Origin: an uncultured Ignavibacteriales bacterium
GTDB lineage: Bacteria > Zixibacteria > MSB-5A5 > GN15 > FEB-12
Length of the DNA stretch: 64,000 nt
Assembly (NCBI GenBank): GCA_964397415.1
Contig: CAYNIJ010000001.1
Coordinates: 522,345 to 586,344 of the forward strand
Direction: 5' to 3'
The notes below the pieces were generated by a model. It saw only the letters and a program-made list of their open reading frames with translations. It ran no database searches and was not told where the DNA came from. Of the stretch, positions 1 to 64,000 are shown in pieces. Position 1 is the stretch's first letter, and every line of letters begins with the position of its first letter. Made by a program: the position numbers and the translations under genes.

Positions 1-993
1 GGCAAGGCTATCGAAGCGCGGCGTGAGATTCAGGTCGGAGCCGAGTGCGCCGGTATATCGGCCGGTCCAACTCTCCATCAATACCAGCACTATATTTGGA
101 CGGAAGCCAAACTTTTCGGGAGCGGAGACCTCGCGCAAAAGTGACTCGCTTGGTTCCAGCCACCGTTCATTTGGCATACCGAGTATAGTTTGGACAGTGT
201 CGAGAGCATCATCGGTTGGAATAAACGGGAAACGGAAGCGCTCAGGTGTATAGACGAGGCGAGGGTCATGCCCTTCCTCTTTGAATGCTTTGCCGAGCGT
301 GTAAACGCCGTTCAGCCCCAGTTGATTGACGAATTCGTTGTCGCTGATGTAGGCGACACCCCAATCGATCGGGGAGAGGCCGGTTCTTCCACGGACTCCA
401 AGAAAGAGAAGAGCGAAGGCGATGATGAACCAGACGATTTGCGTTGTCCACGAGAAGCGCAAAGGTAACGGCTCCGTCTTTTTCAAAAGGTATCTGAAAA
501 GAAGAAAACAAGCAGCCGTCAGCACAAGCCAAGCGGCGATCGATGGCCAGAAGAGCGGGTCAGTGACCGTCACATGCCAGGTTGTTTTGCCGCCGGTCAC
601 GACATACTGCAGCGCCTGGAAATTGAGGTGCGAATCAAAATGGGAAAAGTATCTAATATCGGCTAATAGGACGAAGATCAGAAATGAGAAAGTGGCAGTC
701 AGATAGGTCAAGGTCAGATTACGTACGATCAATCTGGTTAGATTTAACCAAGGGAGGAGCACCAGTGGGACCAGGAGCGTCAACAGAATAACGACCGTGT
801 CAAAGCGCAGACCAATCAGGAAAACCTGCGCCAAGTCGTTTATGGATGGGTGGTCGGCGCGGTCGCTGAAGATGAGCAACATTGCCACGCGATAAGCGAA
901 GAATATCGTCAATCCCAAAAGGTAGGAGGTTCCGAGGAGAACCAGGAAGCGCGGTGGCCTGAGATAGTTACGCAAAGGAGCCGTCAGTCGCAT
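1..993 (-). CDS. LTA synthase/sulfatase-family membrane protein (3' end runs off the window)
   Basis: Not in ORF track; manual translation from ATG 993: MRLTAPLRNYLRPPRFLVLL..GLRFD..RGRTGLSPIDWGVAYISDNEFVNQLGLNG..RPNIVLVLMESW..LTPRFDSLA, typical TM + sulfatase motifs. Confidence 0.85.
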   Translation of the reverse strand, partial: MRLTAPLRNYLRPPRFLVLLGTSYLLGLTIFFAYRVAMLLIFSDRADHPSINDLAQVFLIGLRFDTVVILLTLLVPLVLLPWLNLTRLIVRNLTLTYLTATFSFLIFVLLADIRYFSHFDSHLNFQALQYVVTGGKTTWHVTVTDPLFWPSIAAWLVLTAACFLLFRYLLKKTEPLPLRFSWTTQIVWFIIAFALLFLGVRGRTGLSPIDWGVAYISDNEFVNQLGLNGVYTLGKAFKEEGHDPRLVYTPERFRFPFIPTDDALDTVQTILGMPNERWLEPSESLLREVSAPEKFGFRPNIVLVLMESWTGRYTGALGSDLNLTPRFDSLA

Positions 994-1038
994 AAGCGGA
1001 AATAACGGCTCCTCAATGAGAATGCAAGTAGAAGAATG

Positions 1039-1362
1039 TCAGCGGACATCCTCGAGTATGACGGCGGTGCCATAGGCCAACAGCTCGGCGGTGCCAGCCA
1101 TGATCATTGATGTCTGGAAGCGGGCCATGATGATGCCATTGGCTCCCATCGATTCAGCATCGGCAGTCATTCTATCGAGCGCCTGTTCTCGCGATTCGGC
1201 CAACAACTTGGTATAATTGTTAACCTCACCTCCGACCAGGTTCTTAAGGAACGCGAGAATATCCTGTCCGACATGGCGCGCCCGGACGGTGTTTCCTTTG
1301 GCCAGACCGATAACTTTGACGACACGTTTCCCCGGAATCTCGTTCGTGGTCACAACAATCAC
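1039..1362 (-). CDS. YbjQ/UPF0145 family putative heavy-metal-binding protein
   Basis: GTG start overlapping upstream stop; IVVTTNEIPG..GNTVRARHVGQD..GGEV..YTKLL..SREQAL..ELLAYGTAV. The 5' extension in the ORF track is a shadow of the anti-sigma gene. Confidence 0.9.
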   Translation of the reverse strand: MIVVTTNEIPGKRVVKVIGLAKGNTVRARHVGQDILAFLKNLVGGEVNNYTKLLAESREQALDRMTADAESMGANGIIMARFQTSMIMAGTAELLAYGTAVILEDVR

Positions 1363-1802
1363 TTGATTACCTCCCGGTAGCGGTCGTTTTTGTAGGCGAA
1401 GATGCGTTCGCGAATGACTGAGATGGTCAGGACGATCAGACCGCACAGAAGTCCGGTCACGCCGATCTTGACGATCCAGGAGATACGGGAGTCGGCGTAG
1501 AGCGTAGAGAGCATCTGGATCACGCCATAACAGGCGAGGATCGCGGCGCTGGCGGAAAAGAGTATCCAGCCGAGTCCGCGCTCGGTTTTCTTGTAGAGGG
1601 ATGACCAATAGGTCTCCCAGACTGCGTCAGGTAAGTCAGCGTACTTCACAGAGTCGGTCACCCTCTTCAGTTTGGTGAATTGCTCCAGCTCATCCCGCAA
1701 TTGGGGATTGCGCTGGAGTTCCTGTTCGAATTCCGCGCGTTCCGCCTCGGACAGTTCGTCATCGAGGTAGCCCGCCAGAAGTTTGTGCCACCGTTCATCC
1801 AT
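1359..1802 (-). CDS. Membrane-anchored anti-sigma factor (zf-HC2-like N-terminus lacking Zn ligands, 2 TM helices)
   Basis: LLAGYLDDELSEAERAEFE motif; overlaps the ECF sigma stop. Confidence 0.8.
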   Translation of the reverse strand: MDERWHKLLAGYLDDELSEAERAEFEQELQRNPQLRDELEQFTKLKRVTDSVKYADLPDAVWETYWSSLYKKTERGLGWILFSASAAILACYGVIQMLSTLYADSRISWIVKIGVTGLLCGLIVLTISVIRERIFAYKNDRYREVIK

Positions 1803-2352
1803 CGGTCTGCCTCATCAGGTTGGCCAGTTTTTTTCTGGCGTAGTAGAGGCGGGACATGACTGTTCCGCGGGGTATCCCAAGAGTTGAGGCGATCTCATCG
1901 TAGGACATCCCGCGAAAGTGCTGCAGGGTGATGATCTCTCGATCGTCAAAATCGAGTTGCATCAGCGCTGCGCGAAGTCTCTGCAAGGTCTCCGCCTCGA
2001 TGACCTGGTCTTCAGGTGAGGACGCGTCGGAGACCAGATACTCCGTGTCCTCGATCGGCTGTGACCGTTTTGCGGCGATCTGCCGACGTCTTAGCCAGGT
2101 CTTGCTCAGGTTGGCGATGATCGCATGGAACCAGGGGAGGAAGGGTTGCTGCTGGTCGTACGTATCCGCCGAGCGATAGACCCGGAGGAACGCCTCCTGA
2201 GAAATATCATAAGCATCCTCGCGGTTACCGACCATGCCGAGCGCAGTCCGGAAGGCCATCTTTTTATGTTTCTCGACCAACGCGGCGAGCGCTTTTTTGT
2301 CTCCGGATCTGATACTCATAACCAATGTGGTGTCGTTATCAACACGTTCCAT
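1795..2352 (-). CDS. ECF RNA polymerase sigma-70 factor
   Basis: Region 2 (DAYDISQEAFLRVY..F.PWFHAI) and region 4 (GMSYDEIASTLGIPRGTVMSRLYYAR). Confidence 0.95.
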   Translation of the reverse strand: MERVDNDTTLVMSIRSGDKKALAALVEKHKKMAFRTALGMVGNREDAYDISQEAFLRVYRSADTYDQQQPFLPWFHAIIANLSKTWLRRRQIAAKRSQPIEDTEYLVSDASSPEDQVIEAETLQRLRAALMQLDFDDREIITLQHFRGMSYDEIASTLGIPRGTVMSRLYYARKKLANLMRQTDG

Positions 2353-2485
2353 GCTTGTTTACTCCGATTACTCGCGGTTCGCGAAGTTATTCAATCGCTG
2401 CTACGAGTTTTTGGGTGCTGGGGTTTAGTTAATCGGTAGAAATCGACAACGCAAGTTTAAATATATGGCGGGAAAGGAGATAGCG

Positions 2486-3463
2486 ATGGCTTTCAAAGCG
2501 ATGGTTTTTGGCGTTCTGCTGTTGGCGGCTTCAAGTAGTGCTACCGGAGCGGCCCAGGATCCGCTTGTAGCGACGTATTCGATTGTCGCGTGGGATAGCG
2601 TGACCGGTGAGTTTGGCGCGGCAGTGCAGTCGCACTATTTCAGGGTGGCAGATGTCATTTGGGCGGAGCCAGGAGTTGGGGCGGTGGCGACGCAGTCGTT
2701 CGTTGATTTTTCTTACGGACCATTAGGCTTGGCGATGATGCGAAACGGCAAGCCGGCGCCGAAAGCGCTTGAAGGGCTACTGGCGAGTGATTCGACCAAT
2801 CAGGCGCGACAGGTGGCGATGATCGATCGGTTTGGTCGAGTTGCAGCGTACACCGGGCCGAGTTGTATCGACGCGGCAGGGCATCGCATCGGGATAGGGT
2901 ATTCCTGCCAAGCGAACTTGATGCTCAAGAATACGGTCTGGGATGCAATGGCAAAGGCGTTCGAGGGGACACGTGGTCCTTTAGCTGAGCGTATGATGGC
3001 GGCGCTGGAAGCGGCGCAACGTGAGGGGGGAGATATACGAGGGATGCAGTCGGCGGCCATTTTGGTCGTTACCGGGAAACCGACCGGTCAAGTTTGGAAG
3101 GACAGGCTGATCGATTTGCGTGTGGATGATAGCCCGGAGCCGCTGAGAGAGCTAAGGCGTCTTCTGGATCTGCACAAGGCATATCGGTTCGTTGACAAAG
3201 GAGACGAACTGGTGACTGAGGGGAAGATTGATGAGGCTGAAGTCGCCTATGCCGAGGCTGCGAAGCTTGCGCCTGGAAACAACGAAATCCTCTTCTGGGA
3301 GGCGATGACATTGGTCCAGAATGGACGGACGGAGAAAGCGCTTCCGATTCTCAAGGCAGTCTTCAAGGCGGAGCCGATCTGGAAAGAATTGGTGCCGCGA
3401 TTGGTCAAACCGGGGTTATTGCAGAACGATCCAAAACTGATTGAACTTATCCTGAAGCTATGA
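2486..3463 (+). CDS. DUF1028 (Ntn-hydrolase-like) protein with signal peptide and C-terminal TPR
   Basis: TYSIVAWD..GAAVQSH..GAVATQS..GGDIRGMQSAA..DLRVDD; AAGGAG RBS before ATG 2486. Confidence 0.9.
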   Translation: MAFKAMVFGVLLLAASSSATGAAQDPLVATYSIVAWDSVTGEFGAAVQSHYFRVADVIWAEPGVGAVATQSFVDFSYGPLGLAMMRNGKPAPKALEGLLASDSTNQARQVAMIDRFGRVAAYTGPSCIDAAGHRIGIGYSCQANLMLKNTVWDAMAKAFEGTRGPLAERMMAALEAAQREGGDIRGMQSAAILVVTGKPTGQVWKDRLIDLRVDDSPEPLRELRRLLDLHKAYRFVDKGDELVTEGKIDEAEVAYAEAAKLAPGNNEILFWEAMTLVQNGRTEKALPILKAVFKAEPIWKELVPRLVKPGLLQNDPKLIELILKL

Positions 3464-3469
3464 ACACGC

Positions 3470-3509
3470 AAAAAGAGAGCGTGCGCTTCAGATGAAGAGC
3501 ACGCTCTCT
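3470..3509. terminator. Intrinsic terminator between convergent genes
   Basis: AGAGAGCGTGC..GCACGCTCTCT inverted repeat with A-tract. Confidence 0.8.
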
Positions 3510-3530
3510 CGTATTGGGTACTGATCCAAT

Positions 3531-5243
3531 CTACTTGAAAACGATGGGGAGGCTGAGCGTGTCCTGTCCTCGCTCAACAATTACTGTCGTGCTGTCGCCT
3601 TTGCTGAATTTGGTGAGAGCATTCATATAGGCAGACATATCATCAATCACCAGTGTGCCAAGACGAATGATAACATCGCCTTTGAGAATCCCCGCGCGTT
3701 CGGCCGGTCGGTCAGGGGAGACGCCATCGACTTTCACCCCCTTCACCTGCGCGATGTAATCCGGCATGATACCAAGAGTCACTTTGAAGGCGGCGCGCTG
3801 GCGTCCCTCGTCAGGGTCTTTGGTTTTCTGGAAGGTGAGCCGTGTGGTCAATGAATCAAAATGCCAGGTGATGTCGGAGACGAGTGAGACAACTTTGAAG
3901 ATGCCTTCCTGGTCGATCTTGTCCGGCGTGTCGCTCGGCTTATGATAATCGACGTGGGCGCCGGTGAAGAAATGGAGCACAGGAATATTGTTATTGTAGA
4001 AGGCGGTGTGGTCTGACGGGCCGGTTCCGGGCTCACGGAAGGCCATTTTCAGGCTGTCGCGCTTCAGGTCTTTGAAGTAATTCGTGAACTCAGTGCAGGT
4101 GCCAGTGCCAAAGACCGCCAGGCCATTCTCCTGTTCTTTCAGCCGCCCGATCATATCCATATTGAGCATCATGCGGGTTTTGGTCAGGTCGACAGTCGCG
4201 TTTTTGGCGTAGTACGAGGACCCAAGTATACCCGCTTCTTCGCCGGAATAAGCTGAGAAAAGAATAGAGTAGTGCAAATGATCTTTGCGTGACGCGAAGT
4301 AGCTGGCCAGTTCCAGAAGACCGGCGGTGCCGGAGGCGTTGTCATCGGCACCGTAGTGAATCTTCTTTTCTTTCTCGGTGTAACGGGAGGCTTCGGTCCC
4401 CCAGCCGAGATGGTCAAAATGCGCGCCGATGACGACAGTTGTGTCGCTGGCGGCCGGGAGATAGCCCAGGACATTGTAGCCGGTGTCTTTGATCGGGGTC
4501 AGTTCGACCTCGCCGGTGATGCCGGTGAACTTGGGCTCATCAAGCGGTTGGCCGAGGCGCTGGAGGGCGGCGTGGCGGATATGCATGATCGGAATATCTT
4601 TAGGAGTGATGTGAGTCATCCCCATTGAACGGAGAGAGTCATCTTCACCAGAGGGGGTGATGAAGAAGATAGCCGCGGCCTTGCGGTTAACGGCAGTCAG
4701 AATCTTGTCGGTGAGACTGCTATACTTGCTGAAGTCGATATGCGGATTGACTGAATCAGGCGGAGAGAACCTCTTGATGAGGACGGCCTTGCCTTCGACA
4801 TTAAGGCCCGCATAGTCGTTGTAGACACTGTCTTCGGTGACGATGCCAAATCCGACCGGTACGACCTCATCAAATGAAAACGGCTTACTTGCGGAATTGG
4901 AGACCGGCGTCCATTCTTCGATCAGCTTGAGTTGAGCTTTGTTGACCAACAGGCTGTTCTTTGGTCCCTGGCTGATTCGCTTGACGAACTCAAAAGGCTG
5001 GAGGTAACCATCGGTTCCTTTTGGTTCGAGGCCGGCCGCTTTGAATTGCGCGGCGATATATTGAGCGGCTTTCCATTCACCGGGTTCGCCGATCTCGCGG
5101 CCTTCGAGAGAGTCGGAGGCCAGGATTTCTATGTGTGTCTGGATTGACTGTGGGGTGATCTTGTAAGAACCAGTGCCGGCGGCAATTGCGAATGATGCCA
5201 CCAGCGGTGTCAGGATCCAGAGGCGGTTGACCTTCATTGACAT
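3531..5243 (-). CDS. M28 family peptidase with PA and C-terminal PDZ domains
   Basis: GAHFDHLG, GADDNASG, GEEAG, NMDMIG, SDH, YH motifs; PDZ LGIMPD..PAERAGILKGDVI; AAGGAG RBS before ATG 5243. Confidence 0.92.
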   Translation of the reverse strand: MSMKVNRLWILTPLVASFAIAAGTGSYKITPQSIQTHIEILASDSLEGREIGEPGEWKAAQYIAAQFKAAGLEPKGTDGYLQPFEFVKRISQGPKNSLLVNKAQLKLIEEWTPVSNSASKPFSFDEVVPVGFGIVTEDSVYNDYAGLNVEGKAVLIKRFSPPDSVNPHIDFSKYSSLTDKILTAVNRKAAAIFFITPSGEDDSLRSMGMTHITPKDIPIMHIRHAALQRLGQPLDEPKFTGITGEVELTPIKDTGYNVLGYLPAASDTTVVIGAHFDHLGWGTEASRYTEKEKKIHYGADDNASGTAGLLELASYFASRKDHLHYSILFSAYSGEEAGILGSSYYAKNATVDLTKTRMMLNMDMIGRLKEQENGLAVFGTGTCTEFTNYFKDLKRDSLKMAFREPGTGPSDHTAFYNNNIPVLHFFTGAHVDYHKPSDTPDKIDQEGIFKVVSLVSDITWHFDSLTTRLTFQKTKDPDEGRQRAAFKVTLGIMPDYIAQVKGVKVDGVSPDRPAERAGILKGDVIIRLGTLVIDDMSAYMNALTKFSKGDSTTVIVERGQDTLSLPIVFK

Positions 5244-5400
5244 ACTTCTCCTTATACACGCCAAATATCGTTCGCCGAATATAGGCGTGGGAAATCGGCT
5301 TGTCAGCCGGTTTTTGGTCTCGAAAGGTCCAAAATAGATTGCTTTCGGTGGACCCATACCTATATTGGGGGCCAAGTTAACAAGAAGGATCTGTTTGAGT

Positions 5401-6105
5401 ATGGCTGATAAATTTTGTCCTCAGTGCGGCGCACAGGTAGTAGGGGGCGCCAAGTTCTGTTCCGAGTGTGGTACGCCTGTCGGGGCCGGTGTTTCCAAAC
5501 CGGGAGGCAAAAAAGAGGCTCCCAAAAGCAGCATGCGGGACTTGATGATCGTGGTAGGTGTACTGGCGGTGGTAGCAGTCGGGTACTTTCTTATTGCGGA
5601 GAAGCCGGAGACGCCGCAGCGGCCGCCACAAGAGCAACAGCCACCACGGCAGTCGCTGGGTATGCAGTACATTGACCCGCACGCGGATGACAACCTGTCT
5701 ATGGCGATGCTGGACTCGCTTCCGAAGGATTACCAGTCGCTGATCCAGACAGCCTATCATTATCATGATATGGCGAGTCAGTCACGGAATACACAGCAGT
5801 TCGCGATAGCCGCCGAGATATATAAGCGCGCCCTGGCGATAGATTCATCGGACGCGAATGTACGCGTCGATTACGGCGCGGTGTTGCATGGAATGGGGCT
5901 TCCACAACGGTCGGTGGAGGAGTTTGGGAAGGTGCTGAAGACCAATCCGCGTCATGGGATCGCTAATTTCAATATGGGGATAGTGCATCACGATATCGGG
6001 AATGCGGACTCGGCCAAGATCTATTTCAAGCGCTATCTCGAGTACGAGCCGAATGGACCGGCGGCACAGTCGGCACAGGCGTTTCTCAAAGAACTTGGCG
6101 GCTGA
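5401..6105 (+). CDS. Zinc-ribbon / single TM / TPR protein
   Basis: FCPQCG..FCSECG, hydrophobic helix, C-terminal TPR-like repeats. Confidence 0.8.
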   Translation: MADKFCPQCGAQVVGGAKFCSECGTPVGAGVSKPGGKKEAPKSSMRDLMIVVGVLAVVAVGYFLIAEKPETPQRPPQEQQPPRQSLGMQYIDPHADDNLSMAMLDSLPKDYQSLIQTAYHYHDMASQSRNTQQFAIAAEIYKRALAIDSSDANVRVDYGAVLHGMGLPQRSVEEFGKVLKTNPRHGIANFNMGIVHHDIGNADSAKIYFKRYLEYEPNGPAAQSAQAFLKELGG

Positions 6106-6170
6106 TCGCAATTCGCTGAGTATTCGATTTTTGCATTGAATCGGGAGAGAGATTGATATTTCTTTCCCGT

Positions 6171-6881
6171 ATGACTCCGCACATCATCCAGAACAAATTG
6201 ATCGGTCCGTTAGTGGATCTGGTGTTTCCGGTGCTCTGTTTGGGGTGTGGTGGGCAGACCGATTCGCCGATCTCGGTATGCGATCGATGTCTTTCGGGGA
6301 TCGACCGGTACACCGAACCATTCTGCCTCACCTGCAAGCGGCAATTGTTTGACCGGCCAGATTGCCCCGACTGCGGTCGGGATTCTTGGCTACTTTATCC
6401 ATTCGGCAACTATATAGACCCGCTCAAAGAGATTATCATTTCCTTCAAGTTCCGGTCGCTTACCGGGGCATGCGATTTCGCGGTTGACGCACTATGTGAG
6501 CAGTTCGCGGAGCGGATATTCGCCCTTGAACCGACCTACCTGGTTCCGATACCGCTTCATCCGCTGAGACAGATGACCCGCGGATACAATCAGGCGGAGA
6601 TATTGGCGGAACGCATAGGTGAGAGACTGCAGATGCCGGTGGCAGATGATTTCATTGTGAGGAAGAAACATCGGCGGGAACAGGCGCGACTGTCCGAACA
6701 TGACAGACCGGCCAACGTGAAAGGTGTGTTCGAAGCGATGGCCGACGCCGACCCCGGTGAGCGGGTTATTCTGGTAGATGATGTCGTTACATCAGGCGCG
6801 ACCGTAACGGAGGCCCGTCGCGTACTGATAGAGGCAGGGTTTGAGGTTCCGGGGTGCATTTCGATAGCGCATGGACAGTGA
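6171..6881 (+). CDS. comF: ComF family phosphoribosyltransferase-like protein
   Basis: N-terminal CxxC clusters, PIPLHP.R...RGYNQAE, VILVDDVVTSGAT; start 6171 or 6153. Confidence 0.9.
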   Translation: MTPHIIQNKLIGPLVDLVFPVLCLGCGGQTDSPISVCDRCLSGIDRYTEPFCLTCKRQLFDRPDCPDCGRDSWLLYPFGNYIDPLKEIIISFKFRSLTGACDFAVDALCEQFAERIFALEPTYLVPIPLHPLRQMTRGYNQAEILAERIGERLQMPVADDFIVRKKHRREQARLSEHDRPANVKGVFEAMADADPGERVILVDDVVTSGATVTEARRVLIEAGFEVPGCISIAHGQ

Positions 6882-6887
6882 TCCGAC

Positions 6888-7799
6888 ATGTATGAGATAG
6901 CGATCAACGATTTCCTGCAGTATCTCCGACTTGAACGCGGAGTTTCGGCGAACACGCTAATGGCGTACCGTCGGGATCTGATCGGATTTGGCAAGGAGAC
7001 AAAGACAACCGATCCCAAAGCGGTGACCTCGGCCTCGATAACCGGATATTTCAGCAAATTGAACGCGAAGGGGTCGCGACCGGCGACACTGGCGCGGAAG
7101 ATATCCTCGCTCAAGCAGTTCTTTGATTATCTCCGCGAACGGAATGTGGTCGCGGAGAATCCTGCGCAGGTTTACAGCGCGCCAAAGATCGCGCGGTATC
7201 ATCCGGATTACCTGTCGCCGCGAGAAATAGAGAGCATCATCAACGCGATCGATGTTTCATCGGAGGCGGGGAAACGTGACCGGGCGATGATCGAACTTCT
7301 GTACGGTTGCGGGCTCAGGTTGTCTGAACTGCAGAGCTTGCATATCGAGGATGTAGAGTTTGAGGCGGGGTTTGTTCGGGTAATGGGGAAGGGGAGCAAG
7401 CAGAGGCTGGTCCCGCTTGGGGATTACGCGAAAGAGGCGGTTCTGGCCTATCTGGGCGCCTCTGAAGCCGGCAAAGGGGTCAGCCGTCCGCGGACCATCA
7501 TCCTGAGCCGATACGGGAAACCCTGTTCCCGGGTGGGGTTATGGAAGATCATCAAGCAGATGGTCAAAAAAGCCGGGATAGTCAAACAGGTAACTCCCCA
7601 TACTTTCCGCCATTCCTTTGCGACACATCTAATTGAGGGGGGCGCGGACCTTCGGGTAGTGCAAGAAATGCTCGGACATGCCGATATATCTACGACAGAG
7701 ATATATACCAGGCTGGACCGTGACTACATCATCGCCGAACACAGAAAATATCACCCTCGAGAACTGGCTGGTACCCGAACCTCGGGCGCCAAAAAGTAG
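6888..7799 (+). CDS. xerD: Site-specific tyrosine recombinase XerD
   Basis: ERGVSANTLMAYRRDL, RDRAMIELLYGCGLRLSE, GKGSKQRLVP, HTFRHSFATHL, LGHADISTTEIY, YHPR. Confidence 0.92.
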   Translation: MYEIAINDFLQYLRLERGVSANTLMAYRRDLIGFGKETKTTDPKAVTSASITGYFSKLNAKGSRPATLARKISSLKQFFDYLRERNVVAENPAQVYSAPKIARYHPDYLSPREIESIINAIDVSSEAGKRDRAMIELLYGCGLRLSELQSLHIEDVEFEAGFVRVMGKGSKQRLVPLGDYAKEAVLAYLGASEAGKGVSRPRTIILSRYGKPCSRVGLWKIIKQMVKKAGIVKQVTPHTFRHSFATHLIEGGADLRVVQEMLGHADISTTEIYTRLDRDYIIAEHRKYHPRELAGTRTSGAKK

Positions 7800-8730
7800 C
7801 CAGGTACTTCATTTTGCCGTTCGGCAGACCGGGCTAAGCCTTGATTTTCATCTCCAGCAGTTCTTCCGAACAAACCAGATATCGTTCCACTATTTCACCC
7901 ATTTTGACACGCTTACCGAGATCTCGCGCCACTTCCAATTGACCGCCATCATGATCGGGGGGAAAGGGGATTTCTATGAAGAAGTCCAATTGGTCCACTC
8001 GATCAAGCAGAATGTGTTTTTGTCGATTGTTCCGGTGATCCTCTTTCATCCTGATCCCGAGGTCAGCTCAGTGGTGGCGGCGTTTGAGAATGGCGCGGAA
8101 GAGTTCATTCACGGCGAGTGGATAGACCGCCTGGTCGAAGTCAGAATCCGTCGCGTGATAGAGCGGAGCCGTCGAGATATCGCGGTGAATCCATCGACAC
8201 AGCTTCCGGGGACAGCGATCATCGAGCGTGAGATACGGCACCATCTAGATATGCGGACGACCTTTGCGCTCTGCTATGCTGATCTGGATAATTTCAAAGC
8301 CTACAACGATTACTACGGTTACCACAATGGCGACAAAGTGGTGAAGCTGACGGCCAAGATACTTCGCGATGTGGTCTTTGATATCTGCCGCGAGGGATTT
8401 GTCGGGCATATCGCGGGAGATGATTTTGTGTTCATCATCCCGAACGATCTGGTGGATACAGCCTGCCAGTGGATAATCCGGACATTTGATTCAGTCATCC
8501 CGTACCGGTATGAAGAGGTCGACCGAGAGCGCGGGTGGATCTCAACCTTGAATCGCCGAGGTCAAAAAGAAGATTTCCCTCTGTTGACGATATCCATCGC
8601 GGTGATCGTGAACACGCACGGGCAGTTTCAGCACTTGGGCGAGCTCTCGAAAATGCTGGCCGATCTGAAGAAGGCGACGAAGCAGCGCCCGGGTTCGAAC
8701 TACCTCGTTGAGCGAAGACAGAAGTACTAG
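7678..8730 (+). CDS. Diguanylate cyclase-family protein (degenerate receiver + GGDEF domain, AGDDF variant); start uncertain
   Basis: DLDNFKAYNDYYGYHNGD, GHIAGDDF, N-terminal VPVILF..AFENGAEEFI receiver-like segment. Confidence 0.85.
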   Translation: MPIYLRQRYIPGWTVTTSSPNTENITLENWLVPEPRAPKSSQVLHFAVRQTGLSLDFHLQQFFRTNQISFHYFTHFDTLTEISRHFQLTAIMIGGKGDFYEEVQLVHSIKQNVFLSIVPVILFHPDPEVSSVVAAFENGAEEFIHGEWIDRLVEVRIRRVIERSRRDIAVNPSTQLPGTAIIEREIRHHLDMRTTFALCYADLDNFKAYNDYYGYHNGDKVVKLTAKILRDVVFDICREGFVGHIAGDDFVFIIPNDLVDTACQWIIRTFDSVIPYRYEEVDRERGWISTLNRRGQKEDFPLLTISIAVIVNTHGQFQHLGELSKMLADLKKATKQRPGSNYLVERRQKY

Positions 8731-8758
8731 AAAATCACTGATAGAAAGTTTGAGATCG

Positions 8759-8790
8759 AAAAAGGGAACTGCGAATACGCAGTTCCCTTT
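8759..8790. terminator. Bidirectional intrinsic terminator
   Basis: AAAGGGAACTGCG-AATA-CGCAGTTCCCTTT perfect hairpin between convergent genes. Confidence 0.85.
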
Positions 8791-8820
8791 GGCATAAGAT
8801 CACATCTGGTAGACTTGCTA

Positions 8821-10806
8821 CTATACAGATTTCTGTTTGCTGCCGCCCATTGCCATCCGATAGAGGAAGACCGCCAGCGCGGCATAGAGAATGATTGACA
8901 GAATTGGTCCGAAGCTCGTGGTCAAGGATGTCCCTTGATCGGCATGGGCATTAAAGTACTCACCATACCAGGACCATCCGCCAACAAGGAACGCGAGCAG
9001 AACTCCAATCAGCGAATCGCCCGCGACAAGGCCCGATGCAAAGAGGGTTCCGCGCATCGTTTTGGCTTCGACTTCTTCCGGTTTGCTCCGCTTGTTGACG
9101 ATCCACGCGACCAATCCACCAACCATAATGGGAGTGGAGAGTGACGGCGGCAGGTAAAGACCGATCGCGAACGGCAGTGCGCCATGGCCGAGTAATTCGA
9201 CGCAGATCGCGATCATCCCGCCGACAATTATCGGGAGCCAAGGAAGATTCTGATTCATGATGCCGGAGACGACCGTCGCCATGACGTTGGCCTGCGGGGC
9301 CATCATCGGAGCGCGACCGGGGACTTCGCCTTCGACGAAGCCGAACGTCTCGCGCAGGAAGAAGAGCATGGCGCCAATGACAAGCGCTGGAGCGGCCATG
9401 CCAATGAGGGTAGTGAGCTGCATCCGGATGGGCGTACCGCCCAACAGGAAGCCGGTTTTGAGATCCTGAGAGATATCGCCCGACATACAGACGGCGATAC
9501 AGACGATAGTGCCGACCATCATGGCGGCGACCATGCCGTTGATACCGGTATGGCCAAGCCAGACCAGAAGTAGGCTAGTAATGAGCAGAGTCGCTATAGT
9601 CATACCCGAGACCGGGTTGGAGGATGAACCGACCAGACCGACGATTCGGGCGGCGACCACTACGAAGAAGAATCCAAAAATAACTGCCGCAACAATACCG
9701 ACCCACGGAAGGCCTGTGTTCGGGATAAGCGCGATACCGGCAATGACCGCAAGAATGCCGAGGAGGACCCACTGCATAGGGAGGTCGTAATTGACGCGGT
9801 CTTTACTCGCTTCGCCCTTTTTGCCGGTGAGGGAGCGGAAGCCTTCTCTGAACGAGGTGATAATGATGGGCATTGATTTGCTGAGCGAAATGAATCCGCC
9901 CATGGTCACCGCGCCGACACCGATATATTTAATGTAGAAATTGCGAAGTTCTCCGGCGCTCATATCGCCAAGGGGAGTTGTGCCGGGAGGGACGATCAGG
10001 GTACTCGAGTGCGACCCGATAAACGAGAGGAGCGGGCCGATTCCCATATAGCCAAGGACCGCGCCAGAGAGCATCATGGCCGCGATACGTGGGCCAATAA
10101 TATAGCCGACAGCCGCGAGCGCGGGTGTTGCCTCAATCCCTAGTTGGCCGCCTTTGAGGATGCCGCCGAAGTAGTGATTGACTGTCTCTGACCAGGTTTT
10201 GACGCCGGACATCAGGATTTTGTACGCCGCGCCGATGCCGATGCCGAGGAAGACCAGTTTGGCACGACTTCCACCCTGGTCACCGGCGACGATGATCTCG
10301 GCGCAAGCCGTACCTTCAGGATAGGCCAGTTTGCCATGCTCGGTCTCGACCAGATAGCGGCGCAGAGGGATCATGAGCAGTACGCCGAGCGTTCCGCCCA
10401 AAAGCGCGAGGAGAATTATCTGCCACTGTGCGATCTGGAAAGTGTAGCCCTGCGCCTTAAGTTGCGCTGAGGCTGACCAAATGAAGAAAGCCGGAACGGT
10501 GAAGATAACGCCCGCGGCCAAAGACTCACCGGCGGAGCCCATCCCCTGGACGATGTTGTTTTCCAGAACTGTCGCACGTTTGCGGAACATGCGAAGGATG
10601 GCCATCGAGACAACCGCCGCCGGGATTGAGGCAGACACGGTCATACCTACTTTGAGGCCGAGATAGGCGTTGGCGAGGCCGAAAACGAGGGCCAAGATAA
10701 TACCGAGGATAATGGCTCGCCCGGTAACCTCGGCGGGGGATTCCGATGCCGGCACAAAGGGAGAATGCTTTGCTGGTGCCGCGTCAGCCTTTTTCGCTGT
10801 TTGCAT
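8821..10806 (-). CDS. OPT family oligopeptide transporter
   Basis: ANAYLGLKVGMTVSASIPAAV, YPEGTACAE, SSNPVSG, QDLKTG, APQA motifs; many TM helices. Confidence 0.95.
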   Translation of the reverse strand: MQTAKKADAAPAKHSPFVPASESPAEVTGRAIILGIILALVFGLANAYLGLKVGMTVSASIPAAVVSMAILRMFRKRATVLENNIVQGMGSAGESLAAGVIFTVPAFFIWSASAQLKAQGYTFQIAQWQIILLALLGGTLGVLLMIPLRRYLVETEHGKLAYPEGTACAEIIVAGDQGGSRAKLVFLGIGIGAAYKILMSGVKTWSETVNHYFGGILKGGQLGIEATPALAAVGYIIGPRIAAMMLSGAVLGYMGIGPLLSFIGSHSSTLIVPPGTTPLGDMSAGELRNFYIKYIGVGAVTMGGFISLSKSMPIIITSFREGFRSLTGKKGEASKDRVNYDLPMQWVLLGILAVIAGIALIPNTGLPWVGIVAAVIFGFFFVVVAARIVGLVGSSSNPVSGMTIATLLITSLLLVWLGHTGINGMVAAMMVGTIVCIAVCMSGDISQDLKTGFLLGGTPIRMQLTTLIGMAAPALVIGAMLFFLRETFGFVEGEVPGRAPMMAPQANVMATVVSGIMNQNLPWLPIIVGGMIAICVELLGHGALPFAIGLYLPPSLSTPIMVGGLVAWIVNKRSKPEEVEAKTMRGTLFASGLVAGDSLIGVLLAFLVGGWSWYGEYFNAHADQGTSLTTSFGPILSIILYAALAVFLYRMAMGGSKQKSV

Positions 10807-11125
10807 TAAACCTCCAAAGGCAGCTCACAACCTGTCCATTCGGGTGCAAGATTACCGGAAAGGGTTTACAAGTCAAGCATTTAGTCCTGTGGCGCCGCGT
10901 GTGAACGGTGGGGAGAAGGTTGTTCTCAGTTATTAAGGACCTGACTTGACGATGTTCGCAGAACCTGCGCCGACTGACAGAACCCAAACATGAGATTTAC
11001 GGAATATTATGTTTTTTCGCGGAGTGCGGAGCGTATAATCAGCGGCGGATGTACGATGACCGGCTCGGATTGTCTCTGTTATGCGGAACTTGCGTGTGAC
11101 AGTGACGGTTAGGTCATAAAACATC

Positions 11126-11155
11126 TTGACATAACGAACGGCGGTACGTTATGTT
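11126..11155 (+). promoter_or_regulatory. sigma70 promoter with overlapping palindromic operator candidate
   Basis: TTGACA-N18-TATGTT; ACATAACG-N10-CGTTATGT inverted repeat at 11129-11154. Confidence 0.6.
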
Positions 11156-11349
11156 GAAGTCAGAGGGACGACAGGTATTTGCTCATCAGTTTTTGCTCGC
11201 TTTCACGATTGCATTTCCGACAACCGCCAAACAATTAACATCGCCGATTCATATTGCGAATAGAAAACGGCTGCGTGGCGCATAGGATTGTGCCCTGTCA
11301 CGACAGCCAGATCGTGAACCATAGCTAAACCCTTAGGGGGTGAGCCTTG

Positions 11350-12174
11350 ATGAAACGCACATGGACAGTAACAGTTATCGTCGCTCTTCTCGCCTTCCCG
11401 CTGGTCGCGTATTCCGCCGGTGAACGGCTGAATGTCGGAAAAGCGGAAATTGGTGAAGAGAATACGGTGACCGTCCCTCTTGAGGTGACCAACCAGGATG
11501 ATCTGGTCGGGATCGATATCGCCCTCAAGTATTCGGAAGGTGTGACGCTCAAAGAGGTTCGATTCGAGAATGCTCGTATCGACTACTTTGATCTGAAGGC
11601 CACGATGCTTGATGCCGAGAAGCGGCAGATCGTGATCATGGCGGTTCCTCAGACTTCGATGACGAAAAAGCCGGCGCTGTCGGCCGGAACGGGCCCGGTT
11701 GCATACCTGGTCTTTGAGCGGAACGATGCCTCGGTCAAGGAGATCGAGTTTGAGCCGTTCGTCATGGAAGATCCACATCACTCGAATTTCTTCGTGTACG
11801 GTAACATCGCTACCGGACAGTACGAACAGTGGCGCGAGGATCCGGTGATCGAAGAGACACGTGTCTCTCTGAGCGCCGCGTCCGGCAGTATGCCGAACTC
11901 CTTCGCGCTGAAGCAGAACTACCCGAATCCGTTCAACCCGTCGACCGAGATCTCCTTCGATCTGCCGAAAGCTTCGGCGGTCGAGCTTCGCATTTACAAT
12001 GTGATCGGGCAGGAGGTCCGGACCCTGGCGAATGGCGCCATGGAAGCCGGTCAGCACAAGATCGTGTGGGACGGCCGCGACGAGGGTGGATCCTCGGTTG
12101 CCAGCGGAGTCTACTTCTATCGGTTGACGGCGGGGAGCTACACTGATACCAAGAAGATGATGCTTCTGAAGTGA
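11350..12174 (+). CDS. Secreted cohesin-like domain protein with C-terminal FlgD-Ig/T9SS-type sorting domain
   Basis: Signal peptide; VTVPLEVTN..LVGIDIALKY..LSAGTGPVAYLVF (cohesin-like); FALKQNYPNPFNPSTEISF..IYNVIGQEVRTL..WDGRD..ASGVYFYRL..KKMMLLK. Confidence 0.8.
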   Translation: MKRTWTVTVIVALLAFPLVAYSAGERLNVGKAEIGEENTVTVPLEVTNQDDLVGIDIALKYSEGVTLKEVRFENARIDYFDLKATMLDAEKRQIVIMAVPQTSMTKKPALSAGTGPVAYLVFERNDASVKEIEFEPFVMEDPHHSNFFVYGNIATGQYEQWREDPVIEETRVSLSAASGSMPNSFALKQNYPNPFNPSTEISFDLPKASAVELRIYNVIGQEVRTLANGAMEAGQHKIVWDGRDEGGSSVASGVYFYRLTAGSYTDTKKMMLLK

Positions 12175-12222
12175 TCGTGCAGCATGCTGCGCGATGATCA
12201 GTTCGCGTAAAATAAAGTGTTT

Positions 12223-12256
12223 AGCCCGTTCGGACGGTCACTCCGGACGGGCTTTT
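12223..12256 (+). terminator. Intrinsic terminator of the cohesin-like gene
   Basis: AGCCCGTTCGGA..TCCGGACGGGCT followed by TTT. Confidence 0.8.
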
Positions 12257-12391
12257 CGTTGGCGCGAAATCGCATGATTTAACGAGAACAAGCGGGGCAT
12301 TCGCATCTCCTGCGCTCGAAAGGGCAATTCTAAAGCGGCGTCACACAGCTAACCTATGGTATTGCAATGCAATAGCGGTTTAGCACAAGGC

Positions 12392-12407
12392 TGGCACACG
12401 AATTGAT
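12392..12407 (+). promoter_or_regulatory. sigma54-type -24/-12 promoter candidate
   Basis: TGGCAC-N5-TTGAT vs consensus TGGCAC-N5-TTGCW (one mismatch, at the -12 C). Confidence 0.55.
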
Positions 12408-12417
12408 TATATTTAGA

Positions 12418-12578
12418 TTAAGCAGACCGACCGTCATCGGAAAGCAGCCATACAGTTTTTCGATGCCTGGCCTTTTCGGTTCTGAACAGAATTTCTTGGC
12501 GGTTATGCTGTTTAGACCTGCATCGGTTTGTTGAGTGAGGAAAGAAGGTCCTGACGCGAGTCGGGACCTTGTTTTTTT
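12418..12578 (+). ncRNA. Candidate structured small RNA (sigma54-driven)
   Basis: Between the sigma54-like promoter and terminator AAGGTCCTGAC-GCGA-GTCGGGACCTT + T7; GCAGACCGA pairs with TCGGTTTGT; internal CATCGGAAAGC..GTTTTTCGATG hairpin; no RBS-supported ORF. Confidence 0.55.
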
Positions 12579-12720
12579 GCGGAGTCAGGGGAAGTATCAG
12601 AATCGAATCGCATCTCTAACTCACGCACAGTCTTGAGGAAAGCCGGCTGGCAAAGCGCTTGACTCTGTTCCACCAAAGTTCTACTATGAGCGGATTCAGA
12701 AAGGTATATGGCGCTGAACT

Positions 12721-13491
12721 GTGTTAGGCTGGCTTAAGAACTTTGCATACGAGTTTCAGGGACTCTTTCTCTTCTCCCTGAGGATGCTCAAGGGGCTGTT
12801 TGGCCGGCCATTCTATGTCATGGAGACTCTTGAGCAGATGTATCTGCTCGGCGTGGGTTCTCTCTATCTTGTCGCCTTGACGGGGATGTTCGCTGGGCAG
12901 GGATTCGCGCTGGCGTTTTCGAATGAACTTGCGGATTTTGGAGCGAAAAACTACCTCGGGCGCATCATGTCTATCTCCATTATTCGTGAACTTGGCCCGA
13001 CATTGGCCGGCCTAATCATTGCCGCTCGAGTCTCTTCGGGAATAACCGCCGAGATAGGGGCGATGAAGTCATCCAACCAGCTTGACGCGATGGTGGCATT
13101 TGGGATCGACCCGATCAAGAAGATCGCTGTCCCGCGCTTGGTCGCTTTGCTGGTCATGGTACCGGCGTTAACGATCGTCACCGATGTGGTCGCAATTGTC
13201 GGAGCGTGGATCATCGCGGTTTACCTGGCGCACATTTCATCGACCCTCTACTGGGCGAATATCTTTGAGCGTTTGGTGTTTGGGAATTTATTTCTGGGGA
13301 TCGCCAAGCCGATCATCTTCTCCTTCGTAATCGCGTTTATCGCCTGTTATAAGGGGTTTACCTCCGAGGGAGGAACCAAGGGAGTCGGCAAGGCGACGAC
13401 TGACTCTGTGGTACTGAGCTCGATCACGATCCTATTGGTCAACTTCTTCATCACCAAAGTCATCTATCCCTATCTGAAGGGGTACTTATGA
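12721..13491 (+). CDS. mlaE: MlaE family ABC transporter permease
   Basis: IIRELGPTLAGLIIAARVSSGITAEIGAMK..QLDAM, GGTKGVGKATT; upstream TTGACT-N17-TACTAT promoter. Confidence 0.93.
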   Translation: MLGWLKNFAYEFQGLFLFSLRMLKGLFGRPFYVMETLEQMYLLGVGSLYLVALTGMFAGQGFALAFSNELADFGAKNYLGRIMSISIIRELGPTLAGLIIAARVSSGITAEIGAMKSSNQLDAMVAFGIDPIKKIAVPRLVALLVMVPALTIVTDVVAIVGAWIIAVYLAHISSTLYWANIFERLVFGNLFLGIAKPIIFSFVIAFIACYKGFTSEGGTKGVGKATTDSVVLSSITILLVNFFITKVIYPYLKGYL

Positions 13492-14258
13492 TCGAGCTGA
13501 ATAATGTGAGCTTTTCCTATGGCGATCGACCGATCCTGAAGGATGTGACCTTCAAGATCGATCAATCGGAATCTGTGGTGATCATGGGGCCGTCGGGATC
13601 GGGGAAATCCACGGTGCTGCGTCTGATCCTGGGGCTCATTTGCCCGCAAAAGGGTTCTCTACTGATCGACGGCGAGAATATTTGCGTCATGTCCGAGGCG
13701 CAGAAACGAGAGGTCCGCAAAGGGATCGGGATGGTGTTCCAGGATGGAGCGCTGTTTGACTCGCTGACGGTTGGCGAAAATGTCGGCTATTATTTGCTTG
13801 AGCATACCAAAATGCGATGGGAAGAGATAGAGGCCAAGGTTCGCGAAATGCTCGGATTTGTCGGGCTGGACGCGGATGAGATCATCGACAAACTCCCTGA
13901 GCAATTGTCGGGAGGGATGCAACGTCGGGTGGCTATCGGACGGGCATTATTGTCCACCGACCCACGCGTGATGTTGTATGATGAGCCGACCACGGGGCTG
14001 GATCCGCAGTCGAGTGAAACCGTCCTTGAGTTGATCAATAAATTGACCGGCCAGCGAAAGATATCTACCATTGTGGTGACGCATGAGATCGCCGACGCGT
14101 TTGCGGTGGCCGACCGGTTCATGCTGATCTGGGGAGGAGAACTGGTCTTCGACGGAAATGTTGAAGAATTACGCACGTCATCGGACGAGCGGGTTCGGAG
14201 TTTCCTCGAACCATTCAGAACCTCGTTCGCCGGAGTGATGGAACGAAAATTCGTCTGA
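13488..14258 (+). CDS. mlaF: MlaF family ABC transporter ATPase
   Basis: GPSGSGKS, GMVFQDGALFDSLTV, LSGGMQRRV, YDEPTTGLDP. Confidence 0.93.
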   Translation: MIELNNVSFSYGDRPILKDVTFKIDQSESVVIMGPSGSGKSTVLRLILGLICPQKGSLLIDGENICVMSEAQKREVRKGIGMVFQDGALFDSLTVGENVGYYLLEHTKMRWEEIEAKVREMLGFVGLDADEIIDKLPEQLSGGMQRRVAIGRALLSTDPRVMLYDEPTTGLDPQSSETVLELINKLTGQRKISTIVVTHEIADAFAVADRFMLIWGGELVFDGNVEELRTSSDERVRSFLEPFRTSFAGVMERKFV

Positions 14259-14294
14259 CGCCTGAACATCAGACCAACAGAATAGGGTAGGAGT

Positions 14295-15230
14295 ATGAAG
14301 AGATCGATTCGCGTGCCATTTGCCAATCTTAAGGTCGGACTGTTGCTGACCTTCGCGCTTGCCATGGCGCTCTGGGCATCGTTTTCCGGAGGCGGCACTT
14401 CGATCTTTCAGGGGAAAGAGGAGTACATAACGTACTTCAAGAATGTTGCCGGTCTGCTGAAGGGTTCTCCTGTTTGGATGGCGGGCGTTGAAGTGGGGAA
14501 TGTCAAGTCGATCAAATTCGTGAATCTCGACTCACTTCGCCAGATAGAGGTGCGCTTCCGGGTGAGCGGTGATGTTCATTATATGGTGACTGAAGGTACC
14601 GAGGTACAGCTCGGGACAATAGGTTTTCTGGGTGACAAGTATATAGAAGTGGTGCCGGGGACTCCGGGAGGACCGGTCATTCCTGCCGGATCGGTGATCC
14701 TGCCGCGCGATGTTGGGGAAGCCTCGGCGATGTTCAAGGAGGGGCAGGAGGCGATCCAGGATGTTCGTTCGCTGACCGGCGGTCTGGACACGCTGATGAA
14801 GCGGATGAATCGCGGTGAAGGGACTCTGGGGAAGCTGGCGGTTGATTCGGCGTTGTATCTGAACATGACAAAGTTGATGTCGAGCTTGACCCTGCTGGCC
14901 AGTGACCTGCAGAAGAATCAAGAGCGAATTGTCAGCTCACTCGAGCGGACCTCAAATTCTGTGTCTGATCTGGCCGACAAAGTTAATCAAGGAGAAGGGA
15001 CCCTATCGAAGCTGGTCTCTGATCCGGCCCTCTACAATAATCTGGCGGCAACTACCGCCCAGTTGGATACGATCACCATGAAGTTGAACCAAGCGAAGGG
15101 GTCGCTGGGGTTGATGGTGAATGATACCGCGATGTATGTCCAGATGGTCGACCTGCTGGCGCGAGTCAATACGTTGGTGACGGATATCCAGAACGACCCT
15201 CGCAAGTATTTCAAGTTCTCGGTGTTCTAG
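14295..15230 (+). CDS. mlaD: MlaD/MCE family protein with long helical C-terminus
   Basis: GLLKGSPVWMAGVEVGNV, GFLGDKYIEV, repeated GEGTLGKL motifs, DIQNDPRKYFKFSVF end. Confidence 0.92.
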   Translation: MKRSIRVPFANLKVGLLLTFALAMALWASFSGGGTSIFQGKEEYITYFKNVAGLLKGSPVWMAGVEVGNVKSIKFVNLDSLRQIEVRFRVSGDVHYMVTEGTEVQLGTIGFLGDKYIEVVPGTPGGPVIPAGSVILPRDVGEASAMFKEGQEAIQDVRSLTGGLDTLMKRMNRGEGTLGKLAVDSALYLNMTKLMSSLTLLASDLQKNQERIVSSLERTSNSVSDLADKVNQGEGTLSKLVSDPALYNNLAATTAQLDTITMKLNQAKGSLGLMVNDTAMYVQMVDLLARVNTLVTDIQNDPRKYFKFSVF

Positions 15231-15323
15231 GCAGGGGAAAAGTGACTTGTATCCGCGACCGGGTTCCGTATATTGGACCAGTCAGATACATGATTCACTT
15301 CACGTAATTCGCCGGGAGGTGCC

Positions 15324-15701
15324 ATGATCAACGGCGGGCTGGCCACGATCTTTGTTTCCGATTTCAGTCGCGCGATAGAATTTTATGTAGAGACCCTGGG
15401 GTTGAAACTGGTTTTCCGCTCGGGAGACTTCTGGGCGGAGGTGTCGGCGGGTCCGGGATTAACGATAGGGTTGCATCCTAAGTCGGATTCAGCCGCGACA
15501 CCGGGGACCAATGGCGCGACGGTGGCCGGTTTTGAGGTACAGGGTGAGATAGAGCAGGTAGTCGCGAAACTCGCGGCACTGGGGGTACGACTCAAGGGGG
15601 AGTTGGTCTATGATGAACCGGTCAAGATACAGACGTTTTTTGACCCGGATGGCAATGAACTTTACCTCTTTCAGGTAATGCAGGAACAGGAAATCCAATG
15701 A
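15324..15701 (+). CDS. VOC/glyoxalase family protein
   Basis: VSDFSRAIEFYVETLGL, FFDPDGNEL. Confidence 0.9.
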   Translation: MINGGLATIFVSDFSRAIEFYVETLGLKLVFRSGDFWAEVSAGPGLTIGLHPKSDSAATPGTNGATVAGFEVQGEIEQVVAKLAALGVRLKGELVYDEPVKIQTFFDPDGNELYLFQVMQEQEIQ

Positions 15702-16189
15702 AGACAGCAATCCTCACATTGCTTGTGTTCGCGACTTCGCTTTTCGCGCAGGTAACTGATGCGCCATTGCGGAGCGGACAGGGGAGAAAAGTGCTCCAGC
15801 TTACTTGGCTGGTCGGAAGCTGGGAGCGCCAGCAGAAGAACTCGGTTTTGCTGGAGCGCTGGCACATGGTGGATGACACGCTGATGGAAGGCGAGAGTGT
15901 GACCATCATGGGGGCGGACACCACCGTCAGCGAGAGAATGCGGATGCTGGCACGCGACAGTTCGATCTACTTCGTGGCGGAAGTACCGCACAATGATTCA
16001 GCGATCTATTTCAGACTGGTCGACGTGGACTCCCTGGGATGGAGGTTTGAGAATCCGAAACATGATTTCCCCACAGTCGTCTGCTATAAGCAGGTTTCGG
16101 CGGATTCGATGTACGCACGGATCGAAGGGAAGGTCAATGGCGAAACCAAAGGGATCGATTTTCGATTCCGCAGAGTGGAGAGCAAATAG
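15698..16189 (+). CDS. Secreted DUF6265-like protein
   Basis: Signal peptide, LTWLVGSW, ERW, FENPKHDFP..Y. Confidence 0.8.
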   Translation: MKTAILTLLVFATSLFAQVTDAPLRSGQGRKVLQLTWLVGSWERQQKNSVLLERWHMVDDTLMEGESVTIMGADTTVSERMRMLARDSSIYFVAEVPHNDSAIYFRLVDVDSLGWRFENPKHDFPTVVCYKQVSADSMYARIEGKVNGETKGIDFRFRRVESK

Positions 16190-16191
16190 AG

Positions 16192-16788
16192 ATGCCGACA
16201 CGCGACGTGAAAATACCCCGCGGGTACGACCCAAAAAAGCAGAAGGTAGTCGGTTTGTTCGCCGGTCAGCTTGATGATCAACTGAAGTTGCTGACAGGAT
16301 CGGTCAAGGATCTGACCGTAGAACAGTTGGAGTGGCAGGATAGACCGGGGATGAATACTATCGGAATGTTACTGGCGCACCTGGCGGTGGTCGATCTCTG
16401 GTGGGCAGTGATCGCGCCAAAGGGAATGCAGCCGGAACCGGAGGGGGATATCATCAATATGAAAGTGATCGGTATCCGGATGGACAATGACGGCATGCCG
16501 CTGGCCAAGGGGGGGCTGCATCCTGATTCGCTCAAAGGGAAGACCGCGGCGCAGTATCTCGAGATGCTGAACAAGGCCCGAAAGGCCGTGCATAAGGAAC
16601 TGCGCACCTGGGATGACAGAAAGCTGGCGACCACGTTTATTCGAAAACGGGGAAAGAAGTCGATCAAGATCACGCACACGTGGGTACTTTATCACCTGCT
16701 GGAGCATTTCGCCGGGCACTATGGGCAGATCCTGTTGGTGAAGCATTTGATGCGCGATGCCGGGAAGCTGACTTCGCAGCCCGATTGA
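16192..16788 (+). CDS. DinB/DUF664 family protein
   Basis: NTIGMLLAHLA and WVLYHLLEHFAGHYGQI His motifs. Confidence 0.88.
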   Translation: MPTRDVKIPRGYDPKKQKVVGLFAGQLDDQLKLLTGSVKDLTVEQLEWQDRPGMNTIGMLLAHLAVVDLWWAVIAPKGMQPEPEGDIINMKVIGIRMDNDGMPLAKGGLHPDSLKGKTAAQYLEMLNKARKAVHKELRTWDDRKLATTFIRKRGKKSIKITHTWVLYHLLEHFAGHYGQILLVKHLMRDAGKLTSQPD

Positions 16789-16863
16789 TCTGTTTTTAGT
16801 TGCATCGGGCTTCCTATTCTGGTACGTTCGCGTCGGCAATGCAATAGTCCAGCAACAGGGAAG

Positions 16864-17082
16864 ATGACGATGCATGATAATTCGGGCGAGATAAAGGTCC
16901 CCGATTTCCAATGGAAATTCGGCACCTGCACAGTGTGCGGCAAGCAATTCCGGCACCTCAAAAAAACGGCGCCAAAGACCTGCTCCAATGGAGACTGCCG
17001 ATACAAGTTCCAGTACAAAATAGACCGTCACTTGTGGGCGGATTATCAGCCGACGCTGTTTGAGGCTGAGCCGCGGGCTTAG
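16864..17082 (+). CDS. Small putative zinc-finger protein
   Basis: CTVC..CSNGDC; purine-rich RBS; fills the gap between genes. Confidence 0.6.
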   Translation: MTMHDNSGEIKVPDFQWKFGTCTVCGKQFRHLKKTAPKTCSNGDCRYKFQYKIDRHLWADYQPTLFEAEPRA

Positions 17083-17188
17083 CGGCCAATCAGGTCATTG
17101 ACTGCATATTCAGGGCCGTTGGCCGCAATGGTCTGTTCGTTTTTGCGATAAGTGGTAATTTCTCCTCACCAACGTGAGGAGTTTTTTT

Positions 17189-17683
17189 ATGCACAAGATC
17201 CCCTATTTTATGTGGGCGCTGTTTGGCGTCGTGATGGCCCTTCTGACGAGCAGCTCGCACGCCCAGAGCATTGATTCCGCGACAATTCTGGCGGTCCAGC
17301 CGTTTGTCGACGCCTCGAACGCTAAGTGGTGCGAAGCGCACCGGATCGGCGATTCCAAGTTGCTGGCGTCATTGTTCACCGCGGACGGCGCATTATTGGG
17401 TCGGGACGGGAAGATATGGAAAGGACCCGCGGCGATTGACAGCCTTTTCTCCAAGATCTTTTCTACATACGGGACGGCTGATATGACGATCACGACGCTT
17501 GACCTGTGGGTGATCGATTCGGTGGCGTACGAGTATGGCCGTTATACGCAGAAGCTTCACAAGCCGCCGGATGCTGACACGACCACCGGGACAGGGCTGT
17601 ACTTTGAGCTTTGGAAGAAGCAGCCGGACGGGAACTGGAAGATCTGGCGGGACGCGGGGATACATCCCGACCGGAAGAAGTAG
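17189..17683 (+). CDS. Secreted NTF2-like (DUF4440/YybH) protein
   Basis: GAGGAG RBS; LFTADGALL, AYEYGRY, WKKQPDGNWKI. Confidence 0.85.
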   Translation: MHKIPYFMWALFGVVMALLTSSSHAQSIDSATILAVQPFVDASNAKWCEAHRIGDSKLLASLFTADGALLGRDGKIWKGPAAIDSLFSKIFSTYGTADMTITTLDLWVIDSVAYEYGRYTQKLHKPPDADTTTGTGLYFELWKKQPDGNWKIWRDAGIHPDRKK

Positions 17684-17748
17684 TTGGTAATCAATCTTGC
17701 TTGGGTCCACTTTTCCGTGTTATCTTCCGGCGCACGGAAGGAGCGGAT

Positions 17749-18312
17749 ATGTCCAAGCGAGTATTGATGATCCTGGCCGAGGGGTTTGAGGATGTAGAGG
17801 CGATCGCGCCAATCGATGTTTTGACCCGGGCGGGGGTGGAGGTGACTATCGCCAGCCTCAGCGCGGGACCGGTCAAGGCGGCCTACGGTACGACCATTGT
17901 CCCCCACAAGATGATCGATCAGATCGGTGACGCGTTGTATGACGGCGTGATATTCCCGGGTGGGCGTCGCAACGCGCAGGCTCTGGCGGCTCATCCACGC
18001 GTGCGGGAGATCGCGCAGAGACATTATGCCGGAGCGAAGATGATAGCGGCGATATGCGCGGCGCCAAGTCATGTCCTGGCGGAGGCGTGCGACCTACTCA
18101 GGGGGAAACGTGCTACCGGGGATCCCAGTTTCAATGAAAAGCTCAAGGCTGGTGGGGCGATCGTTACTGACCAGTTGGTGACGGTCGATGGAACTATTAT
18201 AACGGGGATGGGGCCAGGGGCGGCGATGCCTTTCGCCCTGCAACTGGCCGAATATCTGGTTGGGCGGCATGTAGCCGATGAGTTCGCCACCAAATGGCGA
18301 ATCGCCAGGTAG
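17749..18312 (+). CDS. DJ-1/ThiJ/PfpI family protein
   Basis: GFEDVEAIAPIDVLTRAG, FPGG, AAICAAP, ITGMGPG; AAGGAG RBS. Confidence 0.92.
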   Translation: MSKRVLMILAEGFEDVEAIAPIDVLTRAGVEVTIASLSAGPVKAAYGTTIVPHKMIDQIGDALYDGVIFPGGRRNAQALAAHPRVREIAQRHYAGAKMIAAICAAPSHVLAEACDLLRGKRATGDPSFNEKLKAGGAIVTDQLVTVDGTIITGMGPGAAMPFALQLAEYLVGRHVADEFATKWRIAR

Positions 18313-18453
18313 TCAGGCTATTCGTTTAGTCCCAAAATTAACTTGCCGAGGTCTCCGGGGTCTGTTTTCTTCCTCAGGAATATCGCTGTACATTATTGGC
18401 AGACATGCCGATATAGTTCAGGAAGATGTCTCTAAACAGATCCAAGGACCAGT

Positions 18454-19728
18454 ATGTCACTACGTGTCTGCATATACGAAGATGAAGCTTTCGATCGGTT
18501 CTTCCCGCTGACGCTTTTACGGCCTGTCTATTTGTTGCGGGCCGGGATTCTGCCACTTTTCAAGCGGTCCCTGATGCACTTCCCGGACGCCTCTTTGACT
18601 CTTATCGCGCGCGATCAGGTGACCGCAACGATGGCGGATCTGGCGGGCGAGTATCCTCTCAATATAGTCAAGTATGAGGCCGGTTCGGATGTTCTCTTTC
18701 TTAATGGGCGCATCCGGTCGTACGGGGATCTGGCGCGGTTAGTCAAAGAAGCGCGCATTTCAACGAGATTCACTTCCGGTGAGGATGTGGTCGCGGTGCT
18801 CTTCAAGAAAGAACAACTCGATGCAGTCCCGCCGGTGGCGACGCAGGCAGAATACCTAGAGGCATTCAGCCGCGCGGGCGCGGATATTTCCGACTACGAG
18901 ACGACCGCAATACTCTACAAAGGATGGTGGGAGTTTGTCGCGGATATCGATTCCGCGATCGCGGATGACGCGGCGTTTTTGAAGAACCACGCGAAGGCGG
19001 CGAACAATCCGGTGATCCATCCAGGGGCATTCCTGGTCAAGAAGGATGACATTCAGTTTGGCGCGAATGTAGAGATATTCCCGGGGGCGGTGATCGACGC
19101 ATCCAAGGGACCGGTGGTGCTGGGCGAGAATGTCAAGGTCGAGTCGCATGCCGCGGTGATCGGTCCATGCTACATCGGGGCGGACTCAATAGTGGTCGCG
19201 GGAAAAGTGGTGGCGTCATCGATCGGGCAGACCTGCCGGGTTGGAGGAGAAGTCGAAGAGTCGGTCTTCCAGTCATACGTGAATAAGTTCCATGCGGGGT
19301 TTATCGGACATAGTTATGTGGGGTCATGGGTGAATTTCGGCGCGATGACGACCAACTCTGATCTCAAGAACAATTACTCGAATATACGCGTGGCGCAGTG
19401 CGGAGAGATGGTCGACACGGGGATGATCAAAGTCGGTTCCTGTATTGGCGATCACACAAAATTCGGCATTGGGACACTCCTGAATACCGGTATCACGATC
19501 GGTGTTTGCTGTAATATCTTCGGCGCCGGCCTAACGGCCGATAAGGAAGTCGAATCCTTCCAGTGGGGGAACAGCGGGGCATGGCAGGAGTACCAGTTTG
19601 AGAAGGCAATCGAAACAGCCGTGAGATCGACGGCGAGACGCAAGGTGACACTCTCGGATCGTGAAGTTAAACTGCTTGACGATGTTTGTCACCAGAAGAT
19701 CGACCCCAAGGGGAGTCTGAAGTTTTGA
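18454..19728 (+). CDS. GlmU-like sugar nucleotidyltransferase/hexapeptide acyltransferase (Bacteroidota-type)
   Basis: PLTLLRPVYLLRAGI, hexapeptide repeats, NKFHAGFIGHSYVGSWVNFGAMTTNSDLKNNY. Confidence 0.85.
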   Translation: MSLRVCIYEDEAFDRFFPLTLLRPVYLLRAGILPLFKRSLMHFPDASLTLIARDQVTATMADLAGEYPLNIVKYEAGSDVLFLNGRIRSYGDLARLVKEARISTRFTSGEDVVAVLFKKEQLDAVPPVATQAEYLEAFSRAGADISDYETTAILYKGWWEFVADIDSAIADDAAFLKNHAKAANNPVIHPGAFLVKKDDIQFGANVEIFPGAVIDASKGPVVLGENVKVESHAAVIGPCYIGADSIVVAGKVVASSIGQTCRVGGEVEESVFQSYVNKFHAGFIGHSYVGSWVNFGAMTTNSDLKNNYSNIRVAQCGEMVDTGMIKVGSCIGDHTKFGIGTLLNTGITIGVCCNIFGAGLTADKEVESFQWGNSGAWQEYQFEKAIETAVRSTARRKVTLSDREVKLLDDVCHQKIDPKGSLKF

Positions 19729-19805
19729 GATAAGCCGCAGGTCAGGTCTCTGTTGACAGTGTCGCCCGTGGCGAGTACTTTTGTGTATAGTAGAAAGTTT
19801 CAAGT

Positions 19806-20852
19806 ATGCCTGAACTTCGTAAAGACCCGATCATAGGACGCTGGGTGATCATTTCGACCGAGCGGGGGAAACGTCCGACCTCATTCGCGCCTGTGCCCAA
19901 GCGGAGCCAGGAAGTGACGCTCTGTCCGTTCTGTCCGGGGAATGAATCGTTTACTCCACCGGAGATCATGTCCTATCGCCAGCCGCAGACCTCACCTAAC
20001 CGACCGGGGTGGAAGGTTCGGGTCATCTCAAACAAATTTCCGGCGTTGGTGATCGAGGGAAGTTTGAATCGTGCCGCCAAGGGTCTGTACGACCAGATGA
20101 ACGGTATCGGCGCGCACGAGGTGATAATTGAGACATCCGACCATGCACGCGACCTGGTCGATCTGAGCGAACATGAGATCCGCGATGTGCTTTGGGCGTT
20201 TCGCGAGCGAATGCTTGATCTCATGCGTGACGCACGGTTCAAGTATATCCTAATATTCAAGAATCAGGGAGAAGCGGCGGGAGCATCGCTCGAGCACGCG
20301 CACAGCCAACTTATCGCCACACCTATCATCCCGAAGCGGGTTACGGAGGAATTGGATGGCGCACGACAGTATTTCCAGTTCAAGGAACGGTGTATTTTCT
20401 GCGACATCATTCGGCAGGAAATGCTGGAATATGAGCGGGTGGTGAGGGATTATGATTCATTCATATCCTTCGAGCCGTTCGCGTCGAGATTCCCGTTCGA
20501 GACCTGGATAATCCCCAAAGCGCACCAGTCCAGTTTCTTGGAGATGAGCGACAGCGATTACTTCGCCTTGGCGGCATCGATGAAGGATACGCTGCTACGA
20601 TTGCGCTTCGCGCTGAATAACCCGGCGTTCAATTTCATTCTGCACACGCGGCCTACGTCAACCGAGTCCCACGAGTATTTCCATTGGCATATCGAGATCA
20701 TGCCGAAGGTGACGAAGATGGCGGGTTTTGAGTGGGGATCGGGGTTCTATATCAACCCGACCTCGCCCGAAGAAGCGGCGGCATTTTTGCGCGGTATCGA
20801 TGTTAACGCCCGTCATAGTACGCGCTCTGAGGCAGCGGCGGGTGATGTCTAG
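19806..20852 (+). CDS. galT: GalT-family hexose-1-phosphate nucleotidylyltransferase
   Basis: MPELRKDP..WVII..ERGKRP, CPFCPGNE, NKFPAL, GASLEHAHSQ. Confidence 0.9.
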   Translation: MPELRKDPIIGRWVIISTERGKRPTSFAPVPKRSQEVTLCPFCPGNESFTPPEIMSYRQPQTSPNRPGWKVRVISNKFPALVIEGSLNRAAKGLYDQMNGIGAHEVIIETSDHARDLVDLSEHEIRDVLWAFRERMLDLMRDARFKYILIFKNQGEAAGASLEHAHSQLIATPIIPKRVTEELDGARQYFQFKERCIFCDIIRQEMLEYERVVRDYDSFISFEPFASRFPFETWIIPKAHQSSFLEMSDSDYFALAASMKDTLLRLRFALNNPAFNFILHTRPTSTESHEYFHWHIEIMPKVTKMAGFEWGSGFYINPTSPEEAAAFLRGIDVNARHSTRSEAAAGDV

Positions 20853-22320
20853 ACTGCGGATCCTCGAGGTATCACCGGAGGTCGCGCCATTTGCCCGGAC
20901 CGGCGGTTTGGGGGATGTTCTGGGAGCGTTGCCACGATCCTTGGCAAAGCAGGGGCATGAGGTCAAGGTTTTCCTCCCCAAGTTTGGTTCCATTGACAGC
21001 AGTAAGTACGGACTTCGCAAGTTGGATAGAACGCTCAAAGTGCGGGCGTGGGGCGAAGATATTCAATTTGGTCTGGAGACGTTGCACGATAGTCGACAGA
21101 AGATCGATCACTACTTCGTGGTGCATGAACCGTATTTCAAGCGGCCATCGTATTATCTGGATCCGGCCACCGGCAAAGATTATCCCGATAATGACGACCG
21201 GTTCATTTTCTTCTGTAAAGCGGTGCTGGCGTCGATGTCCGCGCTAAACTGGCGGCCGGATATCATTCATGCACATGACTGGCAGTGCGCGCTCATTCCG
21301 GCCTACCTGAAACACCAGTATTCGCACGACAATTGGGTCGGTCAGGCGAAGACAGTACTGACAATTCACAATCTTGGTTATCAGGGGATATTCCCCGCTG
21401 AGCGATTCAAACGGCTGGAGTTGCCTGAGAAGTTGTTTTACGCGATGACCGGGCCATTCGAGTTCTTTGGAAAAGTAAATTTCCTTAAGGCGGGATTGAT
21501 GCTCGCGGACAAATTAACCACGGTGTCACGACAGTATGCCAAAGAGATTCAGTCGACCGAGGAGTACGGGTACGGGCTCGAAGGGGTACTGACCGAGCGA
21601 AAGTCTGATCTGTCCGGAATACTGAACGGAGTAGATTACACCGTCTGGTCTCCGACGAGAGACAAGCTGATACCTTTCAAGTATACGACGACAAACTTGA
21701 CGGGAAAGCGCGAGAATAAAGTGGAGCTTCTACGGCATGCAAAACTTCCTGTGCGGCCATCGGCGCCATTGATCGGGATGATCAGTCGAATGACGGACCA
21801 GAAGGGTTGGGATCTGATCGAGCAAGCGGCTGAAGAACTGTTCGCCCTCAATATTCAGATGATAGTACTTGGGACCGGCGACAAAAAGTACGTCGATCTG
21901 TTGACCAAGCTGGAAAAGTTGTATCCAGACAAATTGCGGGCATTTATCACCTTCGATGACGCGCTGGCGCACCGGATCGAGGCGGGGTCGGATATCTTCC
22001 TGATGCCGTCGCGCTGGGAGCCCTGCGGACTGAATCAACTGTATTCACTCAAATACGGGACAGTCCCGGTGGTCCGCAAAGTTGGCGGCCTCGCGGATAC
22101 GGTTGTTGATTGGGACGACAAGATTCAATCTGGCACAGGCTTTGTGTTTGAGGAGTACGACGCTGAAGCGATGCTCGCCGCAATAAAGCGGGCAATCGAG
22201 CTGTTCCCCCATAAACGAGCCTGGACAAAACTGGTCAAGGCGGGTATGTCGCAGGATTTTTCCTGGGAATCATCGGCGAATGAGTATGGCAGACTTTTTG
22301 AAGCACTTGCCGTCAAGTGA
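20845..22320 (+). CDS. glgA: Glycogen synthase (GT5)
   Basis: EVAPFARTGGLGDV, HAHDWQ, TIHNLGYQG, MPSRWEPCGLNQLY, GGLADTV. Confidence 0.95.
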   Translation: MSRLRILEVSPEVAPFARTGGLGDVLGALPRSLAKQGHEVKVFLPKFGSIDSSKYGLRKLDRTLKVRAWGEDIQFGLETLHDSRQKIDHYFVVHEPYFKRPSYYLDPATGKDYPDNDDRFIFFCKAVLASMSALNWRPDIIHAHDWQCALIPAYLKHQYSHDNWVGQAKTVLTIHNLGYQGIFPAERFKRLELPEKLFYAMTGPFEFFGKVNFLKAGLMLADKLTTVSRQYAKEIQSTEEYGYGLEGVLTERKSDLSGILNGVDYTVWSPTRDKLIPFKYTTTNLTGKRENKVELLRHAKLPVRPSAPLIGMISRMTDQKGWDLIEQAAEELFALNIQMIVLGTGDKKYVDLLTKLEKLYPDKLRAFITFDDALAHRIEAGSDIFLMPSRWEPCGLNQLYSLKYGTVPVVRKVGGLADTVVDWDDKIQSGTGFVFEEYDAEAMLAAIKRAIELFPHKRAWTKLVKAGMSQDFSWESSANEYGRLFEALAVK

Positions 22321-22350
22321 ACCATTAATCTTTCAAACAGTAGAATTGTA

Positions 22351-24252
22351 GTGAAACTGACACAACGCGCCCTGTTCATTATCCTCCCGGCGATCGCGAT
22401 CTTCGGCTATTTCGCTTGGCAGCTCAGTTTCACGCAGGATGACGCGTACATCTCCTATCGCTATGTCGCCAATTTCCTCAATGGTCACGGACTTGTGTTC
22501 AATATCGGCGAGCAGGTTGAAGGGTACACCAATTTCTTTTGGGTGATCCTGATGGCGCTGGTCGGGGGAATCGGTATAGACTACATACTTTTTTCGAAAT
22601 TGCTGGGCGCGCTGTGCGCGGCCGGGTCCATCGTAGTGACCTATTTCATCGCGGAGAGAGTGTTCTCGGGACGATCGGTCTGGTATACCGTGATGTCCGT
22701 TCTGTTGGTTGCGGTAAATGGCGCGTTTGCCTACTGGTCGCCGGCGGGGTTAGAAACAGCGGCGTTCGCACTGGCAGTGACGCTTTCCATCTATTGGTAT
22801 GTGATGGGGAACTGGATGTTGACCGCATCGCTCTGCTGGGCAGTGCTGCTTCGGCCGGAGGGGGCGGTACTTGCCGCGCTCCTGATATTCGCAGAATGGA
22901 TTTCCGAGCGAAAGGCGCCGCGCTTCAGTTTTCTGGCTGGATTTATCGCGTTCATCCTCTGCTTGCCATTTGTCGGATTCAAGCTGGCTTATTACGGTTC
23001 GATCCTCCCCAATCCATTCTACGCCAAGACCGGCATGAACATGACCCAGTTGTCCAATGGCGTAGATTATGTCTGGCTGTTCCTCAAGCATTATGGATTT
23101 TTGGGGATCGGGATAGTTGTTGCAGTTCTCTCGTGGCAGAAGTTGACGTCGGAGCTTCGAGCGTTGTTGGTGATTCTGATCGGGTATTTAGCATATATCC
23201 TTTTGGTCGGGGGGGATGTCCTCAAGGTGCATCGGTTCTATCTGCCGCTGTTCGGTTTGAATGCCATTGTAGCTGCAACTGCCGTGCATCTCCTGATCGG
23301 AAAACTTCAGATAAAGACGCAACAGTTTCTGTTGATAGTACTGTTGATTCCGCTGCTTGGGCTTACCTGGTGGATCCCCCGGCAGTATGTGGAAGACTAC
23401 AATCGGCATGAGCGGTCGTTTGTCTTCAGAATGGGGACGCTGGCAAGACAGATAGAGGAATCTGACGCGACGCCGTTCTCGGTGGCGACACCAACAATCG
23501 GGATATTTGGCTACGAGTTGCTGAATCACCGGGTGATCGATATGCTGGGGTTGGCGGATTCGACGATCGCGCGGTATTCGGATCCACCGATTGAAGGGAT
23601 GAAAACGACCTGGAAAGAGTCAAAGCATAACTCGACCTATCTGCTCTCCTGCGCGCCAGATTATATTGTGTTCTCAACCGGCATAAAGCCATCGGCGCCG
23701 GCCGAACGGGCTCTGGTGCTGTATGATGAATTCCAGCGCTCGTACCGCGCGTTGGTCTGGTGGTTTCAGAACGCGGAGTATTCGCCCCGAGGGATGTTGA
23801 ATATCGCGTATAAAAAAATGCATGAGGTGGGGAGACCGGAGAAGCCGACGTACCCGGTGGAATTTGCGGAGAAGTTGAATTTGGGATTGGACGCCGGTGC
23901 GGATGACCGCCCAGACGATGCTATCAAATACCTGAATGAGGCCGCACGGATCGCAGGGGGCCTGGAGAGAGTACGTTTCACTGAACTCCACTGGTCGCTG
24001 GGGCAGGCGTATTTGGTAAAACGGCAGAGCGAACAGGGGATAGCCGTTTTGGAGACGGGGATGGCGATTGATTCGATGACACCGGGGCTACACAGGGATC
24101 TTTATACGGTAGCGCGACTGCTCGATGACACGGCCAAGGCGACGTATCATCGGCGCTGGATGGAGCGACTGATCCCGTGGTATCTTCCCCGGCTGGATTC
24201 GCTTACCCAGCAACGGCTTGAGCGGTCGCGGACGGGCTCACAGCAGCCTTGA
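22351..24252 (+). CDS. Polytopic GT-C-like membrane glycosyltransferase with C-terminal TPR-like region
   Basis: QDDAYISYRY..GHGLVFN.GE.VEGYT, RPEG, PNPFYAK, GGD..RF, IDMLGL. Confidence 0.75.
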   Translation: MKLTQRALFIILPAIAIFGYFAWQLSFTQDDAYISYRYVANFLNGHGLVFNIGEQVEGYTNFFWVILMALVGGIGIDYILFSKLLGALCAAGSIVVTYFIAERVFSGRSVWYTVMSVLLVAVNGAFAYWSPAGLETAAFALAVTLSIYWYVMGNWMLTASLCWAVLLRPEGAVLAALLIFAEWISERKAPRFSFLAGFIAFILCLPFVGFKLAYYGSILPNPFYAKTGMNMTQLSNGVDYVWLFLKHYGFLGIGIVVAVLSWQKLTSELRALLVILIGYLAYILLVGGDVLKVHRFYLPLFGLNAIVAATAVHLLIGKLQIKTQQFLLIVLLIPLLGLTWWIPRQYVEDYNRHERSFVFRMGTLARQIEESDATPFSVATPTIGIFGYELLNHRVIDMLGLADSTIARYSDPPIEGMKTTWKESKHNSTYLLSCAPDYIVFSTGIKPSAPAERALVLYDEFQRSYRALVWWFQNAEYSPRGMLNIAYKKMHEVGRPEKPTYPVEFAEKLNLGLDAGADDRPDDAIKYLNEAARIAGGLERVRFTELHWSLGQAYLVKRQSEQGIAVLETGMAIDSMTPGLHRDLYTVARLLDDTAKATYHRRWMERLIPWYLPRLDSLTQQRLERSRTGSQQP

Positions 24253-24342
24253 AAGTAAAGAAATCTGCGACGAATCCTGTTGACAAGGTTTGTGGTCAGT
24301 ATATATTGAAAGCCGCCTGAAGTTTACAGACAGGTGACATAA

Positions 24343-24415
<73 letters not shown>

Positions 24416-24426
24416 CTTTTTTTTCG

Positions 24427-24498
<72 letters not shown>

Positions 24499-24795
24499 TA
24501 TCTTTTCATCCCCCTGACAGTTCGATCGACAGACAGCGGAGCCAACTCGACCGCAAACCGTAATATTCCACTGAGCCTGGCGTCCAGCGTTTCCTCAATT
24601 GTGAATCTGCGTACAAGGCCTAATAGACTGGCAACCATTGACGCCAAACCGTACCGGTCGGTATATGATTGCAGGAGAGCGAATTAAAAACTTGGATGTA
24701 CTGGGCATTTCTCGCTTGTGACATTTTCATGATTGCATATATTTGCGCCGAAGGTCTATGCTAAAGTGCTGACGTAGTCAGAAGGAGTCTCTGTT

Positions 24796-24981
24796 ATGGC
24801 AATGAAGATCAATGAGGATTGTACGGCATGCGGTCTCTGTTTGCCCGAGTGCCCGACCAACTCGATCTCCGAGGGTGATATCTACGTGATTGACGAGAGC
24901 ACCTGCAACGAATGCGAAGATCAGGGTGATGGCCCGCACTGTGTGGCGGTCTGTCCAGTCGACGCTATTCATAAAGCCTGA
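24796..24981 (+). CDS. 2x[4Fe-4S] ferredoxin (YfhL-like)
   Basis: CTACGLCLPECP and CNEC..C..VCP; AAGGAG RBS; terminator 25000-25028. Confidence 0.93.
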   Translation: MAMKINEDCTACGLCLPECPTNSISEGDIYVIDESTCNECEDQGDGPHCVAVCPVDAIHKA

Positions 24982-25055
24982 TTGCGACCAGGTCGCAACA
25001 AAAAGGCCGCTCGTAAGGGCGGCCTTTCTCATTTGGGGGAGATAAAATCACCTAT

Positions 25056-25172
25056 AAAAAAAGAGGGTGCAACTCTGGTAGGGTAGAGGGGGCTAGGAAA
25101 CTACCCAGGGACAGCAGAGAGACACCCTCGCACATCCGAATATTAGATTTGGTATTGCCAGATTGTCAAGTA
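25056..25172 (-). ncRNA. Candidate small RNA: long interrupted hairpin with C/U-rich loop ending in U7
   Basis: Minus strand GAGGGTG/CACCCTC, CTCTG/CAGAG, GGGTAG/CTACCC nested stems, loop TTTCCTAGCCCCCT; upstream sigma28-like and TTGACA-N18-TAATAT promoters. Confidence 0.5.
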
Positions 25173-25178
25173 CTTAAT

Positions 25179-25205
25179 CTATCGGCAAAAGGCGGTACGA
25201 CTTGA
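25179..25205 (-). promoter_or_regulatory. sigma28 (FliA/WhiG-type) promoter candidate
   Basis: TCAA-N15-GCCGATAG. Confidence 0.6.
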
Positions 25206-25236
25206 GCGGCGGTGACAACGACCGACATCGCGCGTT

Positions 25237-25947
25237 CTAATAGCGCACAATCTTTACCGGAATAGTCAAAATGAATGGATTAGCGCCCTCGGACGGGTCG
25301 AGGCGCAACCGGAAGCTGGAGAAGTACGTTCCCTTTTTGAGGTCGGGTGAAACGGTGACCTCGAGTTCGGTAGTCTCGCCTTTACCGATCACTTGCTTTG
25401 ACACTTTGACCGTAAAGAGTGAGTCGGCGCGATCAACGTAGGTTATCCCGAGCTTATTTGCTCGCGGGTTCGAAAGCTTAACTTTCTTACTCTCATGGGC
25501 GGGAAGGAAAAAGACTGAGGGTGGGTCGGGACGCACACCTAGCAACCACTGGCCAACATTGCTGACGTAATAGTATTCGAGGACGGGATAGGACGGGTCG
25601 GTGGTTGAGATCGTAAATGCCTTGGTGGTGGGGCCGAAGACATTCTTGGTATCGAACTCCAGGCGAATGGAGGTTGAATCTCCCGGGGCGACGAGGGAGT
25701 CTTTGATGGTAACTTTGGAGCACTCACACGGAACATTTTTCGTTTTCAGGACGACCGGCTTTGATGACTCATTGACATACGTAAAGGAATGGTAAACCAG
25801 AAAATCGACGCCAACCGCGCCAAAGTCAACCGTCCGGCGTCCATCGGTCTGGGCGGCGCTGAGGTTTGAGATGCCGGCTGTCAGCGATAGAAGCGCAATG
25901 GCCAGTATTGGTACTACATTCCAGGTTCGTGGATAGCTAATTGTCAT
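25237..25947 (-). CDS. Secreted DUF1573 / Ig-like domain protein
   Basis: DFG..HSFTYVNES..VPCECSK..VAPGDST.I..FDT..K...I.T.DP. Confidence 0.8.
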   Translation of the reverse strand: MTISYPRTWNVVPILAIALLSLTAGISNLSAAQTDGRRTVDFGAVGVDFLVYHSFTYVNESSKPVVLKTKNVPCECSKVTIKDSLVAPGDSTSIRLEFDTKNVFGPTTKAFTISTTDPSYPVLEYYYVSNVGQWLLGVRPDPPSVFFLPAHESKKVKLSNPRANKLGITYVDRADSLFTVKVSKQVIGKGETTELEVTVSPDLKKGTYFSSFRLRLDPSEGANPFILTIPVKIVRY

Positions 25948-26228
25948 TCCTGATCTTCCGTCCAGTTCATTTGTCGATCTCTTTACGAGATCAGTGTCTC
26001 AGGAGGTATACTCCTGAATCGGCATATTGGACCATTTCTGCCGTCGGTTATTTGTATGGTCCGATGCCAGTCTTTTCGCGAAAGTTAAGTCCCAATTGTA
26101 GGAAATGGAGGTGAAACACGCAAGAAATTCTGTGCGGCACGGGATTCTCCTTTTTTTCGTTGACAGGCCGTGCCGTTGACCGGTAAGATTGCCTGCGATA
26201 GTTCACCCATTAACAGTCAGGCAGTTAC

Positions 26229-26831
26229 GTGATTCAATACATGCGGATTTTCTTCGGATTGGCCGTGGCATGTCTTGCCATGCAGTTGTCGCTAACCGGT
26301 TGCTCCGAAGAACGGAAGCGCGAAGCAGCGCGGATAGCGGCGGAAATGGAAGCGAAGGAGCGAGGCGAGACTCTTCCTCCGGAGCCGGTTGAACTCGACA
26401 CCATGGCTCAAGCCGCCCTTGATACAGCCGGCGAAAAGACCCAAGTGGCGCAGAGTACTGACCAACAGCCCGATTCGGCGACTCAAACGGCGGTCGGTTC
26501 AAGTCAATCTGAAGTGGAAACAAAGCAGGCCGAGCCATCAAATCGCCTGGCAGTTCCCGTCAGTACCCCGGCATCAATGCCTCCGGTCATTACGGATGGG
26601 TGGACTGTTCAGGTCGAGAGCTCACCCCTGCAATCGTATGTTGAGTCACAGGTGCAAGTATTCAAGGATCGCGGTTATGACGCGTATCTGGGGACAGTGA
26701 CCAAAGAGGACAAGACTTATTACCGGCTTCGCGTAGGCAAATTCATCGACAGGGCGGAAGCAGTCAGGGTCAGCACGGAGATCAATTCCATGTACAATCT
26801 GCAGACTTGGGTTGACCGCGCAAGCTGGTAA
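26229..26831 (+). CDS. SPOR-domain lipoprotein
   Basis: Lipobox LTGC; C-terminal WTVQVES..GYDAY..YYRLRVGKF.DRAEA. Confidence 0.85.
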   Translation: MIQYMRIFFGLAVACLAMQLSLTGCSEERKREAARIAAEMEAKERGETLPPEPVELDTMAQAALDTAGEKTQVAQSTDQQPDSATQTAVGSSQSEVETKQAEPSNRLAVPVSTPASMPPVITDGWTVQVESSPLQSYVESQVQVFKDRGYDAYLGTVTKEDKTYYRLRVGKFIDRAEAVRVSTEINSMYNLQTWVDRASW

Positions 26832-26852
26832 CAACGGTAGTTCATCCAAATA

Positions 26853-26886
26853 GAAACGGCAGGCGGATAGCCTGCCGTTTTGTTTT
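26853..26886. terminator. Bidirectional intrinsic terminator
   Basis: AAACGGCAGGC-GGATA-GCCTGCCGTTT(T). Confidence 0.8.
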
Positions 26887-26906
26887 GGCGCGTGTTTAGA
26901 GTGAAT

Positions 26907-28856
26907 CTAGTGAACTGTTTCTTCCGGTTTCATCTCCGAATTCTTGAGATATGAGTTAAGGAACTGGATCTGCTTTTGGTATTCAGGGATGATGTTGGAT
27001 CGTTTTCCCGCGCCATGACCCTCGTCGGCCATGATCATAGAGTCGACTATACCGCCATTCTGCTGGATCGCGGCGATGATCTGGCGGGCTTCGCCGATCG
27101 GGACACGCGGGTCATTGACGCCATGGATTACAAGTAGCGGCGTTTTGATCAAATGCGCCTTATGGATGGGGGATATCTCTTTGAGGAAGGCTGAATCGGA
27201 GAGCGGGCCGTACTCAGCTTCGCGCAGTCCGCGACGGTACGGGGCCGTGTTTTGCAGGAAAGTCACGAAGTTGGAGATGCCGACCGAGCCGATGGCCGCG
27301 GAGAAGAGCTCGGGATAATCGGTTATCATGCCATACACGACGTAACCGCCGTAGGAGCCGCCACGAATAGCCATTTTCCCCGGGGCAGTGTAGCCCTGCG
27401 CGACGAGCCATTCGGCGGCCGCCTTGTAATCCTGCAATGAATGCTTCCGGTTTTTGTAGTTGTCGAGATTCAAGTACTCCCGACCGTATCCTTCAGAACC
27501 GCGGACGTTGGGGAGCATCACGCCGTAGCCGTTCAGCAGCAGAAACTGGATGTTGCGAGTGAAATACGGCTGTGACTGGCCTTCGGGCCCGCCATGCGCC
27601 TCGATAACGAAAGGAATAATGGTTCCGGGTTTGTAATCCTTGGGGAGGTAGACAAACGCCGGTATTTGCAGGCCGTCAAAGCTGGCGTAGTGGATCAGCT
27701 TTGGCTCCGAGAAGAGCTCTCGGTCAATACCGGCATAGGACGCAAACGTTAGTTGGGTCAACTCACCGGTCTTCGGATTCCACCGCCAGACATCGGTGGT
27801 TCGGGTCGGGCCATTAAAGGAGAAGACGATATTGCCATTCTTGTCGAATCCCCCACCAGTGATGATGCCATCGAGCGGGGGAGTTTTCAGGAACTGGCCC
27901 GTCTCTACCTCGCGAAGTCTGATACGAACGTAGCCATCCTCATTCACGAGCGCGGCCATATACTTGTAGTCGCGAGAGAAAGAGAGCGAGGTGATCTCCC
28001 AGCGCGGGTCGATCCAGCCATCGTCGATGAACTCCACTCCCGGTTTGCCTAGTTTCAATTTGGCGACCCGACTGATGCCATCCTTGTTGTCGTTGGAGAG
28101 CCAATAGATGGTTTGGTTGTCCGGCATCAGTGTGGCGGACTGATAGAGGACATTCCCGCTGTCGCTATTCAGTTTTTGGATCTTGCCGGTGCCGAGTTCA
28201 AAGAGATAGAGGTCGTTGGCGACATTCGAGCGGAGATTGGTGATGATCATGCGGCTGCCGTCCTGCGACAGGTCAGTGATCCAATTGTAGCCGCGAATGC
28301 CACCGGTGGTATCGCCGAAGATCTTCTGAGAGGCTCCGGTAGTGATATCCATCTTGTATATGAAGAAGTCTTTGCCGTTTTCTTCGGTGGAATTGAAGTA
28401 GATGGATTTGTCATCGTTGGCCCAGGCAACTGAGCCGTAGCGGGCTTTAGGATTGTTGGTCAAGGTCACCAAACGTCCTGTTTCAGTATCCATGAGGAAG
28501 AGCTGTGACTGCTCAGAACCGCCGATGGAAGCGCCAACGATCCCCATGTCTCCGCCCCAGGATAGGGAGAAGAAGTCAACACCATCCTCGAAGGTTGTAA
28601 GCTGGTACGGCCAGCCGCGGTCGGTCAGGCGATAGATCTGGGAAGCGCCGGACGCGGAGGAGGTGAAAAAGACGCTACTACCGTCCCAGCTGGTGGCGGA
28701 GAAGGAATTGGCGCCTATCTGCAGGAAAGTGGCGATATCCGGAACGTAGGAACCTTTATTCAGCAGGGACTGCTCTTTCCCCTTGGGCTGTGAAATGGCG
28801 CACGAGACGGAAATGGCCAGCAGCAAGACAGCGCAGACGATGGACCGAAGCTTCAC
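26907..28856 (-). CDS. S9 family (prolyl oligopeptidase/acylaminoacyl) peptidase
   Basis: HGGPE, PNVRGSEGYG, GGSYGG, NDPRVP, DEGHG; beta-propeller N-terminus. Confidence 0.95.
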   Translation of the reverse strand: MKLRSIVCAVLLLAISVSCAISQPKGKEQSLLNKGSYVPDIATFLQIGANSFSATSWDGSSVFFTSSASGASQIYRLTDRGWPYQLTTFEDGVDFFSLSWGGDMGIVGASIGGSEQSQLFLMDTETGRLVTLTNNPKARYGSVAWANDDKSIYFNSTEENGKDFFIYKMDITTGASQKIFGDTTGGIRGYNWITDLSQDGSRMIITNLRSNVANDLYLFELGTGKIQKLNSDSGNVLYQSATLMPDNQTIYWLSNDNKDGISRVAKLKLGKPGVEFIDDGWIDPRWEITSLSFSRDYKYMAALVNEDGYVRIRLREVETGQFLKTPPLDGIITGGGFDKNGNIVFSFNGPTRTTDVWRWNPKTGELTQLTFASYAGIDRELFSEPKLIHYASFDGLQIPAFVYLPKDYKPGTIIPFVIEAHGGPEGQSQPYFTRNIQFLLLNGYGVMLPNVRGSEGYGREYLNLDNYKNRKHSLQDYKAAAEWLVAQGYTAPGKMAIRGGSYGGYVVYGMITDYPELFSAAIGSVGISNFVTFLQNTAPYRRGLREAEYGPLSDSAFLKEISPIHKAHLIKTPLLVIHGVNDPRVPIGEARQIIAAIQQNGGIVDSMIMADEGHGAGKRSNIIPEYQKQIQFLNSYLKNSEMKPEETVH

Positions 28857-28998
28857 TCAAACCTCCTTATGACGATGAGCATGGCGTACCGAAGAATCAT
28901 ATAGATCGAATATATAGACGGATAAAGGGGGACAGGCAACTGCAAAAAAAAGAGCCGGATTCTATCCGGCTCCACTTGTGATGGTAAGAAAGGTAATT

Positions 28999-29271
28999 TC
29001 AGACGGCTACAGAGGCGAGACGTCCCGCGGCCCGCTGTTCTTCCTCAAAGACGACCCTGCGGTAGAAATCGCAGGAATGACACGATCGACCGTAGCAAGG
29101 GGAATTAGCGGCCTTGGCGACCATCCAACAGGCCCGTCCGGCCCCGCGTCCGTCGTTAGTGCCGTCAAGCTTTAAGCATGTCGAAACCGGACACTCCGAG
29201 TGTCCGTCGGCCAGGAGGCCGCCTTTCTCATATCCACAGTTTTTGAACTGCCAGCAGTTCAGTTTTCGCAT
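28999..29271 (-). CDS. Two-CW domain small Cys-rich protein
   Basis: NCWQFKNCG..CPV..DGTNDGRGAGRACW..CHSCDFY; terminator at 28944-28972. Confidence 0.8.
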   Translation of the reverse strand: MRKLNCWQFKNCGYEKGGLLADGHSECPVSTCLKLDGTNDGRGAGRACWMVAKAANSPCYGRSCHSCDFYRRVVFEEEQRAAGRLASVAV

Positions 29272-29285
29272 CGCACCTGTCCCGG

Positions 29286-31256
29286 TTATTGTTCGTTCTG
29301 GACCACCCGGAGGACGGCGGAGTAGGCACGATCCTGCTCGAGCCGCGACAGTTGCTCCTGGGTAGCCGTTTCTTTGAATTTGTCGTAGCTCTTCTTGACG
29401 TTCTTCAGGTCATCGTCCCCGAAGTAGCAGAGCATGAGATATTGATAGATCACCGGATCGTTCGGGTCTTCAGATCGGGCATCCTTGAGATGCTTGATTG
29501 CTTGTTTATAGTTTCCCTGGGCGAAGCGGGCCTCACCGAGACCAAAGTGGGCTCGGGCCGAGCGTTTGTCAACTTTGAGGACAGCTTCGTAATCCGCGAT
29601 CGCCGCAATCTCTTCCTGACGAGCCATATGCAGTCCGGCGCGTCCCAGGAGCGCGGGGACTGAGTTGGGCATCATCTTCACCGCGTTATTGAACGCGGTC
29701 ATTGAAGTGCCGTACTCGCCGTTGATGCGGAAGATCTCAGCGGCACGAAGGTAATCATCGTGGGCGTCGGTGCGACGGGATGCCAGCGTATAGGCTTCCG
29801 CGCGGCTCAGATACGCCGCGGTATAGTTCGGGTGGGTCTCAAGAATAGACGAGAGTGCGGCGATGGCGCCATCGACATTGCCGGAGCGCAAGGTACCGAC
29901 CGCCAGATTGTACTGGCCTTCAAGAGAGATTACAGCAACGTTGTCGGTCGGGGTAAGAGCGACCTCAAGCGTGACTATTGCGTCAGAAGGGACATTGACC
30001 GTTCCAGAGGCAGTCTGGTATCCTTCTTTGGAAACAGTATATGAGCGCTGACCTGAAGCAATGCGGTTAAAGGTGAGATTTCCGGCCCCAATTACTGTGC
30101 CATCGATCGTCAACCGCGCTCCATCGACATTTGCCGCGAGCGCGACCTTACCGAAATCGGATTTCTTCGCTGTACTGCCCGGCTGGATCGGTCGCTGGAG
30201 ATTTTCATTGTGAGGAACGGCGGCCGGTCTACTGTCGTCGTAAGCCTGATTGTAGTCTTGCGGTTGGTCAGGACTGACAGAGGGGAGATTCTCAACAGAC
30301 GCAAGTTCGCCGGGGAACAGAGTCATGGTGGTCAGGTCGCCCGCGGTGACTGTCGCATAGTCAACTTTGATGGTCTGCCCATTGACCACGTATTCGACTC
30401 GATGCGTACCGGGGTTAAGACCGCTGACGCGGAAAAATCCTTCACCGTTGGCGGTGGCGGATTTGCCGCTTTCGGGGAGACGGATGGTAGCGCCTTCGAT
30501 GAAGGGCTGATGATTCTCGTCCAGAGCGACGCCGACGATCTCACCTTGCCCATTGTGAGTATCGCGAACCAACATTGGGACGAAGATCGCCAGGAGCACG
30601 AGGAACGCCGCGCCCGCGACTATGCCGTAGGTCTTGGTATCCAGCCGCTTTTTGCGGAGGAGGTAAGGGCGGTCATTGACGATTATCTCGTCGTTCTCAT
30701 GCAGATCCACCTCGCCATGGATCTGGATGTAATTCTTCATGAAGTAAGCGAGACCACGTCCCCGTTTGGCCGCGACGGGCTTGTGCAAGTCCGCCGGCTG
30801 AGGACCATGAGCGATATGTGCTTTGGGGACCGGGTCGCCTTCGATCTTCCTGAGGGCGGCCTGTTTGTCGGCCTCTGAGAGATACTTCTCTTTGGAGTAG
30901 AGCTTCTTCTCGATAGACTCGAGTTCTTTCTCAGACAATCTGCGCAGTTTCTGTGTGTCGCTGACCTCGGCCTGCGCCGGTTTGGCTACCGGTGCAATAG
31001 GAATGGGTTGAGTGACTGGCCCGTCATCCTTTTGTCCTTCCAACCATTCCGCGCTAGACTGTACGCCGAGCGTGTCTTTGGCCGGTCGTGCGGTATAGGA
31101 TCCGGCATCGTCGTCTTTGCTATCGTGCGCTTCGGAAACGGTGAATTCGAGGGCGTCATCATCCTTGGGCGTGGGCTTGAGAGTCACGCCGCAATGTTCA
31201 CAGAACTCCGTGCTGTCAAACAGGATTTCCGTCTTGCAGTTTGGGCATCGCTTCAA
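29286..31256 (-). CDS. Zinc-ribbon / TM / carboxypeptidase-regulatory-like / PEGA / TPR protein
   Basis: CPNC..CEHC; TM helix; GVALDENHQPFIEGATI..GFF; ANVDGARLTIDG..VSKEGYQ (PEGA); C-terminal TPRs. Confidence 0.8.
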   Translation of the reverse strand: MKRCPNCKTEILFDSTEFCEHCGVTLKPTPKDDDALEFTVSEAHDSKDDDAGSYTARPAKDTLGVQSSAEWLEGQKDDGPVTQPIPIAPVAKPAQAEVSDTQKLRRLSEKELESIEKKLYSKEKYLSEADKQAALRKIEGDPVPKAHIAHGPQPADLHKPVAAKRGRGLAYFMKNYIQIHGEVDLHENDEIIVNDRPYLLRKKRLDTKTYGIVAGAAFLVLLAIFVPMLVRDTHNGQGEIVGVALDENHQPFIEGATIRLPESGKSATANGEGFFRVSGLNPGTHRVEYVVNGQTIKVDYATVTAGDLTTMTLFPGELASVENLPSVSPDQPQDYNQAYDDSRPAAVPHNENLQRPIQPGSTAKKSDFGKVALAANVDGARLTIDGTVIGAGNLTFNRIASGQRSYTVSKEGYQTASGTVNVPSDAIVTLEVALTPTDNVAVISLEGQYNLAVGTLRSGNVDGAIAALSSILETHPNYTAAYLSRAEAYTLASRRTDAHDDYLRAAEIFRINGEYGTSMTAFNNAVKMMPNSVPALLGRAGLHMARQEEIAAIADYEAVLKVDKRSARAHFGLGEARFAQGNYKQAIKHLKDARSEDPNDPVIYQYLMLCYFGDDDLKNVKKSYDKFKETATQEQLSRLEQDRAYSAVLRVVQNEQ

Positions 31257-31296
31257 AGGAAAGTCCCCGTGTTTGCTGGTTATCTCTTTTCTGTAA

Positions 31297-31323
31297 TTAT
31301 CGACCTTCGGGGAGATTTCTTTA
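31297..31323 (-). promoter_or_regulatory. sigma28-type promoter candidate for the TPR/PEGA - two-CW operon
   Basis: TAAA-N15-GTCGATAA, ~40 nt upstream of the start codon. Confidence 0.65.
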
Positions 31324-31475
31324 AATGTCCGGTTGGGGGCAACCGTCTATGCTGCAAGCGTAAACCGTCAAAATATGCCCTTGACACCCGCGCGAACGGC
31401 GTGTTATACTTGCGGTTCAATTTGACGCATATTGGTTCAACACATCCGGTTCGCCCCCGGAGGAGGAAGAGATAG

Positions 31476-32873
31476 ATGCTAAGGCGTATTAAATGCTTGC
31501 CTGTATTGCTCTTAGCTGGCTTGGTCGCTATGATGGCGGTTGGCTGTTCTCAGGATGAGGATATTGTCAGTCCGGTATCTACGACTGAACTAACCCTGTC
31601 GGCGCTTCGGTTGCCGACTCCGCCGCCTGGCATGATGTACGAATTGTGGGCTGCCGGCTCCGATGACACGGTATCCTTGGGGAAGTTCTCCTACGATCCT
31701 GAGGTGCAGAAATTCCTGGACGCGTCCGGGAACGAGCGCGATGCCGTATTCATTTTCAGCGGTGATCTGTTTGATTACAATTCGGTATTTGTGTCGGTCG
31801 AAGTGGATCCCGATGACAATTTGGCCAAGCATGGCCCAATCATGCTCATCGACGACGTCAGCGATCCGGCCAATTCACCGTTCCAGTTGGTATTCCCGCT
31901 CTCCGATTCATTGTGGGAGGGTTACGCCCGCTTCAATATGGAGGGGGTCTCCGATCGCAATCGAAATGACAATGATGGGAACGGACTCTGGTTCTCTCGA
32001 TATAGCCAGACGTTTTACACCACCCCGGATACATTCGCGATCTCGATCGCTGAAGATACAGTCTGGGACAGCACGGGAACCGATTCCGTGGAGTTCATAG
32101 TCGGAATCGAGGATATCGAAACAACGCTGGTGTCAGTGGAAGCGGACACTGGATTTTGGCGGAACGGAATGATCTGGTTGGGTAATCAGCCGCTGATGCA
32201 TCACGGGTTGAGCTATCGATTCGTATTGCAGAAGGTGGCGCCGCCGTACCTGGTGGTCAGAAAGACGCCGACGTTCACAACCGGTGTCAGAAATGATCTG
32301 ATCGATTATTTCACTCAGGATTATAGCGCCCTTCCGGATTACACCCCGTGGGGTTGGAAATACAAGGGTTGGGTAGTGCTGTCACACTACAACTCAGTTC
32401 CCATGACCACGCGTTGGAGAATGACTCCGCCGGCGTGGCGATACAAAGCCGCGACATTCAACTGGATCCCCGGTGATACAGGAGTGCTCTTCACTACAGG
32501 TACCTTTGCCACTATCGATTCACCGGATGACGCCAATCCTTACAAACTGGATGGGCCGATTCCGCCGTTCCCGGGAGAGGATTTCCTTAACGAGGCCGCC
32601 ATGCAGGCGGCGTTTGGGATCAGCACGGTTGAATTGATGCCGAATGCTACCGGTAACGTAGGGACTGTGTTCATTTCACTGGAGCCGGAGAATGCGGTTT
32701 CCGATACGACGAACTTCCCGCTATTGCTGATGACAGAGCCGTTGCCGAACAGTCGGTCGACTATCACGGCCAACACCGTGCAGGTGGCGATGACGAACCG
32801 GTCCGGGACTGTCGACAGTGATCCTCTGGCGCCGGGTTTCCCGCAGATCAGTGTGGCCCTAAAGAGGTACTAA
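31476..32873 (+). CDS. Lipoprotein with two RskA-C-like (anti-sigma-K-like) motifs
   Basis: Lipobox AVGC; LPTPPPGMMYELW..SLGKF and LPDYTPWGWKYKGWVV..TGTF..PPFPGEDFL; GGAGG RBS. Confidence 0.65.
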   Translation: MLRRIKCLPVLLLAGLVAMMAVGCSQDEDIVSPVSTTELTLSALRLPTPPPGMMYELWAAGSDDTVSLGKFSYDPEVQKFLDASGNERDAVFIFSGDLFDYNSVFVSVEVDPDDNLAKHGPIMLIDDVSDPANSPFQLVFPLSDSLWEGYARFNMEGVSDRNRNDNDGNGLWFSRYSQTFYTTPDTFAISIAEDTVWDSTGTDSVEFIVGIEDIETTLVSVEADTGFWRNGMIWLGNQPLMHHGLSYRFVLQKVAPPYLVVRKTPTFTTGVRNDLIDYFTQDYSALPDYTPWGWKYKGWVVLSHYNSVPMTTRWRMTPPAWRYKAATFNWIPGDTGVLFTTGTFATIDSPDDANPYKLDGPIPPFPGEDFLNEAAMQAAFGISTVELMPNATGNVGTVFISLEPENAVSDTTNFPLLLMTEPLPNSRSTITANTVQVAMTNRSGTVDSDPLAPGFPQISVALKRY

Positions 32874-32902
32874 TCGGCGTTAGAATAGACTGTTTGGTCT
32901 TT

Positions 32903-32933
32903 GAGAGCCTGTCGATGACAGGCTCTTTTTTTT
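32903..32933 (+). terminator. Intrinsic terminator
   Basis: AGAGCCTGTC-GAT-GACAGGCTCT + T-tract. Confidence 0.88.
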
Positions 32934-33098
32934 GGCGCCCAACAGGGAGAAAGTGCGCACAGAGGGGGAAAGGGATGCAAACAATTTGCAGGTGACAGGC
33001 GTACTGGTTGGGGCACGGCCAGTTACACGTGGGAGAAACGCGCTATAATTCATTGCATTATCTGACATTGGGGTGTATATTTTATCCACATCTGCCAG

Positions 33099-33114
33099 CG
33101 GCACAGCGCTTGCT
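33099..33114 (+). promoter_or_regulatory. sigma54 -24/-12 promoter candidate with upstream activator-like palindrome
   Basis: CGGCAC-N5-TTGCT; TGCAAA-CAA-TTTGCA at 32976-32990; IHF-like TAATTCATTGCAT at 33046. Confidence 0.7.
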
Positions 33115-33124
33115 TGGTTCCTAT

Positions 33125-33256
33125 CTGTGAGAATGCGTCTACTGTTCCCTTATGTGAATTCTCGCCACGTGTAAATAAGGGAGTGGTGAGCGCTGGTTCG
33201 CCAGCCACCTGACGTTAGAGTCGGGCATCCCCCCTCCACCACTCCCTCTTTTTTTT
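33125..33256 (+). ncRNA. Candidate sigma54-driven small RNA or attenuator leader
   Basis: AGGGAGTGGTG/CACCACTCCCT closing stem + T8; GCTGG-TTCG-CCAGC and CCTGAC..GTCGGG hairpins; unpaired ATCCCCCCTC. Confidence 0.6.
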
Positions 33257-33293
33257 CTTTTTCTCAGTATTACCGCTGTTCGAGCTCCAACCG

Positions 33294-33320
33294 TAAACCT
33301 TTCCGTGAAACTGTCGATAC
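33294..33320 (+). promoter_or_regulatory. sigma28-type promoter candidate for the histidine kinase
   Basis: TAAA-N15-GTCGATAC. Confidence 0.55.
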
Positions 33321-33330
33321 CACATCAAGT

Positions 33331-35322
33331 ATGTGGTTTTTCCCGAGACCAAAATTCCGGTCGACAGGCGGTGGTGACAACGTCCTGCGTACCGGATTTC
33401 TCGCCCGACTCGGCAATTTGATCGTGCTGCAGGCGATCTTTGTCTTTGTGGCCATAGCGCTGATCCTCTTTTATCCCGGGCCGTCACGTGAGCACTCCGA
33501 AACAAGCGGGCCGATTCACGCTCTGGTACAGGACCTCGGACATCGACTGCTTGAGCAATATTTGAACAGTGTGTCGACCACCGGGGGAACTTCCTCGGGG
33601 ACGCTTCGAGAGGAGATCCAGTTGAGTGGCGAGGGGATCACCTCAGCCTCACTTTACCTGGTAAGAAGTGATGGAGTGGTGGAGTGTCTGCATTCACAGG
33701 CGTCACAGTTGCCGACCGCGGAGAGCTATGAGTTTTCCGAGGGGATCTCAACCATTCGCGAGGGATTGATCCGTCAGGCCGCCGCTGAATCGCCGGGATT
33801 CTATCTCACGAATATCGTAAACGATGTGGAAAAGAATATCTACTATCGCCCCCTGGGAACTGACCTGCCAGTAGTCCTGGTGGCGGGAGTGAACCACGAT
33901 CTGCTTATTTCCAGCAAAACAGATCTTCAGTATGCGTTGTTGCTCCTCTTCCTGGTGACCGTGCTGTTGTCGCTAATGACCATTTATCTCATTTGGAAGC
34001 GATTCCGTCAGCCGCTGGTTCATCTGATCAAGAGACTGGAAAAGACCGCCGATGGCGAGCTCTACTACCAGTTAGAGACGGAGGGCGATATTGAACTAAA
34101 TGTCCTCAGCAGTAGTTTCAATCGCCTGACCAAGACGCTGTGGTCGAATCAGCAAGAGATGAAAACCTACAACAACCGCTTGCGGGAGATCAACGCGTCG
34201 CTACTGCAGTCACGCTTGTTCCTGGCGACCCTTATCGACAGTTCGCCGTCTGCCATCGTCGTAACGTCTCGCGACGGCCAGATAATCATATTCAATCGCG
34301 AGGCAGCCAAGGTGTTCGGATATTCGTCCGACCAAGCGCTGGGGAAGAATGTGTCCGAGTTGTTCAAACAGCCGGTTGACATGAAGATCGCCGACGAGAG
34401 CGAAAAGCCGGGGTTTGAGGCGATCAGTCTGCGGGCCGATGGCTCGGCGTTCCCAGTCTGGGTAACGATGACGCCATCGCGTTCGGATGAAGGAGAGATC
34501 TGGGCGTTCGTATATATCATCCACGACATCACCGAGTCGACCAGTTTCCAGGAGATGATGATCCGTCTCGACCGTTATTCCACGCGCGGCGAGATGGCCG
34601 GGGATATCGCGCACGAGATAAACAACTATCTTGCGGTGCTATCAGGCAATCTGGAGTTGTTCCCAATCCTCCTGAAGAAGGGGGATCCGGAAAAGATCGA
34701 GAAGAAGCTCGAGTTGATGCGCAGCACGGTCGACCGTGTGGCACGATTCGCGGACGGCCTGATGGATACCAATCGGGATGAGGCGACACCCGAACCGACC
34801 AGCCTGAACCAGGTGGTTGAGAATGTGCTCGCTTTCCTGAAGCCGCAGAACAAATTCGACTCGGTGGAGTTCAATACGCGACTTTCTTCTGAACTGCCGC
34901 TCATCGGCCTGGACCCGGGTCAGGTCCAGCAATTGATGGTCAATCTGGTGAATAATGCCACTGACGCCGCGATCACTCTTGGTGTGAAGCCGCAGATACG
35001 GATCACCACTCAATTGGTGAAAGAGGCCGGAAAGTCCTTTGCCCGGGTCGAGGTCGCGGACAATGGCGCGGGTGTGCCCGAAGAGAAGGTCGAAGCGCTC
35101 TTCAACCGCCGCTTCACAACAAAGCGCAAGGGGCACGGCATCGGCCTGGTCACATGCAAACGGATCATGGATGCCCACCAGGGGAGTATCAGCTACCACT
35201 CAGACTCGGGCGCGGTTTTTACCTGCACATTCCCCTATGAACGAACGGCCGTTGCTGAAGACGTCTCCGGGCCAGCGGGTTCATCTCAGCCGACACCATC
35301 TTCTCCTCTGGTTCACGCCTAA
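33331..35322 (+). CDS. Membrane sensor histidine kinase (HAMP, PAS, HisKA, HATPase); start uncertain
   Basis: 2 TM helices, HAMP, PAS (IFNREAAKVFGY), DIAHEINN, NLVNNA, DNGAG, FTTK..GHGIGL. Confidence 0.93.
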   Translation: MWFFPRPKFRSTGGGDNVLRTGFLARLGNLIVLQAIFVFVAIALILFYPGPSREHSETSGPIHALVQDLGHRLLEQYLNSVSTTGGTSSGTLREEIQLSGEGITSASLYLVRSDGVVECLHSQASQLPTAESYEFSEGISTIREGLIRQAAAESPGFYLTNIVNDVEKNIYYRPLGTDLPVVLVAGVNHDLLISSKTDLQYALLLLFLVTVLLSLMTIYLIWKRFRQPLVHLIKRLEKTADGELYYQLETEGDIELNVLSSSFNRLTKTLWSNQQEMKTYNNRLREINASLLQSRLFLATLIDSSPSAIVVTSRDGQIIIFNREAAKVFGYSSDQALGKNVSELFKQPVDMKIADESEKPGFEAISLRADGSAFPVWVTMTPSRSDEGEIWAFVYIIHDITESTSFQEMMIRLDRYSTRGEMAGDIAHEINNYLAVLSGNLELFPILLKKGDPEKIEKKLELMRSTVDRVARFADGLMDTNRDEATPEPTSLNQVVENVLAFLKPQNKFDSVEFNTRLSSELPLIGLDPGQVQQLMVNLVNNATDAAITLGVKPQIRITTQLVKEAGKSFARVEVADNGAGVPEEKVEALFNRRFTTKRKGHGIGLVTCKRIMDAHQGSISYHSDSGAVFTCTFPYERTAVAEDVSGPAGSSQPTPSSPLVHA

Positions 35323-35364
35323 CTTTATCTTGCCGCGACTGTCGCGCTGTCATACCATATCTTC

Positions 35365-37380
35365 ATGAGTCAGAATCGGGATATTCAGTCTCGACTGGAC
35401 CAACGCTCCACGGTCGTGATCATTGTCGCACTGGCCGTTGTGGTGTTGATCTTCACCTGGATAAGTACTAGTCAGAGCCGAAAAGACAGCTTCCAACTGC
35501 TGGTGCGGCAGGGAGCGGCTTTTACGACGTCGCTCGCGGAGGCATCACGGAACGCTATCGAAGCGGAACGATTCTACGACCGTCTGGTGCAACGTCGGTA
35601 CGGGGATCTGGTGACAACTTTGCTGGGGAATCGACAGCATACCTCCAATCAGGGATTACACGAGTTTGTACGGGACCACGATCTGCTGGGAGTCTGGCTC
35701 TACGAGCGGGATAGCACCGGGACAATCAGGTCTGAAGCCGGTTCTGCCAAGATACAACTGCCAGAGTTCGTGAGGCTGGAGGCGGACACGCTGGCGCTGT
35801 CTCAGGTTCCGCAGTTTGTGCAGCTTCTCGATGAACAGGAGGAGCGGGGAGAGATCGCGCTCTACTATATCCAATTGACCGACAGTCTGAATCGCGTCAT
35901 TATCTTGGCTGTGGACGGTAAGTCTTATCAGGCGGCTCTCGAACAAACGGGGATCGGGTACCTATCGCAGCGCATGGCTCGTGAAGAGGGGGTGGAGTAC
36001 ATAATCTATCAGGCAACAGACGGGATCATCTTCGCGTCCCGCAAGCCAGGCGAATTGCTCGCGATAGAGTCTGATCCGTTCCTGCAAGATGCCCTCAAGT
36101 CAGATACGACGTGCAATCGCATATTCGAATTCCAGGGAGAAGATGTACTTGAGCTGGTGCATCCATTCTCGACCGCCGATTATCCTCAAGGAGTGTTTCG
36201 GGTTGGACTATCTCTCCGCGGATACTACTCCGTCTCGCGTGGCTTTGATTGGCAGATGATCGTACTCTCGGTTGTCCTGTTCGGGCTGGTGATCACGGCT
36301 ATTCTATATCTCAACAGTCGGAGAAAACGCCGAGCGATATCTCTGGAATATTCGCAGATAAAGTCACTGACCGATCGAATATTCGAGCAGATGGAGACCG
36401 GGGTGGCGGTGATCGGCCGGAATGGAATTGTGCAATTTGCGAACCGTGCGATTGAACGGGCGCTTGGTGGAAGTAATGTGGTAGGGCGGTCATGGGAAGT
36501 TGTGGCTGGTGATCCTCGTCTCGCAGGGATAGCCGGTGTCGACCAAACAAAGGGTGAGACAGAGGTTTCTCTCGTGCAAGGGAAAGAGCCGCGCACGCTA
36601 CTGGTAGCATGGTCGAGAGTTGAATTTGAGGAGCGAAATGATGCCGCCACCGTGCTGGTGGTATATGATGTGACGAAAATCCGGCAGTTCGAGCAGGATG
36701 CTTTTCGCCGCGAAAGGCTCTCTGAAATGGGGAATCTTGCGGCGGGGGTGGCGCATGAGATACGGAATCCGCTCAATACCATCTCGATCGCATCGCAACG
36801 TCTGGCGACGGAGTTTACTCCAAGTGAACGGCAAGAGGAATTCAAACAGTTCACGCAGTCAATTCGAAATGAAACCAAGCGTCTCAATGACATTATCACT
36901 CGGTTTCTCGCGCTTGCTCGTGCAGAAAAGAAGCGGTATCAGCGAGTCGACCTGAAAGAGACTGTTGAGGCCAGTCTTGCACTGGCCGAAGTAGAGGCAT
37001 CGCGGCTGGGGATATCCATTTCGATAGACGTACCTGCTGAGATCGCAGTGGAAGCCGATCCGGATGCTCTCAAGCAAGTGTTCATCAATTTGTTCAATAA
37101 TGCCAAGGAAGCTGCCGGTGGAAGACAACTTCAGATACGGATAGCGGCGGAGAGACGTGAGAAGCAGATAGTGATCCGGTTCTCGGATAACGGACCAGGC
37201 ATCCCGCCAGAGTTGCGCGAGAGGATATTCACGCCGTACTTCACGACCAAAGAGGCGGGGACGGGACTCGGCTTGCCAACCGTTTACAAGATCATTTCAG
37301 AAGCCGGGGGAGAGATACGCGTCGACAGCGACTTTGCCGGCGGTGCGCAGTTTGAGATCATCCTTCCTTTATTGCCATAA
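35365..37380 (+). CDS. Membrane sensor histidine kinase (PAS, NtrB-like HisKA)
   Basis: AAGVAHEIRNPL, NLFNNA, DNGPG, FTPYFTTKEAGTGLGL. Confidence 0.95.
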   Translation: MSQNRDIQSRLDQRSTVVIIVALAVVVLIFTWISTSQSRKDSFQLLVRQGAAFTTSLAEASRNAIEAERFYDRLVQRRYGDLVTTLLGNRQHTSNQGLHEFVRDHDLLGVWLYERDSTGTIRSEAGSAKIQLPEFVRLEADTLALSQVPQFVQLLDEQEERGEIALYYIQLTDSLNRVIILAVDGKSYQAALEQTGIGYLSQRMAREEGVEYIIYQATDGIIFASRKPGELLAIESDPFLQDALKSDTTCNRIFEFQGEDVLELVHPFSTADYPQGVFRVGLSLRGYYSVSRGFDWQMIVLSVVLFGLVITAILYLNSRRKRRAISLEYSQIKSLTDRIFEQMETGVAVIGRNGIVQFANRAIERALGGSNVVGRSWEVVAGDPRLAGIAGVDQTKGETEVSLVQGKEPRTLLVAWSRVEFEERNDAATVLVVYDVTKIRQFEQDAFRRERLSEMGNLAAGVAHEIRNPLNTISIASQRLATEFTPSERQEEFKQFTQSIRNETKRLNDIITRFLALARAEKKRYQRVDLKETVEASLALAEVEASRLGISISIDVPAEIAVEADPDALKQVFINLFNNAKEAAGGRQLQIRIAAERREKQIVIRFSDNGPGIPPELRERIFTPYFTTKEAGTGLGLPTVYKIISEAGGEIRVDSDFAGGAQFEIILPLLP

Positions 37381-37385
37381 ATCAG

Positions 37386-37411
37386 AAAGGCGGCCTTGCG
37401 GCCGCCTTTGT
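37386..37411. terminator. Bidirectional intrinsic terminator
   Basis: AAAGGCGGCC-TTGC-GGCCGCCTTT. Confidence 0.8.
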
Positions 37412-37436
37412 TCAATCTACAGAAATCGATTCACTC

Positions 37437-38756
37437 TCAGCCCTTGGCCTTGGCGACCTGAGCCTTGAGCCAATCGGTGCCGACAGATTTCGGACGCGTG
37501 ATCGGTGTGCCGAGCGCGCGGTTCAGCACGAGCTGCGACAGCATACCCATGGCACGGGAGACGGAGAACAATACGGTGTAGTAATCGAACTCCTTCAAGC
37601 CGTAGTACCAGAGCAGCGCGCCGGAAGCGGCGTCGACGTTCGGCCACGGATCCTTCGCCTTACCATGCTCTTTGAGCACTTTCGGGACAATGTTGAACAC
37701 GCGGTCAACCGTCTGGAAGACCGGATCATTCGGCATATACTTGGCGCCAAACGCGCGGAAGGCGTCGAAGCGCGGGTCGGTGATGCGGAGCACTGCATGT
37801 CCGTATCCGGGGACAACCTGGCCGCCGTTCAGAGTCTCCCAGGCATACTTCTCGAGTTCAGGCTCGGTCGGGACGCCTTTGAATTTCTTGATTGTCTCGA
37901 GCACCCAGCCGAGGCACTCCTGATTGGCCAAACCGTGCAGAGGGCCCGCTAGGCCATTGAGGCCAGCCGATACCGCATAGTATGGATCGGAGAGAGCGGA
38001 TCCTACCGTATGGCAGGTGAACGCGGAGACGTTGCCACCTTCGTGATCCGAGTGGAGCACGAGGTAGAGGCGCATCATATCGTAGACTTCGTTGAGATTT
38101 GGCTTCTTCTGCCCCTTCTTGACCTTCGGATTGTCAATACCCAGCATGTGGGCATAGTCAGCACCCCAGTCAAGTTTCGCGGACGATTTGATGATCGGTC
38201 CTTTTTTGTATTTGATGCGATAGATACCGGCCGCGATCGCGGGGATGGTTCCGAGAATGCGCATGGCGTCATCAAGCGCCGGCTCCCAGTATTCGTTCTT
38301 ATGCATTCCTTTGGAGTAGCGTTTGCGGAAGACCGACTCATTTTCCATCGCCAGGATAGCGGTGTCCAGCATCGCCATCGGATGCGAGGTTTTCGGCATA
38401 GCCTTGAGGACTTTCCAAACATAGTCCGGTACTTTGCCGTTTTTTTTCAATTCCTTCTGGAATCCAGCCAGTTCTTCCTTGGTCGGCATCTCGCCGGTCA
38501 TCAGCAACCAGAAGATCTCTTCAGGGAGTTTTTCAGTGAGGTCCTTGATCGGAATGCCGCGGATCACAAGACCGGTATCAGGCTCAACGAGCGAGGTGTC
38601 GCACACCAAGCCCTTTACGGCGCGCATGCCGCCGATCGCCTGTTCAACCGTCACTTGTGAAATAACGACATCGCGACCTTCCTTCATGACCGCAGCGCGT
38701 TCTTCACGCAGCTTCGGAATAAGTTCGGCCATTCTCTGTTTTAAGGTTTTGGCCAT
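37437..38756 (-). CDS. gltA: Citrate (Si)-synthase, eukaryote-like type
   Basis: GGMRAVKGLVCDTS, LYLVLHSDHEGGNVSA, NGLAGPLHGLANQE, VPGYGHAVLR, PWPNVDA, RPKS. Confidence 0.95.
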   Translation of the reverse strand: MAKTLKQRMAELIPKLREERAAVMKEGRDVVISQVTVEQAIGGMRAVKGLVCDTSLVEPDTGLVIRGIPIKDLTEKLPEEIFWLLMTGEMPTKEELAGFQKELKKNGKVPDYVWKVLKAMPKTSHPMAMLDTAILAMENESVFRKRYSKGMHKNEYWEPALDDAMRILGTIPAIAAGIYRIKYKKGPIIKSSAKLDWGADYAHMLGIDNPKVKKGQKKPNLNEVYDMMRLYLVLHSDHEGGNVSAFTCHTVGSALSDPYYAVSAGLNGLAGPLHGLANQECLGWVLETIKKFKGVPTEPELEKYAWETLNGGQVVPGYGHAVLRITDPRFDAFRAFGAKYMPNDPVFQTVDRVFNIVPKVLKEHGKAKDPWPNVDAASGALLWYYGLKEFDYYTVLFSVSRAMGMLSQLVLNRALGTPITRPKSVGTDWLKAQVAKAKG

Positions 38757-38809
38757 CGAAGTACTCCTTTGTTTTATAAGTCGGCGACTGTTTTCTGTAC
38801 CGGCTCGTG

Positions 38810-38864
38810 TGTGAATAGTTTCACATTACCGACCAAAGTAGTATTGCTTAGTTTGGTTTGTCAA
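38810..38864 (-). promoter_or_regulatory. gltA promoter with downstream Rex/CRP-like palindrome
   Basis: Minus strand TTGACA-N18-TACTTT; palindrome TGTGAA-TAGT-TTCACA at 38810-38825. Confidence 0.65.
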
Positions 38865-38893
38865 GCTACGAAGATGGGTAGAATTAGCAATTT

Positions 38894-40264
38894 TCAATCC
38901 GGAAGGAGTTTTCCCGGATTTAGGAGGGACGCGGGGTCGAATACCAGTTTGATCTGCCGCATCGCTGCCAGAGTCGACGGGTCAAACTCGAGGTGAAGGT
39001 AGTCACGTTTGGCCAGGCCGATGCCGTGTTCGCCCGTCAGGGTGCCGCCCAGTTCGATGGTCTTTCGCATCAGCGTCAGGACACCATCCTCAATCAGCCG
39101 CTGGTCGGCCTCGGAGCCGGTTTGGGAGAGGTAGTTTACATGCAGGTTGCCATCCCCGGCATGGCCAAAGGAATTGATCCTTAAGCGACTGGAGGCATTT
39201 ATCTGAGCTACAAAGTCAACCAAGACAGGAAATTGGCTGTTCGGAACCGCTACATCCTCGGAGATCCGGAGCGCGGCAGAGGCTTTGATAGCTTTGGAGA
39301 GGTTGCGGCGGACATTCCAGAGGGACTCCGCGGCTTCCGGGTCTGCTTCGTCACGCAGATAGCTACATCCGTTACGATGGCAAATCTCACGAATCTGTAC
39401 GGTTTCTTTGGGAATGTCAGCACCTGTCGTTTCAATCAGGAGAATGGCGGCGACATTATCTAAGCCATCGTTCTTCTCGTACTGATTCGAGCAGGCGGCG
39501 GCATCTCCATCAAGGAATTCAAGAACGGTTGGGATGATTCCAGCGGCGGTAATATCTGAGACCGTCTGGGCGGCGGCTTTAGGATCCGGGAAAGCCACGA
39601 GAATGGTTGCGCCACGGGTCGGAATCGGGGAGAGGCGGAATGCGATCTCAGTGATTATCGCTAACGTCCCTTCGGAGGCAATCAGGAGCTCTCCCAAACC
39701 GGCGAAGCCTGATTGGTCGCCGAGTATGCCAGTTCGAAGTATCGAGCCGTCGGCCAGGACAGCCTCAAGTCCGAGAACATAATCTTTGGTGGTGCCGAAT
39801 CTTCGGCAACGCAAGCCGCCCGCGCCTTCCGCAACGTTGCCGCCCAGGGTCGATTCAAGATAACTGGCCGGGTCGGGAGGATAGGTGAGGCCGACTTTCG
39901 CGGCTTCATCCTGTAGAGTCTTGGTAATCACACCGGGGCCGACAATGGCCGTCTTCTCTGGTTTGGTAATGCGCAGATGGGCAATGAGTTCGGTTGATAA
40001 CAGTAAACTATTACTTGAGGGGACACAACCGCCCGAGAGTCCGGTCCCCGCACCTCGTGGGATGAGGGGAATAGCATTGGTGCGACAGAAATTCACTGCC
40101 GCTTGCACGTCCTCGCGGACACGGGCCATCAGAATCGCCGAAGGCTTTCCGGAGTAGGTGGTAGCATCGGTGAAATACTTTTCGTGAGCGGAATCCGGCT
40201 CAATGATGAGTGAGTCGGGGAATGAGAGCTGGGCCCGGAGAGATTCGAAGTTCGTGGTCGTCAT
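38894..40264 (-). CDS. FAD-linked oxidase/dehydrogenase (GlcD/D-lactate dehydrogenase family)
   Basis: PRGAGTGLSGG, YPPDPAS, LGGNVA, SEGTL, GHAGDGNLH, GEHGIG, LNPGK. Confidence 0.92.
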   Translation of the reverse strand: MTTTNFESLRAQLSFPDSLIIEPDSAHEKYFTDATTYSGKPSAILMARVREDVQAAVNFCRTNAIPLIPRGAGTGLSGGCVPSSNSLLLSTELIAHLRITKPEKTAIVGPGVITKTLQDEAAKVGLTYPPDPASYLESTLGGNVAEGAGGLRCRRFGTTKDYVLGLEAVLADGSILRTGILGDQSGFAGLGELLIASEGTLAIITEIAFRLSPIPTRGATILVAFPDPKAAAQTVSDITAAGIIPTVLEFLDGDAAACSNQYEKNDGLDNVAAILLIETTGADIPKETVQIREICHRNGCSYLRDEADPEAAESLWNVRRNLSKAIKASAALRISEDVAVPNSQFPVLVDFVAQINASSRLRINSFGHAGDGNLHVNYLSQTGSEADQRLIEDGVLTLMRKTIELGGTLTGEHGIGLAKRDYLHLEFDPSTLAAMRQIKLVFDPASLLNPGKLLPD

Positions 40265-40286
40265 CGGTGGCCCACTGGTGTCGAGT

Positions 40287-40532
40287 TTAGGAGTCTGACT
40301 TCGGCTTGGGATCAGACTTGGACGGGGAGGAGTCCGATTTGGACTCGCCTTTCCGCTTGTAGTCGGTGATGTAAAACCCGGTTCCTTTGAAGATGAGCCC
40401 AGCGCCGCCGGAGATCAGGCGCTGAGGAGTCTTGCCGCAAGTCGGGCAAACGTCAATCGGGTCTTCAGACATCGCCTGAAACTCTTCGAATTCATGCCCA
40501 CAATGCGGGCAGCGGTACTGGTAGGTCGGCAT
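40287..40532 (-). CDS. FmdB family zinc-ribbon regulatory protein
   Basis: MPTYQYRCPHCG..CPTCG..FKGTGFYITDY. Confidence 0.93.
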   Translation of the reverse strand: MPTYQYRCPHCGHEFEEFQAMSEDPIDVCPTCGKTPQRLISGGAGLIFKGTGFYITDYKRKGESKSDSSPSKSDPKPKSDS

Positions 40533-40659
40533 ATGATAATCTCTTCAAAAATCCTGTTATGGCCACCTAAAGGGTGAGCGGTAGTATCAGACAGATGTAA
40601 CCATCTGGCAAGGAAAAATGTTCAGGCGGGGAGTCGGGTTCCAGAGGCCGGAGATTAGA

Positions 40660-41349
40660 TCATAGGCCGAGCTTCACGGCGAGGCCGCAGCTCAAAATCA
40701 CGAATCCGGCCATGGCGTGGGCGAACCGTTCCATGCGCTGGAGCGGGAAAAATCGAACTCCGCGTTGTAGCAGGAGAACCATGCCGAGCATGGTTCCGAT
40801 AGTCGTCACGCTGAAGACGATCGTCACCAGCCAGAGGCCGAGCGTGCTTTCGTTGGCGGCAGGATACATGAGGATCGGAATGAGCGGTTCGCAGGGGCCG
40901 AGAACGAAAATGGCGAACAGGACCCACGGCGTGATGTTGGCTTTCTTGCCTGCTGTCGCGTGAATATGGGAATGGGAGTGAGGGTGCGCATGGAAAGTGC
41001 CGTCGTCGTGCGTATGCCGATGTTTTTTGAATGCCTGACGGAATCCCCAGACCATATAGACCAAACCGAACGCTATGAGTGCCCAGCCGGCGAGATCGCC
41101 GCGATATGATTCGGCGGATTCCAGGCTGGTGACAGCAAGGCCGAGCGCAATCCCGACAAAACCGAGAATCACACTGCTGAGAACATGGCCAATACCGCAC
41201 AGGATAGTCACAACGCTGGTCTTCATGGTTGACCATTGTCGCGCCTGTGACATGGCGAGAAAGGGGAGATAGTGGTCGGGGCCGAGGAGTGTATGGATAA
41301 AGCCGATCGAGGCTGCGGCGATTATCAGCGCGGTGAGTTCGTTTGTCAT
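40660..41349 (-). CDS. Putative nickel/cobalt transporter (UreH/NiCoT-like, His-rich loop)
   Basis: HTLLGPDHYLP, GIGH, HRHTHDDGTFHAHPHSHSH, LGPCEPLIP. Confidence 0.75.
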   Translation of the reverse strand: MTNELTALIIAAASIGFIHTLLGPDHYLPFLAMSQARQWSTMKTSVVTILCGIGHVLSSVILGFVGIALGLAVTSLESAESYRGDLAGWALIAFGLVYMVWGFRQAFKKHRHTHDDGTFHAHPHSHSHIHATAGKKANITPWVLFAIFVLGPCEPLIPILMYPAANESTLGLWLVTIVFSVTTIGTMLGMVLLLQRGVRFFPLQRMERFAHAMAGFVILSCGLAVKLGL

Positions 41350-41548
41350 GTTGCTCCAACGTATAGTTCAGTTCAGGAAATATGTTGGAAATCCCGGAAG
41401 GGTCAAGGCAAAAGCGTGGATATATGAGGCGATGTTGTGATCTCTGCGAGGGTTTGGTCACAAGCTGAAGGAAAGTCAGTATGGGAAGGGTTTCGCCGAT
41501 GGTAATTCTTGCGCCGACCACTGCCTCCCGGTCGGCGTTAGGCCGCAA

Positions 41549-43219
41549 TTAGCTTTTCGGCTTGGAGTGCGCGGCAAGAATCTCGCGTGAGCGAAGCAGC
41601 GCGTCATCGTAGGTCGGCATCATGTTCTCACGACCGATCTGCTGGAGGAGGCCGGAATCATCCATTGCCTTGACCACCGCAGGCTGAGCGCCGGAGACTA
41701 TAAATGAAGTGCCGGATTTCTTGAAGGAGTGAAAGACATCTTCGATGGTGCGAAGGCCGGTGGAATCAATAACCGGGACCTGACGCATACGGATGATAAT
41801 CACTTTGGGTGGCTTGCCGATAGCGGTCAGCGATTCTTTGAATTTGTATGCGGCACCAAAAAACATCGGGCCGTTGATCTCGAAGACGCGCGCACCATCG
41901 GGAATGGGTGAGAGCGAGAAGTTGGCGACATCATCCATGCCGCCGGTCTCATCCCAATTCTGAGATATGGCGGTGACATTACTGGAATACGACATCGAGC
42001 GGAGAAACGCGATGGAGGCGATCACGAGGCCAACTTGCAAGGCGATAGTCAAGTCTATGACAACCGTCAGCGTAAAAGTACTGAGCAAGACGGCGGCGTC
42101 GCTTTTGCTCCCTTTGATCTGTGCCAGAAACGTGCGCCATTCGGACATATTGTAGGCGACGACTATCATGATCCCGGCGAGAGCGGCCATGGGAATCATG
42201 CCGGCATACTTTCCGAAGGCGAGCATGATGGCGAGTAGAATGAACGCATGGACAATACCAGCGACGGGGGTCCGTCCGCCGTTCTTTACGTTGGTGGCAG
42301 TACGGGCAATAGCGCCGGTTGCGGGAATACCGCCAAAGATAGGCGACGCAACATTGGCGACTCCCTGCGCGACCAGTTCCATATTGGAGCGATGTTTGCC
42401 GGAGATCATGCCATCGGCGACGACGGCGGAAAGCAATGCTTCAATTCCCGCGAGGAGCGCGATAGTCAATCCGGGCTGAATCAGTTCCTTGATCGTGCTC
42501 CAGTTGACCGCCGGCCACGTGGGTGTGGGAAGAGTGTGCGGAATCTCTCCGAAGCGAGCTTGAATTGTTTCCAGCGGGAGGTTGAGCAGAGGCACTGCCG
42601 CGGTCGCGGCTATCAGCGCGACGAAGGGACTCGGAATAATGGCGGTGATCTTCGGCCAGAAGACAATCACCAGAATAACGCCGAGTCCGAGAGCGAGGTT
42701 AGTCAACTGAGCATCGCCGATATGGGTCAGAATGATGATCCACTTCTCAATGAAGTCGGCGGGGAGATTATTGATGCCGAGTCCCAGGAGGTCGTTCATC
42801 TGCGACGAAAAGATGATGACCGCGATCCCGGTCGTGAATCCGACAATGACCGGATGAGGGATGAACTTGATGACCGAGCCGAATTTGGCCAGGCCCATCG
42901 CGATGAGGATGACCCCCGCAATGAGAGTTGCGGCCATGAGGCCGTCGATCCCGTACTGTTGGACAATGCCGTAAATAATGACGACAAACGCGCCAGTCGG
43001 GCCGCCAATTTGGACTCGGCTTCCGCCGAGGGCGGAGATTATGAATCCCGCGACGATGGCGGTGAAGAGACCTTTCTCTGGAGAAACGCCGGAGGCGATA
43101 GCGAACGCGATGGCGAGGGGGAGGGCGACGATCGCGACTATGGTGCCGGCGGCGGCATCGGCGCCAAATTGGCGCATCGTGTACCCTTTGAGAGTATCAA
43201 ACAGCTTTGGTCTTAGCAT
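41549..43219 (-). CDS. sulP: SulP/SLC26 anion transporter with STAS domain
   Basis: ALPLAIAFAIASG, QIGGPTGAF, ATGAIARTATN, GPMFFGA, IDSTG. Confidence 0.95.
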   Translation of the reverse strand: MLRPKLFDTLKGYTMRQFGADAAAGTIVAIVALPLAIAFAIASGVSPEKGLFTAIVAGFIISALGGSRVQIGGPTGAFVVIIYGIVQQYGIDGLMAATLIAGVILIAMGLAKFGSVIKFIPHPVIVGFTTGIAVIIFSSQMNDLLGLGINNLPADFIEKWIIILTHIGDAQLTNLALGLGVILVIVFWPKITAIIPSPFVALIAATAAVPLLNLPLETIQARFGEIPHTLPTPTWPAVNWSTIKELIQPGLTIALLAGIEALLSAVVADGMISGKHRSNMELVAQGVANVASPIFGGIPATGAIARTATNVKNGGRTPVAGIVHAFILLAIMLAFGKYAGMIPMAALAGIMIVVAYNMSEWRTFLAQIKGSKSDAAVLLSTFTLTVVIDLTIALQVGLVIASIAFLRSMSYSSNVTAISQNWDETGGMDDVANFSLSPIPDGARVFEINGPMFFGAAYKFKESLTAIGKPPKVIIIRMRQVPVIDSTGLRTIEDVFHSFKKSGTSFIVSGAQPAVVKAMDDSGLLQQIGRENMMPTYDDALLRSREILAAHSKPKS

Positions 43220-43397
43220 CAGGTGCGGTTCCTAAGCAGCCGAAAGTAGACCTGATTTTATTGAGTGTCAAGAATTGAGATAGCAAAAACAAACATAGTT
43301 GTTTGCCTATGATCGGCAGATGGTTCTGGCTTGCCGAAATGGTCATTTCTGTCTATGCTACAATGAGAATATGGCTGTCAGATAAGGGGTAATACGA

Positions 43398-43988
43398 ATG
43401 AAAGTCTCACTTGGCGCAAAGACGCTTGTTTATCCGACTCCCGCGTGGGTGATCGGGGCATATGATCAACATGGAAAAGCGAATATCATGACGGTGGCGT
43501 GGGGCGGAGTCTGCAATTCAAAGCCGCCGCAAGTGACCATTTCTCTGCGCAAGGCGACCTACACGTATAGCTGTATCATGGAGCGGAAAGCGTACACGAT
43601 CAATCATCTGCCAGAGCAATATGTGGCGGCAGTTGATTATTGCGGGATGGCGTCGGGGCGAACGGCGGACAAATTCAAAGAGGCGGATCTAACGCCAATT
43701 GGCTCCGATCTGGTAGACGCGCCATATGTCGCTCAAGCCAATCTGGTGGTGGAGTGCCACTTGAATCAGGCAATCGAAATCGGGCTGCATACGATGTTCA
43801 TTGGAGATATTGTGGATGTCAAGGCTGATCAGAATGTGCTCGACGCCGCCAATGTGCCTGATCCGATGAAGTTGCTTCCGATCATTTACGCGACGGGGGC
43901 CCAGAGATATTTCGGACTGGGGCGCGATTTGGGGAAAGGGTACTCGATCGGGAAGACGGTCAAGCCATCGGCCGACCCGGAGTACTGA
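43398..43988 (+). CDS. Flavin reductase-like (flavoredoxin) protein
   Basis: YPTP..IGAY..NIMTVAWGG, DYCGMASG, EC..IGLHTMFIGDI. Confidence 0.9.
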   Translation: MKVSLGAKTLVYPTPAWVIGAYDQHGKANIMTVAWGGVCNSKPPQVTISLRKATYTYSCIMERKAYTINHLPEQYVAAVDYCGMASGRTADKFKEADLTPIGSDLVDAPYVAQANLVVECHLNQAIEIGLHTMFIGDIVDVKADQNVLDAANVPDPMKLLPIIYATGAQRYFGLGRDLGKGYSIGKTVKPSADPEY

Positions 43989-44045
43989 TTGGCGATATTG
44001 ATTTTTCTGGCATCGGATTGGCCGATGTTCTTATATTTGTGCTGA

Positions 44046-44125
44046 TGGGGATGGAGTCCCCCGACAACCGCCTTTTCTTGGGCTGATGACTCCTGCGCTG
44101 TGAACGTATCGCCAGCAGGAGTTTT
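44046..44125 (+). promoter_or_regulatory. Fluoride (crcB) riboswitch with expression platform
   Basis: GGGGATGGAGTCCCCC..AACCGCC..GGCTGATGACTCCT matches the known motif; ACTCCTGC/GCAGGAGT stem + T4 covers the crcB SD. Confidence 0.93.
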
Positions 44126-44127
44126 GA

Positions 44128-44505
44128 ATGATGAAATTGCTTATGATCGCGGCGGCGGGTCTGGTCGGGACACTTGCCCGGTATGGATTGAGCGGATTGG
44201 TCCAGAAGCAGTCTGGCTCGCTCTTTCCGGTCGGGACATTAGTTGTCAATGTCGTCGGATGTCTGCTGTTCGGCATCCTCTGGTCTTGGGCCGAGGACCG
44301 GATCACTATTGAGTCTTCTCTTCGCGCGGCGATCTTCATCGGGTTCTTCGGCGCTTTCACCACATTCTCCAGTTTTGCGTATGAGACGGTTGCGATGATG
44401 CGTGAGTCGCAGTGGTTTGCCGCAATGGCCAATGTGCTGATCCAGAATATTGTCGGGCTGGCGGGATTGTTTGGCGGTTTGCTCATCGGCAGGAAGCTGG
44501 TGTGA
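44128..44505 (+). CDS. crcB: Fluoride channel CrcB/FluC
   Basis: GTLARY, FPVGTLVVNVVGC, GFFGAFTTFSSF..E. Confidence 0.96.
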   Translation: MMKLLMIAAAGLVGTLARYGLSGLVQKQSGSLFPVGTLVVNVVGCLLFGILWSWAEDRITIESSLRAAIFIGFFGAFTTFSSFAYETVAMMRESQWFAAMANVLIQNIVGLAGLFGGLLIGRKLV

Positions 44506-44515
44506 GGAGGAAGAG

Positions 44516-44860
44516 ATGGAATTACCAGTACAGTCTGAACTACTTCGGATCTTTGTCGGCGAGTCGGACCGTTGGCACGGGAAGCCATTGTATGAGGCGA
44601 TCGTGCTGGAGGCCCGCGCCGCCGGTTTGGCCGGGGCGACTGTCACGCGCGGTCTGATGGGATATGGCGCGCACAGCAGGATTCATACGACCAAAGTACT
44701 CCGGCTATCGGAAGACCTGCCGATCATTATCGAGATAGCCGACCGTGCCGAACGGATTGAAGCATTCCTCCCAAAACTTGATACGATGATCGTTGAGGGG
44801 TTGGTTACGGTAGAGAAAGTGCGAGTGATACTCTACCGCCACGGGGAAGCGCTGGAGTAA
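44516..44860 (+). CDS. DUF190 (PII-like) protein
   Basis: LLRIFVGESDRWHGKPLYEAIV..AGATV.RG..G.G..LSEDLP; GAGGAGG RBS; usual crcB neighbour. Confidence 0.92.
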   Translation: MELPVQSELLRIFVGESDRWHGKPLYEAIVLEARAAGLAGATVTRGLMGYGAHSRIHTTKVLRLSEDLPIIIEIADRAERIEAFLPKLDTMIVEGLVTVEKVRVILYRHGEALE

Positions 44861-44895
44861 AAACGGCCGCTGCATACAGAAGATGCAGCGGCCGT
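44859..44895. terminator. Intrinsic terminator between convergent genes
   Basis: ACGGCCGCTGCAT..ATGCAGCGGCCGT with A-tract. Confidence 0.8.
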
Positions 44896-44916
44896 ATGAG
44901 CCAAAGAGAAAAGAAA

Positions 44917-47130
44917 TTACGGACAAGGCGGAAGCGGCGGTCGCGGAACCGTCGTTAGATACGCTATCAGCAGAGAAAGATCTGAAAGGTCTATCGCTCC
45001 AACTGCGTTTACATTGGCCTCACCGACGCACGGCAGAGCCGGTCGTGGAACCACCGTCAAGTAGCTAATGAGCAGAGAAAGATCTGAAAGGTCGGGAGTT
45101 TCAGATGGACTCTTGTTCACGTTACCGGTTGTGCCAATACAGCAACCAGGTGGAACGGACTGTCCACCCGTGATCACGAACGCAAGATCAAGCGAAGTCA
45201 GGAAGGATGGAGGAGTGCGAATCTCAGTCCAATCGGATCCCGCTCCCTGCCCTTGGTACATGCGAATGGTGCCGGTTGTGGAGCCAGACATTCCGCTGAA
45301 CGGACCGCCCGGTCTTCCGACGAAATCAATTCGATAAGTAATGTCAAAGAAACTGTCTACCTGCCAATCAGTAGTTGGTAGTCGAGTTAAAGTCGTATGG
45401 CCCGGGCTCGGCATACCGAAATTGGTTCCAGCCGTAATTCTCAACAGGTCGAAATCGGGATCACCAGTTATCTGTCCCTGCATTTGCGCGAAATCGGCTG
45501 GGAAGCTTTGCACCGCCGCGCCACCCCGAGGTCCCGTGTGTGTCTGGCATTGAAGTTGCATCATCAGGTTTCTCGAGTAGCCGGACATTGCCCCAGTGCC
45601 GGTCATCGGCATCTCAAGGAAGATATCGAAGAACTGGATATGGCCGCCAAGCGATCCTCCGGGTGCCTCAAGCATATTAAACATGTTGGTCATGCGAGCA
45701 GGGAAATCTACGGTTGAGCCTGGTGGCAGGCCATTCGAGAAGGACATCAGATTGCCGTAGCCATCAATGGGGCATTGTGCGGGGAGTGTTCCGGTAAAAG
45801 TCCCATTGTCGGGGGTGACACAGGGGGTGCCGACAACCGGCTGACGATAGGCTGCGTCGTCGTTATACTGTTGCAGCGAACTCTTCCATCCCCATCGTTT
45901 ACCCATCAATGAGTCGATCGGGTCAAGATTCGCTTTGACCACCAGCCAGTAGATCACCCCAGCAGTCTGTTGGAACCAATCGATCGAGTCGACCAGGATG
46001 TCATATTGATACCAGCGTCGATGGTTCGGGTGAATGAAGAAATTGGTTGAAGGATCAAACCATCCCTGGTTGTGCAGGTCCATTGGCGTCTTTACATACA
46101 AACTGTAGTCTTTCTCCCACAGTTTTGTCCCCGGATGACTCCACGGGAGAGTGATGCCTGCGGGCACATCGGACCAAATGGAGACCGTGAAAGATGGAAT
46201 ATAAGCGGTGTCATCGTTGAGCCATGAACCCCAGAAGTGGATATCCTTGATCGCACCGGTTTCAGTACACATGAAGTCGTCACCCATTTCGCGTGACGAT
46301 GTCGCGTAGACATCCCATCCGTTCGAATCGGGGAGCTGCGGATAATGCATTTTAAAGGTGTCGCCTGGATTCCAGAATGGTCCCCCCTGCAATAGATGGA
46401 GAGGGAAATCAGTCGTGGAACCGGACATGCCCGCAAACGGCCCACCCGGCGCGCCGATGAAGTCGATGCGGTACGTTATGTCAAAGAAGCTGTTGACGGC
46501 CCAATCCAGGGTGGGACGCCTGGCGAGGGTGGTTCGTCCGGGGCTCGGCATACCAAAGCTATTGCCGGCGGTGATCCTCAACAAGTCGAAATCTGGATCG
46601 CCCACGATCTGACCCTGCAGTTGCATCAGTTCGGTGACGAATATCTGTGGCGAAGTGCCCGGTGTGCGGGGGGCAGTGTGATATTGGCCGTTGAAAGGGA
46701 AGACCATCGTCCGGTTGTACGATGAGAACATGCCAGTCCCAGTGAGGATGAGATTCGCTGACGCGGTGAAATTGACGATCTCACCACCCAGGATTCCTCC
46801 GGGAAAAACCCCCATGGGGGTTAGGTTCATGGCGATGATCTCGATCTTGATCTCGGAACCGACCGGAAGACCACTCTGGATGTGAGCTGTGTCCTGGTGG
46901 GTGCGATAGGGACAGAGGGCGGGTAGTGTGATGGTTCCGCCGACATCAGGCGCCGCGCAGATGGTGGGAGTAGGCATGGCGGCTGATTGTTCTGGTAAAT
47001 CGAAGGGAAGAACGAATCCCGATCGATCGGGAGTGGCCGGATTTTCGGTCGCGGAGCTGCTCACGATGCACAACAGTGCGAACAGGAGCGCAATCGGAAA
47101 AGGTCGGGCCAATGCAAGGCGATGTCGCAT
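44917..47130 (-). CDS. Secreted modular protein with duplicated ~185 aa domain and C-terminal dockerin-like (DLSDL x2) module
   Basis: Signal peptide; two GDPDFDLLRITAG..FGMPSPG..SFFDITYRIDF repeats; CCIGTTGNVN..DLSDLSLLISYL..C..EANVN..IDLSDLSLLIAYL..CP. Confidence 0.8.
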   Translation of the reverse strand: MRHRLALARPFPIALLFALLCIVSSSATENPATPDRSGFVLPFDLPEQSAAMPTPTICAAPDVGGTITLPALCPYRTHQDTAHIQSGLPVGSEIKIEIIAMNLTPMGVFPGGILGGEIVNFTASANLILTGTGMFSSYNRTMVFPFNGQYHTAPRTPGTSPQIFVTELMQLQGQIVGDPDFDLLRITAGNSFGMPSPGRTTLARRPTLDWAVNSFFDITYRIDFIGAPGGPFAGMSGSTTDFPLHLLQGGPFWNPGDTFKMHYPQLPDSNGWDVYATSSREMGDDFMCTETGAIKDIHFWGSWLNDDTAYIPSFTVSIWSDVPAGITLPWSHPGTKLWEKDYSLYVKTPMDLHNQGWFDPSTNFFIHPNHRRWYQYDILVDSIDWFQQTAGVIYWLVVKANLDPIDSLMGKRWGWKSSLQQYNDDAAYRQPVVGTPCVTPDNGTFTGTLPAQCPIDGYGNLMSFSNGLPPGSTVDFPARMTNMFNMLEAPGGSLGGHIQFFDIFLEMPMTGTGAMSGYSRNLMMQLQCQTHTGPRGGAAVQSFPADFAQMQGQITGDPDFDLLRITAGTNFGMPSPGHTTLTRLPTTDWQVDSFFDITYRIDFVGRPGGPFSGMSGSTTGTIRMYQGQGAGSDWTEIRTPPSFLTSLDLAFVITGGQSVPPGCCIGTTGNVNKSPSETPDLSDLSLLISYLTVVPRPALPCVGEANVNAVGAIDLSDLSLLIAYLTTVPRPPLPPCP

Positions 47131-47348
47131 AGGACCTCCGTGTGTTGTTGGACTGCCCGGAATTGCTATGATATGTTGACCAATTCGATTGCGACGCGAC
47201 TGGAGCTGTCAGCGATAGTATAGGATTCGGATGTGACGAAAAACATAGAGATCGGCGGAGTCGACAACTCCGACCCTAACGTAGCAGATGGCTAATGCGG
47301 TGTCAAGCGAAAAAAGGCTATTCTGGTCTACGACCCAAACATTTCCGG

Positions 47349-47648
47349 TTAGCGTTCGGACTTTTTGCGGCCGAGGATGCCGCCGGTCAGGAAGAGGCCG
47401 GCTCCCAGCACAAATCCGAAATTGTACCAGTTGCCGTTGTTGTGGACCTCGTAGACATTGATGCTGTCCATAAAAAGCGACAGGACGAAGGTGATGGGGG
47501 AGATCAACCCATGCCAGATGCCGATGAGGAAACCTGCGGTTTTGCCGTTACCGGCGGGGATATCCTCGACCGTGTTCGGGCCGGGGGTGCAGGAGGCAAG
47601 AAGAGTCAGAGTAAGTAGGATGACGAAGCAAAGGTTGAGATATCGCAT
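47349..47648 (-). CDS. Small membrane lipoprotein, conserved-hypothetical-like
   Basis: Lipobox LASC; AGFLIGIWHGLI.P..IYE/VYEVHNNGNWYNFGF-type motif. Confidence 0.75.
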   Translation of the reverse strand: MRYLNLCFVILLTLTLLASCTPGPNTVEDIPAGNGKTAGFLIGIWHGLISPITFVLSLFMDSINVYEVHNNGNWYNFGFVLGAGLFLTGGILGRKKSER

Positions 47649-47730
47649 GGTTAATTCCCGTTGAATCCTGTGTGATAAGGGAAAGATAACAGGTTAAGGG
47701 GGAGAGGCAAGAGGAAAGCGGATCGGTTTC

Positions 47731-47753
47731 GGGTCTCGTCTTCGCTCGACCCG
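47731..47753. repeat. REP-like palindrome
   Basis: CGGGTC-TCGTCTTCGCTC-GACCCG hairpin with no T-tract. Confidence 0.35.
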
Positions 47754-47782
47754 ATGGCTGGGGTCTTATCCAATATGCAAGC

Positions 47783-48610
47783 TCATCTATTCATACCCAT
47801 CTTAAAAGACTTGGCTTCGTCTATTCGACGACAGAAAAGCGACGCAGTTACCATATATTCAAAGGCAATTTGTGCGTCATTGTCGTCGGAAATGCCATGG
47901 GACCTTGGGTGTCTTACTCCTTTTAGAAACGCCTTTAATTGTTCCTTGAAACCGATATGCTCATTTCTTTCACTTTGATTGGAGAGATTACTAAACTGCA
48001 AGACTGGCTTTTGCTCACTAAAGACCTTGTCGGCCAAAGATGCTCCATCACCAGTTTCTCCAGTAGTTTGACGCAAATGCTCAAAAACAGCCTTTACCGA
48101 CGTTTCAATTGCTTGAGGATAATGACCATCCACAAAAAGAGGCACGGAAGATTCAAGCACCGCTTTGTGCAAATGGACGCTATAAGCTGCTATAGCGGAT
48201 CCGACGGGGCCACTCTTGCTTATTGGAGCGGACATATCTTCTGGAACTTCAAAGTCTGGTTCAATCGACTCTATTCTGCCTATGACTTGATTCAAAAGGT
48301 CAAGTACAACCCTCATGGATTCGCCTTTGATCTGACAAACGGCTCTCATTGAAACTGACTCGTGCAGAGCATCCCATGGTTGCCCCGTTGCGGGATTCAC
48401 TAATTGCCAACTCCGGTTGAATCGCAACAAGAACGGTCTGAGTCGGCCCAAAGTGCGGGATAAATGCTCTGATTGCTTCTGCAATTCAACATGATTCGTC
48501 ACGGGGTATTTAGGCAAGGGGCTACCCAGAGAACTCAAATAAAGTGATTTATGCTCACTGAGATCATCATAGAACGTCACAACTTCCGAAAGGAGTTGGC
48601 TAGCTTTCAT
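47783..48610 (-). CDS. TIGR02391/Ymh-like HEPN-motif protein, AT-rich
   Basis: LH..V...S..LF.DGHYPQAI..VKAV..LR..TG..GDGASL..VFS, SERNEH.G, RHPRSH (Rx4H). Confidence 0.8.
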   Translation of the reverse strand: MKASQLLSEVVTFYDDLSEHKSLYLSSLGSPLPKYPVTNHVELQKQSEHLSRTLGRLRPFLLRFNRSWQLVNPATGQPWDALHESVSMRAVCQIKGESMRVVLDLLNQVIGRIESIEPDFEVPEDMSAPISKSGPVGSAIAAYSVHLHKAVLESSVPLFVDGHYPQAIETSVKAVFEHLRQTTGETGDGASLADKVFSEQKPVLQFSNLSNQSERNEHIGFKEQLKAFLKGVRHPRSHGISDDNDAQIAFEYMVTASLFCRRIDEAKSFKMGMNR

Positions 48611-48672
48611 AATTGGTAAATACAACTGAAGGGGCAAGCTGATTTGCTCGCCCCTATGGTGGTTTCAGGTTC

Positions 48673-50337
48673 TTACCTAATCTTGAGGAATTCCTTTTTC
48701 ACCGGGCCGGCGGCGATAACTTCCGGCGTGCAGCCATCGCGGAACTTCTTGAAGTTCTCGATGAACTGCGCCGCCAACTGCAGATACTTCTGCTGGTACG
48801 CTTCCGGATCATCCCAGGTTTGGATCGGATTCAGCACCTTGTCGGGCACATTCTCACAGTGCTTCGGGACCTGGAAACCAAAGACCGGATCAGTGTAGAA
48901 TTCGGCGTTGTCGAGTTTCCCATCCAGAGCGGCATTCAACAGCGCTCGAGTGTGGTGGATAGACATACGCTTACCGATACCGTACACTCCGCCCGTCCAG
49001 CCGGTATTGACCAGCCAGCACTGAGCGCCATACTTGAGCATCTTGCGGCGAAGAAGATCGGCGTAGAAGAACGGATGATGCACCATAAACGGCGCGCCAA
49101 AGCAGGCAGAGAAAGTTATCTCCGGTTCCTTGCCGAGGTCAATTTCAGTCCCCGACACTTTGGCGGTGTAGCCTGAGATAAAGTGATACATCGCCTGTTC
49201 CGGCGTCAGCCGGGCGAGCGGAGGCATCACTCCCGAGGCATCGCAGGTCAGCATCAGAACGTTCTTCGGATGTCCGGCCATCTTCTCCGGAACGGAATTG
49301 GTAATAAACGAGAGCGGATAAGCGGCGCGGGTGTTTTCGGTTCGCTCCATATCATCCAGGTCAAGCATACGAGTGACCGGGTCGTAGATGACGTTCTCGA
49401 GCACGGTCCCGAACTTGCGTGTGCAGGCGTAAATCTCCGGCTCGGCAGTCGGGGAGAGGTTGATGACCTTGGCGTAGCAGCCGTTCTCGAAATTGAAGAC
49501 ACCTTCATCGGACCAGCCATGCTCGTCATCGCCAACCAAAAAGCGGTTCGGATCGGCCGAGAGCGTGGTCTTGCCGGTGCCGGAGAGGCCGAAAAAGAGG
49601 GCGACATCGCCAGTCTTGCCGACGTTGGCGGAGCAGTGCATTGTCATGATCCCCTGCAGCGGCAGGAGGTAATTCAATAACGTGAAGACCGATTTCTTGA
49701 TCTCGCCGCCGTAGCCTGAACCACCGATGATGCAGAGCTTTTGGTCGAAGTTTAGCATGATGAAGGTTCCGGTGTTGGTGCCGTCGATCTCAGGGAGTCC
49801 CTGGAAAGAGGGAATTGAGATCACCGTGAAGTCTGGTACGAACTTGCGCAGTTCTTCGTTGGTGGTTGCCTGGATAAACATATTCTTGGCGAAAATGGAG
49901 TGCCAGGCATACTCGGTGATGACACGGACGGGGAGTCGATAGTTCGGGTCGGCGCCACCGTAGCAGTCCTGCACGAAAAGGTCGCGCCCCTGGAGGAATC
50001 CCTGGAGACGCTGGAAGACCATGTTGAACTTATCTTCGGCGATAGGGCGGTTGTACTGCCCCCACCAGATGTTTTCTTCGGTGGTCGCTTCCTTGACGAT
50101 GAACTTGTCATTGGCGGCGCGGGCAGTGTGCTTGCCGGTGTCGACAATGATGGGGCCGTGGGCGGATATCTTTCCTTCGCCACGGAAGATGGATTCTTCG
50201 TAGAGGGCCGCTATTGGGAGGTTCCAGAAGACCGTTCGCAGATTGCGCAGGCCGTGGTTGTCCAGACCGTAGTCCGGTTTGAGCGCGGCGGCCTGTTTTT
50301 GCGCCGGGGTTTTTATGTCAATGATGTAATGGTTCAT
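48673..50337 (-). CDS. pckA: Phosphoenolpyruvate carboxykinase (ATP)
   Basis: YGGEIKKS, MHCSAN, FFGLSGTGKTTLSAD, GDDEHGW, FNFENGCYAK, NTR, NTGW. Confidence 0.97.
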   Translation of the reverse strand: MNHYIIDIKTPAQKQAAALKPDYGLDNHGLRNLRTVFWNLPIAALYEESIFRGEGKISAHGPIIVDTGKHTARAANDKFIVKEATTEENIWWGQYNRPIAEDKFNMVFQRLQGFLQGRDLFVQDCYGGADPNYRLPVRVITEYAWHSIFAKNMFIQATTNEELRKFVPDFTVISIPSFQGLPEIDGTNTGTFIMLNFDQKLCIIGGSGYGGEIKKSVFTLLNYLLPLQGIMTMHCSANVGKTGDVALFFGLSGTGKTTLSADPNRFLVGDDEHGWSDEGVFNFENGCYAKVINLSPTAEPEIYACTRKFGTVLENVIYDPVTRMLDLDDMERTENTRAAYPLSFITNSVPEKMAGHPKNVLMLTCDASGVMPPLARLTPEQAMYHFISGYTAKVSGTEIDLGKEPEITFSACFGAPFMVHHPFFYADLLRRKMLKYGAQCWLVNTGWTGGVYGIGKRMSIHHTRALLNAALDGKLDNAEFYTDPVFGFQVPKHCENVPDKVLNPIQTWDDPEAYQQKYLQLAAQFIENFKKFRDGCTPEVIAAGPVKKEFLKIR

Positions 50338-51551
50338 TTCCAGTCTCTCCTCAATTTGCGGTCTCCAATGTAGATCTCATTGGGGGATTCCGGGTCGAGC
50401 GCCCATTTGATACGAGCGATACCTTCCATGATCTCCTTGATCGTCCCGCAGTAGCTCAAGCGAAGGTGACCTTCGACGCCGAACTCCTTGCCGGGGACGG
50501 TGACGACCAGCGCTTTTTCAAGCAGGAACTGGGAGAGTTTGACCGAGTCCTGACTGTAGGCTCGGAAATCCGGGAGGCAATAGAAGGTACCATCGGGCTC
50601 ATTTATGCGAATGCCGGTGAAGGCGCGCAGTTCGTTCATCATCACATCTTTGTTGTTCTTGAGCGTCTGACGCAGGGATTCAATCGAGCTCTGCACGCCG
50701 TTCAACGCGCCAGCCGCGGCGGCTTGGAGGAGAACCGCCGGACAGGACATATTTTGCGCCTGAACGTTGATCATCGCGGCAGTGATCTTCTTATTGGCGA
50801 CAGTCCAACCGATGCGGAATCCGGTCATAGCATACGCTTTGGAGACACCGTTTAGGATGATCAGCTTTGACGATTCGGTGTCATCCTTGGCGTACTTATA
50901 GGCGGAGACCCAGGGGGTCTTGCCGAAAGTCAGCCGGTGGTAGATATCATCCATGATGAGGTAGATACCTTTCTTCTCACAGTACTCTACCATCTGCTGG
51001 ATGAACTCGGGAGGATAGATCACACCGGACGGGTTGTTCGGGCTGTTGATGACGATCGCCTTCGTGTAGGAGCCGACGACTTCTTCGACATCATCGAACT
51101 CTATCTGGAAGGTATGGTCTTTCGGCTTCACAATAACCGGTTTGCCGTAGACCATCTTGACTATCTCGGGGTAGCTGACCCAGTACGGAGCGAGGATGAC
51201 TACCTCGTCCTGCGGATTCACGAGAGTCATCATCAGGTTGTAGAACGAGTGCTTGGCGCCGTTCGAGACAATGATATTATCCGTGCTGACCAGCTTGCCG
51301 TACTGCTCTTCGGTATAGCGGACGATCGCCTTGAGGAGCGGCGAAATGCCTTCAGTCGGCGTATATCTAATGTCCGCAGTATTCAATTTGGCGGCACAGG
51401 CGATGATGGCATCGAGCGGCACCTTGCTTTTCGGTTCACCGGCTCCGAGATGAATGACGGCCTCGCCTTTGTCGCGAAGTTTGGCGGCCGCTTCATTCAA
51501 CTTGAGCGTCGGCGACTCGTGGATCTCCTTGGCTAACTGACTAATACTCAT
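50334..51551 (-). CDS. aspC: Class I PLP aminotransferase (aspartate aminotransferase-like)
   Basis: GEP, APYWVSY, NSPNNPSG, DDIY, SKAYAMTGFRIG. Confidence 0.88.
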   Translation of the reverse strand: MSISQLAKEIHESPTLKLNEAAAKLRDKGEAVIHLGAGEPKSKVPLDAIIACAAKLNTADIRYTPTEGISPLLKAIVRYTEEQYGKLVSTDNIIVSNGAKHSFYNLMMTLVNPQDEVVILAPYWVSYPEIVKMVYGKPVIVKPKDHTFQIEFDDVEEVVGSYTKAIVINSPNNPSGVIYPPEFIQQMVEYCEKKGIYLIMDDIYHRLTFGKTPWVSAYKYAKDDTESSKLIILNGVSKAYAMTGFRIGWTVANKKITAAMINVQAQNMSCPAVLLQAAAAGALNGVQSSIESLRQTLKNNKDVMMNELRAFTGIRINEPDGTFYCLPDFRAYSQDSVKLSQFLLEKALVVTVPGKEFGVEGHLRLSYCGTIKEIMEGIARIKWALDPESPNEIYIGDRKLRRDWK

Positions 51552-51556
51552 ATCAA

Positions 51557-52546
51557 CTACCCTCTCATCAGAGTGGCTATGGCCGAAACATCAACTATAT
51601 CGTCCACCGAACAACCGCGGGAGAGATCATTGGCGGGTTTATCCAACCCTTGAATGATCGGCCCGGTCGCGGTCGCGCCGGCGAGACGTTGGGTCAATTT
51701 ATATCCAATATTACCTGCGTCGAGATCAGGGAAAATGAGACAGTTGGCATCACCGGCAATGGCGGAGCCGGGAGCTTTTGACTTGGCGACCTCGGGGATG
51801 ATGGCGGCATCGAGCTGGAATTCACCATCAACCTTGAGATTCGGGAAATCCCGTTTGAGGATCGCCAGAGCGGCCAGCACTTTGTCGACATCGTCATGCT
51901 TGGCCGAGCCTTTGGTGGAGAAGGAGAGCATCGCCACACGCGGTTCTTCGCCAACGAGGTTGCGCATCGTTTCAGCGGTCGAGACGGCGATAGAGGCGAG
52001 TTGTTCGGCGGTCGGATTGGGGACAACCGCGCAATCGCCAAACATGAAAACCTTATTCTCGACATTGCGGAATTTCGGGATCGTCATTATGAAGGAACTG
52101 GAGACGGTTGTGATTCCCGGCTTGAGGCCAACACAATGAATGGCGGCGCGGAGGACATCGCCGGTCGTATTGATTGAACCGGCGACAGAAGCATCGGCCA
52201 TATCATGGCGTACCAGCATGGCGCCATAGTAGAGAGGAGTGGTCAGCGCCTTTTTGGCGTCATCTTCGGTCATCTTGCCTTTGCGGATAGCGACAAGTTC
52301 CTTTACGAACTCGGCGTACATCTTGCCGGTCGTAGGGTTGATGATCTCAACTCCGTTCAAACTGACGGAATGTTCTTTGGCCAGGCCTTCGATGATGTTT
52401 TCATCGCCGAGCAGGGTGACTTTGCAGATTCCCTGTTCGATGATCTTCTGGGTCGCCTTAATAACTCTCGGTTCGGTCCCTTCGGGAAGGACAACGCGAC
52501 GACCTTTGGCCTTCGCCTTTTCTTTTATCTGCGCAACAACGCTCAT
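51557..52546 (-). CDS. pta: Phosphate acetyltransferase (short form)
   Basis: VLPEG, DCAV.PNP, AMLSFSTKGSA, DGEFQLDAA, FPDLDAGNIGYK, NDLSRGC. Confidence 0.95.
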   Translation of the reverse strand: MSVVAQIKEKAKAKGRRVVLPEGTEPRVIKATQKIIEQGICKVTLLGDENIIEGLAKEHSVSLNGVEIINPTTGKMYAEFVKELVAIRKGKMTEDDAKKALTTPLYYGAMLVRHDMADASVAGSINTTGDVLRAAIHCVGLKPGITTVSSSFIMTIPKFRNVENKVFMFGDCAVVPNPTAEQLASIAVSTAETMRNLVGEEPRVAMLSFSTKGSAKHDDVDKVLAALAILKRDFPNLKVDGEFQLDAAIIPEVAKSKAPGSAIAGDANCLIFPDLDAGNIGYKLTQRLAGATATGPIIQGLDKPANDLSRGCSVDDIVDVSAIATLMRG

Positions 52547-52580
52547 CTCTATCTCCCGCCGCCCGGATGCGGCTTGATTA

Positions 52581-53691
52581 TTACGATACGATCTGATCTT
52601 TCAAGTCTGGATCGGAAAGGTAGGCGGCGATAAAGGGGTCGATATCGCCATCCATCACTGCCTGTATATTGGAGGTCTCGTGGGAGGTCCGATGATCCTT
52701 CACCAGATTGTACGGGTGGAAGACATAGGATCTGATTTGCGAACCCCACTCGATCTTCTTCTTGGACTTTTCGAATTTCTCCATCTTCTTGGCTTCTTCT
52801 TCGCGCTTTAATTGATAGAGGCGGGCGCGAAGGACCATGAAGGCGGCTTCTTTATTTTTGTGCTGGCTCCGTTCGGTCTGGCAGGTTACCACAATCCCTG
52901 ACGGATTGTGGGTTATACGAATGGCCGATGAAGTTTTATTCACGTGCTGGCCGCCTGCGCCGGAGGAGCGATAGGTGTCGATACGAATATCTTCGTCTTT
53001 GATCTCGATATCTACTGCGTCCTCGATGACCGGATAGACGTGCACAGAGACAAAGGAGGTATGGCGGCGGGCATTGGCATCAAAAGGGGAGATGCGAACC
53101 AACCGGTGAACGCCGGACTCGGCTTTCAGGAATCCGTAGACGTATTCGCCCTTGACCTCGAGGGTGACTGATTTCAGGCCGGCTTCTTCGCCGGGCTGAT
53201 AGTCGATCAGTTCAGAGGTATAGCCCTTGCGTTCGCCCCAACGTCCATACATGCGGAAAAGCATTTCTGCCCAGTCCTGGGACTCAGTTCCTCCGGCTCC
53301 GGGGTGGATGGTAAGAATGGCGTCACGGTGGTCATCGGGCCCCGAAAGCAGGGTCTTGAACTCAAAAGCGTCGACCTCTTCGATCAATTTGGTGATTGAC
53401 ACTTCAAGGTCGTGGGCATCGGATGAGCCCTCGCTGACCATTTCACTGAAATCGCGCAGGTCATTGAGTTCAGCGATCAATTTGGAGTGGGAATCCAGCC
53501 ACCGTTTGTGCATGGAGATCTCTTTGAGGACTCCCTGGGCGGTCTGGTTATCGTTCCAGAAGCTGGGTTGGGTAGTTTTTTCTTCAAGTTCGACGATCCG
53601 CTTTTTGCGGCCGTCGAGGTCAAAGATACCTCGCAAGCTTGTCCAGGCGGGACAGTAGATCCGGCAACTTTGTCTTAAACTCAGCAATCAT
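52581..53691 (-). CDS. prfB: Peptide chain release factor 2 (programmed +1 frameshift)
   Basis: ATG 53691 MIAEFKTKLPDLLSRLDKLARYL, then CTT-TGA-C, continuing +1 as DLDGRKKR; SPF and GGQ motifs. Confidence 0.97.
53619..53634 (-). other. prfB frameshift cassette
   Basis: GCGAGG-TAT-CTT-TGA-C on the minus strand. Confidence 0.95.
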
Positions 53692-53870
53692 ACGTCTTCA
53701 AAACCCTTCCACCTTGAGAAAGAAAGCACAAATATAGTCAGTTTTATGGTTATCGTCAAACAGAATCGGACACTTTTGTAGCGTCAAGATACCCCTATTT
53801 TGTCCCTGAGACAATACAAGTTAGGCGAGTTTAGGGTTGACAGGTTTGGTCTCTATTGTATTTTCGCCTC

Positions 53871-54518
53871 ATGGCTATTCGCATTGAGACAGTTGTGGTT
53901 GGGCCCTTTGAGGTCAACTGCTATGTCGTCTGGGATGAAGTTACCAAAGATGGCGTGATCATTGATCCCGGAGCCGATGCCCCGGACATAATCCGAACTA
54001 TTCAACGGTCCGGCTGTACGCCTCGGGGAATACTCCTGACTCACGGGCATGGGGACCATATAGCCGCGGTCGGGGCGGTTAAGTCGCAGTATGTCATCCC
54101 CTTGTATTGTGGGGATGGGGAGGAGAAGCTGTTGGCCAGTCCATCGGCCAATGTATCAGCCCTCATCGGGGCACCGATTGTCAGCCCGCCACCAGACGGC
54201 AAATTGAAAGACGAAGACCATGTAGCTTTGGGGAGTCTCCAGTTTCTGGTTCTGTCAACGCCCGGGCACACACCCGCCGGAGTCTGTTATCTGCACGAGA
54301 AAGAGGGGGTGCTCTTCTGTGGTGACACCCTTTTCGCAGGGTCCGTCGGAAGGACCGATCTGCCGGGAGGATCCATGGATCGCCTTATTACGTCGATTCG
54401 CACGAAAATCCTGACACTTCCTGACCAGGTGATTTGTTATCCAGGACATGGGCCCCGGACGACTGTTGGCGCCGAGCGGCACAATAACCCGTTTCTGAAT
54501 GGAGACATCTACGCGTGA
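53871..54518 (+). CDS. Metallo-beta-lactamase fold hydrolase (glyoxalase II-like)
   Basis: THGHGDH, TPGHTPAG, GDTLF..SVGRTDLPGG, YPGHG. Confidence 0.93.
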   Translation: MAIRIETVVVGPFEVNCYVVWDEVTKDGVIIDPGADAPDIIRTIQRSGCTPRGILLTHGHGDHIAAVGAVKSQYVIPLYCGDGEEKLLASPSANVSALIGAPIVSPPPDGKLKDEDHVALGSLQFLVLSTPGHTPAGVCYLHEKEGVLFCGDTLFAGSVGRTDLPGGSMDRLITSIRTKILTLPDQVICYPGHGPRTTVGAERHNNPFLNGDIYA

Positions 54519-55360
54519 AGAAGAGAATCGAACCGTTACACATAGACGGGCTGTCAGATTTTCATGTCCATTGTGATTATTCAATTGATGCTTCGGGGAC
54601 GATAGAAGAATACTGCGAGGCCGCGCTTGAGCGGGAACTTGCGGAGATCTGCTTCACGACGCACTTTGACTCGAACCCCAAGTCAGACGGGTTTGCGAAC
54701 TACATTCGCATCAAAGGGGAGAAGAAGCCGGCGACGCCGGAGAATCTGGCGCCATATGTTAACGATGTGCTGGCGGCGCAGGAGAAGTATTATCCACTCG
54801 GTTTGTCGGTCAAACTGGGACTCGAATTCGGATGGTACCATGGCTGCGAGGAAAAAGTACAACGGATCAAAGAGTGGTATGATTTTGACTACCTGATGGT
54901 CGGAGTACACGAGATCAAGGATATCTGTTTCTGCGCGGCGTCCACGTTTGAGCAATGCTTCTCGAAACTTCGGATGGAAGAGGCCGTCGAAGATTATTAC
55001 AGGCAGGTTTGCGCGGCGGCGCGATCAGGTCTTTTCGCGACAATTGCCCATCTGGATTACTACCGCAAATACGGCGAGCAGTTTTATGGCGCTGAAATAC
55101 ACCGCGCCCACTTGCCTTACATGGAAGAGGTCTTTGGGGCCCTTAAAGAAAGTGGGACCGCACTCGAGATCAACACCGCGGCTCGGCGCAAAGGACTGGA
55201 CAGCTACTTCCCGTCCATGGAAATGATCAATAGCGCCAAACGCGCGGGGGTGGATATTCTGTACCTTGGTTCGGATGCCCACGCGCCGGAGCAGGTCGGA
55301 TACGATTTCGAGACAGCGGCGCATCTTATCCCCCAGCAAATAGGTGGTTGCGACGACTGA
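54515..55360 (+). CDS. PHP-family histidinol-phosphatase-like protein
   Basis: DFHVHCDYS.DA, TTH, AHLD, LEINT, GSDAH. Confidence 0.85.
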   Translation: MKKRIEPLHIDGLSDFHVHCDYSIDASGTIEEYCEAALERELAEICFTTHFDSNPKSDGFANYIRIKGEKKPATPENLAPYVNDVLAAQEKYYPLGLSVKLGLEFGWYHGCEEKVQRIKEWYDFDYLMVGVHEIKDICFCAASTFEQCFSKLRMEEAVEDYYRQVCAAARSGLFATIAHLDYYRKYGEQFYGAEIHRAHLPYMEEVFGALKESGTALEINTAARRKGLDSYFPSMEMINSAKRAGVDILYLGSDAHAPEQVGYDFETAAHLIPQQIGGCDD

Positions 55361-55364
55361 TCCC

Positions 55365-55973
55365 ATGCCTGGCAGGGTGAAGCGAGCGAGACGGTTGACC
55401 CGGTCGTTTTTTGCGCGACCGACCCTCGTAGTCTGCCGCGACATACTTGGAATGTATCTGGTCTATCGCACAGCGCGGGGAAGAGTGGCTGGAAGGATCG
55501 TCGAAGTGGAGGCGTATATCGGCGAGGATGATCCCGCCTGTCATGCCGCGCCGGGGAAAACCGGTCGCTCAATCTATCTCTATGCCAAGCCGGGGATCGC
55601 TTATATTTATCTCATCTATGGGTTCTATTTCTGCCTGAATTTCGTGACGGAGCATGAGGGGTTTCCAGCGGCGGTGTTGATAAGAGCGATGGAGCCGACA
55701 GAGGGGATTGACCTGATGAAGGCGAATACCCCGGGGAAGTTGCCTGACCACAAATTGGCCTCCGGTCCAGGAAGGCTTTGCAGAGCGTTCGGACTTTCGG
55801 TCAATCAGAATGGATGGGATGTGGCGGATCGGGATTCAATACTGTACCTTGAGGATCACCATGAGGCGCCGATCAAGGCGGAGAGATCCCCACGAATCGG
55901 CATAACCAAAGGAACGGACAAGCTCTGGCGGTTTTACGACCCAAATTCAAAGGCTGTATCTGGAACGAGATGA
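55365..55973 (+). CDS. mpg: DNA-3-methyladenine glycosylase (MPG/AAG)
   Basis: GRIVEVEAY..DPACHA, AYIYLIYG..CLN, AVLIRA.EP, GPGRLC, PRIGI. Confidence 0.93.
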   Translation: MPGRVKRARRLTRSFFARPTLVVCRDILGMYLVYRTARGRVAGRIVEVEAYIGEDDPACHAAPGKTGRSIYLYAKPGIAYIYLIYGFYFCLNFVTEHEGFPAAVLIRAMEPTEGIDLMKANTPGKLPDHKLASGPGRLCRAFGLSVNQNGWDVADRDSILYLEDHHEAPIKAERSPRIGITKGTDKLWRFYDPNSKAVSGTR

Positions 55974-56014
55974 CGACGTATAAGGGGAGAGGCTGACAAG
56001 AAAGACAACACGGA

Positions 56015-56644
56015 ATGTTTGGACCTGATTTCTTACAAAAACTCGCGATAGGGCTACCGATCCTCTTACTTTCGTTGACGGTGCATGAGTTCTTCCATGC
56101 CTGGACGGCGAAGAAGTTCGGGGATGATACTGCCGAGCGAATGGGGCGGCTGACGCTAAATCCGATCGCGCATATCGACCTGATCGGACTAATAGTCATG
56201 GTTGCTTCACAGTTCAGATTCGGCTGGGCGAAGCCGGTGCCGGTGAACCCAATGAATCTTCGGAATCCGCGAGTGGCTGATATCTGGATAAGCGCGGCCG
56301 GGCCGATCTCGAACTTTGGTCTGGCACTGATTGCCGGAATTATCTTCAGAGTGATGGCAGCGGGGACGGCTGGATTCCAGAATCTTCCCGACGCGGTGCC
56401 AATGATGCTCTCTTATGCGGTCTGGATCAACGTCAGTCTGGCGTTCTTCAATCTGATCCCGCTTTTTCCTCTCGACGGTTCACATATCCTGCGTAATCTG
56501 TTGCCGGCTCGGTACGATGAAACGATGGATCGGTTTGAGTCTGTCGCGCCTTTCGTCCTGCTTGGATTGGTGATATTTGGCATGGTTTGGGTGATCATCG
56601 GACCGGCAGTCACATTTGTCGCACCTCTGTTTTTGGGGGCATGA
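56015..56644 (+). CDS. Site-2 protease (M50)
   Basis: HEFFH, GRLTLNP..HID, GWAKPVP, AGPISN, FNLIPLFPLDG. Confidence 0.93.
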   Translation: MFGPDFLQKLAIGLPILLLSLTVHEFFHAWTAKKFGDDTAERMGRLTLNPIAHIDLIGLIVMVASQFRFGWAKPVPVNPMNLRNPRVADIWISAAGPISNFGLALIAGIIFRVMAAGTAGFQNLPDAVPMMLSYAVWINVSLAFFNLIPLFPLDGSHILRNLLPARYDETMDRFESVAPFVLLGLVIFGMVWVIIGPAVTFVAPLFLGA

Positions 56645-56654
56645 TACGGTCAAT

Positions 56655-57326
56655 TTGAAACGCCATGTAGCTATCGCATTCATACCACTGATCATGACGA
56701 TGGTCATAGTGCTTCTTGCTTGCTCAAGACCGCCTCGCACACAAAGCGAGTCCAATCAATCTGGCAAGGTGAAGGCGTTTCTCTTTGATGCCGAGCTTCG
56801 TCGAGCGGGGAAGCCAACATCGTTCCGCCTCGAGATATTCCATACTGATAGTGTCATGGCGTTGTCCGGGCGAGGATATCTCGGGAAGGGGGCATTGCGC
56901 GGGCGAGCGACCGCCGATTCACTCATATGCTATTTCCCATCCACCAATGAGTATGTGCAGGAGCCGGTGCTTAACTTGATGCACGCATTAGAGTGCCAAG
57001 TCGCGCCGCAGGGGATCAATCTGGTGGAATTGCTAGATCGGATGCCGGACTCTGTCGCGCTGGATTCAACGATCAAGGTAGTCGCGAACTACCAGGAGCT
57101 CAATCGCCCTCGGTTCATTATCTATATTGAGAATTGTCCCTGGCAGATGGAGCTCGCGTATCGGTCCGAGGCGATCGGCCAGTGGCGATTGGACGAGTTT
57201 TTCTTTTTCGACGGCAAGGAGACACGCCTTAAAGCGACCTGCCGTGAATATAAATCCGCTGTCACTCTCAAGCCGGACCGCTTCCAGGTTCGGATCCCTG
57301 CTGATGCTCTGCGGATAACTCCCTGA
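56655..57326 (+). CDS. Hypothetical lipoprotein
   Basis: TTG start, hydrophobic signal ending LLAC; open frame fills the gap. Confidence 0.6.
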   Translation: MKRHVAIAFIPLIMTMVIVLLACSRPPRTQSESNQSGKVKAFLFDAELRRAGKPTSFRLEIFHTDSVMALSGRGYLGKGALRGRATADSLICYFPSTNEYVQEPVLNLMHALECQVAPQGINLVELLDRMPDSVALDSTIKVVANYQELNRPRFIIYIENCPWQMELAYRSEAIGQWRLDEFFFFDGKETRLKATCREYKSAVTLKPDRFQVRIPADALRITP

Positions 57327-57404
57327 GCTGCCTTGATTTTCCCCTCGTTGACAAACCGCTCGTAATTGGCGATGTTGCTGGATTGAACCGACTTACCTGA
57401 GGCA

Positions 57405-59270
57405 TTGGTGAATCTTTATCGGCGCACATTTTCGGTCCTGGTCCCGTATTGGCGGCAACTGACAGTTGCCTCGCTCTCCGCGGCACTCAATGCGCTCTTG
57501 TCGGGTCTGCTCATTTGGATGGTCGGGCCGCTCCTTAACACGCTATTCAAAGTGGGTGGCATTGGGGGCGTGCCGACGGTGACGCCTGACGCTTCATCGG
57601 CCCCGTTAGGCGAAATGGCCAAAGGGTTTGATTCGATCAAGGAAGTCATGAAGGGATGGGTAGACGGCCTCGTGCAGGCCGATTCGCCATCCAAAATGCT
57701 CTTCAACTTCTGCATTTTGATCATGGTCGTCGTGATCCTGAAGAATCTGTTTCTGTATCTTCAGGGATTCTATATGGCCTATGTCCAGCAGGCGGTGGTT
57801 CGCCAATTCAGGAACAGTCTTTTCGAGAAGTACCTTCGATTGTCGCTCGACTATTTTCAAGCTCGACGAACGGGCCATATCATGTCGCGGGTCACGAACG
57901 ACGTGGTGGTACTGAACGAGTCGATCGATCTGGGATTCAATCGACTGGTTACTGATTCGCTCTTCACATTAATGCTGATCAGCTTTCTCGTGATATTGAG
58001 CTGGAAATTAACATTGCTGGCGATGATAGTTCTGCCGGTGATCTTTGGCTTCATCTGGTTCATCGGCAAGAAGCTCCGCAAGTACTCTGAGCGTTCGCAA
58101 GAGCGGATGGCGGATGTAACATCGGTACTTGAAGAATCCGTCAACAACGCCCGGATTGTCAAAGCCTTCTCCATGGAGAAGTTTGAGCAGGCTAAGTTCT
58201 TCGCGGCGACGCAGAACTACTTCAAGGCATTGCTCCGAATGACGCGAATAAGGCACCTGGCGTCGCCGATCAATGACACCCTGGCAACCATGGCAGGAGT
58301 GATCATCCTGCTGTATGCAGGCTCCAGGATCGTAGCGGGAAGTGGGGAGTTGAGCGCGGCTGACTTCATGACATATATCCTGGCGATGTTTTCGCTGATC
58401 AAGCCGGTCAAAGATCTCAGTCAGATACATATCAAGTTGCAGGAGGGGATGGCGGCCGCGGATCGAGTGTTTGAGGTTATCGACACGGAGGAGAAGATTG
58501 TCGAACCTTCTCAGCCCAAACAGATTGAGAGTTTGCAACAGGCGATTCGCTATGAGCGGGTCAGCTTCAGCTATAATCTGGGTGAGCCGGTCATTCGCGA
58601 TGTCTCATTTGAGGTGAAACGCGGAGAGATAGTGGCTGTGGTGGGACCATCAGGGGCGGGGAAATCAACACTTTTCGACCTGCTGCCGAGATTTTATGAC
58701 CCGCAACAGGGGAAGATCACAATTGATGGTATTGATATTCGGGAGTTGTCGCTGTCGTCGTTACGCGGACTGCTTGGCATCGTGACTCAGGAGACCTTTC
58801 TGTTCAACGATACGATCATCAATAATATCGCCTACGGCATGCAGGGAGTGGCGAAAGAGAAGGTGATCGAGGCCTCAAAAGCGGCCAATGCCCATGATTT
58901 TATCATGCAATTTGAGCATGGATACGAGACTCAAGTAGGGAATCGCGGAGTCATGCTTTCGGGAGGGCAACGCCAGCGGTTGGCCATTGCGAGGGCATTG
59001 CTCAAGAATCCGCAGATATTGATATTTGATGAGGCGACCTCATCCCTGGATACTGAGTCGGAGATGCTGGTGCAACAAGCGATCGACCATCTGATGGCGA
59101 ATCGAACTACGCTTGTAATCGCACATCGACTTTCCACTATAAAGAACGCGACACGCATTCTGGCGATTGAGAACGGCGAGATAGTCGAAGCAGGGACGCA
59201 CAGCCAGCTTCTGGCCAACGGAAAACTCTATGCGCGGCTATATGAAATGCAATTCCGGGGGGACGCGTGA
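57405..59270 (+). CDS. msbA: MsbA-like lipid A/LPS exporter (fused TMD-NBD ABC)
   Basis: GPSGAGKS, LSGGQRQR, FDEATSSLD, IAHRL; next to LPS glycosyltransferases. Confidence 0.85.
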   Translation: MVNLYRRTFSVLVPYWRQLTVASLSAALNALLSGLLIWMVGPLLNTLFKVGGIGGVPTVTPDASSAPLGEMAKGFDSIKEVMKGWVDGLVQADSPSKMLFNFCILIMVVVILKNLFLYLQGFYMAYVQQAVVRQFRNSLFEKYLRLSLDYFQARRTGHIMSRVTNDVVVLNESIDLGFNRLVTDSLFTLMLISFLVILSWKLTLLAMIVLPVIFGFIWFIGKKLRKYSERSQERMADVTSVLEESVNNARIVKAFSMEKFEQAKFFAATQNYFKALLRMTRIRHLASPINDTLATMAGVIILLYAGSRIVAGSGELSAADFMTYILAMFSLIKPVKDLSQIHIKLQEGMAAADRVFEVIDTEEKIVEPSQPKQIESLQQAIRYERVSFSYNLGEPVIRDVSFEVKRGEIVAVVGPSGAGKSTLFDLLPRFYDPQQGKITIDGIDIRELSLSSLRGLLGIVTQETFLFNDTIINNIAYGMQGVAKEKVIEASKAANAHDFIMQFEHGYETQVGNRGVMLSGGQRQRLAIARALLKNPQILIFDEATSSLDTESEMLVQQAIDHLMANRTTLVIAHRLSTIKNATRILAIENGEIVEAGTHSQLLANGKLYARLYEMQFRGDA

Positions 59271-60382
59271 ATCTGATGTTTCTCGATTCGATCGAGAAGG
59301 AGACCTACGGCGGGATGGAGGAGTGGGTGCGGCTGGTTGCCTCCGGATTGGTCGCCAAGGGTCATCGTGTGCGCGTGGTCGGACGGCCGGAGTCTCGCTT
59401 CCTGGAAAGACTGGAGCGGGAGACTGAACATGTCCAGTTGACCGGTCTGGATATCTCGGGGGACTTCAATCCGGCGACCATCGGAGCGCTCAAGCGACTG
59501 ATGGTCGAGGATGGTACCGAGATCATTGTCACCAACTTCAACAAAGACCTAAGGCTGGGAGGATTGGCCGCGAGGCTCGAAGGGAATGTCCGGGTTGTCT
59601 GGTCAATCGGGCTGGATATCACCAAAGATTCGTTGATACATCGCATTCTCTCTCCTCGACTATTTGATGGCGTTATTGTTCCTTCACAGGCGCTTAAATC
59701 GCAGATAACGCGGCATGGATATATCAGTGCGGACGATGTCGAGGTCATTCCTATCGGCATCCCGGATACCACGGTTGCTGACCGCGACGAGATGCGCCAG
59801 CAGTTCCGGACGCGCCTCAATATCCCCCAAAACGCGAATGTTGGTGTGACGCTTGGGCGATTTGTTGAGCAAAAGGGACACAGGTACCTGTTGGAGGCGT
59901 TAGCGTCGATGGCAAAGGACTTTCCGGAACTTCACCTGCTTTGGTGCGGCGATGGGCCCTTGGTATCTGAACTGAAGTCGATCGCACTGAAGTATGGGCT
60001 CGAAAACAGAATTGTCATTGCCGGAATGCTGAATGATGTGGTTCCGGCCCTGGTCTCAGCGGACTTGATGATACATCCTTCGGTAGAAGAGCCTTTCGGA
60101 ATCGCTGTGCTGGAGGGGATGCGGGCGGGGCTACCGATCGTTGCCTCAGAAGTCGGCGGGATACCTGAGGTGGTCGGAGACTGTGCGATAATGGTTACGC
60201 CGCGCGACTCAAAATCCCTGGCCAAAGGGATAATTCGAGTGCTGACCGATGAACCGCTGCGAATCTCTATGGCCGGTCGGGGGCGCAGACGTTTCGAAGA
60301 ACATTTCTCGGTAAAAGCGATGATCTCGCGGCTGGAATCGTACTTCCAAGCGATGCTTCAGACGGAGAAGCGGCATGGATGA
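59267..60382 (+). CDS. Glycosyltransferase family 4
   Basis: YGGME, GRFVEQKGH, EPFGIAVLEGM..VGGIPE. Confidence 0.92.
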   Translation: MNLMFLDSIEKETYGGMEEWVRLVASGLVAKGHRVRVVGRPESRFLERLERETEHVQLTGLDISGDFNPATIGALKRLMVEDGTEIIVTNFNKDLRLGGLAARLEGNVRVVWSIGLDITKDSLIHRILSPRLFDGVIVPSQALKSQITRHGYISADDVEVIPIGIPDTTVADRDEMRQQFRTRLNIPQNANVGVTLGRFVEQKGHRYLLEALASMAKDFPELHLLWCGDGPLVSELKSIALKYGLENRIVIAGMLNDVVPALVSADLMIHPSVEEPFGIAVLEGMRAGLPIVASEVGGIPEVVGDCAIMVTPRDSKSLAKGIIRVLTDEPLRISMAGRGRRRFEEHFSVKAMISRLESYFQAMLQTEKRHG

Positions 60383-61487
60383 GTTGAAACCGCTGGAGCA
60401 CAAGATCAAAGCGGCGGCATTCGCGTTGGCGCGACCGATGTTAAAACGCCCTCAGCGTGAGTTCCAGCCTCTGGATGGCAGCAAATTGAACCGCGTTCTG
60501 TTTCTGCGGCCCGAAAAGATCGGGGATATGGTGATTTCGTTTCCCGTATTCGATGGACTCAAGCAGCGGTTTCCGCACATTCAAGTATCCATACTGGCGT
60601 CGCCACGGAATCAGGCGATCATCGAGGGGGACACGAGATTCGAACATGTCTTTCTCTACCGGAAGCATCTGTGGAGGGATATTCGGACGGTTCGAGCGAT
60701 ACGGCGAATGAAGTTCGATTGCGTGGTTGACATGATCTGCGATGACTCGGTGACGGCGCTTTTTCTGTCGCAACTGTGTGTGCCCGGTAAACCCCGGATC
60801 GGCGTCGGTAAGGTCAAGTATCGGGAGTTCTACGACTTCAATTATGATCATAGAATGGGTAACACCGGGCATATCATCGAGAACACACTGAAGTTACTGG
60901 AGGCCTTTGCCATCGATAGCGGCAATGTCTCATGCTACGCGCCGCCGTTTGTGGCGCCTGAAAAGATGTCGAGGATGGAGCAGTTCGCGTCGAATCTTCG
61001 GGGCGACAAGGATACTCTGCTGGTTGGCTACAATCTTTCCGCCGGTTCTCCGACCAGACTGTGGGCCTCAGAGAAATCTGAAGAACTGGTGCGGAGATTG
61101 CTGGCGGACCGTGAAGATCTGCATATCGTGATCTTCACCACACCGGCGGAGCGTTCGCGAGGCGACGCGCTAATGGGCAGGTTCACGAGCAGAGTCAGTC
61201 AGGTACCGGCCGGGATGAGTCTGCAGGAAGCATCGGCGCTCATTTCACAACTCGACTTGCTGATCACACCAGACACCGCCCCGGTGCATATCGCGCGCTC
61301 GTTCAAGGTTCCGGTGGTTGGCATGTACAGTCGGTTCATGAAGAACTTCCTGCTCTGGAAACCGTTTGGCCAGGATGTTGGCGCGGTAGTCTCCGGCAAT
61401 GATGATAACATCCATGACATCACGGTCGACCAGGTGTTTGCGGCATATCGGCAGGTACTGGCGCAGCGGAAGGCGGTCGCGCGATGA
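60375..61487 (+). CDS. Glycosyltransferase family 9 (heptosyltransferase-like)
   Basis: LRPEKIGDMV, ITPDTAPVHIA. Confidence 0.9.
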   Translation: MDELKPLEHKIKAAAFALARPMLKRPQREFQPLDGSKLNRVLFLRPEKIGDMVISFPVFDGLKQRFPHIQVSILASPRNQAIIEGDTRFEHVFLYRKHLWRDIRTVRAIRRMKFDCVVDMICDDSVTALFLSQLCVPGKPRIGVGKVKYREFYDFNYDHRMGNTGHIIENTLKLLEAFAIDSGNVSCYAPPFVAPEKMSRMEQFASNLRGDKDTLLVGYNLSAGSPTRLWASEKSEELVRRLLADREDLHIVIFTTPAERSRGDALMGRFTSRVSQVPAGMSLQEASALISQLDLLITPDTAPVHIARSFKVPVVGMYSRFMKNFLLWKPFGQDVGAVVSGNDDNIHDITVDQVFAAYRQVLAQRKAVAR

Positions 61488-62242
61488 GCCGTCTGTCTGT
61501 CATCATGATCACCCGAAACGAAGAGGCAAATCTCGAGAAGGCGCTTCGTTCCGTTTCCTGGGCAGATGAGATCGTTATTGCAGATTCGGGCTCGACGGAC
61601 AAAACCAAAGAGATCGCGACGCGAATGGGAGCAAAGGTATTCGAAGTCGCATGGAAGGGTTTTGGTCCTGCCAAACAGGCGGCGGCCGAACGCGCCACAG
61701 GCGATTGGCTGCTGTCACTGGATGCTGATGAGGAGATTTCGCCCGAACTCGCCAGCGAGATAAAGCAGGTTATTGACTCCTCCAATCCATTTCCAGGGTA
61801 CGCTATGCCACGCAGGACTCAGTTTTTGGGACGGTGGATACTGCACTGCGGATGGTACCCTGATCATGTGCTACGATTGTTCCGGAAAAACGCCGGCCGG
61901 TTTGATTCGGCTCTGGTTCATGAGCGAGTACTGCTGCAAGGGGAGGAGGGGCGGTTGCAAGAAGAGATTCTCCATTACAGCTACCCCAATCTGGATCTTT
62001 ATCTGGAGAAACTGAATCGTTACACCACACTGGGGGCGGAGGAAGCGTGGCGCGAAGGAAAACGAGCCAGTTGGTTTGATATTGTCGGCCGGCCTCCTGT
62101 TGCTTTCATTAAGTACTATATCTCCAAGCGGGGATTTCTGGATGGCCTGGAGGGGTTCATTCTCTGCGGGCTTTCGGCTATGTCGGTGATGGTGAAATAT
62201 GCCAAATTGTGGCATCTGGGGAGAGGAAAGGATTCGAAGTGA
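61484..62242 (+). CDS. Glycosyltransferase family 2 (WaaE/KdtX-like)
   Basis: ITRNEE, DSGSTD, LDADE, WYPD..RLF, VHE, GFLDG. Confidence 0.92.
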   Translation: MSRLSVIMITRNEEANLEKALRSVSWADEIVIADSGSTDKTKEIATRMGAKVFEVAWKGFGPAKQAAAERATGDWLLSLDADEEISPELASEIKQVIDSSNPFPGYAMPRRTQFLGRWILHCGWYPDHVLRLFRKNAGRFDSALVHERVLLQGEEGRLQEEILHYSYPNLDLYLEKLNRYTTLGAEEAWREGKRASWFDIVGRPPVAFIKYYISKRGFLDGLEGFILCGLSAMSVMVKYAKLWHLGRGKDSK

Positions 62243-63285
62243 AAAAAGAGATTGAGATACAACCCGGCGAAAAGATCCTGATCAGCCGCTCCGATAAACT
62301 TGGGGATCTGGTGTTGGCGCTGCCATTCATTGAAACAATGAAAGAACGCTATCCGGAATGTCAGATCGATGTGATGGCTTCGCTCTATGCGTCGCCGATA
62401 TTGGAGAATAATCCACGCATTGACAAGATCGTTCGCGTTCAAAATGACCAGCTGATCTCCAACAAGTTGTACAAGAAAGATCTCCTGCATCGTCTTCGGT
62501 TGGCCAAATATTCGGCGGTCGTCGCGCTGTTCCCTGAGCGCCATGTCTGCAGTCTTTTTTATAAGGCGGGGATACCGCACCGGATAGGGACGGCGGGGAG
62601 ATTTCATTCGGTCTATTTCAATCATTTGCTTCTGCACAGCCGAAAGGCCAACAAAAAGCACGAGTTCGAGTACAATCTTGATTTTCTGAGGTTCTTCAGA
62701 ACCGGCCCTACAATTTCGACACCAATGGTTTACCCCAAGGAGAAGGAGTTCAGGAACGCGCGCCGTATCCTCAAGAATGCTGGAATTGACAAGCCGTTCG
62801 TTGTTCTTCATCCGGGATCGGGTGGGTCGGCGGAGAACTGGCCGATGGAGAAATTTCTGGAACTGTATGTCGCTCTCAAAAAGGCAAACATTCAGGTGAT
62901 CATCTCGGGTTCCGATAAGGAAGGAGAGATGATCGATGAGCTGGCATTTCGCAAATCGGTCGAGGTTCGAAAGATCACGGGAGAGACGGATCTACGGACA
63001 TTGGCGGCGGTTCTGTCACTTGCCTCGGCAGTAGTAGCGAACTCCACCGGCCCATTGCATCTGGCTGTGGCAGTCGGGACCAAAGTGGTGGGGTTGTATC
63101 CCGCTCGCGAAGTTATGTCGCCGCTCCGATGGGGACCGCTCGGAAAGGGACACCAAGTGATCGTGCCGCCGGGGAGTTGCAGTTGTCCCCCCAAGATGTG
63201 CCGCTGTATGGAGTCGATTTCCGTGCCATTGGCGGTCGAAAAAGTGAGGACAGTCTACAAGGCGCGTCAACACCAGGTGGTCTGA
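62239..63285 (+). CDS. Glycosyltransferase family 9 (heptosyltransferase-like)
   Basis: SRSDKLGDLVL, LHPGSGGSA.NW, ANSTGPLHLA, RWGP. Confidence 0.9.
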   Translation: MKKEIEIQPGEKILISRSDKLGDLVLALPFIETMKERYPECQIDVMASLYASPILENNPRIDKIVRVQNDQLISNKLYKKDLLHRLRLAKYSAVVALFPERHVCSLFYKAGIPHRIGTAGRFHSVYFNHLLLHSRKANKKHEFEYNLDFLRFFRTGPTISTPMVYPKEKEFRNARRILKNAGIDKPFVVLHPGSGGSAENWPMEKFLELYVALKKANIQVIISGSDKEGEMIDELAFRKSVEVRKITGETDLRTLAAVLSLASAVVANSTGPLHLAVAVGTKVVGLYPAREVMSPLRWGPLGKGHQVIVPPGSCSCPPKMCRCMESISVPLAVEKVRTVYKARQHQVV

Positions 63286-63296
63286 CGTATTAGACT

Positions 63297-64000
63297 ATGA
63301 ATCTTGCCGAATTCATCATCCGAGTCGAATCGTACAACGCGAATATCGATATTCCGCTGATACGGCGCGCCTACGAGTTTTCCGACAAAGCGCATGCCGG
63401 CCAGAAACGTCAGTCCGGCGAGCCATATGTAGAGCATTGCCTCGAGGTGGCCTTTGTGCTGGCCGAACTACATATGGACTCCACCACCATAGCAGCCGGG
63501 CTGGTGCATGATGTGGTGGAGGATACCTCGTTCACTCTCGAAGATGTTCGTCGCGAGTTCGGCGATGAGGTCGCGGAACTGGTCGATGGAGTCACCAAGA
63601 TCGGCGCCGTCTATTTCAATTCACTCGAGGAGCAGCAGGTTGAGTACTTCAGGAAGATGCTGCTCAGCATGGCCAAGGATATCCGGGTCATCCTGATCAA
63701 GTTGGCGGATCGCCTGCACAATATGCGAACGCTCGGAGCCATGCCTCCGGAGAAGCAGAAGCGGATAGCGCAGGAGACGCGCGATGTTTATTGCCCGCTC
63801 GCTCATCGCCTCGGTATCAACAAAACCAAGATTGAGCTTGAAGATCTCTGCTTTAAGTATTTGGAGCCTGAAGTCTACCAGGAATTGGCTGTTCAGATAA
63901 AGGAGCGCAAGGAAGAACGCGATGCGTATATCCTCGAAGTAACAGTCCCGATCAAGGAAGCATTGGCACGGGACGGCATTCTTGGCACGGTCAGCGGTCG
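63297..64000 (+). CDS. relA: RelA/SpoT (p)ppGpp synthetase/hydrolase (5' part)
   Basis: Not in ORF track; MNLAEF..AHAGQKRQSGEPY..H..VA, HDVVEDT, LVDGVTK, IKLADRLHNMRTL, PLAHRLG. Confidence 0.95.
   Translation, partial: MNLAEFIIRVESYNANIDIPLIRRAYEFSDKAHAGQKRQSGEPYVEHCLEVAFVLAELHMDSTTIAAGLVHDVVEDTSFTLEDVRREFGDEVAELVDGVTKIGAVYFNSLEEQQVEYFRKMLLSMAKDIRVILIKLADRLHNMRTLGAMPPEKQKRIAQETRDVYCPLAHRLGINKTKIELEDLCFKYLEPEVYQELAVQIKERKEERDAYILEVTVPIKEALARDGILGTVSG

Follow-up and report, generated by a model that had tools for sequence, protein, structure and literature searches.

Organization of the locus

The window, a 64,000-nt stretch of the genome of an uncultured member of the Zixibacteria, carries in front of two consecutive sensor histidine kinase genes (HK1 and HK2) a region that folds into a structured RNA and is preceded by several promoter-like elements. 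The features are as follows, all of them on the forward strand.

32976-32990, + strand: putative activator-type site TGCAAA-CAA-TTTGCA, 124 nt before the sigma-54 box (family consensus TGCR-N6/7-YGCA)
33046-33058, + strand: IHF-like sequence TAATTCATTGCAT, recognized by sequence, overlapping the -35 element of the sigma-70-type promoter
33053-33081, + strand: sigma-70-type promoter TTGCAT-N17-TATATT, predicted start at about 33088-33090
33099-33114, + strand: sigma-54 (-24/-12) promoter CGGCAC-AGCGC-TTGCT, with GG at 33100-33101 and GC at 33112-33113, predicted start at about 33124-33126
33125-33177, + strand: variable A/U-rich 5′ leader of the RNA, with no hairpin kept
33178-33247, + strand: conserved core, a three-way junction (sequence, fold, covariation)
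33178-33188/33237-33247, + strand: closing helix, A33178-G33188 with C33237-U33247
33192-33205, + strand: hairpin 1, GCUGG-UUCG-CCAGC (sequence, fold)
33208-33225, + strand: hairpin 2, CCUGAC-GUUAGA-GUCGGG (sequence, fold)
33226-33236, + strand: C-rich run CAUCCCCCCUC, left unpaired by both the MFE and the consensus fold; candidate seed or recognition site
33249-33256, + strand: U8 tract (T8), forming with the closing helix a predicted intrinsic terminator; T-rich tail kept
33294-33320, + strand: FliA/sigma-28-type promoter TAAA-N15-GTCGATAC of the kinase operon (matrix from 59 of 71 loci)
33320-33341, + strand: hairpin CCACAU-CAAGU-AUGUGG followed by U5, overlapping the kinase start codon; this genus only
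33331-35322, + strand: HK1, sensor histidine kinase, HAMP-PAS-HisKA-HATPase (Pfam), ATG at 33331
35365-37380, + strand: HK2, sensor histidine kinase (Pfam)

An earlier note, made from the sequence alone, had described the region as a non-coding, structured and independently terminated RNA. Direct reading of the sequence found every motif at the coordinates claimed for it; the region contains no credible ORF, and the segment 33178-33247 is a real folded RNA, preceded by a conserved sigma-54 box and an upstream palindrome-type site. In transcript order, the variable A/U-rich leader would come first and the near-invariant three-way junction second, with the 11-12 bp closing helix and the U8 tract probably doubling as the transcription end.

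Conservation of the fold

The segment 33122-33262 has a folding energy of -45.8 kcal/mol (z = -4.08), which was equalled by none of 200 shuffled sequences. The predicted multi-way junction proved to be a three-way junction supported by covariation among relatives: the wider alignment keeps pairing in 97.8% of its cells, with changes on both sides in 12 of the 22 pairs, as compared with 6.7 ± 1.3 in shuffles, a number reached by none of 500. The covariation score is 0.264; it falls to 0.103 in shuffles and to 0.039 or less when the partners are slid. Covarying pairs make up 5/5 of helix 2, 4/6 of helix 3 and 3/11 of the closing helix, and the pair just below the closing helix also covaries (AU 42, UA 10, CG 2, GC 2). 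A 5′ hairpin that had been proposed in the leader did not hold up, as no conserved hairpin was found there across 62 loci, in which the leader varies from 25 to 55 nt and has a mean z of -0.23; many loci have the leader motif GAGUUGUUAGAGAU in common.

The unpaired C-rich run is present as described and is the most conserved part of the RNA, with CCCCC(C)UCC retained in almost all of 47 aligned sequences, even where the inner hairpins have been replaced. Together with the closing helix, the unpaired CCCCCCUCC run makes up the invariant part of the molecule. Altogether, 52 columns of the core are invariant among 67 sequences, while the adjoining protein is only 35-50% identical. That a paired helix (GGGAGUGGUG/CCACCACUCCC) should vary so little is odd for a plain seed-plus-terminator RNA, and suits a protein partner equally. 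This helix pairs a Shine-Dalgarno-like strand (GGGAG..) with an anti-Shine-Dalgarno-like strand (..CUCCC), beside which the C-rich run lies free. Of 71 near relatives, 65 have at least six T residues in the 10 nt after the core, as have 18 of 40 diverged loci; several of the remainder carry a hairpin terminator of their own or a small ORF.

Phyletic distribution

A BLAST search with 33090-33265 yielded matches in 51 of 61 genomes (35/36 in family f1, 9/9 in f4, 6/10 in f3 and 0/5 in f2), and a covariance model built from the core (R1) matched 127 of the 151 Zixibacteria genomes sampled; the model scan of this sample did not find the RNA in families f2, f7, f15 and f17. The exact 39-nt core pattern was found in 63 stretches and a degenerate version in at least 119, in both cases with titles almost exclusively of the Zixibacteria/GN15 type. 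Extra copies of the RNA also exist, and are not linked to kinases.

The orphan status assigned to the RNA was upheld, in that Rfam 15 contains no match to it. Neither a gathering-threshold scan of the window nor a scan of 32850-33400 at E ≤ 10 assigned the RNA to a family, and the core on the + strand had no Rfam 15 family at E ≤ 10; the best scores within 32850-33400 are at chance level (at most 18.3 bits, versus gathering scores of at least 40), and the second-copy loci gave nothing at E ≤ 0.1. The family is very probably a sigma-54-type small RNA with Zixibacteria-wide spread and no Rfam counterpart, and it has switches similar to those of sigma-54 small RNAs already known. It merits an Rfam entry, which would better annotate hundreds of metagenome-assembled genomes. 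To our knowledge, the Zixibacteria have no cultured members, and a literature search for small RNAs of this phylum found no paper; the RNA, with its nearly constant core surrounded by three kinds of promoter logic, offers a concrete, testable way into their gene regulation.

Promoter motifs of the RNA

The sigma-54 promoter, noted earlier as near-consensus, is conserved: 80 of 94 instances have a GGCAY-N5-TTGC box 49-79 nt 5′ of the core, as do 32 of 40 diverged loci at a distance of 38-69 nt, and the f3 loci, read by eye, have the variants GGCCT/GGTCC-N5-TTGC. In this genome alone the pattern [CT]GG[CT]A[CT]N5TTGC[AT] is no commoner than chance (24 observed versus about 26 expected, by arithmetic assuming equal base frequencies), so that the weight is carried by conservation, i.e. 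by the fixed distance and covariation. The palindromic activator-like site also belongs to a conserved upstream site, predicted from its sequence to bind an activator: 37 of 60 loci, and 0 of 60 control windows, contain TGCR-N6/7-YGCA or TGCR-N16-18-TGCA at 124-177 nt 5′ of the box. In promoter-clade loci without a sigma-54 box it was found in 0 of 3 (230 nt searched), and L057, which also lacks the box, has one loose match.

A second promoter of the sigma-70 type lies 18 nt 5′ of the sigma-54 box in this genome. In 35 of 61 loci, as against 5 of 61 control windows, its pattern, TTGNNN-N16-18-TANNNT, is found no more than 70 nt 5′ of the sigma-54 box, and in the loci devoid of a sigma-54 box (L021/L065/L079, L057 and L025) it is the only promoter-like element. 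What had been taken for an IHF-like site falls on the -35 hexamer of this conserved promoter, and is read here as that element. The RNA would thus be fed by two tandem promoters, a constitutive-type sigma-70 promoter (-10 at 33076-33081) and the sigma-54 promoter at 33099-33114, yielding predicted transcripts of about 165 and 130 nt, respectively. Opening of the latter would call for an enhancer-binding protein at the TGCA..TGCA site near 32976-32990.

The genome has the machinery that such a scheme presupposes: rpoN is present (DNA-binding domain, 195.5 bits), and so are 15 enhancer-binding proteins with Sigma54_activat matches at E ≤ 1.6e-59, as the earlier note had asked to be confirmed. 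No activator gene was found at the RNA locus, and 15 unlinked loci, searched up to 5 kb from the RNA, showed no activator domain either. A kinase is located within 1.5 kb of 6 of the 15 activators; since the other nine have no kinase nearby, no single orphan stands out as the cognate activator. The neighboring AtoS/ZraS-like kinases may feed a putative activator of the sigma-54 promoter of the RNA.

Transcript evidence

Assembled metatranscriptome contigs from three studies cover only 33094-33347, beginning at 33094, 33098 and 33100, just 3′ of the sigma-70-type promoter. The last covered positions are 33344 for contig X1 and 33347 for X2, while X3 runs 19 nt past U8; coverage comes from X1-X3, as a fourth run, X4 (word share 0.21), gave no contig. 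No contig covers 32800-33093 or 33348-33600, an absence of cover that is not evidence of silence. Transcript ends had been expected at about 33125 and 33256; RNA cover of the segment was indeed found, but the contigs begin 5′ of the former position and pass the latter.

Assembled contigs display neither RNA ends nor strand, and a sigma-54 start inside them would therefore be hidden. Because they include the sigma-54 box, they should have originated in the upstream promoter, or possibly in library DNA, and since all three run past U8, either termination is incomplete or overlapping transcripts have been joined. With the only transcript evidence beginning 5′ of about 33125, we infer sigma-54 use at this RNA from the conservation of its promoter sequence.

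Relationship to the kinase genes

The kinase operon has a promoter of its own, as had been suggested by its sigma-28-like sequence: 59 of 71 loci yielded the matrix T[AC]AA-N15-G[CT]CGATA of a conserved FliA-type promoter, the strict motif is seen 21 times in the genome versus 3.5 expected, and the genome encodes a FliA/WhiG protein (263.8 bits, cut-off 189.6). The kinase pair would therefore be transcribed separately from the RNA. Besides the neighboring kinases, the FliA-type regulon of the genome takes in genes for type IV pili, c-di-GMP and exopolysaccharide. The best NCBIfam matches of the kinases are AtoS and ZraS, both below cut-off; their operon runs up to a convergent citrate synthase gene, and a response regulator is absent there. 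The hairpin at 33320-33341 may act as a second terminator for read-through.

In the near set, 62 of 71 loci have a kinase homolog 3′ of the RNA. In other orders, the HK2 homolog is either on another contig than the RNA or separated from it by more than 100 kb, and the neighbors of the RNA vary (uvrC, YdjC, MutS2, M14 peptidase), so that the RNA is a free-standing gene. Since 150 of 151 genomes have HK2, families that lack the RNA among them, its co-occurrence with the RNA is uninformative. The kinases are independent of the RNA, and the link between them is only positional.

This distribution bears directly on the possibility that the RNA is a cis-acting leader of the kinase operon, i.e. a riboswitch or attenuator in which the junction senses a ligand or factor and sets read-through past U8 into HK1-HK2. 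Strict synteny in the order to which the window belongs would agree with such a role, as would the two RNA contigs spanning the distance from the terminator to the kinase start, the riboswitch-like combination of conserved junction nucleotides with covarying helices, and the 5′ UTR-like placement of the core 16-38 nt before a small ORF in ten f9/f14 loci. However, outside this order the RNA is found beside unrelated genes with no constant downstream gene class, the extra copies are unlinked, the kinase has its conserved FliA-type promoter, and the closing-helix sequence is fixed, unlike that of a typical aptamer closing stem. In addition, the GGUG/CACC alternative (antiterminator) pairing is lost in distant families. 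We consider a leader function very unlikely. A terminator/antiterminator switch in which GGUG would pair with the proximal CACC or the distal CCACC, and for which locus L032 compensates both partners, was rejected because the proximal partner is lost in those families.

The same ten f9/f14 loci, in which a Shine-Dalgarno sequence and an ORF of 34-37 codons directly follow the core, raise the question of whether the RNA is a remnant or partner of a small-protein gene. Its ancestor would have consisted of a sigma-54 promoter, a structured leader and a membrane peptide of 34-37 aa, with the peptide lost or moved in the present genome and the C-run exerting control, in cis or in trans, over its ribosome-binding site. 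These ORFs share a C-terminal hydrophobic helix with an ..AAIVLIP.. ending, and their ribosome-binding sites (GGGAG, AGGAG, GGAGG) are complementary to the C-run; complementarity to CCUCC, however, holds for any Shine-Dalgarno sequence. A tblastn search of the genome revealed no homolog of the peptide, short hydrophobic queries being easily missed, and its best match was the signal peptide of a larger protein. We consider this origin, too, very unlikely.

We conclude that the locus is, with high probability, an independent sigma-54-regulated small RNA gene. The reading that we favor for the locus as a whole, with some reservation, is a free-standing small regulatory RNA gene that has two tandem promoters and presumably acts in trans.

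Possible modes of action

Such action in trans would proceed without Hfq, for which (PF17209) no match was found in the genome, which is 99.4% complete. Within the CCCCCCUCC run lies CCUCC, the core of the anti-Shine-Dalgarno sequence, and Shine-Dalgarno motifs are in use in this genome, where they precede 38% of first starts, versus 12% in the coding control. By pairing with G-rich ribosome-binding sites, the unpaired invariant run could block translation of target mRNAs. In a search for targets, the exact complement of the 12-nt C-run was found at one site outside the RNA gene, not at a start codon, and complements with up to one mismatch occur at 25 genome sites, none of them convincing. 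The top duplexes over 3931 start regions involved unrelated genes (AHSA1-like, M50 peptidase, HD hydrolase, decarboxylase, FtsX and ABC ATPase), and these candidates were discarded. Within the window, the best-pairing gene is an upstream one of 465 aa, the ribosome-binding site of which gives -22.7 kcal/mol (one genome). Pairing of the anti-Shine-Dalgarno type is a plausible mechanism on which we would place somewhat less than even weight.

A bolder version of this mechanism would view the RNA as a phylum-wide mimic of the anti-Shine-Dalgarno end of the ribosome, which competes with the 30S subunit for strong G-rich ribosome-binding sites on the command of a sigma-54 activator and thereby couples the signal sensed by the kinases to the FliA-type regulon. 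If true, the mimic would let this uncultured phylum switch, at the level of translation, from a surface-attached to a motile life and back; we regard this as an improbable scenario.

Alternatively, the closing helix and the C-run may be recognized by a conserved protein that is titrated or escorted by the RNA, which would then serve as a decoy or sponge and pair with no mRNA. There are precedents for protein binding by small RNAs, such as GlmY for RapZ and 6S RNA for RNA polymerase. The invariant columns, paired ones included, are what such a protein would explain in a core adjoined by a far less conserved protein gene, as is the constancy of the helix and C-run in the face of inner hairpins that covary freely or are swapped; the lack of a convincing mRNA target and of Hfq in the above searches points in the same direction. 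Against it, no partner protein is linked to the gene, the neighbors of which differ between orders, and the repeated motifs are present in one or two copies only, unlike in CsrB-type sponges. Protein binding is, in our estimate, a rather unlikely alternative.

Comparison with known small RNAs

In Proteobacteria, small RNAs driven by sigma-54 and enhancer-binding proteins include Qrr of Vibrio and GlmY of enteric bacteria. Qrr1-5 (Vibrio, LuxO/sigma-54), Pxr (Myxococcus), CrcZ (Pseudomonas, CbrB) and NrsZ are free-standing small RNAs switched in this manner; some are multicopy in a genome, their genes usually lie beside that of the activator, and Qrr requires Hfq. The Zixibacteria RNA resembles them in being a free-standing sigma-54-type small RNA that may be multicopy, but differs in having no adjoining activator, no Hfq found in the genome and an unrelated fold. 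In the RsaE/RoxS-type small RNAs of Firmicutes, which have C-rich loops, a C-run is complementary to G-rich Shine-Dalgarno sequences, and Hfq-free action has been proposed. The unpaired C-run of the present RNA has the same complementarity, with the pairing here predicted; by Rfam the two are not homologous, and the C-run is located in the junction of a three-way fold that doubles as the terminator.

The closest parallel in layout is offered by GlmY/GlmZ of Enterobacteriaceae, encoded next to glrK(qseE)-qseG-glrR(qseF): in both cases a small RNA gene is found directly 5′ of a sensor-kinase gene and has a sigma-54 promoter with upstream activator sites, which are predicted ones in our case. There is no homology in sequence or structure, as Rfam models GlmY_tke1 and GlmZ_SraJ are unmatched; the promoters here stand in tandem at a distance of 18 or 36-39 nt instead of being superimposed; the kinases adjoin without any activator or response regulator gene in the locus, and are under a FliA-type promoter; and RapZ-type logic is not known for the Zixibacteria RNA. 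According to PMC3045617, glmY and glmZ are, depending on the species, transcribed from sigma-54 only, sigma-54 and sigma-70, or sigma-70 only promoters, and the same three promoter states are seen among the Zixibacteria RNA loci. In Proteus, the small RNA is reported to be co-transcribed with the kinase genes (PMC8745638), which is reminiscent of the two RNA contigs that reach the kinase start in our case. The enterobacterial glmY-kinase layout, with its sigma-54/sigma-70 interchange, would thus have arisen independently in a distant part of the bacterial tree.

A conserved structured RNA family

The earlier note had proposed a sigma-54-driven structured RNA in front of two histidine kinases, and all of the elements that it listed were found in place in the sequence. 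The main features of the region are:

32976-32990: palindrome TGCAAA-CAA-TTTGCA, read from the sequence
33053-33058 and 33076-33081: sigma-70-type promoter, TTGCAT, N17, TATATT
33099-33114: sigma-54 box CGGCAC-AGCGC-TTGCT, read from the sequence
33178-33188 with 33237-33247: closing helix of the core, 11 bp
33192-33205: UUCG-loop hairpin
33208-33225: second hairpin
33226-33236: unpaired run CAUCCCCCCUC
33249-33256: T8 tract
33331-35322 and 35365-37380 (+): sensor histidine kinases HK1 and HK2

The RNA is conserved, structured, and promoted and terminated separately. A 141-nt stretch folds at -45.8 kcal/mol (z = -4.08), an ORF scan over the RNA region yielded none of note, and no Rfam 15 family matched the RNA either at gathering thresholds or at E ≤ 10. 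With 33090-33265 as a BLAST query, matches were obtained in 51 of 61 genomes (60 relatives and the window's own), those outside the genus covering the 3′ 80 nt only, at 80-95% identity. A 39-nt core pattern, searched for exactly, turns up in 63 public contigs. Almost all of these have Zixibacteria or GN15 in the title; the titles of some name Ignavibacteriales, Calditrichota or FCB-group MAGs, and several contigs of this last group are identical to loci from the window's own order. A degenerate core pattern added at least 119 stretches, almost all titled Zixibacteria. Invariant columns number 52 among 67 non-redundant cores, a set with a bias, since some of its members were picked with the exact pattern. 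The covariance model derived from these cores matches 127 of the 151 genomes in a phylum-wide sample, and its matches are spread over families f1 (53/54), f3 (8/10), f4 (14/15), f5 (12/13), f6 (3/3), f8 (4/5), f9 (5/5), f10 (2/2), f11 (4/4), f12 (2/3), f13 (2/2), f14 (6/6), f16 (8/8), f18 (2/2) and f19 (1/1), with none in f2 (0/3), f7 (0/11), f15 (0/2) or f17 (0/1). No description of such an RNA was found in the literature on Zixibacteria with small RNA or sigma-54. Overall, there is good support for a real RNA family that is new but belongs to a familiar type; what makes it interesting is how extremely it is conserved and the logic of its promoters.

The multi-way junction suggested earlier is supported by covariation. 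In an alignment of near cores with 40 diverged members, which was fitted to the covariance model and is thus biased towards structure, 97.8% of the cells in the three-way junction are paired, versus 87.2% in shuffles; both sides change in 12 of 22 pairs, versus 6.7 ± 1.3 in shuffles (0 of 500 reaching 12), and the covariation score is 0.264, versus 0.103 when shuffled and at most 0.039 with slid partners. Despite the model-fitted alignment, the compensatory series are plain, with GCUG/CAGC, GUUG/CAAC, GCCG/CGGC and CCAUG/CAUGG in the alignment rows of one hairpin, and CCUGAC/GUCGGG, CCCCGA/UCGGGG and CCCUGA/UCAGGG in the other hairpin. The unchanging part of the core consists of 5′ GGGAG-N-GGUG and 3′ CCCCC(C)UCC-R-CC-N-CUCCC, and is kept even in f3, where one hairpin replaces both inner hairpins. 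The 5′ leader, 25-55 nt long, contains no conserved hairpin, so that the 5′ part of the fold drawn in the earlier note is not a family feature.

Promoters of the RNA

Ahead of the RNA, a sigma-70 and a sigma-54 promoter motif stand in tandem, with an additional site upstream of both. A single sigma-54-like match proves nothing on its own, since the genome contains 24 matches to the pattern versus about 26 expected by our own arithmetic with equal base frequencies. When every locus was anchored on the core, 80 of 94 instances had GG[CT]A[CT]-N5-TTGC at a distance of 49-79 nt upstream, with no occurrence elsewhere in the 300 nt searched, and in diverged loci the box lies 38-69 nt upstream in 32 of 40, with GG-N10-GC variants in f3. 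This conserved position upholds the near-consensus sigma-54 promoter; moreover, the genome encodes rpoN and 15 enhancer-binding proteins, in agreement with the original proposal. Among the 14 instances without a box, three abut a contig end, two read GGCAA for GGCAY, and two are second copies; in the other seven rows (L025, L057, and L021, L056, L065, L079 and L080, the last five being three distinct loci once duplicates are removed), the sole promoter-like element is a sigma-70-type TTGCCA-N17-TATATT about 100 nt upstream. Of 61 loci with the sigma-54 box, 35 have a promoter of this type as well, versus 5 of 61 control windows; it ends 17-18 or 36-39 nt ahead of the sigma-54 GG. The IHF-like sequence TAATTCATTGCAT is indeed where it had been placed, but it equals the -35 region of the sigma-70-type promoter.

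Of 60 loci, 37 have TGCR-N6/7-YGCA or TGCR-N16-18-TGCA farther upstream, compared with none of 60 controls. The activator-like palindrome at 32976-32990, as judged by its sequence, is the local form of this conserved site, which was found in none of the three loci of the sigma-54-less clade within the 230 nt searched; L057 has one loose match.

A second match to the sigma-54 pattern in the window, TGGCAT-N5-TTGCA at about 45545-45560 (+) (G000:C1:567889), is among the genome's 24, a chance-level number.

Transcript evidence

Parts of the stretch were contained in 13 RNA-type runs, and four of these were examined for contigs. Three runs from three different studies yielded contigs from close relatives, 90-99% identical (X1, 255 nt, window 33094-33344; X2, 249 nt, 33100-33347; X3, 179 nt, 33098-33257 plus 19 nt of a relative's sequence); the fourth, X4, gave none, and no RNA contig in the four runs lay over 32800-33093 or 33348-33600. 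Contigs are no proof of ends, strand or abundance. All three nevertheless begin no more than 12 nt from the predicted sigma-70 start and span the sigma-54 box, which establishes the existence of RNA (or of DNA carry-over in the libraries) from the upstream promoter and is neutral as to sigma-54 starts.

Two contigs run past U8 and stop 3-6 nt beyond a hairpin followed by U5 over the kinase ATG (33320-33341), which may serve as a back-up terminator for read-through. It is genus-specific, being present in L002-L004 and absent from L005 and beyond, and the predicted FliA-type start of the kinase genes would fall inside it.

Relation to the downstream kinases

A homologue of HK1 or HK2 lies downstream of the RNA in 62 of the 71 non-redundant near-set loci, in most cases with a convergent citrate synthase gene after it; the nine loci without a kinase comprise five with less than 700 nt of downstream sequence, two second copies and two of a divergent subtype. 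Of 151 genomes searched, 150 have the HK2 sensor domain, those of families devoid of the RNA among them, and in other orders the HK2 homologue is on a different contig or more than 100 kb away, while the RNA has varied neighbors. The near-universal but unlinked HK2 and the varied neighbors are decisive: the RNA is an independent gene, as anticipated for its sigma-54 transcript, and its place before the kinases is confined to one order.

The kinase operon has a promoter motif of its own. The sigma28-like promoter noticed initially corresponds to T[AC]AA-N15-G[CT]CGATA, a motif that a loose pattern locates between U-tract and kinase in 59 of 71 loci; five further loci have GACGATAA there. It matches the FliA/sigma-28 consensus. 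In its strict form it has 21 sites in the genome versus 3.5 expected: 33294-33320 (+) and 31297-31323 (-) in the window, and 19 elsewhere. The motif precedes type IV pilus genes (PilD, PilB, a PilT-like ATPase and a pilin-like protein), PilZ, GGDEF, HDOD and MshEN/DUF4388 genes, and genes for a CheY-like receiver, sugar-nucleotide enzymes and TPR proteins, among them the TPR/PEGA gene of the window (29286-31256, -). At 11 of 20 sites the first candidate start codon is no more than 27 nt past the -10 box, so that leaders may be very short. The genome encodes a FliA/WhiG gene and flhA.

Variants and additional copies

Ten loci in f9 and f14 (L145, L146, L149, L151-L155, L162 and L169) have the core followed by 16-38 nt, a Shine-Dalgarno sequence and a conserved ORF of 34-37 codons (its frame in L151 was read by eye). 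The peptide starts MxSFNEDK.. or MIVVKEE.., ends ..AIVLIP.., and has one hydrophobic C-terminal helix; beyond it lies uvrC in three of four loci checked, and a PALP-type enzyme gene in L151. In this arrangement the RNA may have a dual function, or may be the structured leader of a small membrane protein.

Some genomes contain additional copies. In the window's genome, a second, diverged core (G000:C2:54918-55000, -; loci L032/L127/L130; 87.6 bits) has compensated changes in the closing helix and lacks both U-tract and sigma-54 box. It is located in about 800 nt free of ORFs. A long conserved hairpin, GUCCGUGAAGCGACUGG...CCAGUCGCGGAUCGGAC, stands ahead of it, and a repeated palindromic promoter-like block flanks it on either side; Rfam gave no match to this region. 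Of the relatives, G002 has a similar copy in which both hairpin and flanking block recur, and G004 one with the hairpin only; G031 has a second copy in a different context. The second copy may be part of a larger RNA.

Possible mode of action

The unpaired C-run, which contains CCUCC, would act in trans, and, as no Hfq was found in the window's genome, such action would be Hfq-independent. Shine-Dalgarno motifs are in use in this genome, and no mRNA target for the C-run could be named in it; among window genes, the best local partner is the G-rich ribosome-binding site of the upstream 465-aa gene (31476-32873, +), at -22.7 kcal/mol. In several diverged families the core is followed by a separate terminator hairpin in place of the U-tract, indicating that the fixed helix is not kept merely as a terminator, and the fixed sequence of this paired helix keeps alive the alternative of a protein partner for the RNA. 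For the RNA acting in trans through its C-run, input might come from AtoS/ZraS-like kinases, a likeness based on matches below cut-offs, through one of nine activators without an adjacent kinase.

The nearest known arrangement is glmY in front of glrK. Sigma-54 and sigma-70 promoters interchange among species here as they do for glmY (PMC3045617), and co-transcription with kinase genes, reported for Proteus (PMC8745638), is a further likeness. Unlike that system, the window locus has no response regulator, and its RNA has no homology to glmY.

Other features of the window

The 465-aa gene has a weak RskA_C match (anti-sigma-K C-terminal, 26.3 bits versus a cut-off of 29.4) and none in NCBIfam. 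Two adjoining tRNA genes are located at 24343-24415 and 24427-24498 (+; Rfam tRNA, 69.6 and 67.5 bits), and a fluoride riboswitch (crcB motif) at 44038-44102 (+), with 54.3 bits versus a gathering score of 34.
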